A stretch of 64,000 bases of DNA from an uncultured Mollicutes bacterium (GTDB lineage Bacteria; Bacillota_I; Bacilli_A; RFN20; CAG-826). This document shows positions 1 to 64,000 of this stretch, piece after piece (position 1 is the first letter of the stretch; every line of letters begins with the position of its first letter). The DNA is taken from NCBI GenBank assembly GCA_945936135.1, contig CAMESG010000001.1:194748-258747 (forward strand), read 5' to 3'. Made by a program: the position numbers and the translations under genes. The notes under the pieces are model-generated. The model saw nothing but the letters and a program-made list of their open reading frames with translations, did no database searches and had not been told where the DNA came from.

Positions 1-552
1 CGCATCCGGGGTGAACCCAAGAGCGCATGGTTCCTTTTTCAAGGTATCGAAATAGTATTTCAAACAGGAAGAGCCGCGTTCTTCATCGCCCCCGACGCAA
101 AGGCGGACGCGATATCCTTTGATCAAGCCGTTGTCTTTCAAAGCCTTGATCGCATAAAGGGATGCAAGAGCGGGCCCTTTGTCGTCGCTCGTTCCGCGGG
201 CGATCATCTTGGCTTCCTTGCCTTCGCCGACGATCTCGGCTTGGAAGGGATCCTTGGTCGACCATTTCCCGGTCGCGGGCACGACGTCGCCATGGGCGTA
301 CACCCCGATGATGGGTCCTTCTTCTCCGACGCTTAATTCGGTGACGTAACCGTCGCAGGTATCGACCTTGAAGCCATAATCCTTGCCGAGTTTGGCAATA
401 TAATCCAAGGCGCTTTTGACGCCTTTTCCATACGGAGCGCCCTCTTCGACGCTTCCTTTGTCGTAAACGGATTTCTTGCTGACGAAAACCTTCAACGCGT
501 TGATCGCCTTATCGTGATAGGGTTTCGCGAGTTTCTTATAATTGGCCATGGT
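1..552 (-). CDS. M20-family dipeptidase (PepV/Sapep-like), N-terminal part. Gene continues past the window start.
   Basis: Minus-strand translation from the ATG at 550-552 gives MANYKKLAKPYHDKAINALKVFVSKK...YAHGDVVPATGKW...ARGTSDDKGP. These are the metal-ligand motifs of M20 dipeptidases. The gene is absent from the ORF track because it runs off the window edge. Confidence 0.7.
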
Positions 553-636
553 TCACTACTTTTTCCTTTCAAGCACCCCAAAAGGCGCTTGCCGCGTTAG
601 TATAAGCCTTTTTCCCTAACGGGGAAACATGGAAGG

Positions 637-1362
637 TTAGGCAATTTTGCTCGCAAGCAAGCGAAGGCCGAAAAGCCCTAAAGACGGGACAACTTTATAG
701 CCTGGGAAATAAGAAGAAAACGGGTTTGCAAGGCCTCCGCATAGGTAACGAGGGAGGGTTCGGTTTGGATCCAAGGAATCCGTCAAAGCCAAAAGGCCAT
801 AGATCGAGCCAAGGAGGATGCCGCTAGATAAGGCGCTCGGGGTATCTTTGCCAATCGGAGCTTTGGGCAAGGGCAAGTCCATCACCCCCTTCATCAATTC
901 CGTTTCTTCGATCGTCGCTTTCAAACTCGCCTCGAACCCAGGAGATATCGCTACCCCTTCAAAGGCCCCGTCTTTTTTCAAAATCGCCTTGTTACAAGTG
1001 CCTAAATCAACGATGATCGCGTCTTTCTCTTCAACGCCCAAGACATCCAAAAGGAGGTCGATGCCTACTTCGACGCCATCGCGAACATGAACGGGAACAT
1101 AAGGGGAAATGGATTCGTCAGAAATCTCGGCCACATCGAAGTTTTTCTTTCTTAAGATCGAAAGGATCTTTTCACCTTTTTTGGGGGCGACGCTTGAAAC
1201 GACAACTTTGAAAATTTGAAACGAGGCCAAGCCTTCAACAAACTTTTCTTCCTTGCCTTTAAGAGTCTCGTGTTCCAAAGAGGAAGCATATACGGCTTGG
1301 CCGCCGTTAAGAACTTCCACGTGCACGGCCGTGTTGCCGATTTCCAAAAGAACGATATTCAT
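637..1362 (-). CDS. coaX: type III pantothenate kinase
   Basis: Internal ATG at 1360-1362 gives MNIVLLEIGNTAVH... This matches the Bvg-accessory/CoaX N-terminal motif, and the ~240 aa length fits. Confidence 0.8.
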   Translation of the reverse strand: MNIVLLEIGNTAVHVEVLNGGQAVYASSLEHETLKGKEEKFVEGLASFQIFKVVVSSVAPKKGEKILSILRKKNFDVAEISDESISPYVPVHVRDGVEVGIDLLLDVLGVEEKDAIIVDLGTCNKAILKKDGAFEGVAISPGFEASLKATIEETELMKGVMDLPLPKAPIGKDTPSALSSGILLGSIYGLLALTDSLDPNRTLPRYLCGGLANPFSSYFPGYKVVPSLGLFGLRLLASKIA

Positions 1363-1406
1363 AGGCAAAGTGTCCCTTAATCCAGGAGAAAAAGCAAGGC
1401 AAGAGG

Positions 1407-1712
1407 TTAGTTGAGTCTCAATGACGTCCAAGGTTTAGGGGCAATTTTCAATTGGTTACTATAAGGCCACCCCTTCAAAAGGCAAAGAATGACCGCGATC
1501 ACACCACCATGGGTGACAAGAAGGATCTTCTGCCCTCTTTTTCCTTCAAGCAATCGAAGGAAGGCTTCTTTCACCTGCAGGAAAAAGGCGTTGGGAGATT
1601 CGCCGCCTGGATAGGCTTCGTCCATCTTCAAAGCGAAAAAATAGAGCCCGGGATATTGGGTTTTGAACGCTTCGACCGTGAGGTTCTTTAAATCGCCGTT
1701 AAAGGCGCGCAA
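1407..1712 (-). pseudogene. histidine phosphatase (phosphoglycerate-mutase superfamily), C-terminal half only
   Basis: The 101-aa ORF carries ...PGGESPNAFFLQV...ILLVTHGGVIAVILCLL... These are the C-terminal motifs of histidine phosphatases. The N-terminal RHG catalytic motif is missing. A 35-aa ORF (MTKADVLKIANENNGYIYSDLIKKYHIPTMLIARL) lies upstream in another frame. Confidence 0.45.
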
Positions 1713-2143
1713 TCAGCATCGTGGGGATATGGTACTTCTTGATCAGGTCCGAATAGATGTACCCGTTGTTCTCGTTTGCTATTTTCAGAACGTCCGCTTT
1801 CGTCATGTTTGTTGCTTTTGCGCTTACTTTTATCGTTACGTAAGGTTATTTGCAACAGCCCAACAAAGAAAAATGGTTCGATGCCGTCATCGAACCAATA
1901 TCAGTTTTGCTGGTGCCCTCACCCTTAGTCGAAAAGAGGTCTGATCCTTACCATGGATCCGTTCTGCCGCTGAACTATGAGGGCGGCATGCGATCAATAT
2001 CCCTTAATCGCAAGAGGGATTATATAAGGAAGCAAGGTGCGCTGCAAGCCCTTTTTTCCTCTTTGTTACAAAAGGAAAGCCAACACAAGAAAAGCGTGCA
2101 AAACTCGCACGCTTTGAGGATTTCTTCTGTGATTTGCTTGCTT

Positions 2144-3436
2144 TTAGGCCTCGACAACTTCCCCGAGAAGGTCGTAAATAAGAGCATCAACGATCTTCAC
2201 GTGGACGATTTCCCCTTCTTTGAGGCAACGGGGAGAAGAAACAAGGATCCCTCCATCGATGTCGTCTGGCGCATTCCAAACGCAACGGAAGAGGTACTTT
2301 TGACTCTTCGGATCATAACCGACGATCAAGCCTTCATAGACTTTGCCCACTTGGGTAAGGGCTTTTTCTCTTGCGATCTTCCGCTGGCACTTCATGAGTT
2401 CATCGCGCCGGCGTTCCGCCACGCGCTTCGTGACTTGATGGGGATAATCATAAGATGCCGTTCCCTCTTCGCGAGAATAGACGAAGCATCCCATGTGGTC
2501 GAATTTGACCTTCTCTAGCATTTCTAGCGCTTCCTTTTGATCCTTCTCGGTTTCGCCAGGGAACCCGGCGATCAAGGTCGTTCGGAGGATCGCATCCGGA
2601 CACTTCTCTTTGATTCGATCGAACAAAGCCAAGGTCTCTTTCGCATCCGCGTGACGGTGCATGGCTTTCAATAGATGATCGCTCGCGCACTGGACGGGGA
2701 TATCAAAATAATGGGCGATGACCTTCGAAGAGGCGATCAAGTCGATAAGTTCATTCTTGATCTCGCTTGGATAGAGATAAAGGAGACGAATCGAGAAGAA
2801 ACCCATGCCTTCCAAGGCGCGCAGGAGATCGCAGATATCGGGCTTCTGTCCTTTGAAATCAAGCCCATAGATCGTCGTGTCTTGGCTAATCAAGGAAACT
2901 TCCTTGACGCCACGTTCTTTCAAGATCTTGGCTTCTTCCAAAATCTCATCAAACGGACGGGAACGGAACCTTCCACGAATCAAGGGAATCGCGCAGAAGG
3001 AGCAAAAGTTGTTACACCCTTCGGAGATCCTAAGATATGCCGAATAGGGTTTCGTCGAAATCACCCGGCGGAGCGGAGAAATCGGGAGCACTTCTTCTTG
3101 CAGCAAATCCTTCAAGACCAAATGCAAGGAAGAATAATCGCGGATCGGGACGATCGCGGAAGCTTCTGGGATCTCCTTCTTCAAATCTTCCAAATACCGT
3201 TCGGCAAGGCAGCCGACGATCACGACCTTGGCGTTATAGGAAAGCATTTCGAGGATCGTGTCGATCGATTCTTTCTTCGCGGAAGAGATGAACCCACAGG
3301 TATTGACGATGATGAGATCGGCATCCTTCGGGGCATTCACGATCTCCGCCGTTTCGGGCGGGAACATCGCGAGGATCATCTCGCTATCGACGAGATTCTT
3401 CGCGCAACCAAGGCTTACAAGGCCAATGCGCTTCAT
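2144..3436 (-). CDS. rimO: ribosomal protein S12 methylthiotransferase
   Basis: MKRIGLVSLGCAKNLVDSE... has the MTTase N-domain, a radical-SAM CxxxCxxC (CNNFCSFCAIP) and a C-terminal TRAM domain. Length is 430 aa. Confidence 0.88.
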   Translation of the reverse strand: MKRIGLVSLGCAKNLVDSEMILAMFPPETAEIVNAPKDADLIIVNTCGFISSAKKESIDTILEMLSYNAKVVIVGCLAERYLEDLKKEIPEASAIVPIRDYSSLHLVLKDLLQEEVLPISPLRRVISTKPYSAYLRISEGCNNFCSFCAIPLIRGRFRSRPFDEILEEAKILKERGVKEVSLISQDTTIYGLDFKGQKPDICDLLRALEGMGFFSIRLLYLYPSEIKNELIDLIASSKVIAHYFDIPVQCASDHLLKAMHRHADAKETLALFDRIKEKCPDAILRTTLIAGFPGETEKDQKEALEMLEKVKFDHMGCFVYSREEGTASYDYPHQVTKRVAERRRDELMKCQRKIAREKALTQVGKVYEGLIVGYDPKSQKYLFRCVWNAPDDIDGGILVSSPRCLKEGEIVHVKIVDALIYDLLGEVVEA

Positions 3437-4917
3437 GCCTTTCGACCCGCCTTTTCGAGTTTAGGCGCGATTTCTTCAAAAGCGGTCTCAAGGGCGGAGA
3501 AGTCCTTGAGCTTGAACGTCCAATTCCGATCGTTCACGGTCGAGGGAACGTTCGTGCGCGCCTCTTCGCCTAGGCCAAGAAGGTCTTGCGCCGAAAGGAT
3601 CGCCCACTTGGCGGCCTTGTCCAAACAATAGGAAATCATGTCTTTGACGATGTCGCCGCTCTCATAGCCCATCTCGCCAAGACGCCATTTCCAGGCGTTC
3701 TTGTCGTTATCGCTCAAATGATCGAAGTAGGATTTCATCGTGTCGTTATCGTGGGTGCCGAGGTAGCAAACGCTATTGACTTCGTTGAAGCCGGGTTTGT
3801 GATAAACCTCCGCATCTTGGAAGGTAAACTCGATGACGTTCATGCCAGGGAAGGCATAATGATCGCGCAAAACGAGCACTTCTGGACGCAAATCCCCAAG
3901 ATCTTCGGCGATAATTCGCTTTTGCAGCGCGGGATCATCACGGAACAGCGAATCGAAAAATTCGTAGCCCGGCGCTTCAATCCAAGCACCATCGATCGCC
4001 GTCTCGCAGGAAGAAGGAATCTTCCAATAGGTGTCGAAGGCACGGAAATGGTCGAGGCGGATAATGTCATAGACTTTGCTATTCAAGAGGATGCGCTTTT
4101 TGAGCATCGCGAAATCGGTCGCTTTGAGGCGATCCCAATCGTAGATCGGGTTGCCCCAGCGCTGACCGGTCGCCGAGAAATAATCCGGGGGTACGCCCGC
4201 GATGAAGCTTGGGTTGTAGGTCTCTTCGTCGATGAGGAAGCCGTTAAGTTCGCTCCAGACGTCGCAAGAATCGAAGCCGACGTAGAAGGGAATGTCGCCG
4301 ATGATCGAGATCCCTTTGCCATTCGCGTATTTATGAAGCTTCTTCCATTGCTCGTAGGCTTTCTTCTGCAGCCAGATCTCGAAAGAAACGTCCTTCTTGG
4401 TTTCTTTGTCCAAGGGTTTTCTTTCCTTTAGATAGTCTCTCGCTTCTTTTGGCCAATCCGACCAGCTCATCGGGTAGCGGCGGTGGAACATGGAAAACAA
4501 AGCCCAATCCCTGACCCAAGGATTCTTGGAGGCATAGCCTGCAAGCGCATAGGGATGGAGGGCGCTATCCTTCTCAAAGGCCTTGCGAAGCAAGGGGAGT
4601 TTGAAGGCTCTCACGTCTTCATAAGCGACCTTTTCATCCCCTTGATGGAAGGGAGGAACAAAGGGCAGAAGCCCTTCCTTATGAAGCAGATCGAGCGAAA
4701 TGAATTGCTCGTCTAAAGCAAAGGAGCTATAGGGTTGATATGGCGAATGGCCATAGCCGATCGGGTTCAAAGGAAGGATCTGCCAAAGGGAGAAACCCGC
4801 CTTCGCCAAGAGATCGACGAATTGATAGGCTTCTTTGCCAAAATCCCCGATGCCATGGGGGCCAGGGAGGGACGTGACGCTGAGAAGCACGCCCGCAGCA
4901 CGATTGTTTTGATTCAT
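3433..4917 (-). CDS. malQ: 4-alpha-glucanotransferase (amylomaltase)
   Basis: 494 aa with SLPGPHGIGDFG...GDIPFYV...RWGNPIYDW...RLDHFRAF... These are GH77 signature motifs. There is a 4-nt overlap with rimO. Confidence 0.9.
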   Translation of the reverse strand: MNQNNRAAGVLLSVTSLPGPHGIGDFGKEAYQFVDLLAKAGFSLWQILPLNPIGYGHSPYQPYSSFALDEQFISLDLLHKEGLLPFVPPFHQGDEKVAYEDVRAFKLPLLRKAFEKDSALHPYALAGYASKNPWVRDWALFSMFHRRYPMSWSDWPKEARDYLKERKPLDKETKKDVSFEIWLQKKAYEQWKKLHKYANGKGISIIGDIPFYVGFDSCDVWSELNGFLIDEETYNPSFIAGVPPDYFSATGQRWGNPIYDWDRLKATDFAMLKKRILLNSKVYDIIRLDHFRAFDTYWKIPSSCETAIDGAWIEAPGYEFFDSLFRDDPALQKRIIAEDLGDLRPEVLVLRDHYAFPGMNVIEFTFQDAEVYHKPGFNEVNSVCYLGTHDNDTMKSYFDHLSDNDKNAWKWRLGEMGYESGDIVKDMISYCLDKAAKWAILSAQDLLGLGEEARTNVPSTVNDRNWTFKLKDFSALETAFEEIAPKLEKAGRKA

Positions 4918-4975
4918 AGAAACACCTCAATAATCGAATGTATTTTAACGCGCGACGTGCGCGGAAAAACTGATT

Positions 4976-5878
4976 TCATGGTAAGGCCACCGCCTTTTTC
5001 TTCATGGCCTTCTTTTGTTTCATTGCCTCGCGATCCAGAAGGAAGTGACGCCTTTCGTAAGGGAGGCTCATCAAAGGCCCAAGGATCAACGTCGCGAGAG
5101 CCACAGGAAGCAAAAGATAAAGGGAAGGCGTGAAATAGATGACCCCATCGATCCTGATCGTCATCAAAATCGGAGGGAGGTAGGGATAGGCCCATCCGAT
5201 GATGGAGTCCAAGGAAGTCGGAGGACCGAAGGAGGCACTTTGATTGACGAAGCCATCGCGATCAAAGAAGGCTTCCAAGGTATGGGGCCAATCGGGATAA
5301 CGGATCACGAACGACATGAAGAAAGCGTTGAGCACGACGAGGAAATTGATGGCGACAAAGGTGATGGGCACCGCCCACAAACGATGGTAATTGAGCTTAT
5401 GAAGCCCGCGATCGACCATCAAGAAGCCGCAGATCACCAAAGGCGCATGGCAGGAATAGAAGCGAATCGCCTCCAAGAGGTTGTCCATATCCCCTAAATC
5501 CTTGCCTAAGGCACCGGTCGGGAGAAAATAGACCAAGACGCCGGAAACGATCCCTAGATAAAAGACGTAGTCCTTCAAATAGTCATTGCCCCACAGGAAG
5601 ATGAAGGGGCTGATGCAAATCAAGACGGCGCAAAGATTCTCTAGGCTGCTTCGCCCAAAGGAAAAAGGAAAGTTCATCAAATAACAGGGGTTCAATTGCT
5701 TGGCAAAGTGCAAGATGAAATTGCCCCACATTAACGCGAGGATGAATTTTCTCGTCCACGCTTGCCCGCGGTTCTTGGCAATAAGCCGAAAGAAAACCAC
5801 GAGGAAAAGCAAAAGGAAGATAAAGAAGAAATAGAGAAAGTTCCCCTTCTCTACACTGACAAAGCGGATCAAAGGCAT
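4976..5878 (-). CDS. polytopic integral membrane protein (YwaF/TIGR02206-like, uncertain)
   Basis: 300 aa with about 7 hydrophobic segments. Sits between galK and malQ in the same orientation. Confidence 0.5.
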   Translation of the reverse strand: MPLIRFVSVEKGNFLYFFFIFLLLFLVVFFRLIAKNRGQAWTRKFILALMWGNFILHFAKQLNPCYLMNFPFSFGRSSLENLCAVLICISPFIFLWGNDYLKDYVFYLGIVSGVLVYFLPTGALGKDLGDMDNLLEAIRFYSCHAPLVICGFLMVDRGLHKLNYHRLWAVPITFVAINFLVVLNAFFMSFVIRYPDWPHTLEAFFDRDGFVNQSASFGPPTSLDSIIGWAYPYLPPILMTIRIDGVIYFTPSLYLLLPVALATLILGPLMSLPYERRHFLLDREAMKQKKAMKKKAVALP

Positions 5879-5884
5879 CGACGT

Positions 5885-7057
5885 TTATTCCCCGACGACG
5901 TGGGGTCCTCCTTCGTAAAGGGAAACGTTGCAAACGTTTTCTTTCCCGTAAAGATCGCCCATGACCTTGCGGAAGTGTTCCGTCTCATCGTGGGTGGTGA
6001 AGCAAAGGATGGAGCCCGCAAAGCCACCGCCCATGATGCGGCAGGCGCCCTTGCCGATGAATTGGTTCGCGCGGTCGATCGCTTCTTGCGGCGAATTGGC
6101 ATAGCGTCCTGGGATCATCGTGTTCGCTAGAAGGGTTTGGCTAGAGATTTGGCTTTGACGAATCGCTGTCAAGAAAGAACCGACGTCATGATGTTCAAAC
6201 GCCTCTTTCGCTTGCAAAACCCGTTCGTTTTCATCGAAATAGTGCTGAGCGCGGAGTTTGGCGCGTTCGCTGACGCCATAGGTCGGCTGCGAAGAAGCCT
6301 TCATGAATTCTTCGCGGGTCACTTCGCGCAAGACGTCTTTATCGAACAAGACTTTCGCGACGCTCTTCATGTCGTGGGGGATCGAACCGTAAAGCCCATT
6401 GAGGCCGCTATGGCTCGAAGGCGTATTCACGAGGGTGATGTCCAAGGGAAGGTCAAAGGCGATCGGCTCAACGAGCACGTGATCCGGGGTTTGGAAATCC
6501 AAGAAGCAGACGCCGCCGAAGCTCGTGCCGATTTGGTCGAGCAAGCCCGAGTTCTTGCCGAAGTAGACGTTCTCGGCAAACTGTCCGATTCTCGCCATCG
6601 CGATGGGCGTGCACTTCTTGTCGTTATAAAGCACGTCGACGATGTGGCAGATCAAGGATTCATAGCAGGCACTCGAAGAAATCCCAGAGCCCGCAGGGAT
6701 GTCGTTTACGCAGGCCGCGTTGAAGCCGCCGACCTTGAGGCCAAGCTTCTTCATGCCCGCAAGGATCCCGCGGGTGATGCCTCTGGTCGATCCCTTATCG
6801 CGGAAGCCCGCTTCGAGGTTATCGATGGAGAATGTGAAGGGTTTGAAGCCCTGGGAGGCGACGCAGACAACACCATCGTCGCGCGGAGAGACGATCGCCG
6901 TGATCCCTAAATCCGCGCCGGCGACCAAACATAGGCCGCGGTTGTGGTCGGTGTGGTTCCCGATGATCTCCAAACGGCCATGGGAATAGAACGTCCTCGT
7001 TTCCGTTTCGGGGAAGTTCTTGAGGTAATAGGCTTTGGCTTCGGCTTCTTTAATCAT
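5885..7057 (-). CDS. galK: galactokinase
   Basis: RLEIIGNHTDHNRGLCL (galactokinase signature) and the GHMP motif PAGSGISSSA. Length is 390 aa. Confidence 0.9.
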   Translation of the reverse strand: MIKEAEAKAYYLKNFPETETRTFYSHGRLEIIGNHTDHNRGLCLVAGADLGITAIVSPRDDGVVCVASQGFKPFTFSIDNLEAGFRDKGSTRGITRGILAGMKKLGLKVGGFNAACVNDIPAGSGISSSACYESLICHIVDVLYNDKKCTPIAMARIGQFAENVYFGKNSGLLDQIGTSFGGVCFLDFQTPDHVLVEPIAFDLPLDITLVNTPSSHSGLNGLYGSIPHDMKSVAKVLFDKDVLREVTREEFMKASSQPTYGVSERAKLRAQHYFDENERVLQAKEAFEHHDVGSFLTAIRQSQISSQTLLANTMIPGRYANSPQEAIDRANQFIGKGACRIMGGGFAGSILCFTTHDETEHFRKVMGDLYGKENVCNVSLYEGGPHVVGE

Positions 7058-8057
7058 GGTTGGTTTCTCCTTCTTCTATTTTTGAAAAACGAAAGGTGGT
7101 TATGGTTTCAAAGGGCTTGCTCTCATCGAAGAGGAAGTCCTTTTTGTAGGCCGCGGGGTCGAGGATCGGCTCGCTGGTGACGGCGATGTTCTTCGCGGGA
7201 GCCAGCCCATTGGAATAGACCATCTTGGGGTTTGGATAATTCAAAGAATAGACCTGGTATCCTTCTCCAGAGGTCGCGATTTCCAAGCGGTAACCCGCGT
7301 TTTCTAGGATCATTCCGACCTCGTTTGGCTTGCAATAGAAGGCGTGATCGATCCCGTTCAAGGCCGTCCCTAGGAAGGCATCTGCCCCCTCGTGGAGGGG
7401 CTTGCCCTTCCGATAGTCCAAAGATCCTTTGGCTTTGATCCTTTTCTTCGGGAGCAACCGATCGTTATAAGAAACGGTTTCCTCCGCGAGGATCGTAGCT
7501 TTCGCATCCTTCATGCTTTGTTCGCCCAAGGCCCAATAGACGTGGTTCGTTAAGTGCAAAGGTGCCGGGCAAGAAGGCGTGGCCTTCAAGGACAATTCGA
7601 AGCGCGCTTCATCTTCGAAGAGGCGATAACGGACTTCGACGTCGACCTCCGCCGGATACCCGGGGCTTGATGCGACGTGACGGGTGAAGACCACGTCCAT
7701 CTGACCCGCCTGCGCTTCCAAGAGATAATCGAAATTGAGGAAGGCGTAATTGAGGGTCTCGCTATGGAGGCAAACCTCGCTTAGCTCATTCTCGGGCAAT
7801 TGGAACAAGGGCAAGGGAGGGAAATGCCCGCGGGCAAGTCGCCCGGCGACCGGCCCAATCGTCTTCCCGTAGAATCCAGATTTATCGCGCTGATAGACCG
7901 AATCGCAATCCGGGGAGAGGGTCATTTTCTTTCCTAGATAGACCACTTCCCTTATCCCGGCGCCTAGGCTAGAGAGGACGAGCTTGAATCCCTTGTTGTT
8001 CTCCAAAGAGAGAAAGGTGGATCCGCTGTTCATCCAACGCAGCAGTTTCATATGCAA
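7050..8057 (-). CDS. galM: aldose 1-epimerase (galactose mutarotase)
   Basis: 335 aa with an aldose-epimerase fold pattern (…NHVYWALG…). Overlaps galK by 8 nt. Confidence 0.75.
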   Translation of the reverse strand: MHMKLLRWMNSGSTFLSLENNKGFKLVLSSLGAGIREVVYLGKKMTLSPDCDSVYQRDKSGFYGKTIGPVAGRLARGHFPPLPLFQLPENELSEVCLHSETLNYAFLNFDYLLEAQAGQMDVVFTRHVASSPGYPAEVDVEVRYRLFEDEARFELSLKATPSCPAPLHLTNHVYWALGEQSMKDAKATILAEETVSYNDRLLPKKRIKAKGSLDYRKGKPLHEGADAFLGTALNGIDHAFYCKPNEVGMILENAGYRLEIATSGEGYQVYSLNYPNPKMVYSNGLAPAKNIAVTSEPILDPAAYKKDFLFDESKPFETITTFRFSKIEEGETNHD

Positions 8058-9244
8058 ACCTCCTGGAGGATGTCTTTCAATTCGTTGCGAGTAAGGATCT
8101 TCGGCACGGGATAGAAGGGGTTCCCTTCTTTCGCCGCGTGCTTTGCAAGCGCATCCAAATCTGGGTCTTTGACCAAATCTTTGAAACCCTTCGGAAGGTT
8201 CATCTTGCGTTCAAGATCTTCCAAATAGGCAAGCACATTCGCCGCAGATTCGGCGTTGTTTTGGCCTTGCACGTCGAAGATCGGCGCAATTCTTGCCAAT
8301 TTCTTTTCGATGGATTTGCCGTATTTCTTCAAGGTCGGAACGAGCAACACGGCGTTGGCAAGGCCGTGGGGAACCCCATGGGCACCGCCTAAAGCATGGG
8401 CCAAGGCATGGACGTAGCCAACGAAGGCGCGCGTGAAGGCCACCCCCGCTTCATAGGCCGCTTTTTGCATCCCGAAAGCATGTTCTTTGGAGGTTGGATC
8501 CTCGTAGAAGGCATAGAGGTGCTCATGGAGCCCCATTAAGGCAGACAAGGCATATTTATCGCTGAACTTGGTTCCGCCCCTTCCTAAATAAGCTTCTAAG
8601 GCGTGGGTAAACGCATCCATGCCCGTCGAGGCAATGAGGCCCTTCGGAAGTCCTTGGACAAACCGAGGGTCAAGCAGGGCCGCGTTTGGAACGAGCCTTG
8701 GGGAATCAATTTGAAATTTGTCTTTCGTCGATTCGTTCAAGACCACCGCGGCAAGGGTCGCTTCGCTTCCCGTCCCGACGGTCGTCGGAATCGCCAAGAG
8801 ATAGGGAAGCTTGCGATGCACGTGGAGCACGCCTTTGAAGGCTTGAAGGCTCTTCTTTGGATAGCTTGCAAGAATCGCAATGCCCTTCGCGCAGTCCATG
8901 GGCGAGCCTCCGCCATAGGCGATCAAGGCATCGCAATGGGCTTCGCGATATCGCTTTACCCCTTCTTCAATGCAGGCGAAGGTCGGATTCGGAACGGCAC
9001 CATCATAGACTTCGTAGGTGATCTCCGCTTCATCCAAGGCCTGTTTTAGAATCAAAAAGGCGGGAAAGGAGGCAAGCCCTTTATCGGTGACGATAAGGGG
9101 ATGTTTGAGTTTTTTGCCCTTCAATTCGGCGCCGAGTTCTTCAACGCGATCAAGCAAAAAGGGAAGGGGAATGCGCAAAAACGCCATCGCCCCTTTTAAC
9201 GCAACTTGGTAGGTTCGGTAAAAGAAAACGCGCAAGGCGTTCAT
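8048..9244 (-). CDS. iron-containing alcohol dehydrogenase family oxidoreductase
   Basis: 398 aa with a GGGSPMDCAKGIA NAD-binding motif and an Fe-ligand His cluster (HALAHALGGAHGVPHGLANA). Confidence 0.85.
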   Translation of the reverse strand: MNALRVFFYRTYQVALKGAMAFLRIPLPFLLDRVEELGAELKGKKLKHPLIVTDKGLASFPAFLILKQALDEAEITYEVYDGAVPNPTFACIEEGVKRYREAHCDALIAYGGGSPMDCAKGIAILASYPKKSLQAFKGVLHVHRKLPYLLAIPTTVGTGSEATLAAVVLNESTKDKFQIDSPRLVPNAALLDPRFVQGLPKGLIASTGMDAFTHALEAYLGRGGTKFSDKYALSALMGLHEHLYAFYEDPTSKEHAFGMQKAAYEAGVAFTRAFVGYVHALAHALGGAHGVPHGLANAVLLVPTLKKYGKSIEKKLARIAPIFDVQGQNNAESAANVLAYLEDLERKMNLPKGFKDLVKDPDLDALAKHAAKEGNPFYPVPKILTRNELKDILQEVCI

Positions 9245-9909
9245 GAAAGCGACCTCTGTGCGTGCTTGAGACGAACCCGTTCTAGATACTCGTTGATATC
9301 AAGCTCGTAGGTCTTAAGGAAATAGGCATGGGCGCGACGGAGTTCCGATAAAGGGGTGCCATCGAGATACATGTGATCGAAGAGCTGACGTTCCGCTTTC
9401 GGGAAGGTCCCCTTCTTTTCGAAGAACTTCAAGGATTGACAAAGGAAGAACGCCGCCTTTTGATCGATTTCATCCCGCTCGACGGAAGCAAGGCCCAAGT
9501 AATGATGGGAAAGGGCAAAGAAGCGCTCCAAGACTTTGCGGGTCGAAGGCATCAAATGCACGTTATCGAGATCTTTCTCGAAAACAAGGCGGAGATAGAC
9601 GTTCGATTTCGCATGAATCGGCGAAGCAACGTCCATCAAATAAACATGGGCCAATTCTTTCTCGCTCAGCGGAAAGAGGCCTGAGTCATGGATCAGCTTC
9701 GCTTCGCACTTAAAGGCCTTGCCAACACGTTTCGCCAAGGTCGGGAAGCCTTCTTTCTTGCAATGGAAAAGGCGATAACCGCCAACGGGAATGCGATCCG
9801 CATTCACTTTGTTATAGCAAAGGATACCGCCATCACGGTAGACAATGCCCATGGAACCAATATTTCTTTTCATAAGGAAAACCCTCTGCACGTATTTTAT
9901 GTTTTCCAA
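9241..9909 (-). CDS. AraC-family transcriptional regulator
   Basis: C-terminal HTH region ...LSELRRAHAYFLKTYELDINEYLERVRLKHAQRSL. Overlaps the start of the ADH gene by 4 nt. The true start may be the internal MKRNIGSM. Confidence 0.7.
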   Translation of the reverse strand: MENIKYVQRVFLMKRNIGSMGIVYRDGGILCYNKVNADRIPVGGYRLFHCKKEGFPTLAKRVGKAFKCEAKLIHDSGLFPLSEKELAHVYLMDVASPIHAKSNVYLRLVFEKDLDNVHLMPSTRKVLERFFALSHHYLGLASVERDEIDQKAAFFLCQSLKFFEKKGTFPKAERQLFDHMYLDGTPLSELRRAHAYFLKTYELDINEYLERVRLKHAQRSLS

Positions 9910-9927
9910 AGGAAAAAGTATAGGGGT

Positions 9928-10875
9928 TTAAAGCTCAAAGGGGAGGGAGGTCAAGCAGATGTCGCAGACGTGCTTCTTTTGCCCGTAGATCCCCCCGTCG
10001 TGATCGTTATTTCTTTCAAGTTCATCAAGCAACGAAGCAACGTCTTCTCCTTGTTCCCCTTTTTGGAGGATGTCTTCAATCATAGGAAGATCTAAGGACG
10101 CTTTCTTGTAGCGTTCTTCCAAAGAATCATCGAACCTTTCTTCGGTCGTCGGATCCCTCCACGTCATCTTCTTCTCGTTTAAAACATCCAAGGATTCATA
10201 AGGCTTCAACGAAGGGGGCATCATCAAGGAATAGGGCTTGCTCGTCTTGCCCATGATCTTGCGGATCAGTTTCCTCTTTATACCATGACGCGACGCCAAA
10301 ATACGCATTATCAGGCGAAAATCCAAATAGGATTCGTAAAAGGAATCGTCCTTCAAAGGCATAGAGGAACCCGCCATCCAAAGTTTGGACAGAAGGATTC
10401 CGTCTTCCTTGGATAGTTTGGGCAACGCCTTGAAAGAAGAAACCGGGTAATGGTGCTTCTCGGCCAAGGCGCGATCCATCAAGGATTCGAAATAGCCATG
10501 ATAAAAGACGTAAATCCCGCCATACTTCCCATTTTCGTCAAAGCCTGAACGGTAGAAAACATAAGGGTGGACCGCTCGATCCAAGGCGAAATGGGACAAT
10601 AGGCCATAAAGATAGCTAAAGCACTTCTTTTTCTCTTCGCCTCCTAGGCTCGCGGCATAGGCGATCATCTTTCCATAGGCCAAGGAGAGATGGGTATTGT
10701 GCATCAATCCTCCCCAAGGCATGACCTCACCCATGTCATTCCGTTTCCGGAAAGGGATCATGCCGTAGGCCATGAAAGGATCCGGCCCCTCCGAACCAAT
10801 TCTAGCTAAATCGGGATAGGGGCAAGACGAAAGATAGAGATCGGCGAAGATCCGATGCGCGATGGCTGCCGGCAT
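9928..10875 (-). CDS. zinc-dependent phospholipase C-like domain protein (hypothetical)
   Basis: 315 aa with His-rich motifs (HRIFADLY, HFALDRAVHPYVFY) like Zn-PLC-fold proteins. Confidence 0.45.
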   Translation of the reverse strand: MPAAIAHRIFADLYLSSCPYPDLARIGSEGPDPFMAYGMIPFRKRNDMGEVMPWGGLMHNTHLSLAYGKMIAYAASLGGEEKKKCFSYLYGLLSHFALDRAVHPYVFYRSGFDENGKYGGIYVFYHGYFESLMDRALAEKHHYPVSSFKALPKLSKEDGILLSKLWMAGSSMPLKDDSFYESYLDFRLIMRILASRHGIKRKLIRKIMGKTSKPYSLMMPPSLKPYESLDVLNEKKMTWRDPTTEERFDDSLEERYKKASLDLPMIEDILQKGEQGEDVASLLDELERNNDHDGGIYGQKKHVCDICLTSLPFEL

Positions 10876-12311
10876 CAGTCTTCCTCGCCGAGGGCTTCTA
10901 GGCCTTTCGCGATCTTGGTCTTCGTCGTCTTCACGTTCTTGATGGCGAGGAAGATGCCAAGCGAAACGGCGACGCAGACAAGGGCGTAAATTGGGAGTAA
11001 TTCCCAGGTGAAACTAGGCAACAAAAGCAAGGAACCGAGGGCGATCGGGGTGATCGTCTGGGCCGCCATCGAAGAAGCGTAATAGTAGCCCGTGAAGGCA
11101 CCGATCTTCTTCTTGGAGCAAAGCTCGACGACCATCGGGAAGGAATTGATATGCACCAAGGACATGCCAAGGCCCTTGAAGAAGAAAACAATATAGATAT
11201 AGATCGGGAAGGAGCCCGTCGCGGGGATCGTGAAGGTGCAAATCGCCCAGGCAACATAGGCAAGGGCGGTCATGCCCAAACCACTAACGACCGTCCATTT
11301 GCGCCCGATCTTTTCGGCGATCAAGCCGCCAAGGACGAAGCCAAGGACGCTACCAGCGCCGCCAACGATCGTGTTGATCATGTTCGAGGCGGTGCTGCAG
11401 CCTAAGTAATAGATCGTGTAGTTCGCCATGAAGGTCCCGATGCCGTTATCGGCCATGAACCAGAAGAATTCGGCGCCCAAGATCAAATAGAGCATGATGC
11501 GGTTCGCTTGGGTAAGCGGGGCATCGTCGTTGGTGATCTTGTCTTCGATCTCCGCGACCTTTTCGCCGGCATCGAGCTCGTCCTTCAATTTCTCGGCGAG
11601 CTCGTTTTCGCGGATATTGAAGAACAAAACGATCGCAGAGACGATCATGAGGACGCTCGCGACAAGGAAGGGCGCTTCAATCGCCCAGATGTTGTGATAG
11701 GCCCAGGTATCCATCCCGGCTTTGCCGCGACCCAAATAGTCGGACAAAACGAAGACGATGCCGACGGCCATCGCGACGAAACCGCCGATGTAGCCCATGA
11801 TGTTGATGATGCCATTGGCTTTCGAGCGAAGGGGCTTCGGGGTGATGTCCGGCATCAAAGCGACCGCCGGGTTGCGATACATCATGCCCGAAACAACGAC
11901 AACCGCCATGACGCCGATGACGCCCGCGAGGTTGTTGTAATGGAATAAAAGAGGAATGAAGGGCAAAGCGACCGCGCAGAGGAAGGTGCCCATCAAGATG
12001 TACGGCATGCGCTTCCCGATCTTGGTATGGGTCTTGTCGCTAAGCCGCCCAAAGATCGGCATCAAGATAAGCGCTGCTACGTTATCAAGCGCCATGACAA
12101 TGCCGACAAGATATTGCACTTCTTCGCTTCTCTCGGTCGGGTTGATGCCCATTGCGTTGCAGAATAGCTCGCTTAGGAAGGGCGGGCACCAGGAATCGTA
12201 GACCTGCCACATGAGCAAGATGCCAAAAAAGGCAAAACCGATCAGCATCGTCCGCTTCACGTTCAAGCGAAACGGCGCGCCGGCGGTTGCCGCGTCTGTT
12301 TGTTTCTTCAT
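10875..12311 (-). CDS. MFS transporter, glycoside-pentoside-hexuronide:cation symporter-like
   Basis: About 12 TM segments, with a GRLSDKTHTKIGKRMPY loop motif typical of GPH/sucrose-type symporters. ATG at 12309-12311 is preceded by AAAGGAAAT. Confidence 0.75.
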   Translation of the reverse strand: MKKQTDAATAGAPFRLNVKRTMLIGFAFFGILLMWQVYDSWCPPFLSELFCNAMGINPTERSEEVQYLVGIVMALDNVAALILMPIFGRLSDKTHTKIGKRMPYILMGTFLCAVALPFIPLLFHYNNLAGVIGVMAVVVVSGMMYRNPAVALMPDITPKPLRSKANGIINIMGYIGGFVAMAVGIVFVLSDYLGRGKAGMDTWAYHNIWAIEAPFLVASVLMIVSAIVLFFNIRENELAEKLKDELDAGEKVAEIEDKITNDDAPLTQANRIMLYLILGAEFFWFMADNGIGTFMANYTIYYLGCSTASNMINTIVGGAGSVLGFVLGGLIAEKIGRKWTVVSGLGMTALAYVAWAICTFTIPATGSFPIYIYIVFFFKGLGMSLVHINSFPMVVELCSKKKIGAFTGYYYASSMAAQTITPIALGSLLLLPSFTWELLPIYALVCVAVSLGIFLAIKNVKTTKTKIAKGLEALGEED

Positions 12312-12536
12312 AGATATTTCCTTTGTGTACAAATATGTTAACAAGAAAGAAACTGGTTATCTAGAAAAAGTAATAAGTCTCCGCATTGGAAAGAGGGTTC
12401 TTTCCGGTTCTCTTTCGGAAGACAAAACGCACTTATGATCAAGGGAAGAACCTCCAAAATACCGCAATTTCGTGTTCTTTCTTTCGAAACTGCGCGGTTT
12501 TTAAAAAGCCTTCCGTCTTGGAAGGCTCAAGGATGA

Positions 12537-13283
12537 TCAATCTTCGATCTTTCTCTTTTTCGACATCCACGCATCGACGGGACCGGCGATCACGTAGTAA
12601 ATGGGGATGAAAAGGAAGAGGACCCAGCCTGGGTGCCAGAAAGAAGGAAGGTCGTAACAGCTAAAGGCGATACCAAGGCCACAATAGATCGCCGTGACCA
12701 AGACGGGGAAGAAGAAATCGCTCATCTTTTTGCGGATGATCGCGGTTCCTACGCTCACGAAGGAAAGCGCAAAGAGGATGACCGTCCATCCCGCGGCCCA
12801 GCCAACGCCATTATGAGTCCAGAAGAAGCCAAGCAGGAGGTAGACGATCGTCGAAATTAGCGCCGCCAAAGGATAGGCAAGCGCATCGTACTTCGCGCTT
12901 TTCCTTTGAAGCATCCTTTCCTCGATCTCCTCTGGGTCGTCTTCGTCGTGGCTATTGTCCGTGATCTTGATCCCGAGGTTCGAGATATGGATTTCCGACC
13001 CTTCATCGTCTACGAGGTGAATTCCGTCGCCGCCGATGTTGGTCGAGGATTTTGCTTCTTCTTTTTCTTCGTTGCTACCAAGGTTAAGACCAAGGAGTTC
13101 ATCCATGGAAACGCCATAAAGCTTGGATAAGGCGATCAGGTTATCCGTGTCGGGGCTCGCTTCCCCTCGTTCCCATTTGGAAACGGCTTGGCGGGATAGC
13201 CCAAGCTTGTCGGCAAGTTGTTCCTGGCTGTAGCCGGCTTTCTTGCGGAATTCAACTAAGCGATTCGCGATTTCAATGTTCAT
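12537..13283 (-). CDS. XRE-family HTH regulator with C-terminal 4-TM membrane anchor
   Basis: N-terminus MNIEIANRLVEFRKKAGYSQEQLADKLGLSRQAVSKWERGEASPDTDNLIALSKLYGVSMDELLG is a canonical HTH_3. An acidic linker and four hydrophobic helices follow. RBS AAGAGGAATGG precedes the ATG at 13281-13283. Confidence 0.75.
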   Translation of the reverse strand: MNIEIANRLVEFRKKAGYSQEQLADKLGLSRQAVSKWERGEASPDTDNLIALSKLYGVSMDELLGLNLGSNEEKEEAKSSTNIGGDGIHLVDDEGSEIHISNLGIKITDNSHDEDDPEEIEERMLQRKSAKYDALAYPLAALISTIVYLLLGFFWTHNGVGWAAGWTVILFALSFVSVGTAIIRKKMSDFFFPVLVTAIYCGLGIAFSCYDLPSFWHPGWVLFLFIPIYYVIAGPVDAWMSKKRKIED

Positions 13284-13519
13284 GATCCATTCCTCTTTTC
13301 TAGGTTCGCCAAAGTTTGGGATTTTCTGTCGTTTGCTTCCACCGCTTCTGCTTTCCAAGGGAGGAAACTTTTGGTTGCCCGTTTGATCTCAACAAGATTT
13401 TACCGCAAATCAGAGGGATCCATGTAGGATTTTCTAAGTAATATTTTGCCTCTACACAAAATTTGATTTGGACCGATTTGGTTTTTTTTGCCGAGAGCGA
13501 AGAGAACCTTAGGTTGCAA

Positions 13520-13545
13520 GGCAAAAGAAAAGGGGCCGAAGCCCC
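13520..13545 (-). terminator. rho-independent terminator after the Wzy_C-like gene
   Basis: Minus-strand hairpin GGGGCTTCGGCCCC followed by TTTTCTTTTG. Confidence 0.5.
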
Positions 13546-13550
13546 ATAGG

Positions 13551-15707
13551 TTAGGATTCAAAGCCCATCGTTGGGTAGAGATAGGTCTTATTGTGTTTGT
13601 ATCTTCTGCGTTCGGCGCGGCGATCGCAGGCGCGGAGTGAATCTTGGAAGCGGCGCTGCTTTGCCTTCAAGGCGCGCTTCGTCAAGAAGATATGCACCTT
13701 GATCTCAGAGCGCTCCTCCTTTAAAGAATAAGGATAATAGGCTTTCTCGTGGAGGCTTGTCGCTTCTAGGAAGAAGAACGACAAGACGATTGGGAGGAAG
13801 AAAGAGGCGACGATCGCGTAACGGCTTTGCATCTCGGCGAAAAGAGAATCGAAGGCATGGACGGCGATCATCGTCGTCAAAGCGATTAAGACATAGGGGA
13901 GGTAGGCGTGACGGAATAGTTTGCCGTTAAAGCCATAGCGCGCTTGACGGGTCGCGGAGCACATCCAGATGAAGGAGAGTAGAGGCAAGGCCAAGGCGTA
14001 ATAGCCATAAGGCAACAACGAAACGGGAATCGCGGCAAAGCAAAGGAGGATCGAGAAGAACCCTTCGACAAAGGCCAAGCCCTTGCGTTCGAAGAACGAC
14101 AAGGCAAAGGCGATGTAAGGAACGCAGAAATAGACGGCCAAGACGGCAAGATGCAACGGAATGCTTTGCAAGATGTCGATCGAATAATGAGCGCCAATAG
14201 GATTAGCGATCGCAAGGAAAGTCAAAGCGAAGGGCGAAAGGATATAGAAGGCAACGGTCGCTTTTCTCGTCGCGGAGAGTTCGTAGCGGACTTTCTTTGG
14301 GAATGAAAGAGAGCCGTAGAACGCTCCATCTTCCGCTTCTCTTCCATAAAGGCGCTCGTAATTATCGGAGAACACGGGAAAGAAGGTCAAAAGGACGACC
14401 ACCAGGCTTTTCGCATCCATCAAGAAGAAATCGGTGGATTCGCTCATGCCATGCATCGCAAGCATGATCGTCAATAGGGCGTAGGTGAAATAGAGTCCGA
14501 CTTTCTTTCTCGCGTTGAGGGCAAGATAGACCAAGAGGATCAAGACGAAGATGCCGCCAAAGATCAAGCCCGCAATGCCGTTGCGAACCAAGATATCGAT
14601 GATGCCATTGTGCGTCCAAGCCGTGAAGCCTTCCGTTCCGGTTTGAAGCGCGTGGTTCAAGGAATTGACGTTACGATAGCCAACGCCAAGCCAAAGCCTC
14701 GCCGGCGTATCGAGTTCCGCGATGCAACCTTGCCAGATGCTGATGCGCGCATCCAAGGTCGCGGTGCTTTCCATGTTCTCCACGAGGTTGTGGACAAATT
14801 TATTGAAACCATCGAAGGCTTTGGGAAGGACGTTCGTATAGCCACCCAAAACCATAAAAGTCGCGGATCCCAAAAGGATCACGGCCCACAAAAGGTTGCG
14901 CAAAGGATGCGATTTGAACGTTTTGAAGAAACGATAGAAAAGATAGACGAGGGCAAAGATCGAGCCAAGGAAGATCGCGGTGCGGGAAAGGCAAAGGACC
15001 ACGAAGAGTTCGAAGACAAGCATCAAAACGTACCAAAAGAAATTTGGGCGAGCTTCGTTCCAAAGGGCGCAAGCGCAAACCCCGAAGAAGAGAAGCGTCC
15101 CGAAGGTATTGCGGTTGTTCGTGAAGGAAAGAAGCCTTACATCCGGGAATTGCTCCAAATTCGAGAAGAAAGAGGCGATGATCTCATGCTCGGCAATCAA
15201 CGACCAAACGCAGGCGGACAAGGCCAAGGCGATCATTACGAAGGCGCAAAACAAAGCGATTCTCCGTCCGCGGGTGACCCTAGGCCCAACCGCGAAGCAA
15301 AGATAAAGCATGCAGACCGAGGCGATAAACGCCATGATCGAACGCATCCGATCCGCTTGGCCGAAGGTATATTCATACCCCGTCTTCAAGGTCAGCGTCT
15401 CGGGGAAAAGAAGGATGCCCCCAATGCCGCAGCCAAGTAGCCCTAGCAACAGGAAATCCATCCACACGGGTTCGCGGTAATGGAAGCGATGCTTCCCGAA
15501 CCAAACAAAGGCGATGAAGCCGATGTAGAAGACCGTGGAGGTCAGATAGTACTCCAAGTCATTCATCCTCGCCGCGATCGAGAAACCCTCGTTCAAGAAA
15601 GGAATTTCGTTGATCAAGAATGCCCCGATGCCTAAGAGAAGGCAAAGGAAGACGCTGGAAAGAAAATAAGGGCTTGGTTTGCGCAATGTAGTCGATGTTG
15701 CTTTCAT
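13551..15707 (-). CDS. large polytopic membrane protein with O-antigen ligase / Wzy_C-like domain
   Basis: More than 15 TM segments, with the Wzy_C-like motif WTHNGIIDILVRNGIAGLIFG. ATG at 15705-15707. The ORF-track extension to 15848 overlaps the tRNAs and is not real. Confidence 0.6.
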   Translation of the reverse strand: MKATSTTLRKPSPYFLSSVFLCLLLGIGAFLINEIPFLNEGFSIAARMNDLEYYLTSTVFYIGFIAFVWFGKHRFHYREPVWMDFLLLGLLGCGIGGILLFPETLTLKTGYEYTFGQADRMRSIMAFIASVCMLYLCFAVGPRVTRGRRIALFCAFVMIALALSACVWSLIAEHEIIASFFSNLEQFPDVRLLSFTNNRNTFGTLLFFGVCACALWNEARPNFFWYVLMLVFELFVVLCLSRTAIFLGSIFALVYLFYRFFKTFKSHPLRNLLWAVILLGSATFMVLGGYTNVLPKAFDGFNKFVHNLVENMESTATLDARISIWQGCIAELDTPARLWLGVGYRNVNSLNHALQTGTEGFTAWTHNGIIDILVRNGIAGLIFGGIFVLILLVYLALNARKKVGLYFTYALLTIMLAMHGMSESTDFFLMDAKSLVVVLLTFFPVFSDNYERLYGREAEDGAFYGSLSFPKKVRYELSATRKATVAFYILSPFALTFLAIANPIGAHYSIDILQSIPLHLAVLAVYFCVPYIAFALSFFERKGLAFVEGFFSILLCFAAIPVSLLPYGYYALALPLLSFIWMCSATRQARYGFNGKLFRHAYLPYVLIALTTMIAVHAFDSLFAEMQSRYAIVASFFLPIVLSFFFLEATSLHEKAYYPYSLKEERSEIKVHIFLTKRALKAKQRRFQDSLRACDRRAERRRYKHNKTYLYPTMGFES

Positions 15708-15816
15708 GCGGGTTATCTTAGCGCATACACGCGCACTTGAAAACCCGCATAAACGGGAAAATTGGGAAGAAAACAAGGAAAAATCTCCCGCGAAGGGAGA
15801 TTCATCTTTGATCTGG

Positions 15817-15889
<73 letters not shown>

Positions 15890-15897
15890 AGATCGCT

Positions 15898-15974
15898 TGG
15901 CGGACCATACGGGATTCGAACCCGTGATCTCTTCCGTGACAGGGAAGCATGTTGGGCCGCTACACCAATGGTCC
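15898..15974 (-). tRNA. tRNA-Asp (GTC)
   Basis: Reverse complement GGACCATTGGTGTAGCGGCCCAACATGCTTCCCTGTCACGGAAGAGATCACGGGTTCGAATCCCGTATGGTCCGCCA. Anticodon loop CTGTCAC. Confidence 0.85.
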
Positions 15975-16069
15975 AAGCGCTTTGATATTATCCTTATAGG
16001 GCAATAGAAAATCAAGCACGAATTTTAAATTTTCCGGAATGCGCTTTTTCCCCGTTTCGATCGAGAGAA

Positions 16070-16104
16070 AAGCAAAGAAAAAGGCGCGCCTAGGAGGACG
16101 CGCC
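16070..16104 (-). terminator. rho-independent terminator downstream of membrane-protein gene 16112-16789
   Basis: GGCGCG...CGCGCC hairpin with a T-rich tract on the minus strand. Confidence 0.5.
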
Positions 16105-16111
16105 AGATGGT

Positions 16112-16789
16112 TTATTCTTGCACTTCAACTTCTTTGATCTCAGGGCAGTAATCGTGGAAGAGATTCACAAAGCCCGTGAGGAGCAAGATGATGAAGACGA
16201 GACGACTCGCGCCGAAACCGAACCAATAGGAGAAATCCCCGTTATGGCTATAGGCGTTGAGGATGCTGTAGCTGTTATCGCCGGCACATCCGAAGAAGAA
16301 CATGACGGAGGAAACGAGGAAGAAGACCCAATAAGCGCCGAGATGGTCGCCATCGAAGGCTTTCTTCGCGTAGAGGATCATCGTTCCAACCGTGCCAATT
16401 GCCGCCGCGAGATAGATTAGACCCGTGACGATGTTGACGGAGCCCTGGACAAAGGCGTAACTCGCGAAAGCGATTTCGTAAGCCAAGACGATGAGCGTGC
16501 CGATTTCCACCGCCAGGATGTGGCTGCTCTTCTTCCGGAAGAAGAGATCGAGGAACATCAAGACGAAGAAGGCAGCGGAGAACACATAGAAGACCATGGA
16601 GAGGATCACATCTCCTTCGTGGAGGTAGGCGTCGACCGCTTCGTCGGGACGGAGGTATTCTAGCTTCCAGTTATAGCCCGCGGGATCCGCGGAAGCCAAG
16701 CCAAAGTAGATGAAGCCAACAAGGGCAATCACGAAGCCGAGAGCGAGAACGACGTAATACCAGTTGATATGGAATTTCTTGTTCATCAT
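16112..16789 (-). CDS. hypothetical integral membrane protein
   Basis: 225 aa from MMNKKFHINWYY with about 6 TM helices. Overlaps the oppF stop by 4 nt. Confidence 0.5.
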   Translation of the reverse strand: MMNKKFHINWYYVVLALGFVIALVGFIYFGLASADPAGYNWKLEYLRPDEAVDAYLHEGDVILSMVFYVFSAAFFVLMFLDLFFRKKSSHILAVEIGTLIVLAYEIAFASYAFVQGSVNIVTGLIYLAAAIGTVGTMILYAKKAFDGDHLGAYWVFFLVSSVMFFFGCAGDNSYSILNAYSHNGDFSYWFGFGASRLVFIILLLTGFVNLFHDYCPEIKEVEVQE

Positions 16790-18027
16790 TCTTCTCCCTT
16801 CGAGGCGTATTTGGCCTTTAGCGCCGCTTCTTCCGCGTCGTTGCAAAGGACGAAGTGTCCCGGGAAAACTTCGCGGAAAGTGGGTTTTTGCGTCGAATAA
16901 TCGTGCACTTCTTGCGGACGATACACTTTTCTTACGCGGTTATGCTCGCTTTCTGGGTCGGGCTTTGGGATGGCGCTAAGAAGGGCTTCGGTGTAAGGAT
17001 GCAAGGGGCGAGCGAAGAGCTCATCAGAGCTCGCAAGCTCGACCATGTCGCCAAAATACATAACGGCAATGCGATCGCAGAAATATTTGACGACGGAAAG
17101 GTCGTGGGCGATGAAGAGCATCGTAAGCCCCATCTCCTCTTTGACTTCGTTTAGAAGATTCAAGACCTGAGCGCGGATCGAGACGTCAAGGGCGCTGATC
17201 GGTTCGTCGCAGATCAAGACCTTGGGGTTCATGACGAGCGCGCGGGCGATGCCGATACGCTGACGCTGGCCGCCCGAGAATTCGTGAGGGTAACGCGAGG
17301 CGTATTCGGGGATCAAGCCGACTTTGGAAAGGACGTCGGCAACGACCTTGCGGTTTTCAGAAGCGTTGTACTTCCCTTGGATATGCAAACCTTCGGCGAT
17401 GATGTCTTCGACGGTCATGCGAGGATCCAAGGAGTCGATCGGATCCTGGAAGATCATCTGGATCTCTTGGCGAAGCTTCTTCGGCGAGTGACGGTTATCG
17501 TAAGCGATCTGCTTGATCTTCGCCTTTTGTTCGGCCACATGGGCGGAAAGCTCGGTTTCGATCTCTTTGATCTTCGCTTCGTAACGCAAAGCGATCGCTT
17601 CTTTTTCGCCTGGGGCGTCCCTCGCTTCGGCAAGTTCGATCTTCATCTCTTCTTTCAAAGAGGCGATCTTGTCCTTGGCGTGAATGCGGCTCCATTTGAT
17701 CTCTTTGCGGTTCCAGCGATCACCCGCGGCAATGCGGACGCCTTTGTAATAGATCGCACCGCTCGTCGGCTTGTATAAACCGATGACCGTGCGTCCGGTC
17801 GTGGTCTTGCCGCAGCCCGATTCCCCGACGATGCCGAAGCATTCGCCGGTTTTGAGGTCGAAGGAGACGTCATGGACAGCCTTCGTCTTGTAGTCGCCTT
17901 GTTGGAAGAATTGCTTGAGGTGACGCACCGAAAGAATGACGTCTTTTTCGTCCAAACTCGGGTCACGGGTCACCTTCTCGTCGACGGCGATGCCATCGAT
18001 GAGGATGTTGCTGCCTATTTTACTCAT
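16786..18027 (-). CDS. oppF: oligopeptide ABC transporter ATP-binding protein with long coiled-coil insertion
   Basis: Walker A GESGCGKTT, signature LSGGQRQR, Walker B ICDEPISALD and a C-terminal oligopeptide/dipeptide-ABC tail. A ~100-aa Lys/Glu-rich insert sits between Walker A and the signature motif. Confidence 0.85.
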   Translation of the reverse strand: MSKIGSNILIDGIAVDEKVTRDPSLDEKDVILSVRHLKQFFQQGDYKTKAVHDVSFDLKTGECFGIVGESGCGKTTTGRTVIGLYKPTSGAIYYKGVRIAAGDRWNRKEIKWSRIHAKDKIASLKEEMKIELAEARDAPGEKEAIALRYEAKIKEIETELSAHVAEQKAKIKQIAYDNRHSPKKLRQEIQMIFQDPIDSLDPRMTVEDIIAEGLHIQGKYNASENRKVVADVLSKVGLIPEYASRYPHEFSGGQRQRIGIARALVMNPKVLICDEPISALDVSIRAQVLNLLNEVKEEMGLTMLFIAHDLSVVKYFCDRIAVMYFGDMVELASSDELFARPLHPYTEALLSAIPKPDPESEHNRVRKVYRPQEVHDYSTQKPTFREVFPGHFVLCNDAEEAALKAKYASKGEE

Positions 18028-19546
18028 GGCGGTCCTCCTTCTTGGCCTTGGCTAAGGAGTTGTTGATGCGCGTAGAGACGATTTTCGGCATCGTCGCCTT
18101 GGGCGCGCGGTCATCCAAGAGCCAAGTCGCGGCGTAGTGGGTGTCGCTAAGTTGGAACATCGGGGGTTCCTTCTTAAAGTCGACGCCTAATGCGTATTTC
18201 GAGCGAAGCGCGAAGGCATCGCCTTTGGGCGGGAAGAGCATGTTCGGCGGGGTGCCGGGGATCGCTTCGAGCTTTTCCTTGCTATCGACGTCAGGGATGG
18301 AGGAAAGCAAGGCCCAGGTATAGGGGTGAGCCGGGGCATAGAAGACGTCTTTCGCCGTGCCGTATTCCACGATCTTGCCCGCGTACATAACCGCGACGCG
18401 ATCCGCCATATTGGCGACGACGCCGAGGTCGTGGGTGATGAAGATAACCGACATGTGGTGACTCTTCTTGAGACGGTTGATAAGTTCGAGGATCTGAGCT
18501 TGGATCGTGACGTCCAAGGCCGTGGTCGGCTCATCGCAAATCAAGACATCCGGTTCCGCGGTAAGCGCGATCGCGATGACGATGCGCTGCCTCATACCGC
18601 CGGAGAACTCGAAGGGATATTGGTTGAAACGGCGTTCCGGTTCCGGGATACCGACTTCCGCCATGATCTTGAGGGCGCGTTCCTTCGCCTCGCGATGGGT
18701 GACGCGGATCTCGCCTAAGTAACGGCGGTGCTCAAGGATGAACTCGCCATAATGGTCGCCGAAATGTTTGACGTCTTTGATCATCGCCTTGAGAATCGGC
18801 AAGAGCTTCTCCTTATGGCGCTGATCGATGTCCGCTTTCATGGCGGCGACCTTCTTCTTGGCTTCTTTCGAGGCGGAAGAAAGGGCGAGTTTTGCTGCCT
18901 TATGTTCTTTGAGGAGCTCGGCTTGTTTGGTCTTGGATTCAACAAGTTTTGCGTCGAATTTTCCTTTAAGCTTTGCCTTTTCCTCTTCGCTTTGCGCGGA
19001 TTTCAAGGCGATCTTAAGGTTCTTCTTTTCGCGTTTGCATTCTTCTTTTTCCAAGGAGAGCAAGCGCGCCGTGTTCTTGACCGCGATGAACTCTTCGTTC
19101 ACGAGGTCGTTGTAATAACGATGGAGGTGGTTGCCTTGGATGATCATGACCTCGGTCATCTGACGACCGATCTTCATGATCGGGTTGAGGGAGGAAAGAG
19201 GATCCTGGAAGATCATACCGATCTTCGTGCCGCGGATGCGGTGAAACTCTTCTTCCGAGACCTTGGTCAAATCTTCGCCTTGGTAGATCACCGAGCCGGA
19301 ATCGATGTGGGCGTTCTTCGGAAGGATGCCCATGATCGTCTTGTTGGTGACCGATTTGCCAGAGCCGGACTCGCCGACGATGCAAAGGGTCTCTTCTTTG
19401 TAAAGATCGAAGGCGACGCCGCGCACCGCGTGGACGTTGCCCCCGTCCGTCGAGAAGGAGATCGAAAGATCGCGAACCGAGAGGACGACTTCTTTGTCCG
19501 AAGGCGTCCCCGTTTCGTAAGGATACTTGATGGTAGGGTAAGCCAT
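18020..19546 (-). CDS. oppD: oligopeptide ABC transporter ATP-binding protein with long insertion
   Basis: GESGSGKSV, FSGGMRQR, ICDEPTTALD. A ~150-aa charged insert is present. Overlaps oppF by 8 nt. Confidence 0.85.
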   Translation of the reverse strand: MAYPTIKYPYETGTPSDKEVVLSVRDLSISFSTDGGNVHAVRGVAFDLYKEETLCIVGESGSGKSVTNKTIMGILPKNAHIDSGSVIYQGEDLTKVSEEEFHRIRGTKIGMIFQDPLSSLNPIMKIGRQMTEVMIIQGNHLHRYYNDLVNEEFIAVKNTARLLSLEKEECKREKKNLKIALKSAQSEEEKAKLKGKFDAKLVESKTKQAELLKEHKAAKLALSSASKEAKKKVAAMKADIDQRHKEKLLPILKAMIKDVKHFGDHYGEFILEHRRYLGEIRVTHREAKERALKIMAEVGIPEPERRFNQYPFEFSGGMRQRIVIAIALTAEPDVLICDEPTTALDVTIQAQILELINRLKKSHHMSVIFITHDLGVVANMADRVAVMYAGKIVEYGTAKDVFYAPAHPYTWALLSSIPDVDSKEKLEAIPGTPPNMLFPPKGDAFALRSKYALGVDFKKEPPMFQLSDTHYAATWLLDDRAPKATMPKIVSTRINNSLAKAKKEDRHE

Positions 19547-19547
19547 A

Positions 19548-21626
19548 TTATTCGTCCGCTCCTTTCAAACTGGGGTTGAAGGCATCGCGCAAGCCGTTGC
19601 CGAAGAGGTTGAAGGCGATCATGATCAAAATCATGACGATGGATGCCGATACGATCAAATAGGGGTGATCCTGCAAGGACTTCTGCGCCTCGCTAAGGGT
19701 GATGCCGAACGAGACGATGCCGCCTTCGTATTGCAAGACGCCGGGGAGCAAGTAGGCGACGTTCGCCTCGGTGAAGATGACCGAGGGGATCATCAAGACC
19801 GCGCCGGTGACGATCGTGCCAATGCCGTTAGGAAGAATGTGCTTGAAGATCAAGCGGGCGTCGCTCGCGCCCAAAGTACGAGAGGCAAGGACGTATTCCC
19901 TTCGCTTGAAGCGATAGAATTGGCTTCGCGTCGTTCCTGCGATGCCCATCCAGCCCGTAAGGCAGAGGGCAAGGAGCAAGGTCCAGAAACCCGAACCGAG
20001 AAGCAAGACAATAAGCGTCATCATAACGATCCAAGGCATGCCGCCAAGGATCTCCGTGAAACGTTCCATCATGAGGTCGGTCCAGCCGCCGAAGTAGCCA
20101 GAGATTGCGCCCCAAATTAGGCCGACGAAGATGTTGATCGTCGCGGAGAGCAAGCCCAAGCCCAACGAGGTGAGCAGGCCCGAAAAGACGATCTTGAAGA
20201 AGTCTTGACCGTTGGCGTTCGTGCCAAAGAGCATATGAGGCATCGCGCAGGCGCCGAGTTTCCCTTCCACCCAATAGTAGCGATAGAGAGAAACGGTGCA
20301 ACGAAGCGAACGGACTTCAATGTGCCCAGTGAGTGGGTTATCCGTCACCATGCGTTTGAAGGATTTGACTTCGCGGATTGGGCTATGTTCAAGATCGAGG
20401 ATCTGATACATGTCCGCGCTAGCCTCTTGCCATTCATGGCCCGGGGTCGAAGGCTTATCTTCCCAATTCCAGGTCAAGAAACCAAGATCCATGTACTTGC
20501 GAAGATCGGTTTCCGAGATTTCCATCTCTTCCTCGCCATAGGCCGCTTCGTAATGGTCGTAGCGGAAGCTCGCCCTCTTGACCAAGACGTTTTGAAGGGT
20601 GCGGTTCGAATCCGCGGAGTAGGTGTATTTTTGGCTATTAGGCACTTCTTTGTTGCGTTCTTTGACAACTTGTTGAACCGCGTCGTCGAAGACCATCAAA
20701 GAGAGATCGCTGCCGTTTGACGTAGCGGAAACCGACGTCAAATAGAGGCGATTGGCGCTATCCGCAAGGCTTTCTGCGCGGATTTTAAGTTGAACGGAGA
20801 CGGAAACGGAAGAGGCCATCGAATCGACCACTCCGCTAGGAATCTTTGAGAAGACGTCGACGTTCCAAGAAGAAAGCTCGTGGGCGTCCACTTCTTCCGC
20901 AAGGGCGTATTCTTCGTTCTCTCCATCACCATCGAGGTCACCTAGAAGGAGCAAGGAAGCGTAAAGGGTCGTCCCCCCATTGTTCTTTTCAAGGAAGGAA
21001 TCCCTGTCGAAAGTGTAGGTCAAATTGACGTTATCCCCTTTGACGAGATTCCAAGAAGGGGAGGTCATCGTCGAAGGCTCGCCGACGTAGGTCTCGTTTT
21101 CTTCTTTGGAGGAGACGGAAAGGGCGATGTTGCCGCCTTTGCCGTACTTCAAGATGTTCTCCGTGACGCCTTCCACGCGGGATTCCGACAAGGAGATCGC
21201 GTCTTTTAGGTCTTGTCCTTCGTTTCGGACGATCGCGCGGGACTTGTATTGGTTTTCATCCGGCAACCCGGTCGAAGGATCGACGATCGCGCCTTCGATC
21301 TTCGAGGTGCCGTCTAAGAAGCCCCCAGCATTATCGAACCACTTCGGAGGCAGATAGTGCGTGTCGTTGTCGACCATGACTTCCGCGATGTTGTTTTGGT
21401 CCGCGAGAGGGACGATGATCGCCATCGCGATGATCGTCGCGAGGATCCCCGCGGCGACGACTGAGGACTTGTTCTTCGCGAAACGCTTCAAGGCGTCTTT
21501 GAAGAAGGTCGTGGGTTTCGTTTCGAATTTGGTATCGTGGATCGATTTATCAATGTTCACGTAAGCGAAATCCGCTTCGGTGATGTCGTCCAAGGTCGGG
21601 ACGATGTTTTCTTTTTCATTACCCAT
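19548..21626 (-). CDS. oppC: oligopeptide ABC transporter permease with very large extracytoplasmic domain
   Basis: C-terminal BPD_transp_1 domain ending ...GLRDAFNPSLKGADE, which is the OppC/DppC signature. A ~450-aa ectodomain follows TM1. ATG at 21624-21626 sits 8 nt after TAAGGAGG, which overlaps the oppB stop. Confidence 0.8.
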   Translation of the reverse strand: MGNEKENIVPTLDDITEADFAYVNIDKSIHDTKFETKPTTFFKDALKRFAKNKSSVVAAGILATIIAMAIIVPLADQNNIAEVMVDNDTHYLPPKWFDNAGGFLDGTSKIEGAIVDPSTGLPDENQYKSRAIVRNEGQDLKDAISLSESRVEGVTENILKYGKGGNIALSVSSKEENETYVGEPSTMTSPSWNLVKGDNVNLTYTFDRDSFLEKNNGGTTLYASLLLLGDLDGDGENEEYALAEEVDAHELSSWNVDVFSKIPSGVVDSMASSVSVSVQLKIRAESLADSANRLYLTSVSATSNGSDLSLMVFDDAVQQVVKERNKEVPNSQKYTYSADSNRTLQNVLVKRASFRYDHYEAAYGEEEMEISETDLRKYMDLGFLTWNWEDKPSTPGHEWQEASADMYQILDLEHSPIREVKSFKRMVTDNPLTGHIEVRSLRCTVSLYRYYWVEGKLGACAMPHMLFGTNANGQDFFKIVFSGLLTSLGLGLLSATINIFVGLIWGAISGYFGGWTDLMMERFTEILGGMPWIVMMTLIVLLLGSGFWTLLLALCLTGWMGIAGTTRSQFYRFKRREYVLASRTLGASDARLIFKHILPNGIGTIVTGAVLMIPSVIFTEANVAYLLPGVLQYEGGIVSFGITLSEAQKSLQDHPYLIVSASIVMILIMIAFNLFGNGLRDAFNPSLKGADE

Positions 21627-21639
21627 GGTTCCAACCTCC

Positions 21640-22707
21640 TTATTTGCGGGCACCCATGCGGATGCGCGGATCGACGATGCCGTAGCTTAAGTCGACGATG
21701 AGCGTCGCGAATAAGCCGATGAGCGTGTAGATCGCCATGTCGACCATGACGACCGGGTAGTCCTTGTTCGTGATGCCATCGACGAACAAGGAACCGATGC
21801 CGGGGATTCCATAGATCTGCTCAAGAACCATGGAGCCCGAGAGAATGCCGATGAATTGCGAAATAATCATCGGAACGATGGGGACCAATGAGTTGCGAAG
21901 GGCGTGGCGCACGACGCTTTGGCCCTTGGTCAAGCCCTTGGTGCGGGCCAAAAGGAGGAACTCGCTGCTCATGACTTCCGTGAGCTCCGCGCGGGTATAA
22001 CGGGCAAAGGAGCAGATGGAGCCAAAAGACAAGGCCAGGACCGGGATGATGTAGGCCTGAACCGCAAGCAAGGGGCTCGCCGCGGCCTGGGAGTCGCTCG
22101 GCCATTGCGTTGGGAAGCCCGGGATCGTGCGGAACCAGATGAGAAGGAAGGAAATCAAAACGAAAGAAGGGACGGAAATGAAGATCATGATCACCGTCGA
22201 GATCAAGCCGTCGACCCAGGTGTTCTTCTTTAGCGCGGCAAGAATGCCTAAACCCAAACCGATCGGGACGGAGACGAAGATTGAGATGATGTTGAGCTTC
22301 ATCGAATAGGGAAGTTTCGTCATCAAAATCGACATAACGTCCTGGTTGAAGCCAATCGAGGAAGTCGAGGTGCCCCAATCCCAACGGGTGAAGACGTTGC
22401 CAAGCCAAGCGAAATAGCGTTCCATGATCGGCTTTGGATAGAAATAGAACGTCTGGTTGTTGAGCTCGACGATCTCGCAAAGGGGGCGGTGGCTTTCGTC
22501 CATCGCCATGTATTCGGAGAATCCGAGCTCGTTATAGAACCCGAGCTGCACTTGGCGGGTCCAGAAATTGTATTGTTCCACGTTGCTGCTGCCAGATGGC
22601 TCTAGCGGCAAGCATTGGAGAAGGATGTAGGTCAGCGAGAGAATGATGAACGCGGTCAAAAAAATGAACAGGATTCTCTCGATGACGTATTTAACGGTGT
22701 CTTTCAT
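21640..22707 (-). CDS. oppB: oligopeptide ABC transporter permease
   Basis: OppB/DppB-type permease, MKDTVKYVIERILFIFLTAF...EAA-loop region. RBS GGGAGAAAGAAGG lies before the ATG at 22705-22707. Confidence 0.85.
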   Translation of the reverse strand: MKDTVKYVIERILFIFLTAFIILSLTYILLQCLPLEPSGSSNVEQYNFWTRQVQLGFYNELGFSEYMAMDESHRPLCEIVELNNQTFYFYPKPIMERYFAWLGNVFTRWDWGTSTSSIGFNQDVMSILMTKLPYSMKLNIISIFVSVPIGLGLGILAALKKNTWVDGLISTVIMIFISVPSFVLISFLLIWFRTIPGFPTQWPSDSQAAASPLLAVQAYIIPVLALSFGSICSFARYTRAELTEVMSSEFLLLARTKGLTKGQSVVRHALRNSLVPIVPMIISQFIGILSGSMVLEQIYGIPGIGSLFVDGITNKDYPVVMVDMAIYTLIGLFATLIVDLSYGIVDPRIRMGARK

Positions 22708-22816
22708 TTGCCTTCTTTCTCCCTTGACGGCCAAGGGTTTTGGGGAAGTTGCTACCCTTCCAAACACGACAAGAGGCCGAGCGATAAAGCCCGGCCCGTC
22801 GTGTCCTTATTGAAGA

Positions 22817-25561
22817 TTAGGAAATCGGATCGATGCCAAGATCGGCAAGGCGAGCGTTCGCCGTGACGATCATGGTCTTGATGAGTTGCTGGCTCGTGCC
22901 AGGGAAGATGCGGTAGACCAAGTAGAATTGAACGGTGAAGTTCGTGATGGTCGTGTTGTAGGAACCCGCGATGCGCTGGCAGTAGTCTTTGACGTCATCG
23001 AGCGGCATGCGGACTTCGAGGTAGCCATTGTCGTTGGTGAAGACCGTGGCGGTATTGAAGTAATAGCCGCCTTGGACGGAGCTTGCATCATCGTTCGGGA
23101 AGAAGCCCATGTCGCTCGGTTTTTCCTCAAAGGCGTAAAGCAAGTCGCCGTCTTCGTTACGGGCTTCGTCGGGGAAGTCCATCAAGAAGGTGACGTTCTT
23201 CTCGCTAGAGACGTAGCCGGTCGATTCGTCCGTTTGGCCCGGGCCAACGAAGCGCTGATTGGCGCCAAGTTCGCTCACGACGCCTTCTTTGACGACGGAG
23301 AAGCCTTGCGAGGCGCTCCAAAGGGCGTCATAGGACCAGTGGAGTTCAACGTCGGAATCCAAGGGTTTGTAAACCGCCGGATTCTTGGAGATGTAATTCG
23401 TCGGGCGGCTCCAGTTGAGGTTGAAGCCTTGATGGAGGGAGCTCGACGAAGAGCAAGTGGACATGAAGTTGAGCGGATCGAGGACGTTGCCCGTGATCGC
23501 GCCTTCGGCGAAGTCGAATTCGCCGTGATCCATGAGGGTGTAGGTGTCGGTGTAGTTCGTGCCGCCGACCTTAAGTTCGATGTTAAGGGCAAGACCGAGG
23601 TCTTTGCAGGCGGAGTTGAAGACGTCGGCGACGCCTTGGGAGATGTATTTGCCGAGGTTATCGATCGTCGATTGGTAACGATAGTAGCCTTGGATCGTCA
23701 TTTCATCGCCCGCTGCCCAACGTCCGGAGTCGAGCAATTCTTGTCCGGCGCGGCGGAAGAATTCGGCGGCGACGTCGCGGTTGTAACCGTATTCGTTGCC
23801 GGCAAGATCGGTCCAAGCCTTGACGACTTGCTTCGCTTCGGCGGAGTCGCGGTAGGATTCGCGGCCCGTCGGGTCGATCATGTACGCGTTGGAGAGGTAA
23901 CCGATCTCCGGGTTGCGTCCCGCGGTTTCGGCGAGGGATTTGCGGTCGATCGAGAAGAAGAACCCGAGGAGGAAGTTGCGGTTGGACATGATGTCCTTGA
24001 CGCCACCCCACTTGGAGGTGCCGTTATCGGCGACCGCATCGTCGTGGCGGTAGACGGTGCCGTTGCTTCCGAAGAAGTACTTCCACTCGTTCTTCGTGGT
24101 GGTGTTCAAGTTGATCTTGATGATCGTGCTGCCTTCCGTGCGGTAGGTCTTGTCGTAGGTATCGTTGTTGGCAAGGGCCGTGACCGGGATGGTGCAGTTA
24201 TCGAGCTTGTTGGCTTTGAAGTCGTTCCAGGCTTGGACGTCGGCTTCGGCGCCGCTATAGACGACTTCGGTGTAACCGTTGAAGGTGTAACGGGAGGCGT
24301 CATAGTAGTCGGCGTTCTTTTCGTAGATCAATTCCTTGCCAGCTTGCCATTCGACGGGGACGAAGGGTCCGAAGCAAAGGAAGTTATCGAAGGTGCTGAT
24401 CGCGGTCGCCCCGCGGACGCCGAAGTTCTTAGCGCCACCGATGGAATCGAGGAATTCCTGGGGGATCGGGGAATAGAGGTTGCTAGAGAGGGCAGTACGG
24501 GCACTCGCGGCGCTATGCGGCTGGATGAATTGGAAGTCGATGACGCCGTATTCTTCGTTGGAGAGTTCTTTGTTGACTTGGATGCCGATGCCGGATTCTT
24601 CCCAGTTCTTCTCGGCGGAGGAGTTATAGACATAGTCCGAAGCCTTGTAGAAGCCGGAGGAATCGATGATCAAGCCGCTATAACGAACAAGGCGATTGTC
24701 CAACATTGCCTTATACGGGGTGATGTAGTCTTCAATGGCGACTTTGCGTCCGTCGAATTTCGCGTTGTTCGCCCACTTGGAGCCGGGGACGGCCTTGTAT
24801 TCATAGCCTTCGCCGACGTGGAGGTAAACGCGCCAATAGACCGAGGTGACGTCGAGGTTCGGGTCGTCTTCACCCGTGATCTTGATTTCCTCTTCGCTGC
24901 CGTCGCTGTTCTTCTTGATCATGACAGGGTAAGCGTCGCGGGCAAGCTCGCCTTTCCAGGTGTAGCCGTCTTTCGTAGCGTTCATCTCGACGCCATAGTA
25001 GCCCGAGGTGATCATCGAGTGGCGATCGCTCACGTCAGAGCCGGTCGCGTCCCAGCCGTTGAAGGTGCCGGAGTCGACGTTGGTATAGCCATGGAAATAG
25101 GACTTGTACTTCTCGCGGGTCTCGTTGATCGGGCCATTGTACATCGTCCCATCGGGGACCATGGTTCCTTCCATCGTGCCGAAGCCGTAGTTCGTGATGT
25201 AGGTCGTGGACTTCGGGGTGAAGCGATGGGAGAAGGCTTCCGAGGAGGAGTCATCGTAAAGGGGGATGCCGCCTGTGAAATTGGTCATCGCGTAGTTTTC
25301 AAGGGCCGCGGTGATCTTGGTCTTTTCTTGCCAGTTGTAGTTCGAGAAATCGTAGGCGCCGCTCGCGGCGAGGGGATCCTCGATGATCTCGATGCCGTTT
25401 GGGTCGTATTGGGGTTGGTCCGTCACGGACGAACTCGTTTCGCTTCCCTGGCTGCTGTTGCTGCTGCTACTCCCGACATCGGGATCGCCGCAGGAAGCAA
25501 GGACGAGGGAAGATCCAACGACAAGAAGGCCGAGTAGAGAAGTTACTTTGCGTTTCTTCAT
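22817..25561 (-). CDS. oppA: oligopeptide-binding lipoprotein, giant SBP family-5-like
   Basis: MKKRKVTSLLGLLVVGSSLVLASCGD is a lipoprotein signal. A Ser-rich linker follows. Its ~915 aa are consistent with Mollicutes-type OppA. It is the first gene of the opp operon. Confidence 0.7.
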   Translation of the reverse strand: MKKRKVTSLLGLLVVGSSLVLASCGDPDVGSSSSNSSQGSETSSSVTDQPQYDPNGIEIIEDPLAASGAYDFSNYNWQEKTKITAALENYAMTNFTGGIPLYDDSSSEAFSHRFTPKSTTYITNYGFGTMEGTMVPDGTMYNGPINETREKYKSYFHGYTNVDSGTFNGWDATGSDVSDRHSMITSGYYGVEMNATKDGYTWKGELARDAYPVMIKKNSDGSEEEIKITGEDDPNLDVTSVYWRVYLHVGEGYEYKAVPGSKWANNAKFDGRKVAIEDYITPYKAMLDNRLVRYSGLIIDSSGFYKASDYVYNSSAEKNWEESGIGIQVNKELSNEEYGVIDFQFIQPHSAASARTALSSNLYSPIPQEFLDSIGGAKNFGVRGATAISTFDNFLCFGPFVPVEWQAGKELIYEKNADYYDASRYTFNGYTEVVYSGAEADVQAWNDFKANKLDNCTIPVTALANNDTYDKTYRTEGSTIIKINLNTTTKNEWKYFFGSNGTVYRHDDAVADNGTSKWGGVKDIMSNRNFLLGFFFSIDRKSLAETAGRNPEIGYLSNAYMIDPTGRESYRDSAEAKQVVKAWTDLAGNEYGYNRDVAAEFFRRAGQELLDSGRWAAGDEMTIQGYYRYQSTIDNLGKYISQGVADVFNSACKDLGLALNIELKVGGTNYTDTYTLMDHGEFDFAEGAITGNVLDPLNFMSTCSSSSSLHQGFNLNWSRPTNYISKNPAVYKPLDSDVELHWSYDALWSASQGFSVVKEGVVSELGANQRFVGPGQTDESTGYVSSEKNVTFLMDFPDEARNEDGDLLYAFEEKPSDMGFFPNDDASSVQGGYYFNTATVFTNDNGYLEVRMPLDDVKDYCQRIAGSYNTTITNFTVQFYLVYRIFPGTSQQLIKTMIVTANARLADLGIDPIS

Positions 25562-25734
25562 GCTGTTGTTTCCTTTCCGGTCCGGCCCAATGAATGGGCC
25601 TTTCCTTACATATACACGTAATGCGCGAACACGCAAACGTGCTTATTAGTTAAATACACGAACAAAAATATGCAACTACTTTTTTCTCATCTAAGGGAAA
25701 TCGAAAGAAAAAAGGGCTATACAATGTATAAGGA

Positions 25735-26148
25735 TCAATGGATCGAGTTGTTCCAAAGCAAGAGGAAAACAATGCCCAAAATGAGGAAAATCGCGCCCAA
25801 GCCAAGATAGATATAATAGGGGAATTTTAGGGATTTGCGCTTTTTTTGCTTCGCTAAGCTATAATCCCCGGCAGTTTTGTATTCGGGGTCGTCCTTCTTG
25901 GTGAATTGTTCGACCAAGCGCTTCATCCCGTAGGCCAAAACGTCAAAGGTCCCCGCGCGCCCAACGGCGAGCAGCCCTGCCGCGCCCACCATCATGGCGC
26001 CCGTCACGAAGAAAGCGTCCGACAGCCCATCATACCCATAGCGTCCCGGCAAAAAAAAGACGAGACAAAAGACGATCGCCGACACAGAGAGGGCGATGAT
26101 CAGGTGGCGTAGGAGCAAAACAGTCTTCGGTTGCATCGGCAAAATCAT
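25735..26148 (-). CDS. small membrane protein (DUF3899-like)
   Basis: 137 aa with 3-4 TM segments and a central KKDDPEYK charged loop. Confidence 0.45.
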   Translation of the reverse strand: MILPMQPKTVLLLRHLIIALSVSAIVFCLVFFLPGRYGYDGLSDAFFVTGAMMVGAAGLLAVGRAGTFDVLAYGMKRLVEQFTKKDDPEYKTAGDYSLAKQKKRKSLKFPYYIYLGLGAIFLILGIVFLLLWNNSIH

Positions 26149-26239
26149 ACCCCCAAAGGAGGTTCAACACAAAGTCCTTGCAAATTTTTCGCGCACGTGT
26201 ATGTTTAGCGCGTATATCCACATAGAAGGAGAAAGCGTT

Positions 26240-28423
26240 ATGAACAAAAAGAAACTCGCCCTCTTCGCGATGGCGACCTTAACCCTAACATCCCTCGTCG
26301 CATGCGGAACGGACACCCCCTCGTCCTCGACCGGGACCGATACCTCGGAATCCACGAGCGAAGAATCCTCTTCCTCGTCGAGCTCCCAAGCGCGTCGCTA
26401 CATCGACTTGACCCTCGGCAGGGCCTCGATCCGCGAAGGGATGACCTTGATCGACGGCGCCGTTCCCCACACGGTCTTCCACAAACTCGATGGCAGCGAG
26501 GAAGACATGGGCACGAACGGCACGTTTACGATCACGAACGCCTCGACGGGTGATACCTATGAAGGCGACGAACCCTTGCCGGCGGGCAACTACAAGGTCA
26601 AGAACCGTTTGATCGTCGAAGGCGGTCGTACCCTCACCGACGAGACCGACCTCTCGGTCACCGAAGGCCACACCGATGTCGAAGACAACAACGGCAACAT
26701 CAAAGGCGTCAAGAAAGACGTCGATGCCGAAGACTTCGGCCAATACACCTTCATGAACTACTCGGGCATTGACACCCTTGGTACTCGTGAGAAGGCTTCC
26801 GGCTGCATGCCAAGCGTCGGCAATCCCAAGATCCTCGTGATCCCGGTCGTCTTCAAGAACACGTCCTTCGGCAAGACGAACAAGCAAAACGAGCTCGCCC
26901 GCGAGATCCTCCGCGAAGCCTTCTTCGCCGAGAATGACAAGACCCAGCCGGCGAATAGCGACGGCATCGTCCCGGACACCACGCCTTGGGAATCCTTGAA
27001 GAGCTATTACAAGAAAGCCTCGGGCGGCAAGCTCAACATCGATGGCACCGTCACCCCGATCTACACCTACAACAAAAACGACACCGATCCTGGCGTTGGC
27101 AGCAGCGGGCTTGCCCAGAACATCTGCAACGAAGCGATCAAGTACTTCAAAGACGGCAAAGACCCCGACTTCAAGTTGGATGCCACCCAATACGATAGCG
27201 ACAAAGATGGCTACATCGACGGCGTCGAAATGGTCTATGTGACCTCACAACCGACCCCGGGGGAAGATGGTTCCAACAGCACTTGGTGGAACTACACGAC
27301 CTACACCGGCAACGCCGCGAGCGTCTCTTCGCCTTCCGCCCAGCGCATCTTCTTCTCGCGTTGGGACTTCCTCACCAACGGCTACTACACCAATAGCGCC
27401 CTCTATGGCTCTTATGGCTCCCGTTGGGATGGCAAGGCGGTCGACGCCCACACGATCATCCACGAAACGGGCCACATGATGGGCGCCGCGGACTACTACT
27501 CCTACGCGGACACCAACAAGAAGGGGCCCGCGGGACAAGTCGACATGATGGACCAGAACATCGGCGACCACAACGCCTACACCAAGATGTCCTATGGCTG
27601 GGTCACCCCCTGGGTCGTCGATTATTCCTCCGACGACTTCGAGGTCACCCTCCCCTCCTACACCGACACCAAGAAATTCTTGATCGTCCCGGCGGAAGGC
27701 AAGGAATGGAACGGCACCCCCTGGGATGAATACATGCTCCTTGAGTACTACACCCCGACGGGCGTGAACGAAGAAGATAGCGATGGCTATCAAGAATGGC
27801 AGCAGCAAAGTTCCAGCGGCGATAACGCCTATGGGCACGGCGGAACCTACCGCCGCCCGGGCCTGCAGATGTTCCACGTCGATACCCGTGCCTCCTCTTG
27901 GAAGGGCGACATCGTCGACGGGAAAGACGTCAACGTCGTGCGCAACTACACGGATACCCCAAAGCGCTTCCGCACCGTCTCGACGGATGGCAAGCACTAC
28001 GAAACCGCCGCGATGGCCGTCCACTCGAATACGCCCAATGGCGAAGCTAGCGGCCGCCCAGGCTCCATTGATGGCGCCACGGGCGAAACCTCGCCCTTCC
28101 GCGAGATCCACGCGATCTTCCCGGGCACCGAGAACAGCCTCGCCTCGAATTCCTACTACTCCACCATGGGTTGCATGGTCAACCTCTTCGGCAGCAAGGA
28201 ATACTATGAGAAAGACGCCGATGGCGATGGCCAACCCGATGAAGTCTATGGCGATAAGCCGGATTCCAAATACGGCGGCGACTTCTACTCCCCCTCGCAC
28301 CACAAGAACTGGTTCGTGAACGGGACGAAGTTCGATAACGGCCACGACTTCCCCTGGAGCATCGAGATCGTCGAGCAGACCGATGAATCGGTGACCCTCC
28401 ACTTCGTCAACAACAAGGCTTAA
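26240..28423 (+). CDS. secreted zinc metalloprotease lipoprotein (HEXXH; M6/InhA-like)
   Basis: MNKKKLALFAMATLTLTSLVACGTD is a lipobox. A Ser/Thr-rich linker follows. HTIIHETGHMMGAADYY at nt 27452-27499 is an HExxH...D..Y zincin motif like immune-inhibitor-A peptidases. RBS GAAGGAGAAAG precedes the start. Confidence 0.65.
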   Translation: MNKKKLALFAMATLTLTSLVACGTDTPSSSTGTDTSESTSEESSSSSSSQARRYIDLTLGRASIREGMTLIDGAVPHTVFHKLDGSEEDMGTNGTFTITNASTGDTYEGDEPLPAGNYKVKNRLIVEGGRTLTDETDLSVTEGHTDVEDNNGNIKGVKKDVDAEDFGQYTFMNYSGIDTLGTREKASGCMPSVGNPKILVIPVVFKNTSFGKTNKQNELAREILREAFFAENDKTQPANSDGIVPDTTPWESLKSYYKKASGGKLNIDGTVTPIYTYNKNDTDPGVGSSGLAQNICNEAIKYFKDGKDPDFKLDATQYDSDKDGYIDGVEMVYVTSQPTPGEDGSNSTWWNYTTYTGNAASVSSPSAQRIFFSRWDFLTNGYYTNSALYGSYGSRWDGKAVDAHTIIHETGHMMGAADYYSYADTNKKGPAGQVDMMDQNIGDHNAYTKMSYGWVTPWVVDYSSDDFEVTLPSYTDTKKFLIVPAEGKEWNGTPWDEYMLLEYYTPTGVNEEDSDGYQEWQQQSSSGDNAYGHGGTYRRPGLQMFHVDTRASSWKGDIVDGKDVNVVRNYTDTPKRFRTVSTDGKHYETAAMAVHSNTPNGEASGRPGSIDGATGETSPFREIHAIFPGTENSLASNSYYSTMGCMVNLFGSKEYYEKDADGDGQPDEVYGDKPDSKYGGDFYSPSHHKNWFVNGTKFDNGHDFPWSIEIVEQTDESVTLHFVNNKA

Positions 28424-28544
28424 CGCAGAAACAAACATTCCCTTGCCAAAAAAGAATACGGGCTTATCCTTACTTAGCCCTTCCCAGATTGGTTAGGAAT
28501 ACGCCTCCCTAAAAAGGGAGATAAAACAGAAAGGAATTAACACC

Positions 28545-30491
28545 ATGAAATCCAAAAAACTTCTTCTCCTCTCGGTGACGATGCTTCTTGGCGTTGGCGC
28601 CCTCGTCGGGTGCGACGACCAAGGCGACGTCTCCAGCAGCGGAAACGAAACCACCGGCGAAAGCTCTTCTTCGCTCCCTGAGGATGAACCCGTCGAATCG
28701 ACCGACCCGAACGACACCCGCGCCTTCAACATCTACTTCGACCAGGCGTTGACCGAGATGAACGGCAACCTCGAAATCGCTCAAGGCAAGCGCTTCTTGC
28801 TTTGGCAGCATGTCGCCGTCCCAGGCGGCACCTACGTCGTCGAAGTCACGAGCGGCAACGTGAGCATCGACCAACACGTCGTCGTCGCCGAAGGCTATGG
28901 CGCCTTCAAGCTCAAGATCACCGCGACGAGCGAAAACGGCAAGAACAAGCGCACGAAGTCGCTCTCGGGCAACGTCGTCTCCGAAGAGAAAGTCGAATTC
29001 AACCGCCTCTGGGCCGAAGCGAGCAAAGGCAACTACACCGCTTCTAGCGAGATGCACGGCGAAACCCGCCACGGCGATAACTTCATCGAAATGCTCAAAG
29101 GCACGGACAAGGACACCGGCGCCAAGGTCTACGAAGGCACCGTCTACGATGAATCTTCCGCCCATTGGTACCCCTACACCTATACCGAGGCCAACGCGAC
29201 CAAGATCACCATCGGCCAAGGCTATGGCTACAACCACGAGATCTTGGGCACCGCCCCTGGCTTCGAAGTCAAGGGCACGGACTTCGTCGAGATCTTCGAC
29301 AAGGACAACAACCCGACCGGCGAATTCCACCTCGAAGATTCGATCGACCAATACGGCGATTCCACCAAGATCGGACCCGTCATCGACAACATGTTCACGA
29401 ACCTTGGAAGCGCCTACCACTTGCTTGTTCGCAACAACGTCGACGGCGTCACCGCGGCCTTGAACGATGAAGGCGGCTTCGACTTGATCCCGACTCGCAA
29501 CAAGGGCGCCAACAAGTACTTGACCTTCAATTACGGCAACGAATCCTTCGCGACCACCGCTTCGATCTACGACATCGGCTCGACCGCCAACGCCGGCGTC
29601 ACCGCCTGGCTTGCTAGCCCTGCCTACGCCGAGCAAATCGACGTCAGCGCCCTCAAAGGCTTCTTCAACGCCATGGACGAGGCCAAGAACTACTCCGTCC
29701 TCCGCCAAGGCTTCTGGATGGATCCGAATACCGGCTTGGCGATCGATACCCCGAAAGACATCAACAACATCGACGGCCAAGGCCACACGATCGGCTCCTA
29801 CGTCGCCCTTGACACCGTCGTCGACGATACGATCGTCAACATCGTCCTCGATGCCGATGCGAACACCATGACCTTCGCGGACACGCTCGTCAAAGGCTGG
29901 GCCATGCCGGAAGCGAATTCCGCGAACGCTTACTACGTCAAGAACGGCACGCTCAATGTCGCCTCAGGCACCGTCACGCCCCCCGAAACCGAAGAAGGCG
30001 AAGCAACCATCACCCATTACGTGCCAAGGGATACCGGAACCGCGGTTGATACCCTCTGGGGCAAAGGCTTCCTCAACGACGGCTTCGCCGAGATCCTCGA
30101 CACCGTCTCCTTCTACAACGCCATCAATGCAGATGGCAAATCCCTCTACGCCTTCAACACCCGTGGCGATGACGCCGCGAAGCCCTTCGGCGAAGGCGGC
30201 TACGTCCTTGCGACCTTCGTCAGCGGCGCGATCATCGGCGGTCTCCACGACTACGTCTCCTACGTGAGCCTTGACATGCTCGACTTCAACGTCAACATGA
30301 TCTGGGACGTCCTCTTCGACCGCGCGGGCAAGGAAAACTACTTCGAGAGCTTCTTCGTGCTCGCGGAAGGCGCGCTCTCCATGGTCCGCATCCTCAACTT
30401 CTCCGACGACGCTTCTTACTACCAAGAAACGACGTGGACGGACGTTGGAACCACGGTCCTCGACGATGCGACCTTGGCCCTTCTTGCTTAA
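28545..30491 (+). CDS. surface lipoprotein, function unknown
   Basis: MKSKKLLLLSVTMLLGVGALVGCDD is a lipobox, followed by an acidic Ser-rich linker. 648 aa with no recognisable catalytic motif. Confidence 0.6.
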   Translation: MKSKKLLLLSVTMLLGVGALVGCDDQGDVSSSGNETTGESSSSLPEDEPVESTDPNDTRAFNIYFDQALTEMNGNLEIAQGKRFLLWQHVAVPGGTYVVEVTSGNVSIDQHVVVAEGYGAFKLKITATSENGKNKRTKSLSGNVVSEEKVEFNRLWAEASKGNYTASSEMHGETRHGDNFIEMLKGTDKDTGAKVYEGTVYDESSAHWYPYTYTEANATKITIGQGYGYNHEILGTAPGFEVKGTDFVEIFDKDNNPTGEFHLEDSIDQYGDSTKIGPVIDNMFTNLGSAYHLLVRNNVDGVTAALNDEGGFDLIPTRNKGANKYLTFNYGNESFATTASIYDIGSTANAGVTAWLASPAYAEQIDVSALKGFFNAMDEAKNYSVLRQGFWMDPNTGLAIDTPKDINNIDGQGHTIGSYVALDTVVDDTIVNIVLDADANTMTFADTLVKGWAMPEANSANAYYVKNGTLNVASGTVTPPETEEGEATITHYVPRDTGTAVDTLWGKGFLNDGFAEILDTVSFYNAINADGKSLYAFNTRGDDAAKPFGEGGYVLATFVSGAIIGGLHDYVSYVSLDMLDFNVNMIWDVLFDRAGKENYFESFFVLAEGALSMVRILNFSDDASYYQETTWTDVGTTVLDDATLALLA

Positions 30492-30512
30492 GGTTAACCC
30501 CCAACATCCAAA

Positions 30513-30544
30513 CCCTCTTCGAGCTTCGAGGAGGGTTTTCTTTT
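30513..30544 (+). terminator. rho-independent terminator
   Basis: CCCTCTTCGAGCTTCGAGGAGGG hairpin followed by TTTTCTTTT. Confidence 0.6.
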
Positions 30545-30618
30545 ATATGCAGCAACGTAATGAAGAAAAGGAAAAGACCGCCAATCAAGTGGATTGACGT
30601 TCCTGTGTTTATGTTAAA

Positions 30619-31133
30619 TTAGAACGTATATTCGCCTGCTTCGACGGTTGCCTTTCTTCCATCCGGCAGGATCACTTCTGCGCTGCAGTTGCATGGGATC
30701 TTGATCTTGAACGCCGTTTGTCTTTCAAAGCGCGCCGCAGTTGCTTGTATTGGTAATTGTCGCCCGGCATCATCAAATCGCTTTCCGCCCCGATCACCTT
30801 GGTGGCTTCCGCCTGCCCCTTGGCCACCGATTGCCAATCCGTCATGATCACCCCGTCAAACCCCCAGGATTCGCGCAAAAGGCCAATAAGAAGGGCAGGG
30901 GCGCTATTCACGTATTTGCCATTGATCTTGTTGTAACTGCTCATGATGCATCCAGGTTTTGCGTCCTGAACGACGCTCTTGAAGGCTTTCAGGTAGATCT
31001 CCCGAAACGCGCGTTCATTGATCTGACTCGAAGACTTCATGCGGTTGTCTTCCCGGTTGTTGCAGCAAAAATGCTTCAACGTGACCGTGAGATCGCCTTT
31101 CGATTGGACGCCTCTTGCCACTGCCTTGGCCAT
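30619..31133 (-). pseudogene. glycoside hydrolase family 3 remnant (fragments in 2 frames)
   Basis: One frame reads ...CIMSSYNKINGKYVNSAPALLIGLLRESWGFDGVIMTDWQSV..., the GH3 N-domain KH/D-motif region. A second frame carries a GH3-like C-terminal end. Only ~0.5 kb survives of a normal ~2.2-kb gene. Confidence 0.55.
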
Positions 31134-31734
31134 GGATCCAAACGATGCCTTGTCGCTATCGAATTCCTACGTCCAGAAATGCGGGCTATTGAACAACGTC
31201 GTCGCCTTATCGAACCTCCAATACCGCATGGTCCTCGACTTCACCGAGCGCGTCGAGAAGATCCGCATGGGAAGGCATCCTTCGAAGCCCGTGATCGACG
31301 TCCCAAATTACATTCAGCACCATCTATCCGAGGCGATCACGGCGAAACACATCGCGGATCACCTCTTCTTAAGCCGTCCCCACCTATCGACCAAATTCAA
31401 GGCCGAAGCCGGGATGAACCTAAGCGACTTCATCGTCCAAGAGAAAATAAGGGAGGCGAAGCGCTTGCTCCGTTATTCGGACAAGACCTCCTATGCGATC
31501 GCCTCGTTCTTGGGCTTTGCTTCCCAAAGCCATTTCTCCCTCGTGTTCAAGAAACACACGGGCAAGACCCCGAACGAGCATCGGGAATTGCACAGCAGAT
31601 CATCCAAAATCAAACCTCGATATAGGCGAAGGATTGAGGCGCCGTTCTTATCCCATGATCCGAAAGGTTCTTCTCGGGTTCGAAGATCGTCACTTCTCCT
31701 AATTCGTAGGCATAGGCGGTTTTGCGACCTTTGA
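31039..31734 (+). pseudogene. AraC-family regulator remnant (HTH domain only, no sensor domain, runs on without a proper stop)
   Basis: HIADHLFLSRPHLSTKFKAEAGMNLSDFIVQEKIREAKRLLRYSDKTSYAIASFLGFASQSHFSLVFKKHTGKTPNEHR is a complete AraC HTH pair at ~31300-31590. The N-terminal portion overlaps the GH3 remnant on the opposite strand. Confidence 0.5.
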
Positions 31735-32029
31735 AGTAAGATCGATGCTCCTTATGGGAAATCCCTGCGCTTTGCTTCGTTTCTTTCCATAGGTCACGCG
31801 GAGATCCAGATAACTTTCCCGGGATCTTCGCGAAGGCGACGACCTTCATCCTAGGAGAGGTCGAATAGACGATCATCAAAGAAACGCCTTCTTTGCAGAG
31901 GCGTTTACGAAATTCAAAGGTCTTGGATCCATCGAGGATCTTGGTTACATACTCGGGTTTTGTGGAGATCAAGAGGGCTTTCACGGTTAGATCCTGCCAC
32001 GGAAACCCATAGACCACGAAAAAAGCCAT
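31610..32029 (-). CDS. ASCH (PUA-like) domain protein
   Basis: ...ISTKPEYVTKILDGSKTFEFRKR... matches the ASCH N-terminal motif. Start is uncertain and may be an internal GTG. Confidence 0.6.
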   Translation of the reverse strand: MAFFVVYGFPWQDLTVKALLISTKPEYVTKILDGSKTFEFRKRLCKEGVSLMIVYSTSPRMKVVAFAKIPGKLSGSPRDLWKETKQSAGISHKEHRSYFKGRKTAYAYELGEVTIFEPEKNLSDHGIRTAPQSFAYIEV

Positions 32030-32062
32030 CCCGAAGGACGGCTTAGTTCGTTACGTTAGAAC

Positions 32063-32602
32063 TCAGTAGTTCTTGACGAAGAGCTCGAAGTAGCTTTGCG
32101 GATGGTTGCAGACGGGGCAGACCTTCGGGGCGTACTTGCCGACGACGATGTGTCCGCAGTTGCGGCATTTCCAGACCGCGAGGTCATCGCCGACGAAGAC
32201 GACACCTTCCTTGACGTTGTTCAAGAGCTTGCGGTAGCGCTCCTCATGGTGCTTTTCGATGGCAGCGACCATGCGGAATTTCGCGGCGATCTCCTTGAAG
32301 CCTTCTTCATCGGCGACCTTGGCGAAGCTATCGTACATGTCGGTCCATTCGTAGTTCTCGCCTTCGGCCGCGGCGAGGAGGTTGCTCGCGGTATCCTTGA
32401 TTTCGCCGCCTTCGAGGTATTTGAACCAGAGCTTGGCGTGCTCCTTCTCGTTGTCGGCGGTCTCTTGGAAGATCGCGGCGATCTGCTCAAAGCCTTCTTT
32501 TTTGGCCTTGGAGGCGAAGTAGGTGTATTTGTTGCGCGCTTGGGATTCGCCGGCGAAGGCTTCCATCAAGCACTTTTCGGTTTTGGATCCTTTGAGTTCC
32601 AT
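32063..32602 (-). CDS. rbr: rubrerythrin
   Basis: The ferritin-like diiron half has [10 protein letters not shown]...E..H and EKEHA...E..H. The C-terminal rubredoxin-like half has CRNCGH...CPVCNHP. Starts at [10 protein letters not shown]. Confidence 0.85.
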
Positions 32603-32913
32603 GATAGTGTTTTTTCTCCTTTTAGGGTATGCGCCAATTATAGGAAGTTTAGAAAACAACGGCAAGGAGAACACATTGCCATGGCCTTCGATTCTTTCCA
32701 ACGAATGAAAAAGAAAAAGAGAACATTGCACAACATTGCCCTAGCATTGCGCTAACATTATCTTTTCTTTGAATCCTACTAAGAAGCGGGAGGGGTCAAA
32801 GCAAACGAAGCACCTTTGTTCAGGGCTCAAGAAAGCGAATCCCCCGGGGAGCGCATGAAGTCAATGACCTACATTTCTGACGTCCTTACGTAGTTGGGAA
32901 AATCTCCAGTACC

Positions 32914-32979
32914 ACAAATGTTGGAAACGGAATTGCGCAAATGTTGGAAGTGAAATACCACAAATGTTGGAAGCGGAAT
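32914..32979. repeat. three imperfect direct repeats spaced 23 bp (CAAATGTTGGAARYGRAAT)
   Basis: ACAAATGTTGGAAACGGAAT at 32914, GCAAATGTTGGAAGTGAAAT at 32937 and ACAAATGTTGGAAGCGGAAT at 32960. They lie 50-115 bp upstream of the ATPase pseudogene. Confidence 0.6.
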
Positions 32980-33029
32980 CGAATAGATCGCATTTGACGC
33001 TTGTAATTTCTAGGCAGTAGGCAACGTTC

Positions 33030-34314
33030 ATGGAATATCGAGACCGCATTGCAGATCGCATTCTCAAGGACAAGTTGGAAACCTTTGGCGGCGTTTTGAT
33101 TTTGGGGCCAAAAGGATGTGGAAAGACGACGACCGCCAAGCATTTTGCGAAAAGCTTCATTGAATTTCAAAACGAAGAAAATCGAGAGAAATACCTTGCG
33201 GTTGTCGAGGCTGCGCCCTCGAGATTGCTCATCGGCGAAAAACCAAGGCTTTTCGACGAATGGCAAGATGCTCCTGAAATTTGGGGAGCCATCCGCAAAA
33301 ACATCGATGACGAGCAAGACGTTGGATCCTATATTCTCACCGGATCATCGGCCATGGACCTTTTTTTCCCTTCCCCATACGGGCACCATGCGGATTTCAA
33401 GGATGGAAATGTATCCCATGAGCTTGTTCGAAAGCGGCGAATCCAATGGCTCCGTCTCTTTGTCTGCCCTCTTCGATAAGCCGGATTCCTTCCTCTCCTG
33501 CTCATCGGATCTTTCCTTCGACGATCTGCTCTTCGCGCTTTGCAGAGGTGGCTGGCCGATTGTCTTCCGCATTCCGAAAAAAGAAAATCGCCTAAACGTT
33601 GCAAAAGATCTCTTCCGCCAAACGTGCGCGATCGACGTATCGAGCGTCGATGGAATCAAGCGAAATCCCGTCTGGGCAGAAACCATATTGAAGTCCTATG
33701 CCCGCAACCTTTGCACCCTCGCGGACGATAAAACCATTTACGGCGATGTCGAAAGCGCCACGGGAATATCTGAGAAGACCATGAGAAGCTACATCGAGGC
33801 GCTGGAACGTCTCTTCATCATCGAAGACATCGACGCTTGGTCGCCTTCCATTCGCTCCAAAACCGCCATATGATCCCAGAAAAAGCGATGCCTGATCGAT
33901 CCTTCCATCGCCGTGGCCGCCCTTGGTTTGACGCCAGAATATTTCAACGCGGACTTCAAGACCCTGGGCTTTCTTTTCGAATGCCTCTGCATCCGCGATT
34001 TAAGGATCTACAGCCAAAAGCGCCAAGGTCGCATCTCGTATTACCGCGATCGTTATGGCCTTGAGGCCGACTGCGTCCTTCACCTTGAAAACGGCCAATG
34101 CGCGCTGATCGAATTCAAGCTCGGCGGCAAAGAAATCGACGCAGGGGCGAAACACCTTTGCAAAATCGAGGAACTCATCAAGGAGAAGAATGAAAAAGAG
34201 ACGCAGACCCCCCTTCGTTTGCCTTCGTTGAAAATCGTCATCACCGCAGGACAATACGGTTACAAAAGGGAGGATGGCGTCCTCGTCATTCCCATTGGTT
34301 GCCTTAGGGATTGA
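33030..34314 (+). pseudogene. AAA+ ATPase (AAA_14-like) / DUF4143-like family gene, frameshifted (at least 2 frame changes)
   Basis: Frame 1 reads MEYRDRIADRILKDKLETFGGVLILGPKGCGKTTTAKHF...ILTGSS. Frame 2 continues ...MYPMSLFESGE...DKTIYGDVESATGISEKTMRSYIEALERLFIIEDIDAWSP. Frame 3 continues ...FECLCIRDLRIYSQ...YYRDRYGLEADCVL..., a DUF4143-like C-terminus. Its architecture matches the genes at 49011 and 57571. Confidence 0.7.
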
Positions 34315-34320
34315 GGCAAA

Positions 34321-34345
34321 AGAAAAACGGCGAGTCGCCTCGCCG
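34321..34345 (-). terminator. rho-independent terminator following tRNA-fMet
   Basis: Minus-strand CGGCGAGGCGACTCGCCG hairpin followed by TTTTTCT. Confidence 0.55.
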
Positions 34346-34357
34346 TAATTGCCGATT

Positions 34358-34433
34358 GGTTGCGGGAGATGGATTTGAACCACCGACCCCCAGGTTATGG
34401 GCCTGATGAGCTACCAGGCTGCTCTATCCCGCG
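34358..34433 (-). tRNA. initiator tRNA-fMet (CAT)
   Basis: Reverse complement CGCGGGATAGAGCAGCCTGGTAGCTCATCAGGCCCATAACCTGGGGGTCGGTGGTTCAAATCCATCTCCCGCAACCA. It has the C1:A72 mismatch and near-identity to E. coli tRNA-fMet outside the stems. CCA is encoded. Confidence 0.8.
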
Positions 34434-34559
34434 AGATCGTTCTTCTCATCGGCTCGTTTAAGATACTCGCCTTAAGGGCATCCGTCAAGGACGAGTTGAT
34501 GCTTCGCGCCCTTCTTCTCTTTTTCGTTCCATCGCCCTATCGGGAAGAGGATAATTCCT

Positions 34560-36671
34560 TTGATGAAAACGCCTCTCTCCTATCAATGGGCCTTCGTCGA
34601 AGGCTTTGAACAAGAATTCCTAAACAAGATCCCTTCGAATGCCATCTACGTCGATCTTCCCCACGGGATCAAGCTCCTCCCGTATCATGGCTTCTCCTTC
34701 GATGATTGTTCAGGAGTCTATACCTACATCAAGTCCTTCTCCGTGAAAAAGAAGGAAGGCCGTTCCTACTTCCTAGACTTTGAAGGCGCGATGGTCCAAT
34801 TCGATCTCTATCTCAATGGGATTGATCTAGGGCACTTCGTCTCGGGATACCTCCCCGTTGAGATCGACGCGACGGACGCCTTGAAGGACGGGAAGAACGA
34901 GGTCCTCGTCAAACTATCGACAAAGGAAGATCCGACGATCCCTCCATTTGGCACTCTTTTGGATTCTTGTTCTTTTGGAGGACTTTATCGTCCCGTCTAT
35001 CTGATCGACCGTCCAAAGGCCGGACAAATCAAGGATGTTTATGCCTATGGGACCAAAGACGGGACGATCCATCTATCCTATGAATCGGAAGAACCCGTTG
35101 AAGCATCCCTCTACCTCGAAGAAGACTTGCTTCTTGCCTTTAAGGGGAAAGAAGCCAAGGTCATCCATCCCAGGATCTGGACGATCGAGGATCCCTTCGT
35201 TTATCGCTTGGTTTTGAACAACGGGTTCGAAACCGTTGAACTCCCGTTCGCCTTCAAGGACGAAGAGGCGAGAGAGAATGCCCTCTTTGTCCAAGGGAAG
35301 CGTTGCTCCCTGCTTGGGATGACTTTGGATCTTTCTTATCCCTACATGGGCAAAGCCGTCTCTCCTTCTTTATCCCGCAAAGACGCAAGACTCCTCAAGG
35401 AAATTGGGATCAACCTTGCGAAGGTCTCTTATTACGCCCCAGACGATGCCTTCCTAGAAGAATGCGATCGCCTCGGCTTATACGTGATCAACGAGATCCC
35501 AAAGGGAGGAAACGCCTTCAAGGACCCCTTATGGAAGGAACGTTATCTAGAGTTCTATAAGACGATGGTCAAGAAGGAACGGCAGCACCCCTGCGTGCTC
35601 TCCTTCGATGCCGACGAAGAGACAAGAGGGATCCTGAAAGAACTTGATCCTTATCGTTCAAATCTAGGGAACATCCTCCTAAGCCAACGCAAAGCCCTAG
35701 GAGACATAAAACCGACGGATCGCTTATTCCTTCATGAAGATCGGATTTTGGCCCATATCAAGGCCCTAGGAGCCCTGAAGGGCAACCCTGATGCCGCAGG
35801 GACCATCCTGGGTCCTGCGTTTGACTATGTAAGCAAGAACGGAGACGAAGACGGGATCTCCTATCTTGGGGTCTATGATTTCTTCCGCGAGAAGAAGCCT
35901 AGCGCCTACGTCTATGCTTCCCAAAGGGAAGACCCCGTGATGGAAGTCATTGACCCATATTCCCTTCGTCCTTTGATCCTCTCCAACGCGGATTTCATCG
36001 AAGTCTATAAGGATGAAGTCAAGGTCACGACGTTATATCCAAGGGAAGAAGACGATCCAAATCTGAGGCATCCTCCCTTCCTTTGGGATAAGCCCGTGAA
36101 TCTAAACTTCTATGAAGAAGGGCTATCTCCAAGCGAAGGGCGATTCCTCGCCGAATGCATCAACTCCTGCATCCTTAAAGGCTTTGAGAGCCTGCCCTTC
36201 TTCAAAAGGCTAGAACTGAACTTCTTCTTGAAGAAGCACGAGTTCTCCTTCTCCTATTTCGAAGGCTTGGTTCGTAAATATGGATCCTTGGATTCATGTC
36301 TTATGTTCAAGGGATACAAGGATGGAAAGGTCATGGGAACAAGGACCTATAAGAAACAAGCCTTGTCGTCCTTTGATGTAAGATCCGATTCCCATGTCCT
36401 AAAGAACGAAGATACCTATGATTCCACGAGAATCGTGATCCAAAAGATCGATGAATTCGGGAATAAGGTCCATTACGCGGACGATGAACTTCTATTCGAA
36501 ACCGAAGGCCCAATCGCGTTATTGTCCCCGAAAGTCGTCCATCTTCTAGGAGGAAGCATCGGGGTCTACGTCCGGAGCCTAAGAACCAAGAAGAAAGAAG
36601 AGGCGAAGCTTTTGATCCATCATCGAGGAGGACGGATGGAAGTCCTCTTTGAAGTCGAAACCAAGGAATGA
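34560..36671 (+). CDS. glycoside hydrolase family 2-like protein (N-terminal sugar-binding domain clear; catalytic barrel degenerate)
   Basis: FEGAMVQFDLYLNGIDLGHFVSGYLPVEIDATDALKDGKNEVLVKL is a GH2 N-domain. CDRLGLYVINEIP...RQHPCVLSFDADEE sits where the GH2 NHPSIIMWSxxNE acid/base motif should be. No clear nucleophile motif follows. Confidence 0.55.
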   Translation: MMKTPLSYQWAFVEGFEQEFLNKIPSNAIYVDLPHGIKLLPYHGFSFDDCSGVYTYIKSFSVKKKEGRSYFLDFEGAMVQFDLYLNGIDLGHFVSGYLPVEIDATDALKDGKNEVLVKLSTKEDPTIPPFGTLLDSCSFGGLYRPVYLIDRPKAGQIKDVYAYGTKDGTIHLSYESEEPVEASLYLEEDLLLAFKGKEAKVIHPRIWTIEDPFVYRLVLNNGFETVELPFAFKDEEARENALFVQGKRCSLLGMTLDLSYPYMGKAVSPSLSRKDARLLKEIGINLAKVSYYAPDDAFLEECDRLGLYVINEIPKGGNAFKDPLWKERYLEFYKTMVKKERQHPCVLSFDADEETRGILKELDPYRSNLGNILLSQRKALGDIKPTDRLFLHEDRILAHIKALGALKGNPDAAGTILGPAFDYVSKNGDEDGISYLGVYDFFREKKPSAYVYASQREDPVMEVIDPYSLRPLILSNADFIEVYKDEVKVTTLYPREEDDPNLRHPPFLWDKPVNLNFYEEGLSPSEGRFLAECINSCILKGFESLPFFKRLELNFFLKKHEFSFSYFEGLVRKYGSLDSCLMFKGYKDGKVMGTRTYKKQALSSFDVRSDSHVLKNEDTYDSTRIVIQKIDEFGNKVHYADDELLFETEGPIALLSPKVVHLLGGSIGVYVRSLRTKKKEEAKLLIHHRGGRMEVLFEVETKE

Positions 36672-36769
36672 AAAAAGCGCCTAACCTTTGTTGTTCGTTG
36701 GTGTTGGACCCAAAAAGGTTAGATGCTTCATAGAATATAGCGCATGACGCATTGCCTGGTTATACCAAA

Positions 36770-36826
36770 TTCCCAAAAGGAAAACGTGAGCCTCCTTTGT
36801 TGGGCCTCAACAAATTCAGCTCACGT
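36770..36826. terminator. nested hairpin between convergent GH2-like gene and leuS (mainly a leuS terminator)
   Basis: AACGTGAGC...GCTCACGTT is a 9-bp inverted repeat enclosing a TTTGTTGGGCCTCAACAAA hairpin. An A-tract on the plus strand gives a T-tract for the minus-strand transcript. Confidence 0.5.
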
Positions 36827-36836
36827 TATAGGTGCG

Positions 36837-47743: not shown

Positions 47744-48370
47744 TTAGTTCTTCGATCCCAGGCGGTGGGTCAAAACCGCGAGGGATGAGGCGAGGTTGAC
47801 GTCCTCGATCACGATCGATTCGGGGAGCTCTAGATGCACGGGGGCGAAATTCCAGATCGCCTTGACGCCGGCGCGGACCGCCCTTGAGGCGACTTCCTGC
47901 GCGACCGGGGAAGGGACGGTGAGGATCAAGACGCTCGCGTTGCTTTCGCGAAGCACCTCCTCCATCTTCTCCATCGGGTAGACGACCTTGCCCCCGATCT
48001 TGGCGTAGGCAAGACGAGGAGAGGAATCGACGGCGGCCGCGATCTCCAGCCCCATCTCCGAGAAGGCGGGGAAGTTGAGCAAGGCCCCGCCGAGGTGGCC
48101 CGCCCCCGCAAGGACGGCATTGATCGAAGAACGGTAGCCCAAAAAGGTCTCGAGGTCCTCGATCAATTGGGCGACTTCGCGCCCCTTTTTCGGACGTCCG
48201 GGGACAAGGGAGACGGCCTGGAGGTCTTTGCGGACCTGTTCCTCGCTATAGCCGAGCTTCATGGCGATCTGAGGGGAGGAGACGATGTCGACGCCTTCTT
48301 CCCTCAATTCCATGAAATATTTCAAATAGATGGGGTAACGTTCCAATTGATTCTGCGAATACTTCTTCAC
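47744..48370 (-). CDS. rex: redox-sensing transcriptional repressor Rex (GTG start)
   Basis: Winged-helix N-domain (PIYLKYF...ISSPQIAMKLGYSEEQVRKDL) and Rossmann GAGHLGGAL. The start codon is GTG at 48368-48370, preceded by AGAAAGGAAGG. It is the first gene of the hydrogenase operon. Confidence 0.85.
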   Translation of the reverse strand: MKKYSQNQLERYPIYLKYFMELREEGVDIVSSPQIAMKLGYSEEQVRKDLQAVSLVPGRPKKGREVAQLIEDLETFLGYRSSINAVLAGAGHLGGALLNFPAFSEMGLEIAAAVDSSPRLAYAKIGGKVVYPMEKMEEVLRESNASVLILTVPSPVAQEVASRAVRAGVKAIWNFAPVHLELPESIVIEDVNLASSLAVLTHRLGSKN

Positions 48371-48478
48371 AAGAGCCTTCCTTTCTTTTCTCCGATCGCG
48401 ATGATCAAATCCGTTTCTTGATCGCGGAAAACCGATCGACAGATTGATGATAAAAGGCGGTTAAAGAGATGACAAGAA

Positions 48479-48506
48479 AAATCGATATTTAATTATCGAA
48501 TATCGA
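48479..48506. promoter_or_regulatory. palindromic AT-rich element ATCGATATTTAATTATCGAATATCGA upstream of rex
   Basis: ATCGATATT and AATATCGA form inverted arms. The 16-mer AATTATCGAATATCGA recurs exactly at 52552-52567. Confidence 0.35.
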
Positions 48507-49010
48507 GGGGCAACGAAGATAGGCGAAATAAGACCCGGCATGTTCGCCCTTCTTTCTTGCAAACGAAGGCGTGAACCATGCTGTTTCTTTCCCGACATAC
48601 CGATATTATCATATTCGCCGAGCGTAATCTACCCGAAAATGTAAGGGCTTTCATCGAAGGCGGTTTTCTCGCCGGTTGCCCTTAAATGGCGCTTTTTTAC
48701 TATTGAGTTCCGTTGGCGGTGATGCGTCAGCGCCACGCCAAAAACACCGTCTTCGCGGAATTCACCTCCAAACGGCCCACGCCATACCCCGAGCCGATTC
48801 TCCCCCTGGAGGAAAAGGGGGTCCAGTTCCTCTTTTGTGTTTCTTGAAGGCGATCTTGCAGGCCATTTACACCTCGAAAAAAGGGGACGAAATCGTTCCG
48901 ACCCATCGCGAAGAGGAAGGCAAAGAAATCGCGATTGGTCTCAATTGAACGACGGGTTCGGAGTTGGCGGTCATTGAATTACGCAAGCCGTTTGCAACTC
49001 TCTATCGCTG

Positions 49011-50396
49011 TCATTTAATGCAAAAGGCGGCGTATAAAGGAATTGATTTTATTCCGTTTTCAAATCCGAAATTTTTTTGGGATATTCTGATGGCATATTT
49101 TGGATGATATGTTTTTGCATAGCTTTCCAAACTTCTTGAACGAGTGTTTACGCCGGATTTAACTTCTATTGGAATAACGTTTGCGCCAAGTCTTGTAATG
49201 AAGTCTACCTCGGCATCCGATTTGCTTGTCCAGTAATAGGCTTTCAACCCATTTGCGATAAGCTGGTTGTTTATGTAGTTTTCCGCCAATCCGCCCCTGA
49301 ACTCAAAATCATTAGATTCCATTTCTATATCTTCCATGCGGACATCCTGAGAAGCGCCACACAAACCAACGTCGCCCATGAAAAATTTGAAATCGCTTGT
49401 CGATTTATTGCTTTCAAGCGGAAAAGAAACTTGCTCAAGCCGAAATAACTGACTGGATATTCCTGCGTTGCAAATCCATCGGATTGCTTCTTCATACAAA
49501 GACGCTCTTGCGCCAGTTTTCAATAACTTGTATTGGAACTTTTTGTTTTCCTTTGAAAGCTGTGTAGAAATGTTTTCGAATACAAGCTTCGTTTTTGGTA
49601 TTTCCGTTGCTTTATTGTACTTGCCCATATCATTGAAATATGCTTCGAGAATTTCCTTTTGAATGATACGAACGATCTCTACATTTTTTGTTTCCGCGTA
49701 TTCTTTGACGGCTTCTGGCATTCCGCCAACATACAGATATTGCTTATATAAATCTATTGCCATATCGTGTATCGGAGTCGGCAACGCCACGTTCGAATCA
49801 TATGCTTCTTTTATTTCTTGAATCAAATCAATGTATTTTTCCTTTTGAGCGAGCAAAAACTCTTCGAAATCCATGGGATACATGGTAATCATATCCACCT
49901 TGCCCACGGGGAATGAACTATCCCCTCTATTCACGGAAACGCCAAGCAGTGACCCTGATGCAATGATATGGTATTCATTTGCTTCTTCGTTGAAATACTT
50001 TAAAGAAGTGAGCGCTTGGGGACAGGCTTGTACCTCATCGAAAATAATCAGCGTATGGTTTGGGATAATCTCTTTCCTTTTATATAGGCTGAGCTGCTTA
50101 ACGATTCTTCGGGGATCAAGACTTGTAAAAAAGTCCTTCAACGCTTCCTCTTTTTCAAAGTTGCAATATACATAATTGGAGTATTCTTTTTGTGCAAACA
50201 GATTTACGGTATAGGTTTTTCCAACTTGCCTTGCCCCCTGCAATACTAGCGGCTTTCTTCTCGTTGAGTTTTTCCACTTCTGCAAATCTGCATAAATTTT
50301 TCTATACACAGGTTGTACTCCTTTTCTAACTTTAGACGAATCATACCATACTTCAGCATAAAATTGAATAATATTTACATTATTTTGGAGATACAT
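49011..50396 (-). CDS. AAA+ ATPase (AAA_14-like) / DUF4143-like family protein, in AT-rich island
   Basis: ...PLVLQGARQVGKTYTVNLFAQ (Walker A)...LIIFDEVQ (Walker B)...ASGS... A DUF4143-like C-terminus follows. Local GC is markedly lower than the flanks. The start is uncertain: ATG at 50396 or GTG at 50453. Confidence 0.7.
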   Translation of the reverse strand: MYLQNNVNIIQFYAEVWYDSSKVRKGVQPVYRKIYADLQKWKNSTRRKPLVLQGARQVGKTYTVNLFAQKEYSNYVYCNFEKEEALKDFFTSLDPRRIVKQLSLYKRKEIIPNHTLIIFDEVQACPQALTSLKYFNEEANEYHIIASGSLLGVSVNRGDSSFPVGKVDMITMYPMDFEEFLLAQKEKYIDLIQEIKEAYDSNVALPTPIHDMAIDLYKQYLYVGGMPEAVKEYAETKNVEIVRIIQKEILEAYFNDMGKYNKATEIPKTKLVFENISTQLSKENKKFQYKLLKTGARASLYEEAIRWICNAGISSQLFRLEQVSFPLESNKSTSDFKFFMGDVGLCGASQDVRMEDIEMESNDFEFRGGLAENYINNQLIANGLKAYYWTSKSDAEVDFITRLGANVIPIEVKSGVNTRSRSLESYAKTYHPKYAIRISQKNFGFENGIKSIPLYAAFCIK

Positions 50397-50461
50397 TTTG
50401 TGCAATATTACACTTTTTTGGAGATAAGGCACTTTATCTCGACTTTTCCGCACTCTGTTAC

Positions 50462-50919
50462 TCAGAGGTCGTTCATGTCAATGATCGATAAAATAGCAAT
50501 TATTTGGCAATTCGGCTCGTATATCGACCCTACGGCCAGGCGCATTTCCTCATCGCTCATGCCGGAGGAATAAAGTTTGAGAATCGTCGGAATTCCTCCC
50601 CGAGATCGCATTTCCCGTAGCCGAGGAGCGCTTTCATCTAGGTCCAGAGAAAGGACTCCACCGCCTCTTTCGCGGCCTTCAGCGGTTCGCCTTTGGCTAC
50701 CGCTTCCTTCAATAATTTCGCAAAATTGTCCATGCAAGGCTTCTTCCGGATTTTTCGGCAAACCAATCTTACTAGGAATCCTGCTTTTTCGCGGGCCGGC
50801 GCGATCCCCAAGGGTTCGAGGACATTCTGCCCTGTCGATCTTTGCGCAATATTTCGAACATTCCGGACAAATAGGAAAATTTCCTTTGTGTCAAAAAAGT
50901 CCTGATAACGATGCATCAA
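50462..50919 (-). pseudogene. decayed ORF fragments in two frames (possible IS/transposase remnant)
   Basis: The 93-aa and 99-aa ORFs are contiguous but frame-shifted (…NFAKLLKEAVAKGEPLKAAKEAVESFLWT / LDLDESAPRLREMRSRGGIPTILKLYSSGMSDEEMRLAVG…). No start context is visible. Confidence 0.25.
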
Positions 50920-51503
50920 GACTGGTCATTCAATATGGTGAAGCAAAGGGGCTGCGAAACCCAATTCAACAGTTGCGAGCAGTACCACACCTCGCCCGGT
51001 TTTTCGGCGACGAGGATGTTCCCCTCGAAATGGGCGATCGATGGATCGGTCAAAAGGATGGGCACGATATATTCCCTTAGGTAAAAGTATGGGACATCGT
51101 AAACATAAGGCTTGAACTCCAAGCGATCGCCGACATGGCCTTCATAGATCCCATTCTTAGGATAAAAACCGAAGGATTGGGGCTCTACCTTCGGGTCCAA
51201 GACATGGACCTCGATCGAATCCGAGACTTCGCCGACGAAGGCGGTGACTTTGGTGGATCCGCGCTTCAATCCAACGCAGCACCCTCGCGGTGTCACTTCG
51301 ACATATTCCGGGTTCTCGACTTCGAATTGAATCTTTCCTTCGAGGTTCTCCGTGTAACAGCGAAGCCAGCTGCTTTGTTCCACGAGAACGAACATCGGGC
51401 CAGGATTGACGATCCGCAACGAAGGTGCGGGTTTTGCCGCGCAGGAAGAAACTCCCAAACACATCCCGAGGATGGGAAGAGGGAACAAGATGCGTCGATT
51501 CAT
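50916..51503 (-). CDS. small Ig-like (Big_2-like) lipoprotein, family member 1
   Basis: MNRRILFPLPILGMCLGVSSCAAKP is a lipobox. The C-terminus ...LTDPSIAHFEGNILVAEKPGEV... has a Big_2-like pattern. It is paralogous to 52582-53157 and 53179-53778. Confidence 0.6.
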   Translation of the reverse strand: MNRRILFPLPILGMCLGVSSCAAKPAPSLRIVNPGPMFVLVEQSSWLRCYTENLEGKIQFEVENPEYVEVTPRGCCVGLKRGSTKVTAFVGEVSDSIEVHVLDPKVEPQSFGFYPKNGIYEGHVGDRLEFKPYVYDVPYFYLREYIVPILLTDPSIAHFEGNILVAEKPGEVWYCSQLLNWVSQPLCFTILNDQS

Positions 51504-51722
51504 AACATTTCTCCTTTCTAGGGTCTTAGGACCCATGAGAGCGAATGGAAATCGTATTCGAAGTTGCTTTTGGTCTTCGTCGCCCTCGTGATGATTTTGA
51601 AATCCGTGTACGGGGTTTCGTTCTGAAATTCCAAGAAAGAGAAATTTCCATAGGATTGATAAGATCCGTAGGTGACCCCATTCGCCTGAAGTTCAATGGA
51701 TGGCTCAAGAAAGCTAAATTGA

Positions 51723-52505
51723 TCAGGCGTATACGATGGTTGTGCACGAAAAAGCGAAGTAGAACAGGCGAAAATGGTCGAATGGGGTTGAATCGAAACC
51801 GTTGTCGGTCTGGATCTCTTCGGGCCAATGGCCGAACTTCTTCCTCGCAATCTTCAGAGCACTGACGGTTTTGTACATCGGCTGCTCGTTCGTGAAGTAA
51901 AGAACCCTCTTCCGGGTGCATTCCTCCAGGATGGTGTACTGGTAGAAACGGCCCTCCAGCTGAGGAGCCGTGCAGCTTTTCGCCACGTATTTGACGTCGA
52001 CTTGCCATTTTACGTGGATCCGATCCGGGGCGTGATACGGCTTGTCGTGCGCCTTCTTGGCGGGGACGTAGGGTTTGAAATCTGCGGATTTGAGGATGCG
52101 GAGGACGGTGGACGGCGAGATCTCGACCCCGTCGTGCCGAAGCCTGGCCCAGATCTCGACGAACGAGGCGTCGGGATTGCGGCGCCGAAGCCTTTTTATC
52201 CGTTCCGCGACCTCGGCCTTGGTTTTCCTCGGATGGTCGGATTTGGGGCGGTGCGAGCGGTCGAGCAGGCTTTCCATCGCCCCGTCGAACCTCTTCAACC
52301 AGCGGTAAAGGGAGGCTTTCTTGACGCGGTACATCCCGAGGACCTTCCGAAGGGACCGCCCCGATTCGGTCATCCGGAGGCAGGCGTGGTATTTCGCGCC
52401 CAGATCGACGGGAAGGTAGTTCCTTCCCTCTTGCGGTATCATTGCCATGGGCACTTCCAATGAATGTTTGGTCACACTCATTATAGATAAGATGCCCTTT
52501 TTCAC
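51723..52505 (-). mobile_element. IS-type DDE transposase, 3'-truncated (IS481/IS3-like integrase core)
   Basis: N-terminal HTH ...GRSLRKVLGMYRVKKASLYRWLKRFDG, then an rve core ...WQVDVKYV...IQTDNGFD. The ORF stops right after the second Asp of the DDE triad, and no downstream E-containing segment exists in any frame. Confidence 0.6.
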
Positions 52506-52545
52506 CCTTGGTTTTGTCTCACATCATTTGAAACTGTACAATTCA

Positions 52546-52570
52546 TTATCGAATTATCGAATATCGATGG
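52546..52570. repeat. TTATCGAA TTATCGAA TATCGAT motif (second copy of the 48491-48506 16-mer)
   Basis: Exact 16-bp match AATTATCGAATATCGA in the same orientation, about 45 bp upstream of the transposase fragment. Confidence 0.5.
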
Positions 52571-52581
52571 CCCTTTCGCCC

Positions 52582-53157
52582 TTACCCCAAAATCGTCAAG
52601 GATTGGAAATCGGAAACGAGATTGAGCAGCTTCGCCGCGAAAACGGCTTCCCCCGGCGACTTGGCGACCAAGGTCGTCCCTTCGAAAGAGGCAATCGATG
52701 GATCGCTTACAAGGACCGGGGCCATCTCGGTGCAAAGGTATCGCCATTCCTGCGTTTCGATATAAGGGGAAAGATCGACGCGATCCCCGACTCGGCAAGT
52801 GGCCTTCTTTGGAACCATCCCCCAATCCCCGAAATCCATGTTCGGGTCGATGACCTGCACGGCCACGCTGTCGGATATCTCGCCAATCGACGCGACGACC
52901 CTCGTCGTTCCCGCCTTTTCCCCGGTCAAGAATCCGTACTTATTGACGATGGCATAGGGGGCGCCCTCGATCCGATATTCGATTTCGCCTTCGTAGCCTT
53001 CCGTCAAAACCTGCACTTGTTGGTCGCCCTTTGTAAGCATAACGATCGGGTCCGCGTTGATGATGCGGATGCTGGGCTTCGTGCCGCACGAAGAAAGGGA
53101 CGCGCACAAGCCAAGAAGCCCAAACGCTGCCGAAGGCACGAGGTGTTTTCTCTTCAT
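52582..53157 (-). CDS. small Ig-like lipoprotein, family member 2
   Basis: MKRKHLVPSAAFGLLGLCASLSSCGTKP is a lipobox. ...VSDPSIASFEGTTLVAKSPGEAVF... is shared with the other members. Confidence 0.6.
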   Translation of the reverse strand: MKRKHLVPSAAFGLLGLCASLSSCGTKPSIRIINADPIVMLTKGDQQVQVLTEGYEGEIEYRIEGAPYAIVNKYGFLTGEKAGTTRVVASIGEISDSVAVQVIDPNMDFGDWGMVPKKATCRVGDRVDLSPYIETQEWRYLCTEMAPVLVSDPSIASFEGTTLVAKSPGEAVFAAKLLNLVSDFQSLTILG

Positions 53158-53178
53158 CGTCGATTTCCTTTCATCTTG

Positions 53179-53778
53179 TCAAAGCGCGGGCAGAACCGTG
53201 AGCGTCTGAATGTCGGAGACATGGCCCCAAAGTTTCCCCGCGAAGCGCACCTCCCCCGGCGCCTTCGCGACCAAGGTTCTATACTCCAAAGAGGCGACCG
53301 AAGGATCGCTAAAAAGAATCGGCTCAATGTACTCGGTCAGGTATCGCCAGCGAACCTCTCCGATGATCGGAATCAACGGTATTCTTTCCCCGACGCGGCA
53401 AACCTTCCGCAGGGCAAAAAGCCCCCAGCCTTCGGCATACGGGCTCATATTTTGATCCAGGACGTGGATGGTGGCGAAATCCCAGGCATCCTCGCTATAA
53501 ACCACAAGCTCCGCAACGCCTGCCTTCCTGCCCACGATCCAGTAATCTTCGATGAAAACGGCTTGTGAGCTGCAATAATAAGAATGATATATTGGCCCCT
53601 CGACGTTTTCCGCCCAATACTGCAGTTTCACCTTTTGCCCCACGGCCACCGTGATCAAATCGCCGTTCACGATCGTTATCGAAGGCTTCCTTTCCGCGGG
53701 TTTTGAGCAGGAAGCGAGCGAAAGGCAAAGCCCGGTCAAAGCGTAGAAAGCGAAGGGAAGAATGATTTTTTTACGCAT
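53179..53778 (-). CDS. small Ig-like lipoprotein, family member 3
   Basis: MRKKIILPFAFYALTGLCLSLASCSKP is a lipobox. ...FSDPSVASLEYRTLVAKAPGEVRF... is shared with the other members. Confidence 0.6.
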   Translation of the reverse strand: MRKKIILPFAFYALTGLCLSLASCSKPAERKPSITIVNGDLITVAVGQKVKLQYWAENVEGPIYHSYYCSSQAVFIEDYWIVGRKAGVAELVVYSEDAWDFATIHVLDQNMSPYAEGWGLFALRKVCRVGERIPLIPIIGEVRWRYLTEYIEPILFSDPSVASLEYRTLVAKAPGEVRFAGKLWGHVSDIQTLTVLPAL

Positions 53779-54157
53779 AAAGGTTCCTTTCCATCATCAA
53801 GTTCTAACCGTCCAGGCGAGCGAATAGAAACTGCAGGCCTTGGCGCAGCATAGGCACGAAAAATGCGCGGACGCGAGCAAGAAAGCGAAAAGCCCGCTAG
53901 AGGAATGGGCGGGCGACTCGGCAATCTAGGGTCATAAGCGTTGTTCCTTGTTGCCCTTATTCCGCCATACCAAGTGAGGTGAGGAAACGGAGAAGCAAAA
54001 CGTCCCGGAAGGTTTGAACCGCTTCCGTAAGCGGACAGGCGAAGAAAACCGCTTCAGCCTTTCTCTCCGCCCGTAACCCCTGAGACCACTTCATCAAGGG
54101 GTTACAAACGAAAAGCGGCCCTGTTCTCAAGGACCGCCATTCGAATGGAATTGGAGA

Positions 54158-54922
54158 TTATTTGATGTCCCTCTTCCGGACGGTCAGCCATCCTAGCAAG
54201 GGCATCGTCGGCAAGGTCGCGAAGATCGTCACGAGGTTGATCCACCAACCGTTTTCGTTTTTCAAGGCGTTCTCGCCAAAGAGGACCCAGGAGAATTGCG
54301 TTGCCGCCACAGTCAAGGGTTCTTCCGCGAACGCCTGGATCGGCAAATCGATGAGGAAGAGAAGGATGAAGGGAGCAAGGCTTGGGATCAGCAAGCCCAA
54401 AAGCACAGCCCAAACCGCGAGATTGAAGGAAAAAGACATCCATAAATCGAAGGCGATGATGCAGATGCAGCCTAGAAAGGCCCAGACAAAATAGGTCCCG
54501 AATTCCTTATCGATCTCCCAATGCCCCTCCAAGGCGCCCGCGAGGACATAGACGAACATGGACCCGACGGTGATGAAGATCAGGGAAGTGATCGTCCCCA
54601 CGATCCATTTGGCCCAGTAGACCTGCGACTTGCTATAGCCGCGTCCGACGATGTTCTTGATCACGCCGTTGCGGTAATCTTCCCCGATAAAGAAGGGCAG
54701 GAAGATCGCAAGGTAGAAGGTCAACTCATTAAAGCCATAAGAAGACAAGGCGACATCCGCGAAGATCGGATCCGCGTATTCAGGATAGACCACGTTCCCA
54801 ACGTGGGTTGCGACCAACGAGATCGAAGGAGCAAGCAAGGCGATCCCAAAGAGGACCCACAGGATCTTGGACGTCAAGATCTTGCGGAATTCGTAACGAA
54901 GCAAGCGATCCATCTCAATCAC
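54158..54922 (-). CDS. ABC-2 type transporter permease
   Basis: 254 aa with 6 TM segments, immediately downstream of and overlapping the ATPase gene. Confidence 0.7.
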   Translation of the reverse strand: MIEMDRLLRYEFRKILTSKILWVLFGIALLAPSISLVATHVGNVVYPEYADPIFADVALSSYGFNELTFYLAIFLPFFIGEDYRNGVIKNIVGRGYSKSQVYWAKWIVGTITSLIFITVGSMFVYVLAGALEGHWEIDKEFGTYFVWAFLGCICIIAFDLWMSFSFNLAVWAVLLGLLIPSLAPFILLFLIDLPIQAFAEEPLTVAATQFSWVLFGENALKNENGWWINLVTIFATLPTMPLLGWLTVRKRDIK

Positions 54923-55826
54923 CCATCCTTTCGATGAAGAAGTCTTCTAAGCTCTGCCCGTTCTCCGGGTGGACGGATAAGACTTCGATCCCCGCTTTCG
55001 CGAGGCAATCGATGACCGCCGAGACCTGGATTCCCTTGGTTTTCAGCAAGACGCCCTTTTGATCCATCGAATCGCCTTGGACGAAATAGCCCGCTGCTTT
55101 CAAAGCTTCTTTCGCTTCATAGGGGTTCTTGACCTCGACCCTCGTCGCCATCTCGACGGAGCGTTCGAAGTCTTCGACGCGCACTTCTTCCATCAACCGT
55201 CCATCCTTGATCACCCCGAAGACGGTCGCGATCTTCGCGAGTTCGTCGATGATGTGGCTGGAGATCAGGATGCTGACGCCCTTCTCGTGGGCCACGCGCA
55301 TAAGCAATTCGCGCAGCTCCTTGATCCCCGCGGGATCCAAGGCGTTCATCGGCTCGTCCAAGACCAAGAGGTAGGGATCCCCCAATAAGGCGATCGCGAC
55401 CCCAAGGCGCTGCTTCATACCCAAGGAGAAGGCCTTGACCTTCTTCTTTTTGACCTCGCCTAGCCCAACGAAGGAGAGCAATTCATCGATCGTTTGATCG
55501 TTGTCTCCCGTGAGAATGGCCATCCGCTTCATGTTCTCTTTCGCGGTGCCCTGCAAGAATAATCCCGGGGCTTCAATCAAACTCCCGATCCTTTTTCTTG
55601 CTTTCTTGGGGTCGACGTCCGCCCCATATTCGGTCCCATAGGTCACGGAGCCGGAGGTCGGTTCCAATAACCCTAAGACGATTTTCATGAGGGTCGTCTT
55701 GCCTGCCCCGTTTTTGCCGATGAAGCCATAGATGTCGCCTTTGCATAGATGCAAATCAACATCCAAAAGCGCCACGTTTTTCCCGAAGCGCTTCGTCAGA
55801 TGGCTCGTTTGGAGGATGTATTCCAT
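54915..55826 (-). CDS. ABC transporter ATP-binding protein (ABC-2 exporter type)
   Basis: GKNGAGKTT (Walker A), LSLGMKQRLGVA (signature), LLVLDEPMNALD (Walker B), H-loop SSHII. Starts at MEYILQ. Confidence 0.85.
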   Translation of the reverse strand: MEYILQTSHLTKRFGKNVALLDVDLHLCKGDIYGFIGKNGAGKTTLMKIVLGLLEPTSGSVTYGTEYGADVDPKKARKRIGSLIEAPGLFLQGTAKENMKRMAILTGDNDQTIDELLSFVGLGEVKKKKVKAFSLGMKQRLGVAIALLGDPYLLVLDEPMNALDPAGIKELRELLMRVAHEKGVSILISSHIIDELAKIATVFGVIKDGRLMEEVRVEDFERSVEMATRVEVKNPYEAKEALKAAGYFVQGDSMDQKGVLLKTKGIQVSAVIDCLAKAGIEVLSVHPENGQSLEDFFIERMGD

Positions 55827-55995
55827 GGAGGTTGTCCTCGCTTTCCTGCCCAACATTATGAAGGCGCAGCCCCTACCCGTCTAGAAAAAATCGTCGCGCG
55901 AAATCAAGAAATCGGTAAGGGAAGACTGATAATAAAGAAACGATGGGCTTTTTTTGCTTTACAAAAAAAATCCATAAGGTATCTTATGGAACGTT

Positions 55996-57387
55996 ATGAA
56001 ATTCCAAACACCGAAACTATTGTTACTCTCCGTGGCCTTATTGGCCTCCTGCCAAGGCGGAAGCGAAGGATCAAGCAGCGTTGATCCCGGCGCCTCCGAC
56101 GTTTCTTCTTCGACCTCGAACGTTGAAATCGACGCTTCTTCTCCCGCGGCCTTGATCAAGTCCCTCGGGGAAGTCAAGAACTACACCGTCCAGGTCGATC
56201 TCTACACGACGAACAACAACCGCCTCTATAGCACCCATAAGGTCTACTTCCAAGAGACCTCCTATCGCTTAGAAACCGAAACCTACGGGATCGGTTACAT
56301 CGAATCCAAGGATGGGGTCTATCCGATCTCCACGACGGGTAACGTTGTCCGTCCCGGCGAAATCATCGAAGACGATAACGGAGTCACTTCCTTCGACCTT
56401 TGGAACGATGGCTACTTCGAATCATTCGCAGACTTCGCCCCTTCTTTCTTAGAAGGACACAACGAAGAACTCTTCGAGGTCAAGGACAAGAAAGGGCGCC
56501 TTGCCCTCCTTGATATGGCGGATCTCGATGCCAAGAACTACCCTTCTCTTCGCGAAGTCCAGGCGACGATATCCGAGGGCAGCCTTGGAATCTCTGCCTA
56601 CATCCTGATGGATGGACGCAACTACACGATCAAATGGAACGTCCTCGACATCCTCTCGACGAACGATGAAGTCGTCAATAACTATCTTGAGGATGGTGGC
56701 ACCTCCTATCAACCCGATGGGGCGCTATCGAAAGCCAAGGAACTCTTCAAAGGCAGGAACTTCACCCACCTCTACGAGAATGAAGCAGGCGACGTGATCG
56801 CCTATGAGCGTTTCCATCCAGACTACTACTTCTTAACCTGCGGGAACCAAGGCTTCCAAAACGGCCTCATCCCGAGCGGCATGGTCGGCTTAAGCCACAA
56901 GAAGAGCCCGACGACGGGAAAGGAATTAAATGGCTGCTACAGCGTCTCTCCTAGCGCCGCGAGCGATGGCGAGGTCATCACCGCGATTAAGGTCAACGAA
57001 GCCTTCGCCTACAATAGTTCGACGAGCGACGTCTCGGTTGCCTATAACTATCCGAACAGCTTGATGCTCTGGGATAGCCTGGAGTTCGTCAACGAAAAAG
57101 GCACGCCCCTCCATGAGGATTATGAGAGTTGCTTCGAAACGAGCAACCTCGCCCTCGTCTATGACTTCGTCAATAACGTGGGCGCAGGAGCCGTCTTCGA
57201 AAATGCAGGCCTTACCCCGGTTGCCCTCGACCTCGAAACGAAGAACATCGAGAGCGACGGCGACGAGGAAGTCCTCTTCACGATCATCGCGAATTCCGGT
57301 CAAGGCATGGAATTCCGCTTCGTGGACTTCGGCACCACCGAGGTCCCCTTGATGGATCAGTGGCTTGAAAGCCTCGAAGACTTCTGA
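55996..57387 (+). CDS. surface lipoprotein, function unknown
   Basis: MKFQTPKLLLLSVALLASCQGGS is a lipobox, followed by a Ser-rich linker. 463 aa. Confidence 0.6.
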   Translation: MKFQTPKLLLLSVALLASCQGGSEGSSSVDPGASDVSSSTSNVEIDASSPAALIKSLGEVKNYTVQVDLYTTNNNRLYSTHKVYFQETSYRLETETYGIGYIESKDGVYPISTTGNVVRPGEIIEDDNGVTSFDLWNDGYFESFADFAPSFLEGHNEELFEVKDKKGRLALLDMADLDAKNYPSLREVQATISEGSLGISAYILMDGRNYTIKWNVLDILSTNDEVVNNYLEDGGTSYQPDGALSKAKELFKGRNFTHLYENEAGDVIAYERFHPDYYFLTCGNQGFQNGLIPSGMVGLSHKKSPTTGKELNGCYSVSPSAASDGEVITAIKVNEAFAYNSSTSDVSVAYNYPNSLMLWDSLEFVNEKGTPLHEDYESCFETSNLALVYDFVNNVGAGAVFENAGLTPVALDLETKNIESDGDEEVLFTIIANSGQGMEFRFVDFGTTEVPLMDQWLESLEDF

Positions 57388-57403
57388 TCCCCCACCAACG
57401 ACT

Positions 57404-57436
57404 GGCCGTTTTCTTCCTTGAAAGCGGCCTTTTCTT
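57404..57436 (+). terminator. rho-independent terminator
   Basis: GGCCG...CGGCC hairpin followed by TTTTCTT. Confidence 0.5.

Positions 57437-64000: not shown

What the first reader, a model, noticed from the sequence alone, without database searches (positions are those of the whole stretch)
32880..34440. Third AAA+/DUF4143-like ATPase copy is pseudogenised and sits between a triple direct-repeat array and an initiator tRNA
The same ATPase architecture is here broken by at least two frameshifts (near 33360 and 33870). It abuts tRNA-fMet at 34358-34433, separated by only a terminator. It is preceded by three 20-bp repeats on a 23-bp period.

tRNA 3' ends are classic integration sites, and decayed cargo beside them indicates an old insertion. 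Together with the two intact copies elsewhere, this looks like acquisition of this gene family on repeated occasions followed by decay.
Basis: seen in the sequence. Interest (0 to 1): 0.6.

Follow-up and report, generated by a model that had tools for sequence, protein, structure and literature searches.

The report
Broken defence-candidate ATPase with operator repeats
This is a recently inactivated copy of a very common but untested bacterial 'defence candidate' gene. Its three 23-base repeats are a conserved upstream signature of the whole gene clade and are probably the protein's own docking and regulatory site, while the neighbouring initiator tRNA looks coincidental.

Summary
The pseudogene is real, but the lesions are one +1 frameshift (T7 run, 33361-33367) and one in-frame CGA>TGA stop (33871-33873), not two frameshifts. 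Four other independent assemblies of the same species (Candidatus Enteromonas sp.) carry both lesions. One strain has an intact 427-aa allele at the same locus. Four more contigs have independent -1 or +1 frameshifts in a C-run (34208-34213). So the decay is recent, recurrent and polymorphic, not old.

The gene belongs to AAA_14+DUF4143, which is PADLOC candidate PDC-S01 (ATPase plus PD-(D/E)xK nuclease, untested).

tRNA-targeted insertion is not supported. There is no att duplicate and no integrase. Only two independent contexts among 124 homologue loci have a tRNA within 400 bp.

The unexpected result concerns the 3 x 23-bp repeat. In 99 of 127 homologue loci from many phyla, TRF (Tandem Repeats Finder) detects an array of period exactly 23 (or 46) bp just upstream of the start codon. 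The repeat type follows the gene, not the host. It forms the 5' edge of the DNA block shared between unrelated genomic contexts. Its variable half co-varies with residues 226-255, a predicted helix-turn-helix.

My best reading is an operator or loading array bound by the encoded protein. This is inferred, not shown.

The parts
32910..32979 (+). Array of three direct repeats with a 23-bp period (units 32910-32932, 32933-32955, 32956-32978). The unit is TACCACAAATGTTGGAAGCGGAA. This is the clade-typical upstream array and the proposed operator or loading site.
   Evidence: TRF score 98 and the repeat finder family D1. The 15-mer core occurs only here in the window. Homologous arrays of period 23 or 46 are detected in 99 of 127 homologue loci.
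32994..32999 (+). TTGACG, the only -35-like hexamer between the array and the ATG. No acceptable -10 follows it and no Shine-Dalgarno sequence precedes 33030. The expression signals of this lineage's copy are therefore weak or decayed.
   Evidence: Read (no + strand promoter reported between 32900 and 33030). In homologues the -35 starts 10-11 or 20-24 bp after the start of the last unit. Here the offset is 36 bp.
33030..34314 (+). Pseudogene of an AAA_14 (P-loop) + DUF4143 (predicted winged-helix plus PD-(D/E)xK nuclease) protein of the PADLOC PDC-S01 type. The repaired product is 427-428 aa.
   Evidence: PDLC04790, E 1.4e-55. An intact 427-aa allele is present in L007.
33361..33367 (+). T7 homopolymer, which is a +1 frameshift relative to T6 in the intact alleles.
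   Evidence: DNA alignment of 10 contigs.
33871..33873 (+). In-frame TGA created by a C>T change (CGA Arg in the intact alleles and in the family consensus 'TAIRS').
34208..34213 (+). C-run that is an indel hot spot in the species. A -1 in L001/L005 gives a 399-aa truncation. A +1 in L004/L006 gives an aberrant C-terminus. The window and L007 are in frame here.
34327..34346 (-). GC-rich hairpin followed by TTTTTCTTTT on the minus strand. It is the intrinsic terminator of the tRNA gene.
34357..34433 (-). Initiator tRNA-fMet (CAT) with encoded CCA. Its 3' end faces the 3' end of the pseudogene. A promoter-like site lies at 34488-34460.
   Evidence: Rfam tRNA, 53 bits.
32063..32602 (-). Rubrerythrin gene, the divergent neighbour. 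Its promoter-like site is at 32665-32637. It marks the left limit of the 1.66-kb interval that holds the array and the pseudogene.
49011..50453 (-). Intact, AT-rich (GC 0.38) paralogue with AAA_14+DUF4143, matching PDC-S01 model PDLC04786. No upstream repeat array.
57571..58869 (-). Intact, AT-rich (GC 0.35) paralogue with AAA_14+DUF4143, matching PDC-S01 model PDLC04787. No upstream repeat array.

Best explanation
The locus is a self-contained single-gene module of the PDC-S01 family (COG1373). It consists of a 3 x 23-bp direct-repeat array, a promoter region, and a gene for an AAA+ ATPase fused to a predicted winged helix-turn-helix and a PD-(D/E)xK nuclease. The module has resided in this Candidatus Enteromonas lineage long enough to approach host GC content.

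The gene is now being lost. The window strain carries a +1 frameshift and a nonsense codon. Other strains carry independent frameshifts, and at least one strain still has an intact allele. Its position next to tRNA-fMet is most likely incidental.

Proposed mechanism (inferred, not shown): the protein's own helix-turn-helix recognises the 23-bp units. Several protomers load head-to-tail on the array through AAA+ contacts, as DnaA or Orc1/Cdc6 do on their boxes. Because the array abuts the -35 hexamer, this occupancy sets the gene's own transcription, keeping a potentially toxic nuclease in check. The same DNA-binding surface would give the protein sequence-specific DNA recognition in its unknown, presumably conflict-related, activity.

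Approximate confidence by step:
- Identity of the gene and its pseudogenisation: 0.95.
- The array as a clade-wide cis element linked to the gene: 0.95.
- The array being bound by the encoded protein, with autoregulation: about 0.5.
- The tRNA adjacency being incidental: about 0.75.
For: Shown:
- Domain content and family are established. The nuclease motif D...E-x-K and Walker A are invariant in the family alignment.
- The lesions and their population polymorphism are established.
- The array is clade-wide. TRF finds period 23 or 46 in 46 of 53 genome loci and 53 of 74 metagenome loci, ending 14-154 nt (usually 40-90 nt) before the ATG. Only 3 arrays of similar period occur in the other ~480 kb of the genome loci.
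- The array is present from 37% to 100% protein identity. It occurs in Bacillota, Spirochaetota, Bacteroidota, Actinomycetota, Chloroflexota and a Methanomassiliicoccales archaeon.
- The unit type follows the gene rather than the host. CCACAAATCACT occurs in Treponema, Lachnospiraceae, Bacilli and Dialister copies, while two Bacilli copies carry different units.
- DNA similarity between copies in unrelated contexts begins at the array and ends at the stop codon or terminator. The ATPase is therefore the only protein that travels with the repeats.
- The units occur nowhere else near the gene, on either strand.
- The -35 hexamer starts at +10/11 or +20 to +24 from the start of the last unit, about one helical turn apart.
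- Divergence in the variable half of the unit correlates, after removing global divergence, with one protein segment. The peak is at residues 231-250 (partial r 0.29; 0 of 1000 permutations reach it). Equally variable segments show no such signal.
- That segment lies in the helix-turn-helix of the AF2 model (helices 233-243 and 248-260).
- The best structural matches are Orc1/Cdc6 bound to origin DNA, ORC and clamp loaders.
Against: - No binding or expression data exist. Everything about mechanism is inference.
- The AF2 model is mediocre (pLDDT 65), and the Foldseek matches have low TM (about 0.2) with E 2e-4.
- The covariation signal is driven largely by two deep clades (CAAAT... versus CAAAAACAC...). 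A mostly one-clade test on 29 loci was weak (partial r 0.18).
- The window copy lacks a canonical promoter and Shine-Dalgarno sequence, and its spacing is off. In this lineage the element may never have worked as in others.
- The two other PDC-S01 paralogues in the window have no array.
- One array in L058 precedes a Sir2-like gene instead.
- About 22% of loci have only degenerate repeats that fall below the TRF threshold.
Confidence: 0.6

Rival explanations
1. One reading: the gene is decayed cargo of an old element that integrated into the 3' end of tRNA-fMet.
For: The module lies 43 bp beyond the tRNA 3' end. The family is clearly horizontally mobile, at 60-70% identity across phyla. A few homologues sit about 165-210 bp downstream of a tRNA-Arg.
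Against: - No duplicated tRNA 3' end exists in 64 kb.
- There is no integrase or other mobility gene nearby.
- There is no GC discontinuity.
- tRNA proximity occurs in only 2 independent contexts among 124 loci, which is about the background rate.
- The decay is recent, and an intact allele is still segregating.
- The only partial repeat (15 nt, 87%) lies inside the rubrerythrin coding sequence.
Confidence: 0.1
2. The array is an iteron-type origin or a centromere-like site, and the AAA+/winged-helix protein is its initiator or partition protein. The module would then be a minimal replicon or maintenance unit that is now chromosomal.
For: The layout, direct repeats of about 20 bp on a 22-23-bp period immediately upstream of the gene of a DNA-binding protein, is that of iteron replicons and of archaeal ori-orc1 loci (established knowledge). 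The top fold match is Orc1/Cdc6 on origin DNA.
Against: - Only 17 of 72,556 plasmid records carry a homologue, and all are 23 kb to 0.9 Mb in size. The two examined hold many other genes.
- Four phage-labelled contigs carry it.
- Several copies per chromosome sit among housekeeping genes.
- No conserved AT-rich unwinding element was seen. The conserved block starts at the array.
- The conserved nuclease domain is not expected in an initiator.
Confidence: 0.1
3. The array is the recombination or mobility site of a single-gene selfish cassette, and the ATPase-nuclease mobilises it. PDC-S01 of this clade would then be a mobile element rather than, or as well as, a defence gene.
For: - The shared block between unrelated contexts begins exactly at the array and ends at the stop codon or terminator.
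- In four Erysipelotrichaceae genomes, a 1.65-kb unit that is 96-97% identical sits in three contexts. It is bounded on both sides by AACGTTTTGAGAA(C/T)T-like direct repeats.
- The family is extremely abundant and crosses domains (PMC12988326).
- An AAA+ domain plus a PD-(D/E)xK domain recalls TnsC plus TnsA (established knowledge).
Against: No second array or inverted copy marks the other end. Flanking direct repeats were seen in only one subgroup. No empty or filled site pair was recovered. The position next to the -35 is explained more simply by regulation.
Confidence: 0.15
4. The gene is functional and switched by phase variation or programmed frameshifting at the homopolymer runs.
For: Length variants of a T-run (T6/T7) and of a C-run (three states) segregate in the species.
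Against: The T7 allele is always linked to a nonsense substitution that no slippage can reverse. The runs are short (5-7 nt). No sample-level heteroplasmy data are available.
Confidence: 0.04
5. The frameshift and the stop codon are sequencing or assembly artefacts.
For: One lesion lies in a homopolymer.
Against: Identical lesions occur in four further assemblies from other samples. The other lesion is a substitution.
Confidence: 0.02

Closest known systems
PADLOC phage-defence candidate PDC-S01 (COG1373; Pfam AAA_14 PF13173 + DUF4143 PF13635)
   Same: The domain architecture is the same. The HMM match is PDLC04790 at E 1.4e-55. It is a single-gene unit, scattered among housekeeping genes, very abundant and horizontally spread. 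It is described as an ATPase fused to a PD-(D/E)xK domain (PMC12988326; PMC3424549).
   Different: The family is only a candidate. The PDCs are '145 untested phage defence candidates' (bioRxiv 10.1101/2024.01.29.577857). No cis element or DNA-binding specificity is described in any paper I could find. The 23-bp array seen here is restricted to one clade of the family, and the copy in the window is dead.
AAA+ initiators that bind repeated boxes next to their own gene (DnaA at the dnaA promoter; archaeal Orc1/Cdc6 at ORB elements beside orc1)
   Same: Both have an AAA+ domain plus a (winged) helix-turn-helix. Both have multiple cognate sites beside the protein's own gene. The best Foldseek match is 2qby_B, Orc1/Cdc6 on origin DNA.
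   Different: There is no sequence-level membership. The protein carries an extra PD-(D/E)xK nuclease domain. The sites are strictly direct repeats on a 23-bp period without an unwinding element. There are many copies per genome.
Iteron plasmids (for example P1 RepA/incC, pSC101 RepA)
   Same: Three to five direct repeats of about 20 bp on a 22-23-bp period overlap or abut the promoter of the gene whose product binds them, and that product autoregulates (established knowledge).
   Different: The protein is not a Rep-family initiator. Homologues are rare on plasmids, and the module is chromosomal.
McrBC-type restriction (AAA+ motor plus PD-(D/E)xK nuclease)
   Same: It combines an AAA+ NTPase with a PD-(D/E)xK nuclease. 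McrB appears among the fold matches.
   Different: Here there is one polypeptide and a different AAA+ clade. The DNA-binding module is a predicted winged helix placed between the ATPase and the nuclease. There is a cognate repeat array at the protein's own promoter.
tRNA-targeting genomic islands
   Same: It lies immediately beyond a tRNA 3' end.
   Different: There is no integrase, no att repeat and only a single gene. tRNA proximity is not a trait of the family.

Membership tests
AAA_14/DUF4143 = PADLOC PDC-S01 | N-terminal AAA_14 P-loop domain above the Pfam gathering score | tested here: met
   55.9 bits against a cut-off of 27 on the repaired translation. Walker A GPKGCGKT is present.
AAA_14/DUF4143 = PADLOC PDC-S01 | C-terminal DUF4143 domain above the Pfam gathering score | tested here: met
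   105 bits against a cut-off of 28.1.
AAA_14/DUF4143 = PADLOC PDC-S01 | Match to a PDC-S01 profile | tested here: met
   PDLC04790 at E 1.4e-55, covering residues 2-387.
AAA_14/DUF4143 = PADLOC PDC-S01 | PD-(D/E)xK catalytic motif conserved | tested here: met
   The sequence EAD...ALIEFK is present. D347 and K363 are invariant and E361 nearly invariant in the 54- and 67-sequence alignments.
AAA_14/DUF4143 = PADLOC PDC-S01 | Uninterrupted reading frame (functional member) | tested here: not met
   A +1 frameshift at 33361-33367 and a TGA at 33871-33873.
AAA_14/DUF4143 = PADLOC PDC-S01 | Protection against phage | not testable with these tools
   The source papers state that the family itself is untested (10.1101/2024.01.29.577857; PMC12988326).
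tRNA-integrated genomic island | Direct repeat of the tRNA 3' end at the far boundary (att) | tested here: not met
   The 25-mer of the tRNA 3' end occurs once in 64 kb with up to 3 mismatches allowed.
tRNA-integrated genomic island | Integrase or recombinase gene next to the tRNA | tested here: not met
   The neighbours are rubrerythrin, an unknown 139-aa ORF, an AraC-type regulator, a GH3 fragment, GH2 and LeuRS.
tRNA-integrated genomic island | Composition differs from the flanks | tested here: inconclusive
   GC is 0.48-0.52, like the flanks. GC3 is 0.51 against 0.59-0.80 in host genes.
tRNA-integrated genomic island | Empty site in relatives | tested here: inconclusive
   All nine contigs of the same species are occupied. 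Sister species share no synteny here.
Iteron replicon (Rep plus iterons) | Direct repeats of about 17-22 bp on a period of about 22 bp beside the gene | tested here: met
   Three repeats of 23 bp here, and period 23 throughout the clade.
Iteron replicon (Rep plus iterons) | Rep-family initiator that is typical of plasmids | tested here: not met
   No Rep family appears in Pfam or NCBIfam. Homologues occur in 17 of 72,556 plasmid records of 23 kb to 0.9 Mb, and the two examined hold many other genes.
Orc1/Cdc6-type initiator | AAA+ domain plus C-terminal winged helix with the same fold arrangement | tested here: inconclusive
   Foldseek top hit is 2qby_B at E 1.9e-4 but TM 0.18. The model pLDDT is 65. 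There is no sequence match in the PDB.
Phase-variable contingency gene | Reversible on/off switching by length change of a coding homopolymer | tested here: inconclusive
   Run-length variants exist. However, the off allele also carries a nonsense substitution, and no within-sample data are available.
Bacterial initiator tRNA | C1xA72 mismatch, A11:U24 and three G:C pairs in the anticodon stem | tested here: met
   C1xA72 and A11:U24 are present. Only two of the three G:C pairs are present, because 29:41 is A:U (read). tRNA-Met(CAT) is confirmed.

The most novel reading that the evidence does not exclude
One large clade of PDC-S01, reportedly the fourth most common 'defence' gene of prokaryotes, is a sequence-specific DNA-binding machine. 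It carries its own cognate 23-bp repeat array. Protomers polymerise on the array in an ORC/DnaA-like manner. The array also delimits a compact, horizontally mobile single-gene cassette. Under this reading the array is more than an operator. It is the self-recognition or nucleation site that controls the nuclease, or that mobilises the cassette.
Probability: 0.2. Interest if true: 0.8.

Novelty: new variant of a known kind. Interest (0 to 1): 0.5.

Why it matters
PDC-S01 genes are counted in tens of thousands in defence-system censuses, yet they have no tested function or mechanism.

A strictly phased 23-bp repeat array travels with the gene. Its sequence co-diversifies with a predicted helix-turn-helix. 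This gives the first concrete, cheap-to-test handle: what DNA does the protein recognise, how is the gene controlled, and is the cassette itself mobile?

For this genome the result is more modest. It documents ongoing, recurrent loss of one such gene in a reduced-genome gut Bacilli lineage, while two freshly acquired paralogues remain intact. This fits the rapid turnover expected of conflict genes. It also removes the tRNA-island reading.

Tried and rejected
- **Paralogue comparison.** tblastn and phmmer of the repaired protein against the window show that the three copies are not recent duplicates.
- **att site.** I searched for a second copy of the tRNA 3' end and for repeats in 30-36 kb. 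Only chance-level short matches appeared.
- **Empty site via rubrerythrin homologues.** Candidatus Enteromonas pullicola-type contigs place rubrerythrin in an unrelated FeoAB/glycosyltransferase context.
- **Empty site via GH2 homologues.** The nearest relatives are only 40-46% identical and lie in another context.
- **Rfam** found no family for the array.
- **PDB, by sequence and by profile,** has no solved relative.
- **NCBIfam and PHROGs** gave only P-loop noise.
- **Pfam on the isolated middle and C-terminal segments** returned only DUF4143 and no named HTH family.
- **Transposon test.** I looked for inverted or extra copies of each locus's unit within its locus and found none. The exception is the extra arrays in L058.
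- **Plasmid and phage collections** hold few homologues, which argues against a Rep or phage origin.
- **First covariation test on 29 loci** was weak. It became clear only with 47 loci.
- **Literature searches** for DUF4143, COG1373, PDC-S01 and the Pfam accessions found no description of the repeats.
Full report
**What is at the coordinates**

The interval 32603-34356 lies between a divergently transcribed rubrerythrin gene (32063-32602, minus strand) and a tRNA gene (34357-34433, minus strand). It holds one tandem array and one broken gene.
- Tandem Repeats Finder (TRF) reports three copies of a 23-bp unit at 32910-32979. Its score of 98 is the highest of only four arrays in the 64-kb window. 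The repeat finder gives the same three units.
- The reading frame starting at 33030 carries AAA_14 and DUF4143 once repaired (Pfam E 5.5e-15 and 4.5e-30).
- The tRNA is tRNA-Met(CAT) (ARAGORN; Rfam 53 bits). Its sequence shows a C1xA72 mismatch and A11:U24, the bacterial initiator hallmarks.
- The hairpin and T-run between gene and tRNA lie on the minus strand, so they terminate the tRNA.

**The lesions**

The ORF fragments 33118-33873 and 33913-34314 are in the same frame. The break near 33870 is therefore an in-frame TGA, not a frameshift.

Looking up the window's rubrerythrin protein by exact sequence returned eight contigs from other samples. Looking up the closest ATPase homologue returned a ninth. 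All nine are 97.6-100% identical to the window across 32603-34560. The alignment shows four allele classes.
- The window, L002, L003, L008 and L009 share an extra T (T7 versus T6 at 33361-33367) and a C>T change that turns CGA into TGA at 33871.
- L007 has neither lesion. It encodes a 427-aa protein with the family's canonical C-terminus.
- L001 and L005 have a -1 in the C-run at 34208-34213, which truncates the protein at 399 aa.
- L004 and L006 have a +1 in the same run, which gives an aberrant tail.

The lesions are therefore real, recent and polymorphic. The gene has been knocked out at least three separate times in one species.

Names attached to the LeuRS and rubrerythrin clusters identify the organism as Candidatus Enteromonas sp., a gut member of the Bacilli.

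**Family**

- More than 8000 database proteins match, and the best 120 listed are 65-96% identical. The named ones are annotated from Bacilli, Treponema, Lachnospiraceae and Ruminococcaceae.
- PADLOC models call all three window copies PDC-S01, each through a different sub-model.
- The literature describes PDC-S01 as an ATPase fused to a PD-(D/E)xK domain. It is reported as the fourth most common 'defence' across prokaryotes, with transfers between domains, and as unvalidated (PMC12988326; PMC13356809).
- The PDC set is explicitly '145 untested phage defence candidates' (10.1101/2024.01.29.577857).
- DUF4143 was assigned to the PD-(D/E)xK superfamily with unknown function (PMC3424549).
- No solved structure matches by sequence.

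**The other two copies**

The genes at 49011-50453 and 57571-58869 are intact. They share almost no sequence similarity with the pseudogene. They are strongly AT-rich, at GC 0.38 and 0.35 against 0.52 for the window. The pseudogene has GC 0.48-0.52 and GC3 0.51, against 0.59-0.80 in host genes. This fits three separate acquisitions, with the broken copy the oldest resident.

**tRNA-island idea**

- The tRNA 3' end occurs only once in the window.
- No integrase or other mobility gene is nearby.
- There is no GC step at the locus.
- Among 124 homologue loci, only L036 and the L041/L042/L057 group have a tRNA within 400 bp. That is two independent contexts.
- An empty site could not be found, because sister species share no synteny here.

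I regard the adjacency as incidental, but it is not formally excluded.

**The repeat array is a clade-wide feature**

Reading the 200 nt upstream of 53 homologues fetched from species-representative genomes showed a similar array in nearly all of them.
- TRF detects an array ending within 260 nt of the start codon in 46 of 53 genome loci. The period is 23 or 46 bp in every case. Only three arrays of period 18-26 occur in the remaining ~480 kb.
- An independent set from metagenomes gave 53 of 74 loci with period 23 or 46. Most of the loci scored as 'none' have visibly degenerate units.
- Copies on a Bacteroides uniformis plasmid (54% identity) and a Collinsella plasmid (37% identity) also have the array.
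- In register, the unit reads CC[A/G/T]CAAA(T/A), then about nine variable bases, then an A-rich end.
- The variable half is nearly identical among the units of one locus but differs between loci.
- The unit type follows the gene rather than the host. CCACAAATCACT occurs in Treponema, Lachnospiraceae, Bacilli and Dialister copies, while two Bacilli copies carry different units.
- The units occur nowhere else around the gene, on either strand.
- The two other window paralogues have no such array. The feature therefore belongs to one clade of the family.

**Extent of the unit**

Pairs of copies with 77-99% DNA identity that sit in unrelated contexts share a block. The block starts at, or a few bases before, the first repeat. 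It ends at the stop codon or the terminator. Examples are L015/L016, L028/L036, L025/L031/L029 and L011 against L015-L017.

In four Erysipelotrichaceae genomes a 1.65-kb block that is 96-97% identical lies in three contexts. It is bounded on both sides by AACGTTTTGAGAA(C/T)T-like direct repeats.

The ATPase is thus the only protein that travels with the repeats.

**Relation to the promoter**

Where a good sigma-70-like promoter exists, its -35 hexamer starts 10-11 bp (6 loci) or 20-24 bp (12 loci) after the start of the last unit. The two classes differ by one helical turn. The array therefore lies in untranscribed DNA, in phase with the -35.

The window copy is atypical. It has only a TTGACG at 32994, which is an offset of 36. 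It has no acceptable -10 and no Shine-Dalgarno sequence.

**Who binds the array?**

This part is inference.
- An AlphaFold2 model of homologue P0002 is of modest quality (pLDDT 65). It shows an AAA+ core, a helical lid, and a helix-helix-strand segment at 233-270. It then shows an alpha-beta-beta-beta-alpha-beta module carrying the invariant D...E-x-K motif.
- Foldseek's best hits are Orc1/Cdc6 bound to origin DNA (E 1.9e-4), ORC subunits, clamp loaders and McrB, all with low TM scores.
- I tested covariation in 47 dereplicated loci. I compared divergence of the unit's variable half with divergence of 20-residue protein windows, controlling for whole-protein divergence.
- The result peaks at residues 231-250 (partial r 0.29). 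None of 1000 label permutations reached this value (permutation maximum 0.257). A smaller peak lies at 301-325.
- Other equally variable segments show nothing.
- The main peak coincides with the predicted helix-turn-helix.

Caveats apply. Two deep clades drive much of the signal, and an earlier, mostly one-clade test on 29 loci was weak.

**Most likely mechanism and its rivals**

The simplest account is that the encoded protein recognises its own 23-bp units and assembles on them. This would control its own promoter. It would also reveal a sequence-specific DNA-binding capacity relevant to whatever the ATPase-nuclease does.

Three rivals remain open.
- The array could be an iteron or centromere-like site. 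The layout is similar, but homologues are rare on plasmids (17 of 72,556 records), no unwinding element is conserved, and the protein carries a nuclease domain.
- The array could be the recombination site of a selfish single-gene cassette. The sharp block boundaries and one set of flanking direct repeats support this. No second end and no empty/occupied site pair were found.
- The gene could be phase-variable. Run-length variants exist, but the off allele also carries an irreversible nonsense mutation.

**Verdict**

As written, the finding is mostly correct on the facts and half right on interpretation.
- It is an ordinary, recent pseudogene of a very common gene family. It is not a relic of a tRNA-targeted island.
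It is a conserved, strictly phased, gene-linked cis element of a large clade of PDC-S01.
- The papers and databases I could search do not describe this element.

Noticed in passing
window 32722-32759: A second small tandem repeat, about 3.5 copies of an 11-bp unit AACATTGCCCT, lies 60-95 bp upstream of the rubrerythrin promoter-like site. On the minus strand it reads GCAATGTT, which loosely resembles the CAAATGTTGG core of the 23-bp units. It could be a regulator site for rubrerythrin or a coincidence.
   Followed up: no
window 30672-31133 (-) and 31039-31734 (+): A 153-aa ORF matches only positions 149-282 of the GH3 N-terminal domain, so it is a gene remnant. It overlaps an AraC-type regulator ORF on the other strand. 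Sister contigs call GH3 fragments of 90-153 aa. This is a second decaying gene within 2.5 kb of the pseudogene.
   Followed up: partly
window 49011-50453 and 57571-58869: The two intact DUF4143 paralogues have GC 0.38 and 0.35 in a 0.52-0.55 neighbourhood, which points to recent horizontal acquisition. The 90% cluster of the second copy contains many shorter members (306-413 aa) in other assemblies. These may be contig-end truncations or further decay.
   Followed up: partly
window 34357-34433 (-): The initiator tRNA has A29:U41 in place of the first of the three conserved anticodon-stem G:C pairs. From memory, this variant is known from mycoplasmas, to which this lineage is related.
   Followed up: no
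window 34208-34213: A short C-run shows three different states among nine contigs of one species (in frame, -1 and +1). It is a local indel hot spot.
   Followed up: partly
L058 2864-2931: In a Flexilinea contig, an 'orphan' 3 x 23-bp array of the same type (ACCGCAAAAGTTCCAAG...) precedes a 237-aa Sir2/CobB-like ORF rather than an ATPase gene. Further units of another type lie just after the ATPase gene, at +1448 and +1471.
   Followed up: partly
L018, L019, L022, L024 (about 240 bp upstream and 135 bp downstream of the gene): A 1.65-kb array-plus-gene block that is 96-97% identical lies in three different contexts in Erysipelotrichaceae/Merdibacter. It is bounded on both sides by AACGTTTTGAGAA(C/T)T-like direct repeats. 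These could be att or target-site repeats of a small cassette.
   Followed up: partly
L041, L042, L057: Contigs binned to Dialister, Prevotella and a Lachnospiraceae share 82-93% identity over more than 6 kb. The shared region includes tRNA-Arg(CCG), the array and the ATPase gene. This is either a larger mobile element or a binning error in that study.
   Followed up: no
homologue loci: The -35 hexamer sits in two discrete registers relative to the last repeat unit, +10/11 and +20 to +24, about one helical turn apart. In the second class the sequence TTGACAAA itself mimics the CNCAAA core of a unit.
   Followed up: partly
window 47744-48370 (-): A Rex-type redox regulator (Put_DNA-bind_N + CoA_binding) lies directly upstream of the genes for NADH-dependent hydrogenase-like subunits. 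This is an ordinary arrangement and was noted only while annotating the neighbourhood.
   Followed up: no

Follow-up and report, generated by a model that had tools for sequence, protein, structure and literature searches.

The two exact copies of a 16-mer that flank a 4-kb interval beside the rex-hydrogenase operon are best explained as two versions of that operon's control site, and the interval as a strain-variable patchwork rather than one mobile island; we give this reading a probability of about 0.6. Both copies lie in a stretch of 64,000 nucleotides from an uncultured Mollicutes bacterium (the window), for which the initial annotation had proposed a composite mobile island. We regard the arrangement as ordinary genome plasticity, with a useful by-product in the form of a candidate operator for a divergent Rex clade. 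The features of the region are collected in Table 1.

Table 1. Features between the rex operon and the adjoining lipoprotein array (positions counted from the first letter of the window)
Feature	Position	Strand	Evidence or remark
rex-nuoE-nuoF-hydA operon	43539-48370	-	rex is the first gene
rex	47744-48370	-	NCBIfam Rex NF003994, E=4e-67, above cut-off; Pfam Put_DNA-bind_N and CoA_binding
Promoter-like site of rex	48447-48475	-	Consensus scan, 10/12 matches, best of the region
Left operator dyad, TCGATAA-TTAA-ATATCGA (- strand reading)	48482-48499	-	0 mismatches to TCGRTAW-N4-WTAYCGA
Left 16-mer copy	48491-48506	+	Dyad half-site (48493-48499) plus extra adjoining half-site ATATCGA (48500-48506)
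Non-coding spacer, operator to ATPase stop codon	48507-49010	.	Partial conservation in L027
cre-like palindrome TGTAAGGGCTTTCA, upstream of operator	48640-48653	.	1 mismatch to TGWAANCGNTNWCA
AT-rich cassette: AAA_14/DUF4143 ATPase with ~120-nt leader	49011-50435	-	Pfam, PADLOC; GC 0.39, z=4.2
Fast-evolving non-coding stretch with two "ORF stubs" (50462-50761, 50638-50919)	50436-50897	.	
Terminator-like hairpin and T-run, end of lipoprotein gene	50898-50923	-	
Lipoprotein gene, 195 aa	50916-51503	-	Paralogue of 52582-53157 and 53179-53778; weak Big_2 match
S8 peptidase 3' remnant, 95 codons	51518-51803	-	556-aa gene intact in L004 and L027
IS481-like IS, 5' two-thirds	51804-52540	-	HTH_32 and partial rve
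Spacer, lipoprotein stop codon to IS end, with right operator copy	52541-52581	-	
Lipoprotein gene, 191 aa	52582-53157	-	rex directly next in L114

The rex control region

The 16-mer AATTATCGAATATCGA occurs exactly twice in the 64-kb window, at 48491-48506 and 52552-52567, both on the plus strand. A window search thereby confirmed the earlier count and orientation, and allowing up to 3 mismatches revealed no third copy. The left copy had been placed within a palindrome, and it does form part of a perfect 18-bp dyad, which ends 6 nt upstream of the -35 box of rex (TTGTCA, 48475-48470); a 17-nt spacer separates this box from the -10 box TATCAT (48452-48447). The dyad is unchanged in two relatives, L027 and L004. 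A cre-like palindrome upstream of the operator is one of two such sites in the window and belongs to a second exact 16-mer pair, the partner copy being at 43360. The spacer 48507-49010 contains no family match and no integrase remnant.

At up to 2 mismatches and within 250 nt upstream of rex, the dyad is present in 51 of 80 related loci from many taxa; it is 40 times as dense there as across the other 1.03 Mb of these loci. As is characteristic of the Rex operator (ROP), it is promoter-proximal, 18 bp long and kept across relatives. Only four of the 80 loci have the canonical Rex box (TTGTGAA/TTGTTAA) upstream of rex, and a search of the window allowing up to 2 mismatches found none. Because the 7-4-7 dyad precedes rex in so many loci, it is probably a non-canonical Rex operator, binding being assigned from position and conservation. 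The initial annotation had offered, as its alternative, a transcription-factor operator shared by the rex promoter and an IS promoter. The first part of that suggestion agrees with the occurrence of the dyad upstream of rex and its 40-fold enrichment; the second part does not stand, as the right motif lies outside the IS and is no promoter element of it.

The operator would thus comprise the 18-bp dyad TCGRTAW-N4-WTAYCGA and one extra half-site alongside. The divergent Rex repressor most likely binds the dyad, which, judging from its position and conservation, would provide NADH-responsive autoregulation. The left copy (48482-48506) would be the working operator, and the right copy (52543-52567) its second allele.

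Significance of the repeat

One exact 16-mer pair is by itself weak evidence. The window contains seven exact direct 16-mer pairs, representing five independent events, and dinucleotide shuffles give an expectation of about 1.0 pair per window. Both 16-mer sites are also internally repetitive, and the copies might be unrelated AT-rich, low-complexity stretches that match by accident. We consider this unlikely. Clusters of three TATCGA/TCGATA half-sites occur at the two 16-mer places and nowhere else in the 64 kb, and in L027 they are again confined to the same two places. We estimate at ~0.01 the probability that five random pairs would overlap one specific 31-nt operator, and in the related contig L114 the right-copy sequence sits at the position of the rex operator with identical promoter spacing. 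The likeness around the two 16-mers spans 25 of 31 positions (48479-48509 and 52540-52570). No extended homology was found in the flanks beyond the 16-mer, so a common origin by duplication receives no support from them. Taken with the relatives, the comparative data indicate that the pair is meaningful.

The empty site and other relatives

The search for an empty site, proposed earlier as a check, was successful in L114, a 7.1-kb short-read metagenome contig in which a lipoprotein gene is joined to the rex promoter through one motif copy (gene order ABC, lipo199, lipo191, single motif, rex, nuoE). Window positions 57685-52541 correspond to L114 23-5168 at 98.8%, and 48369-46544 to L114 5278-7103; the ~99% identity of the contig to the window holds as far as 52541 and resumes at nuoE, and the 4,061 bp between the 16-mer copies are absent. 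The motif of L114 is of the right-copy type, lies at the same 12-nt distance from TTCTTG, and is the sole dyad upstream of rex. The promoter elements TTCTTG and TTTATCATCAA are found again, and the L114 promoter is significantly similar to that of the window (9 of 500 shuffles attain the observed score). Since the right copy stands directly before rex without the 4.06 kb, the interval is a real presence/absence block, with a copy of the probable operator at either end.

The identity profile of the two sequences runs from ~99% to 79, 92 and 94% across rex and returns to 98-99%; the DNA-binding region of Rex is the same in both alleles. The window rex allele matches that of the outgroup L027 at 97-100%, a resemblance which suggests that L114 is the recombinant. 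A second contig is indexed as having these neighbours. It may also be that the assembly of L114 joined two strains within 52541-52686, a stretch of 146 identical nt.

A distance of 6861 bp separates the two motifs in L027, and the sequence between them differs from that of the window by three independent indels. Distant relatives have ABC transporter genes directly before rex, with a spacer of only ~175-240 nt. The order in L029 is ABC ATPase (53% identity), permease, 175 nt, rex, nuoE, and that in L028 is similar. The absence of the block from these relatives suggests that it is an insertion; as to the direction of the event, there are pointers both to gain and to loss.

Contents of the interval

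The GC content is 0.36-0.41 across ~49000-50400, against 0.55-0.63 in the rex-hydrogenase genes, and the tetranucleotide deviation at 49001-50400 reaches z=4.2. By the latter measure 50.4-52.6 kb is native (z between -0.5 and 0.5). The compositional anomaly noted earlier is therefore real, but is limited to the ATPase gene and does not extend over the whole interval.

The CDS of the ATPase runs from 49011 to 50309, or to 50396 if the upstream ATG is used; the real start is probably the GTG at 50309, yielding 432 aa, as homologues have 431-433 aa. The PADLOC HMM PDC-S01 matches residues 31-461 over profile positions 4-433 of 439 (E=1.7e-167). DNA homology to the nearest relatives, which reside in unrelated contexts in genomes of 25-29% GC, spans exactly 49013-50426/50435. 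The closest homologue (L110, 89% aa) is located beside a degraded phage-type integrase in another genome. A second copy of PDC-S01 type, 22% identical, lies 8 kb away. Of the ATPase cassette at 49011-50435, L027 retains just the leader and the last ~20 codons. In PDC-S01 a PD-(D/E)XK-like domain, DUF4143, is fused to an AAA_14 ATPase. It is a candidate defence system with experimental validation pending, and is the fourth commonest "defence" call in prokaryotes (PMC12988326). We consider the gene a horizontally acquired candidate anti-phage gene.

The adjacent stretch 50436-50897 is 79-81% identical to L027 vs 95-98% in neighbouring genes, and L027 carries a 2.1-kb insertion at ~50873. The two stubs here had been read as frame-shifted, decayed ORFs; they are open frames without a Pfam family match, situated downstream of a terminator-like hairpin, and no sign of gene decay was found. 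The lipoprotein paralogue reported earlier is present, its paralogy being based on families D1-D3. Beside it lies a remnant of a subtilisin-like S8 peptidase, which the earlier description had not included.

The transposase (52445 to 51804, minus strand) was correctly said to stop just after DNG: it ends at 51803/51804 after TDNG, past the second catalytic Asp, and is without the catalytic Glu. Its rve match is partial (profile positions 6-75 of 102). The outer inverted repeat of the element (TGTACAGTTTCAAATGATGTGAGAC on the minus strand) is found at 52516-52540, and a related IS has the same TCAAATGATGTGAGAC end. The best NCBIfam model of the transposase is IS481, with the full profile matched; against a curated cut-off of 224 bits, the intact relative P0002 reaches 156 and the window fragment 95. 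Both L027 and L004 carry an intact IS together with the intact S8 gene. In L027 the IS is ~1.07 kb long and possesses imperfect terminal inverted repeats beginning TGT (16 of 19 positions match, or 19 of 25 when extended); its target duplication, CTACA vs CTAACA, is ambiguous.

Mobile elements

The main reading of the initial annotation was an integrative island, for which the two 16-mers would serve as attL and attR. The same-orientation repeats at both ends and the one-copy empty site would fit, as would the AT-rich cargo and the integrase remains beside the ATPase homologue of L110. However, the L114 site has right-copy bases together with a diverged promoter and rex. Foreign composition covers just 1.4 kb (49.0-50.4 kb), which does not point to movement of the whole interval as a unit; ATPase homology elsewhere stops well short of the repeats, at 49013 and 50435, and the remaining interval is made up of paralogues of the adjoining chromosomal array. 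The repeat is not a tRNA, tmRNA or conserved gene-end target but a conserved promoter-proximal operator found at 51 loci in many taxa. No integrase or recombinase gene or remnant was detected in 48.3-53.2 kb with Pfam, NCBIfam and PADLOC or by tblastn with the L110 fragments; no tRNA lies within 13 kb, no tmRNA was found, and Rfam gave no matches. We judge an att-flanked island to be very improbable.

A transposon footprint, in which the repeats would be a target-site duplication or mark the ends of a composite element made by the IS, is in our view also very improbable. A DDE transposase fragment does lie at one end of the interval, and the L114 homology ends precisely at the IS terminus (52540/52541). 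Against this, the IS is a single copy in the window, with none by the left 16-mer; the right 16-mer is separated from the IS end by 11 nt (52552 vs 52540) and does not abut the inverted repeat; and on its inner side the intact IS of L027 has the S8 promoter region and no motif. Target duplications of this IS family are 4-15 bp in the ISfinder descriptions, a range that the present repeat, of at least 16 bases, exceeds. With one IS copy, only the ATPase cassette foreign and three internal differences in L027, we have abandoned the composite island, and with it the att or target-duplication interpretation of its ends.

The right copy and assembly of the interval

Read on the minus strand, the right copy is TCGATAT-TCGATAA-TTCG-ATAATGA, with the dyad at 52543-52560. 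This dyad is weak: both of its 2 mismatches break the CG core, and matches as poor occur by chance about once per 10 kb. The window, L027, L113 and L114 share the 27-nt motif without change, and in L114 these 27 nt stand before the rex promoter.

A tentative alternative is that both copies are working operators of one regulator, serving rex-hyd and the S8-peptidase/lipoprotein operon that once stood next to the right copy, and that the block-less haplotype arose by recombination between the short direct repeats. With the IS removed, the right copy of L027 would precede the S8 start codon by ~114 nt, and the left copy of that genome lies 129 nt upstream of rex; relatives have arrays of direct and inverted half-sites upstream of rex, and the identity of the 27-nt motif is consistent with function. 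Two direct repeats enclosing a block, vs a single repeat, is also the classic footprint of repeat-mediated deletion. However, the L114 junction retains 11-12 right-copy-specific bases beyond the 16-mer, and so a crossover inside the 16-mer common to both copies, in a genome like the window, does not account for it. No such motif accompanies the two remaining S8 modules of L027. The right motif is found ~50 nt before the -10 region of the S8 gene and not over the promoter, and every block-bearing genome seen tolerates an IS that separates this motif from the S8 gene. We slightly favour the right copy as an orphaned remnant of the rex control region.

Under the preferred reading, that of two versions of the rex control site and a patchwork between them, the interval would be one of two haplotypes swapped by ordinary recombination, with no site-specific element, and a diverged tract, of 79-94% DNA identity in a ~99% background, reaches from the operator across rex. 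One component of the block would be an S8-peptidase/lipoprotein module, a member of the tandem paralogous array. An IS481-like element would have inserted beside the right operator copy, and a 1.8-kb deletion would have taken the 3' end of the IS and five-sixths of the peptidase gene, leaving the junction 51803/51804. The AT-rich single-gene PDC-S01 ATPase cassette (49011-50435) would have arrived from a low-GC donor; the lineage-mate L027 would later have lost it through an internal deletion. From the sequences compared, these events appear independent, the block having been assembled within the short spacer between rex and the ABC genes.

Comparison with known systems

This locus resembles integrase-mediated islands in having direct repeats on either side, of which the empty site of a near-identical strain has one. 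It differs from them in that no recombinase and no tRNA target are present, the repeat is a probable promoter operator, the content is mosaic and mostly native, and the two haplotypes are also separated by a diverged tract through rex. The IS resembles the IS481 family in its HTH_32 and rve DDE transposase and terminal inverted repeats; it differs in its score, which is below the cut-off, in the loss of the catalytic Glu and 3' end from the window copy, and in that the L027 IS has no convincing target duplication. The ATPase has the AAA_14 and DUF4143 domains and the full-length HMM match of the PADLOC candidate PDC-S01, and is here a single, compositionally foreign gene with homologues elsewhere in unrelated contexts.

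The canonical Rex wing motif is FG..G.RG.GY, from which the wing here, VSLVPGRPKKGR, differs. The half-site is TCGRTAW, whereas every characterised Rex box has TTGTGAA or TTGTTAA (consensus as quoted in PMC8457756); a description of a TCGRTAW-type motif was not found in the literature consulted. The extra direct half-sites are also unlike the known ROP, and Clostridia relatives show 14-nt phased arrays. Like the Rex of known systems, the window protein exceeds the NCBIfam Rex cut-off. Like the Rex operator (ROP, or Rex box) of Firmicutes, the window dyad is an 18-bp inverted repeat of 7-4-7 architecture beside the rex promoter, and, as in the autoregulated rex-hydrogenase operons of that phylum, rex shares its transcription unit with the genes of an NADH-linked [FeFe]-hydrogenase (NuoE/NuoF/HydA-like).

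Gene layout and composition

Every gene of the region lies on the minus strand (see table). The initial annotation had proposed a composite mobile island of foreign composition beside the rex-hydrogenase operon, bounded by two copies of a 16-mer. The AT-rich dip is real at the ATPase gene, GC being 0.36-0.41 over ~49.0-50.4 kb as against 0.55-0.63 in the rex-hydrogenase genes; the rest of the interval is native, 50.4-52.6 kb included by tetranucleotide distance. Across the 64 kb, tetranucleotide distance singles out just two stretches, this ATPase gene (z=4.2) and a further ATPase gene at 57.6-58.9 kb (z=4.4).

Features between the hydrogenase genes and the ABC transporter, in window coordinates
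Feature	Position	Strand	Remark
hydA-like gene	43539-45341	-	
nuoF-like gene	45359-47233	-	
nuoE-like gene	47233-47715	-	
rex	47744-48370	-	NCBIfam Rex match
rex promoter-like site	48447-48475		best promoter match in region; left motif adjoins
16-mer, left motif	48491-48506	+	
non-coding DNA, ~500 nt	between left motif and ATPase gene		
AAA_14/DUF4143 ATPase	49011-50309, or to 50396	-	
non-coding DNA, ~460 nt	between ATPase and lipoprotein hairpin		holds the "ORF stubs" of the initial annotation
terminator-like hairpin	between "ORF stub" stretch and 195-aa lipoprotein gene		
lipoprotein gene, 195 aa	50916-51503	-	
95-codon stub	51518-51803	-	S8 peptidase 3' end
transposase fragment	51804-52445	-	
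16-mer, right motif	52552-52567	+	between transposase fragment and lipoprotein gene 52582-53157
two further lipoprotein paralogues	52582-53157, 53179-53778	-	
ABC transporter	54158-55856	-	

The repeated motif

The 16-mer AATTATCGAATATCGA does occur exactly twice in the window in the same orientation, with no further copy there even at <=3 mismatches. The likeness of the two sites reaches 25 of 31 positions, and no extended homology was found between their flanks. Seven exact direct 16-mer pairs, representing five independent events, are present in the window and about one in its dinucleotide shuffles; taken alone, the exact pair is little evidence. Clusters of three half-sites (TATCGA/TCGATA) are found in the window at these two places only, and the same is true of L027, a syntenic locus from a related genome. 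A role for the motif as a general mark of the junctions between S8 peptidase/lipoprotein modules was ruled out, since other such junctions in L027 are without it.

A second exact 16-mer pair, AAATGTAAGGGCTTTC (43360-43375 and 48637-48652), brackets the rex-hydrogenase operon. The copy remote from rex lies ~80 nt upstream of a 612-aa gene (41446-43284). A cre-like palindrome, TGTAAGGGCTTTCA, occupies 48640-48653 and has one mismatch to TGWAANCGNTNWCA; there are only two such sites in the window, and cre-like sites upstream of rex also occur in relatives.

A candidate Rex operator

A scan of species-representative genomes gave 80 loci encoding a Rex 41-71% identical to that of the window. Within 250 nt upstream of rex, 51 of the 80 carry the inverted repeat TCGRTAW-N4-WTAYCGA with <=2 mismatches, a 40-fold enrichment (80 matches in 20 kb vs 102 in the other 1.03 Mb), and these dyads frequently stand in two or three copies at a 14-nt phase. 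The canonical Rex box TTGTKAA-N4-TTMACAA precedes rex in just four of the 80 loci, and the window has none. The left motif, which reads TCGATAT-TCGATAA-TTAA-ATATCGA on the gene strand, with 6 nt between its end and the downstream -35 box, has no mismatch to the new consensus. The alternative offered in the initial annotation, a transcription-factor operator, is thus supported as regards the nature of the motif, both by this exact fit and by the 51 loci. NCBIfam confirms the window protein as a genuine Rex; its wing is divergent, and we infer from autoregulation that Rex binds the dyad.

Rex_1799, the second Rex of C. thermocellum, shares just 34-36% identity with characterised Rex proteins, and no motif is known for it (PMC8457756). 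The Acetivibrio locus of the set, L105, has the new dyad. The literature searched gave no account of the dyad and no binding data for Rex_1799.

In Clostridia loci (L041-L105), dyad pairs or triplets upstream of rex are exactly 14 nt apart; they have the central ATATCGATAT in common, and adjacent dyads overlap by the TCGA core. A third dyad-like site in the window, TCGGTAA-GGGA-AGACTGA (55912-55929; two mismatches), is located in the intergenic region from which the ABC transporter operon and a 463-aa gene diverge, and its half-sites are kept in L027 (1139) and in the related contig L114 (1780).

The insertion sequence and the peptidase remnant

The transposase halts after the DNG of its catalytic triad, as had been noted. 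Its nearest relative (P0002; 86% aa), an intact protein of 316 aa with the NCBI label "Candidatus Enteromonas sp.", pointed to L027. There the IS is complete, ~1.07 kb with inverted repeats at 9915-9933 and 10960-10978, and lies between the 191-aa lipoprotein gene and an intact gene for an S8 (subtilisin-like) peptidase. A strain contig (L004; 98.9% identical) follows window 46074-51803 and beyond it runs into an intact 556-aa S8 peptidase gene, of which the window keeps the 3' end in the 95-codon stub. L027 10628-12452 is absent from the window; a single 1.8-kb deletion therefore joined the IS, right after TDNG, to what remains of the peptidase gene, its last sixth, and so accounts for the premature end of the transposase. 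The catalytic Glu, present in P0002, is gone from the window copy. The best NCBIfam model is IS481, at 156 bits below the cut-off of 224.

The outer end of the IS, set from the intact L027 copy and from a related IS whose contigs start at the same end, is window 52540 (TGTACAGTTTCAAATGATGTGAGAC on the minus strand); this related IS has that end in unrelated contexts. The right 16-mer starts 11 nt outside the IS, so placement of the 16-mer within the IS inverted repeat was ruled out.

The ATPase cassette

The ATPase matches PDC-S01, a PADLOC phage-defence candidate, over its full length (E=1.7e-167). PDC-S01 is a single-gene candidate whose product is an ATPase with a fused PD-(D/E)XK-superfamily domain; it was discovered by "guilt by embedding", ranks fourth among defence calls by frequency in prokaryotes, and is a candidate for a defence role, experimental validation being still to come (PMC12988326). 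The ATPase family is huge, with at least 8000 matches at E<=1e-20 and a usual length of 431-433 aa among the matches listed. The closest relatives (89, 78 and 77% aa) have unrelated neighbourhoods in genomes with 25-29% GC. At the DNA level the homology to them spans window 49013-50426/50435 and no more, i.e., the gene with a ~120-nt leader. The foreign unit is therefore a 1.4-kb single-gene cassette with its ends far from the 16-mers. In L027 the leader and the final ~20 codons survive, the body of the gene having been deleted internally; L027 was therefore ruled out as a pre-insertion empty site, and the cassette must predate the split between the window and L027 genomes.

Unrelated host genomes share not just the gene but also its leader (50310-50440), in which there are direct repeats at 50375-50393 and 50408-50426 as well as a palindrome, GAGATAAAGTGCCTTATCTC; the leader may thus have a regulatory role for the cassette. 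The second AT-rich ATPase (57571-58869, minus strand; AAA_14/DUF4143, GC 0.35), 8 kb away, is also a PDC-S01 match and shares just 22% identity with the first. A genome with 28% GC has two PDC-S01-type ATPase genes, one 78% identical to the window ATPase, in tandem beside diaminopimelate-pathway genes (L108 6001-9015); this is in keeping with single-gene cassettes of the kind inserting often and independently.

The spacer upstream of rex

In two more distant loci (L028 and L029; Rex ~70% identical) the ABC transporter genes directly precede rex across a spacer of 175-240 nt with TATCGR arrays; the DNA at 48.5-54.15 kb is therefore a lineage-specific filling of this spacer. L027 has three S8/lipoprotein modules where the window has remnants, and the modules form a tandem array that expands and contracts. 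The rex-to-lipoprotein spacer was compared with L027 by local BLAST, global MAFFT alignment being uninformative with its rearranged blocks.

L027 3163-5432 and 5756-8619 are missing from the window (53629-54160, against L027 3163-8619), where the array has contracted; an S8 start stub (ATGACCC...) still stands upstream of the 199-aa lipoprotein gene. L027 in turn has a 2.1-kb AT-rich insertion (13382-15510), sited at about window 50873, just after the lipoprotein terminator, and flanked by short repeats of the ACAAAGGA type. Its 440-aa ORF product gave weak C-terminal winged-helix matches to Csa3, CasR and WYL-type models and matched no Pfam family.

A haplotype without the block

An empty-site variant was found in L114, a short-read metagenome contig reached via a homologue of the 191-aa lipoprotein (P0170; 94% aa). 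Its order is ABC transporter, 199-aa lipoprotein gene, 191-aa lipoprotein gene, 150 nt, rex and nuoE. Window 57685-52541 corresponds to L114 23-5168 (98.8%) and window 48369-46544 to L114 5278-7103; the 4,061 bp between the motifs are missing, and a single motif remains. The right motif reads TCGATAT-TCGATAA-TTCG-ATAATGA on the gene strand, that is, two perfect half-sites and a degenerate third, and scores as a dyad with two mismatches. The sole L114 motif, and the only dyad upstream of its rex, is this right-copy version, identical over 27 nt and then continuing GTTCTTGCC...TTTATCATCAA. From the 16-mer to TTCTTG is 12 nt both here and in the left copy of the window. The likeness of L114 to the rex promoter stretch of the window is significant (score 25 vs 16.6 +/- 2.9, reached by 9 of 500 shuffles); between the L114 junction and the DNA upstream of S8 there is no significant likeness (72 of 500 shuffles reach the score). 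The position of the right-copy version before the L114 rex promoter suggests that the right copy is an allele of the candidate rex operator.

On the left, identity between window and L114 is ~99%, falling once to 91% within the 191-aa lipoprotein gene; the rex 5' UTRs cannot be aligned, identity across rex is 79%, 92% and 94%, and from nuoE onward it is 98-99%. The two Rex proteins are 92% identical, with identical helix-turn-helix and wing regions. The two contigs thus represent one species with alternative haplotypes, set apart by the block and by a diverged tract of recombination running through operator, promoter and rex. One caveat is that L114 may be a chimeric assembly across a 146-nt identical stretch; the contig index names a second contig with the same neighbours. 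No further structural variants were found among contigs encoding an identical NuoE. A scan of metagenome contigs with the L114 Rex added further candidate operators and yielded no close relative, the best match being 65% identical.

Origin of the block

Part of the island proposal stands: the block is strain-variable, is bounded by the motif, and its absence leaves one motif copy. The mechanism does not. An attL/attR or target-duplication origin is not borne out, for the interval holds no recombinase gene or remnant, Rfam and tRNA scans found nothing, and the IS end does not abut the repeat; native composition save for a cassette with its own boundaries also speaks against an att-flanked island. 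A transposon-made island was ruled out on the same IS end and on the presence of one IS fragment only. No remnants of lipoprotein, S8 or integrase genes were found in the two non-coding stretches. The interval holds at least four independent events, and the repeats are, to judge from sequence, putative operator copies.

Ordinary recombination between haplotypes would explain the block most economically, a tract with one end at the operator having been imported or lost. The block may have been brought in with the left-type operator and rex allele, displacing an older rex control region of which the right copy would be an orphaned remnant. This version is slightly favoured because the right copy is colinear with the complete operator-promoter in L114 and distant relatives are without the block. 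Less favoured is a block-less haplotype made by deletion between two working operators; that L114 retains 11-12 right-copy-specific bases beyond the 16-mer speaks against it.

For the island question the weight of this is small: it is ordinary genome plasticity, the usual turnover of ISs, pseudogenes and single-gene defence candidates at an intergenic site that varies in this uncultured gut bacterium. It does caution against taking repeats around variable DNA for att sites, since they can be duplicated regulatory sites even where an empty-site variant exists. The by-product of most interest is the candidate non-canonical Rex operator at 51 loci, a clade motif not described in the literature searched, which could aid reconstruction of the hydrogen-metabolism regulon in Clostridia and RF39-like gut bacteria. 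Tentatively, with a probability of roughly 0.3, we propose that the dyad is the undescribed operator of a divergent Rex clade, that of Rex_1799, and that its copies served as recombination joints in gain or loss of the defence-candidate block. If so, an orphan operator could titrate Rex or place a secreted protease/lipoprotein operon under redox control. The dyad shares the 7-4-7 geometry of known Rex boxes and differs from them in its half-site.
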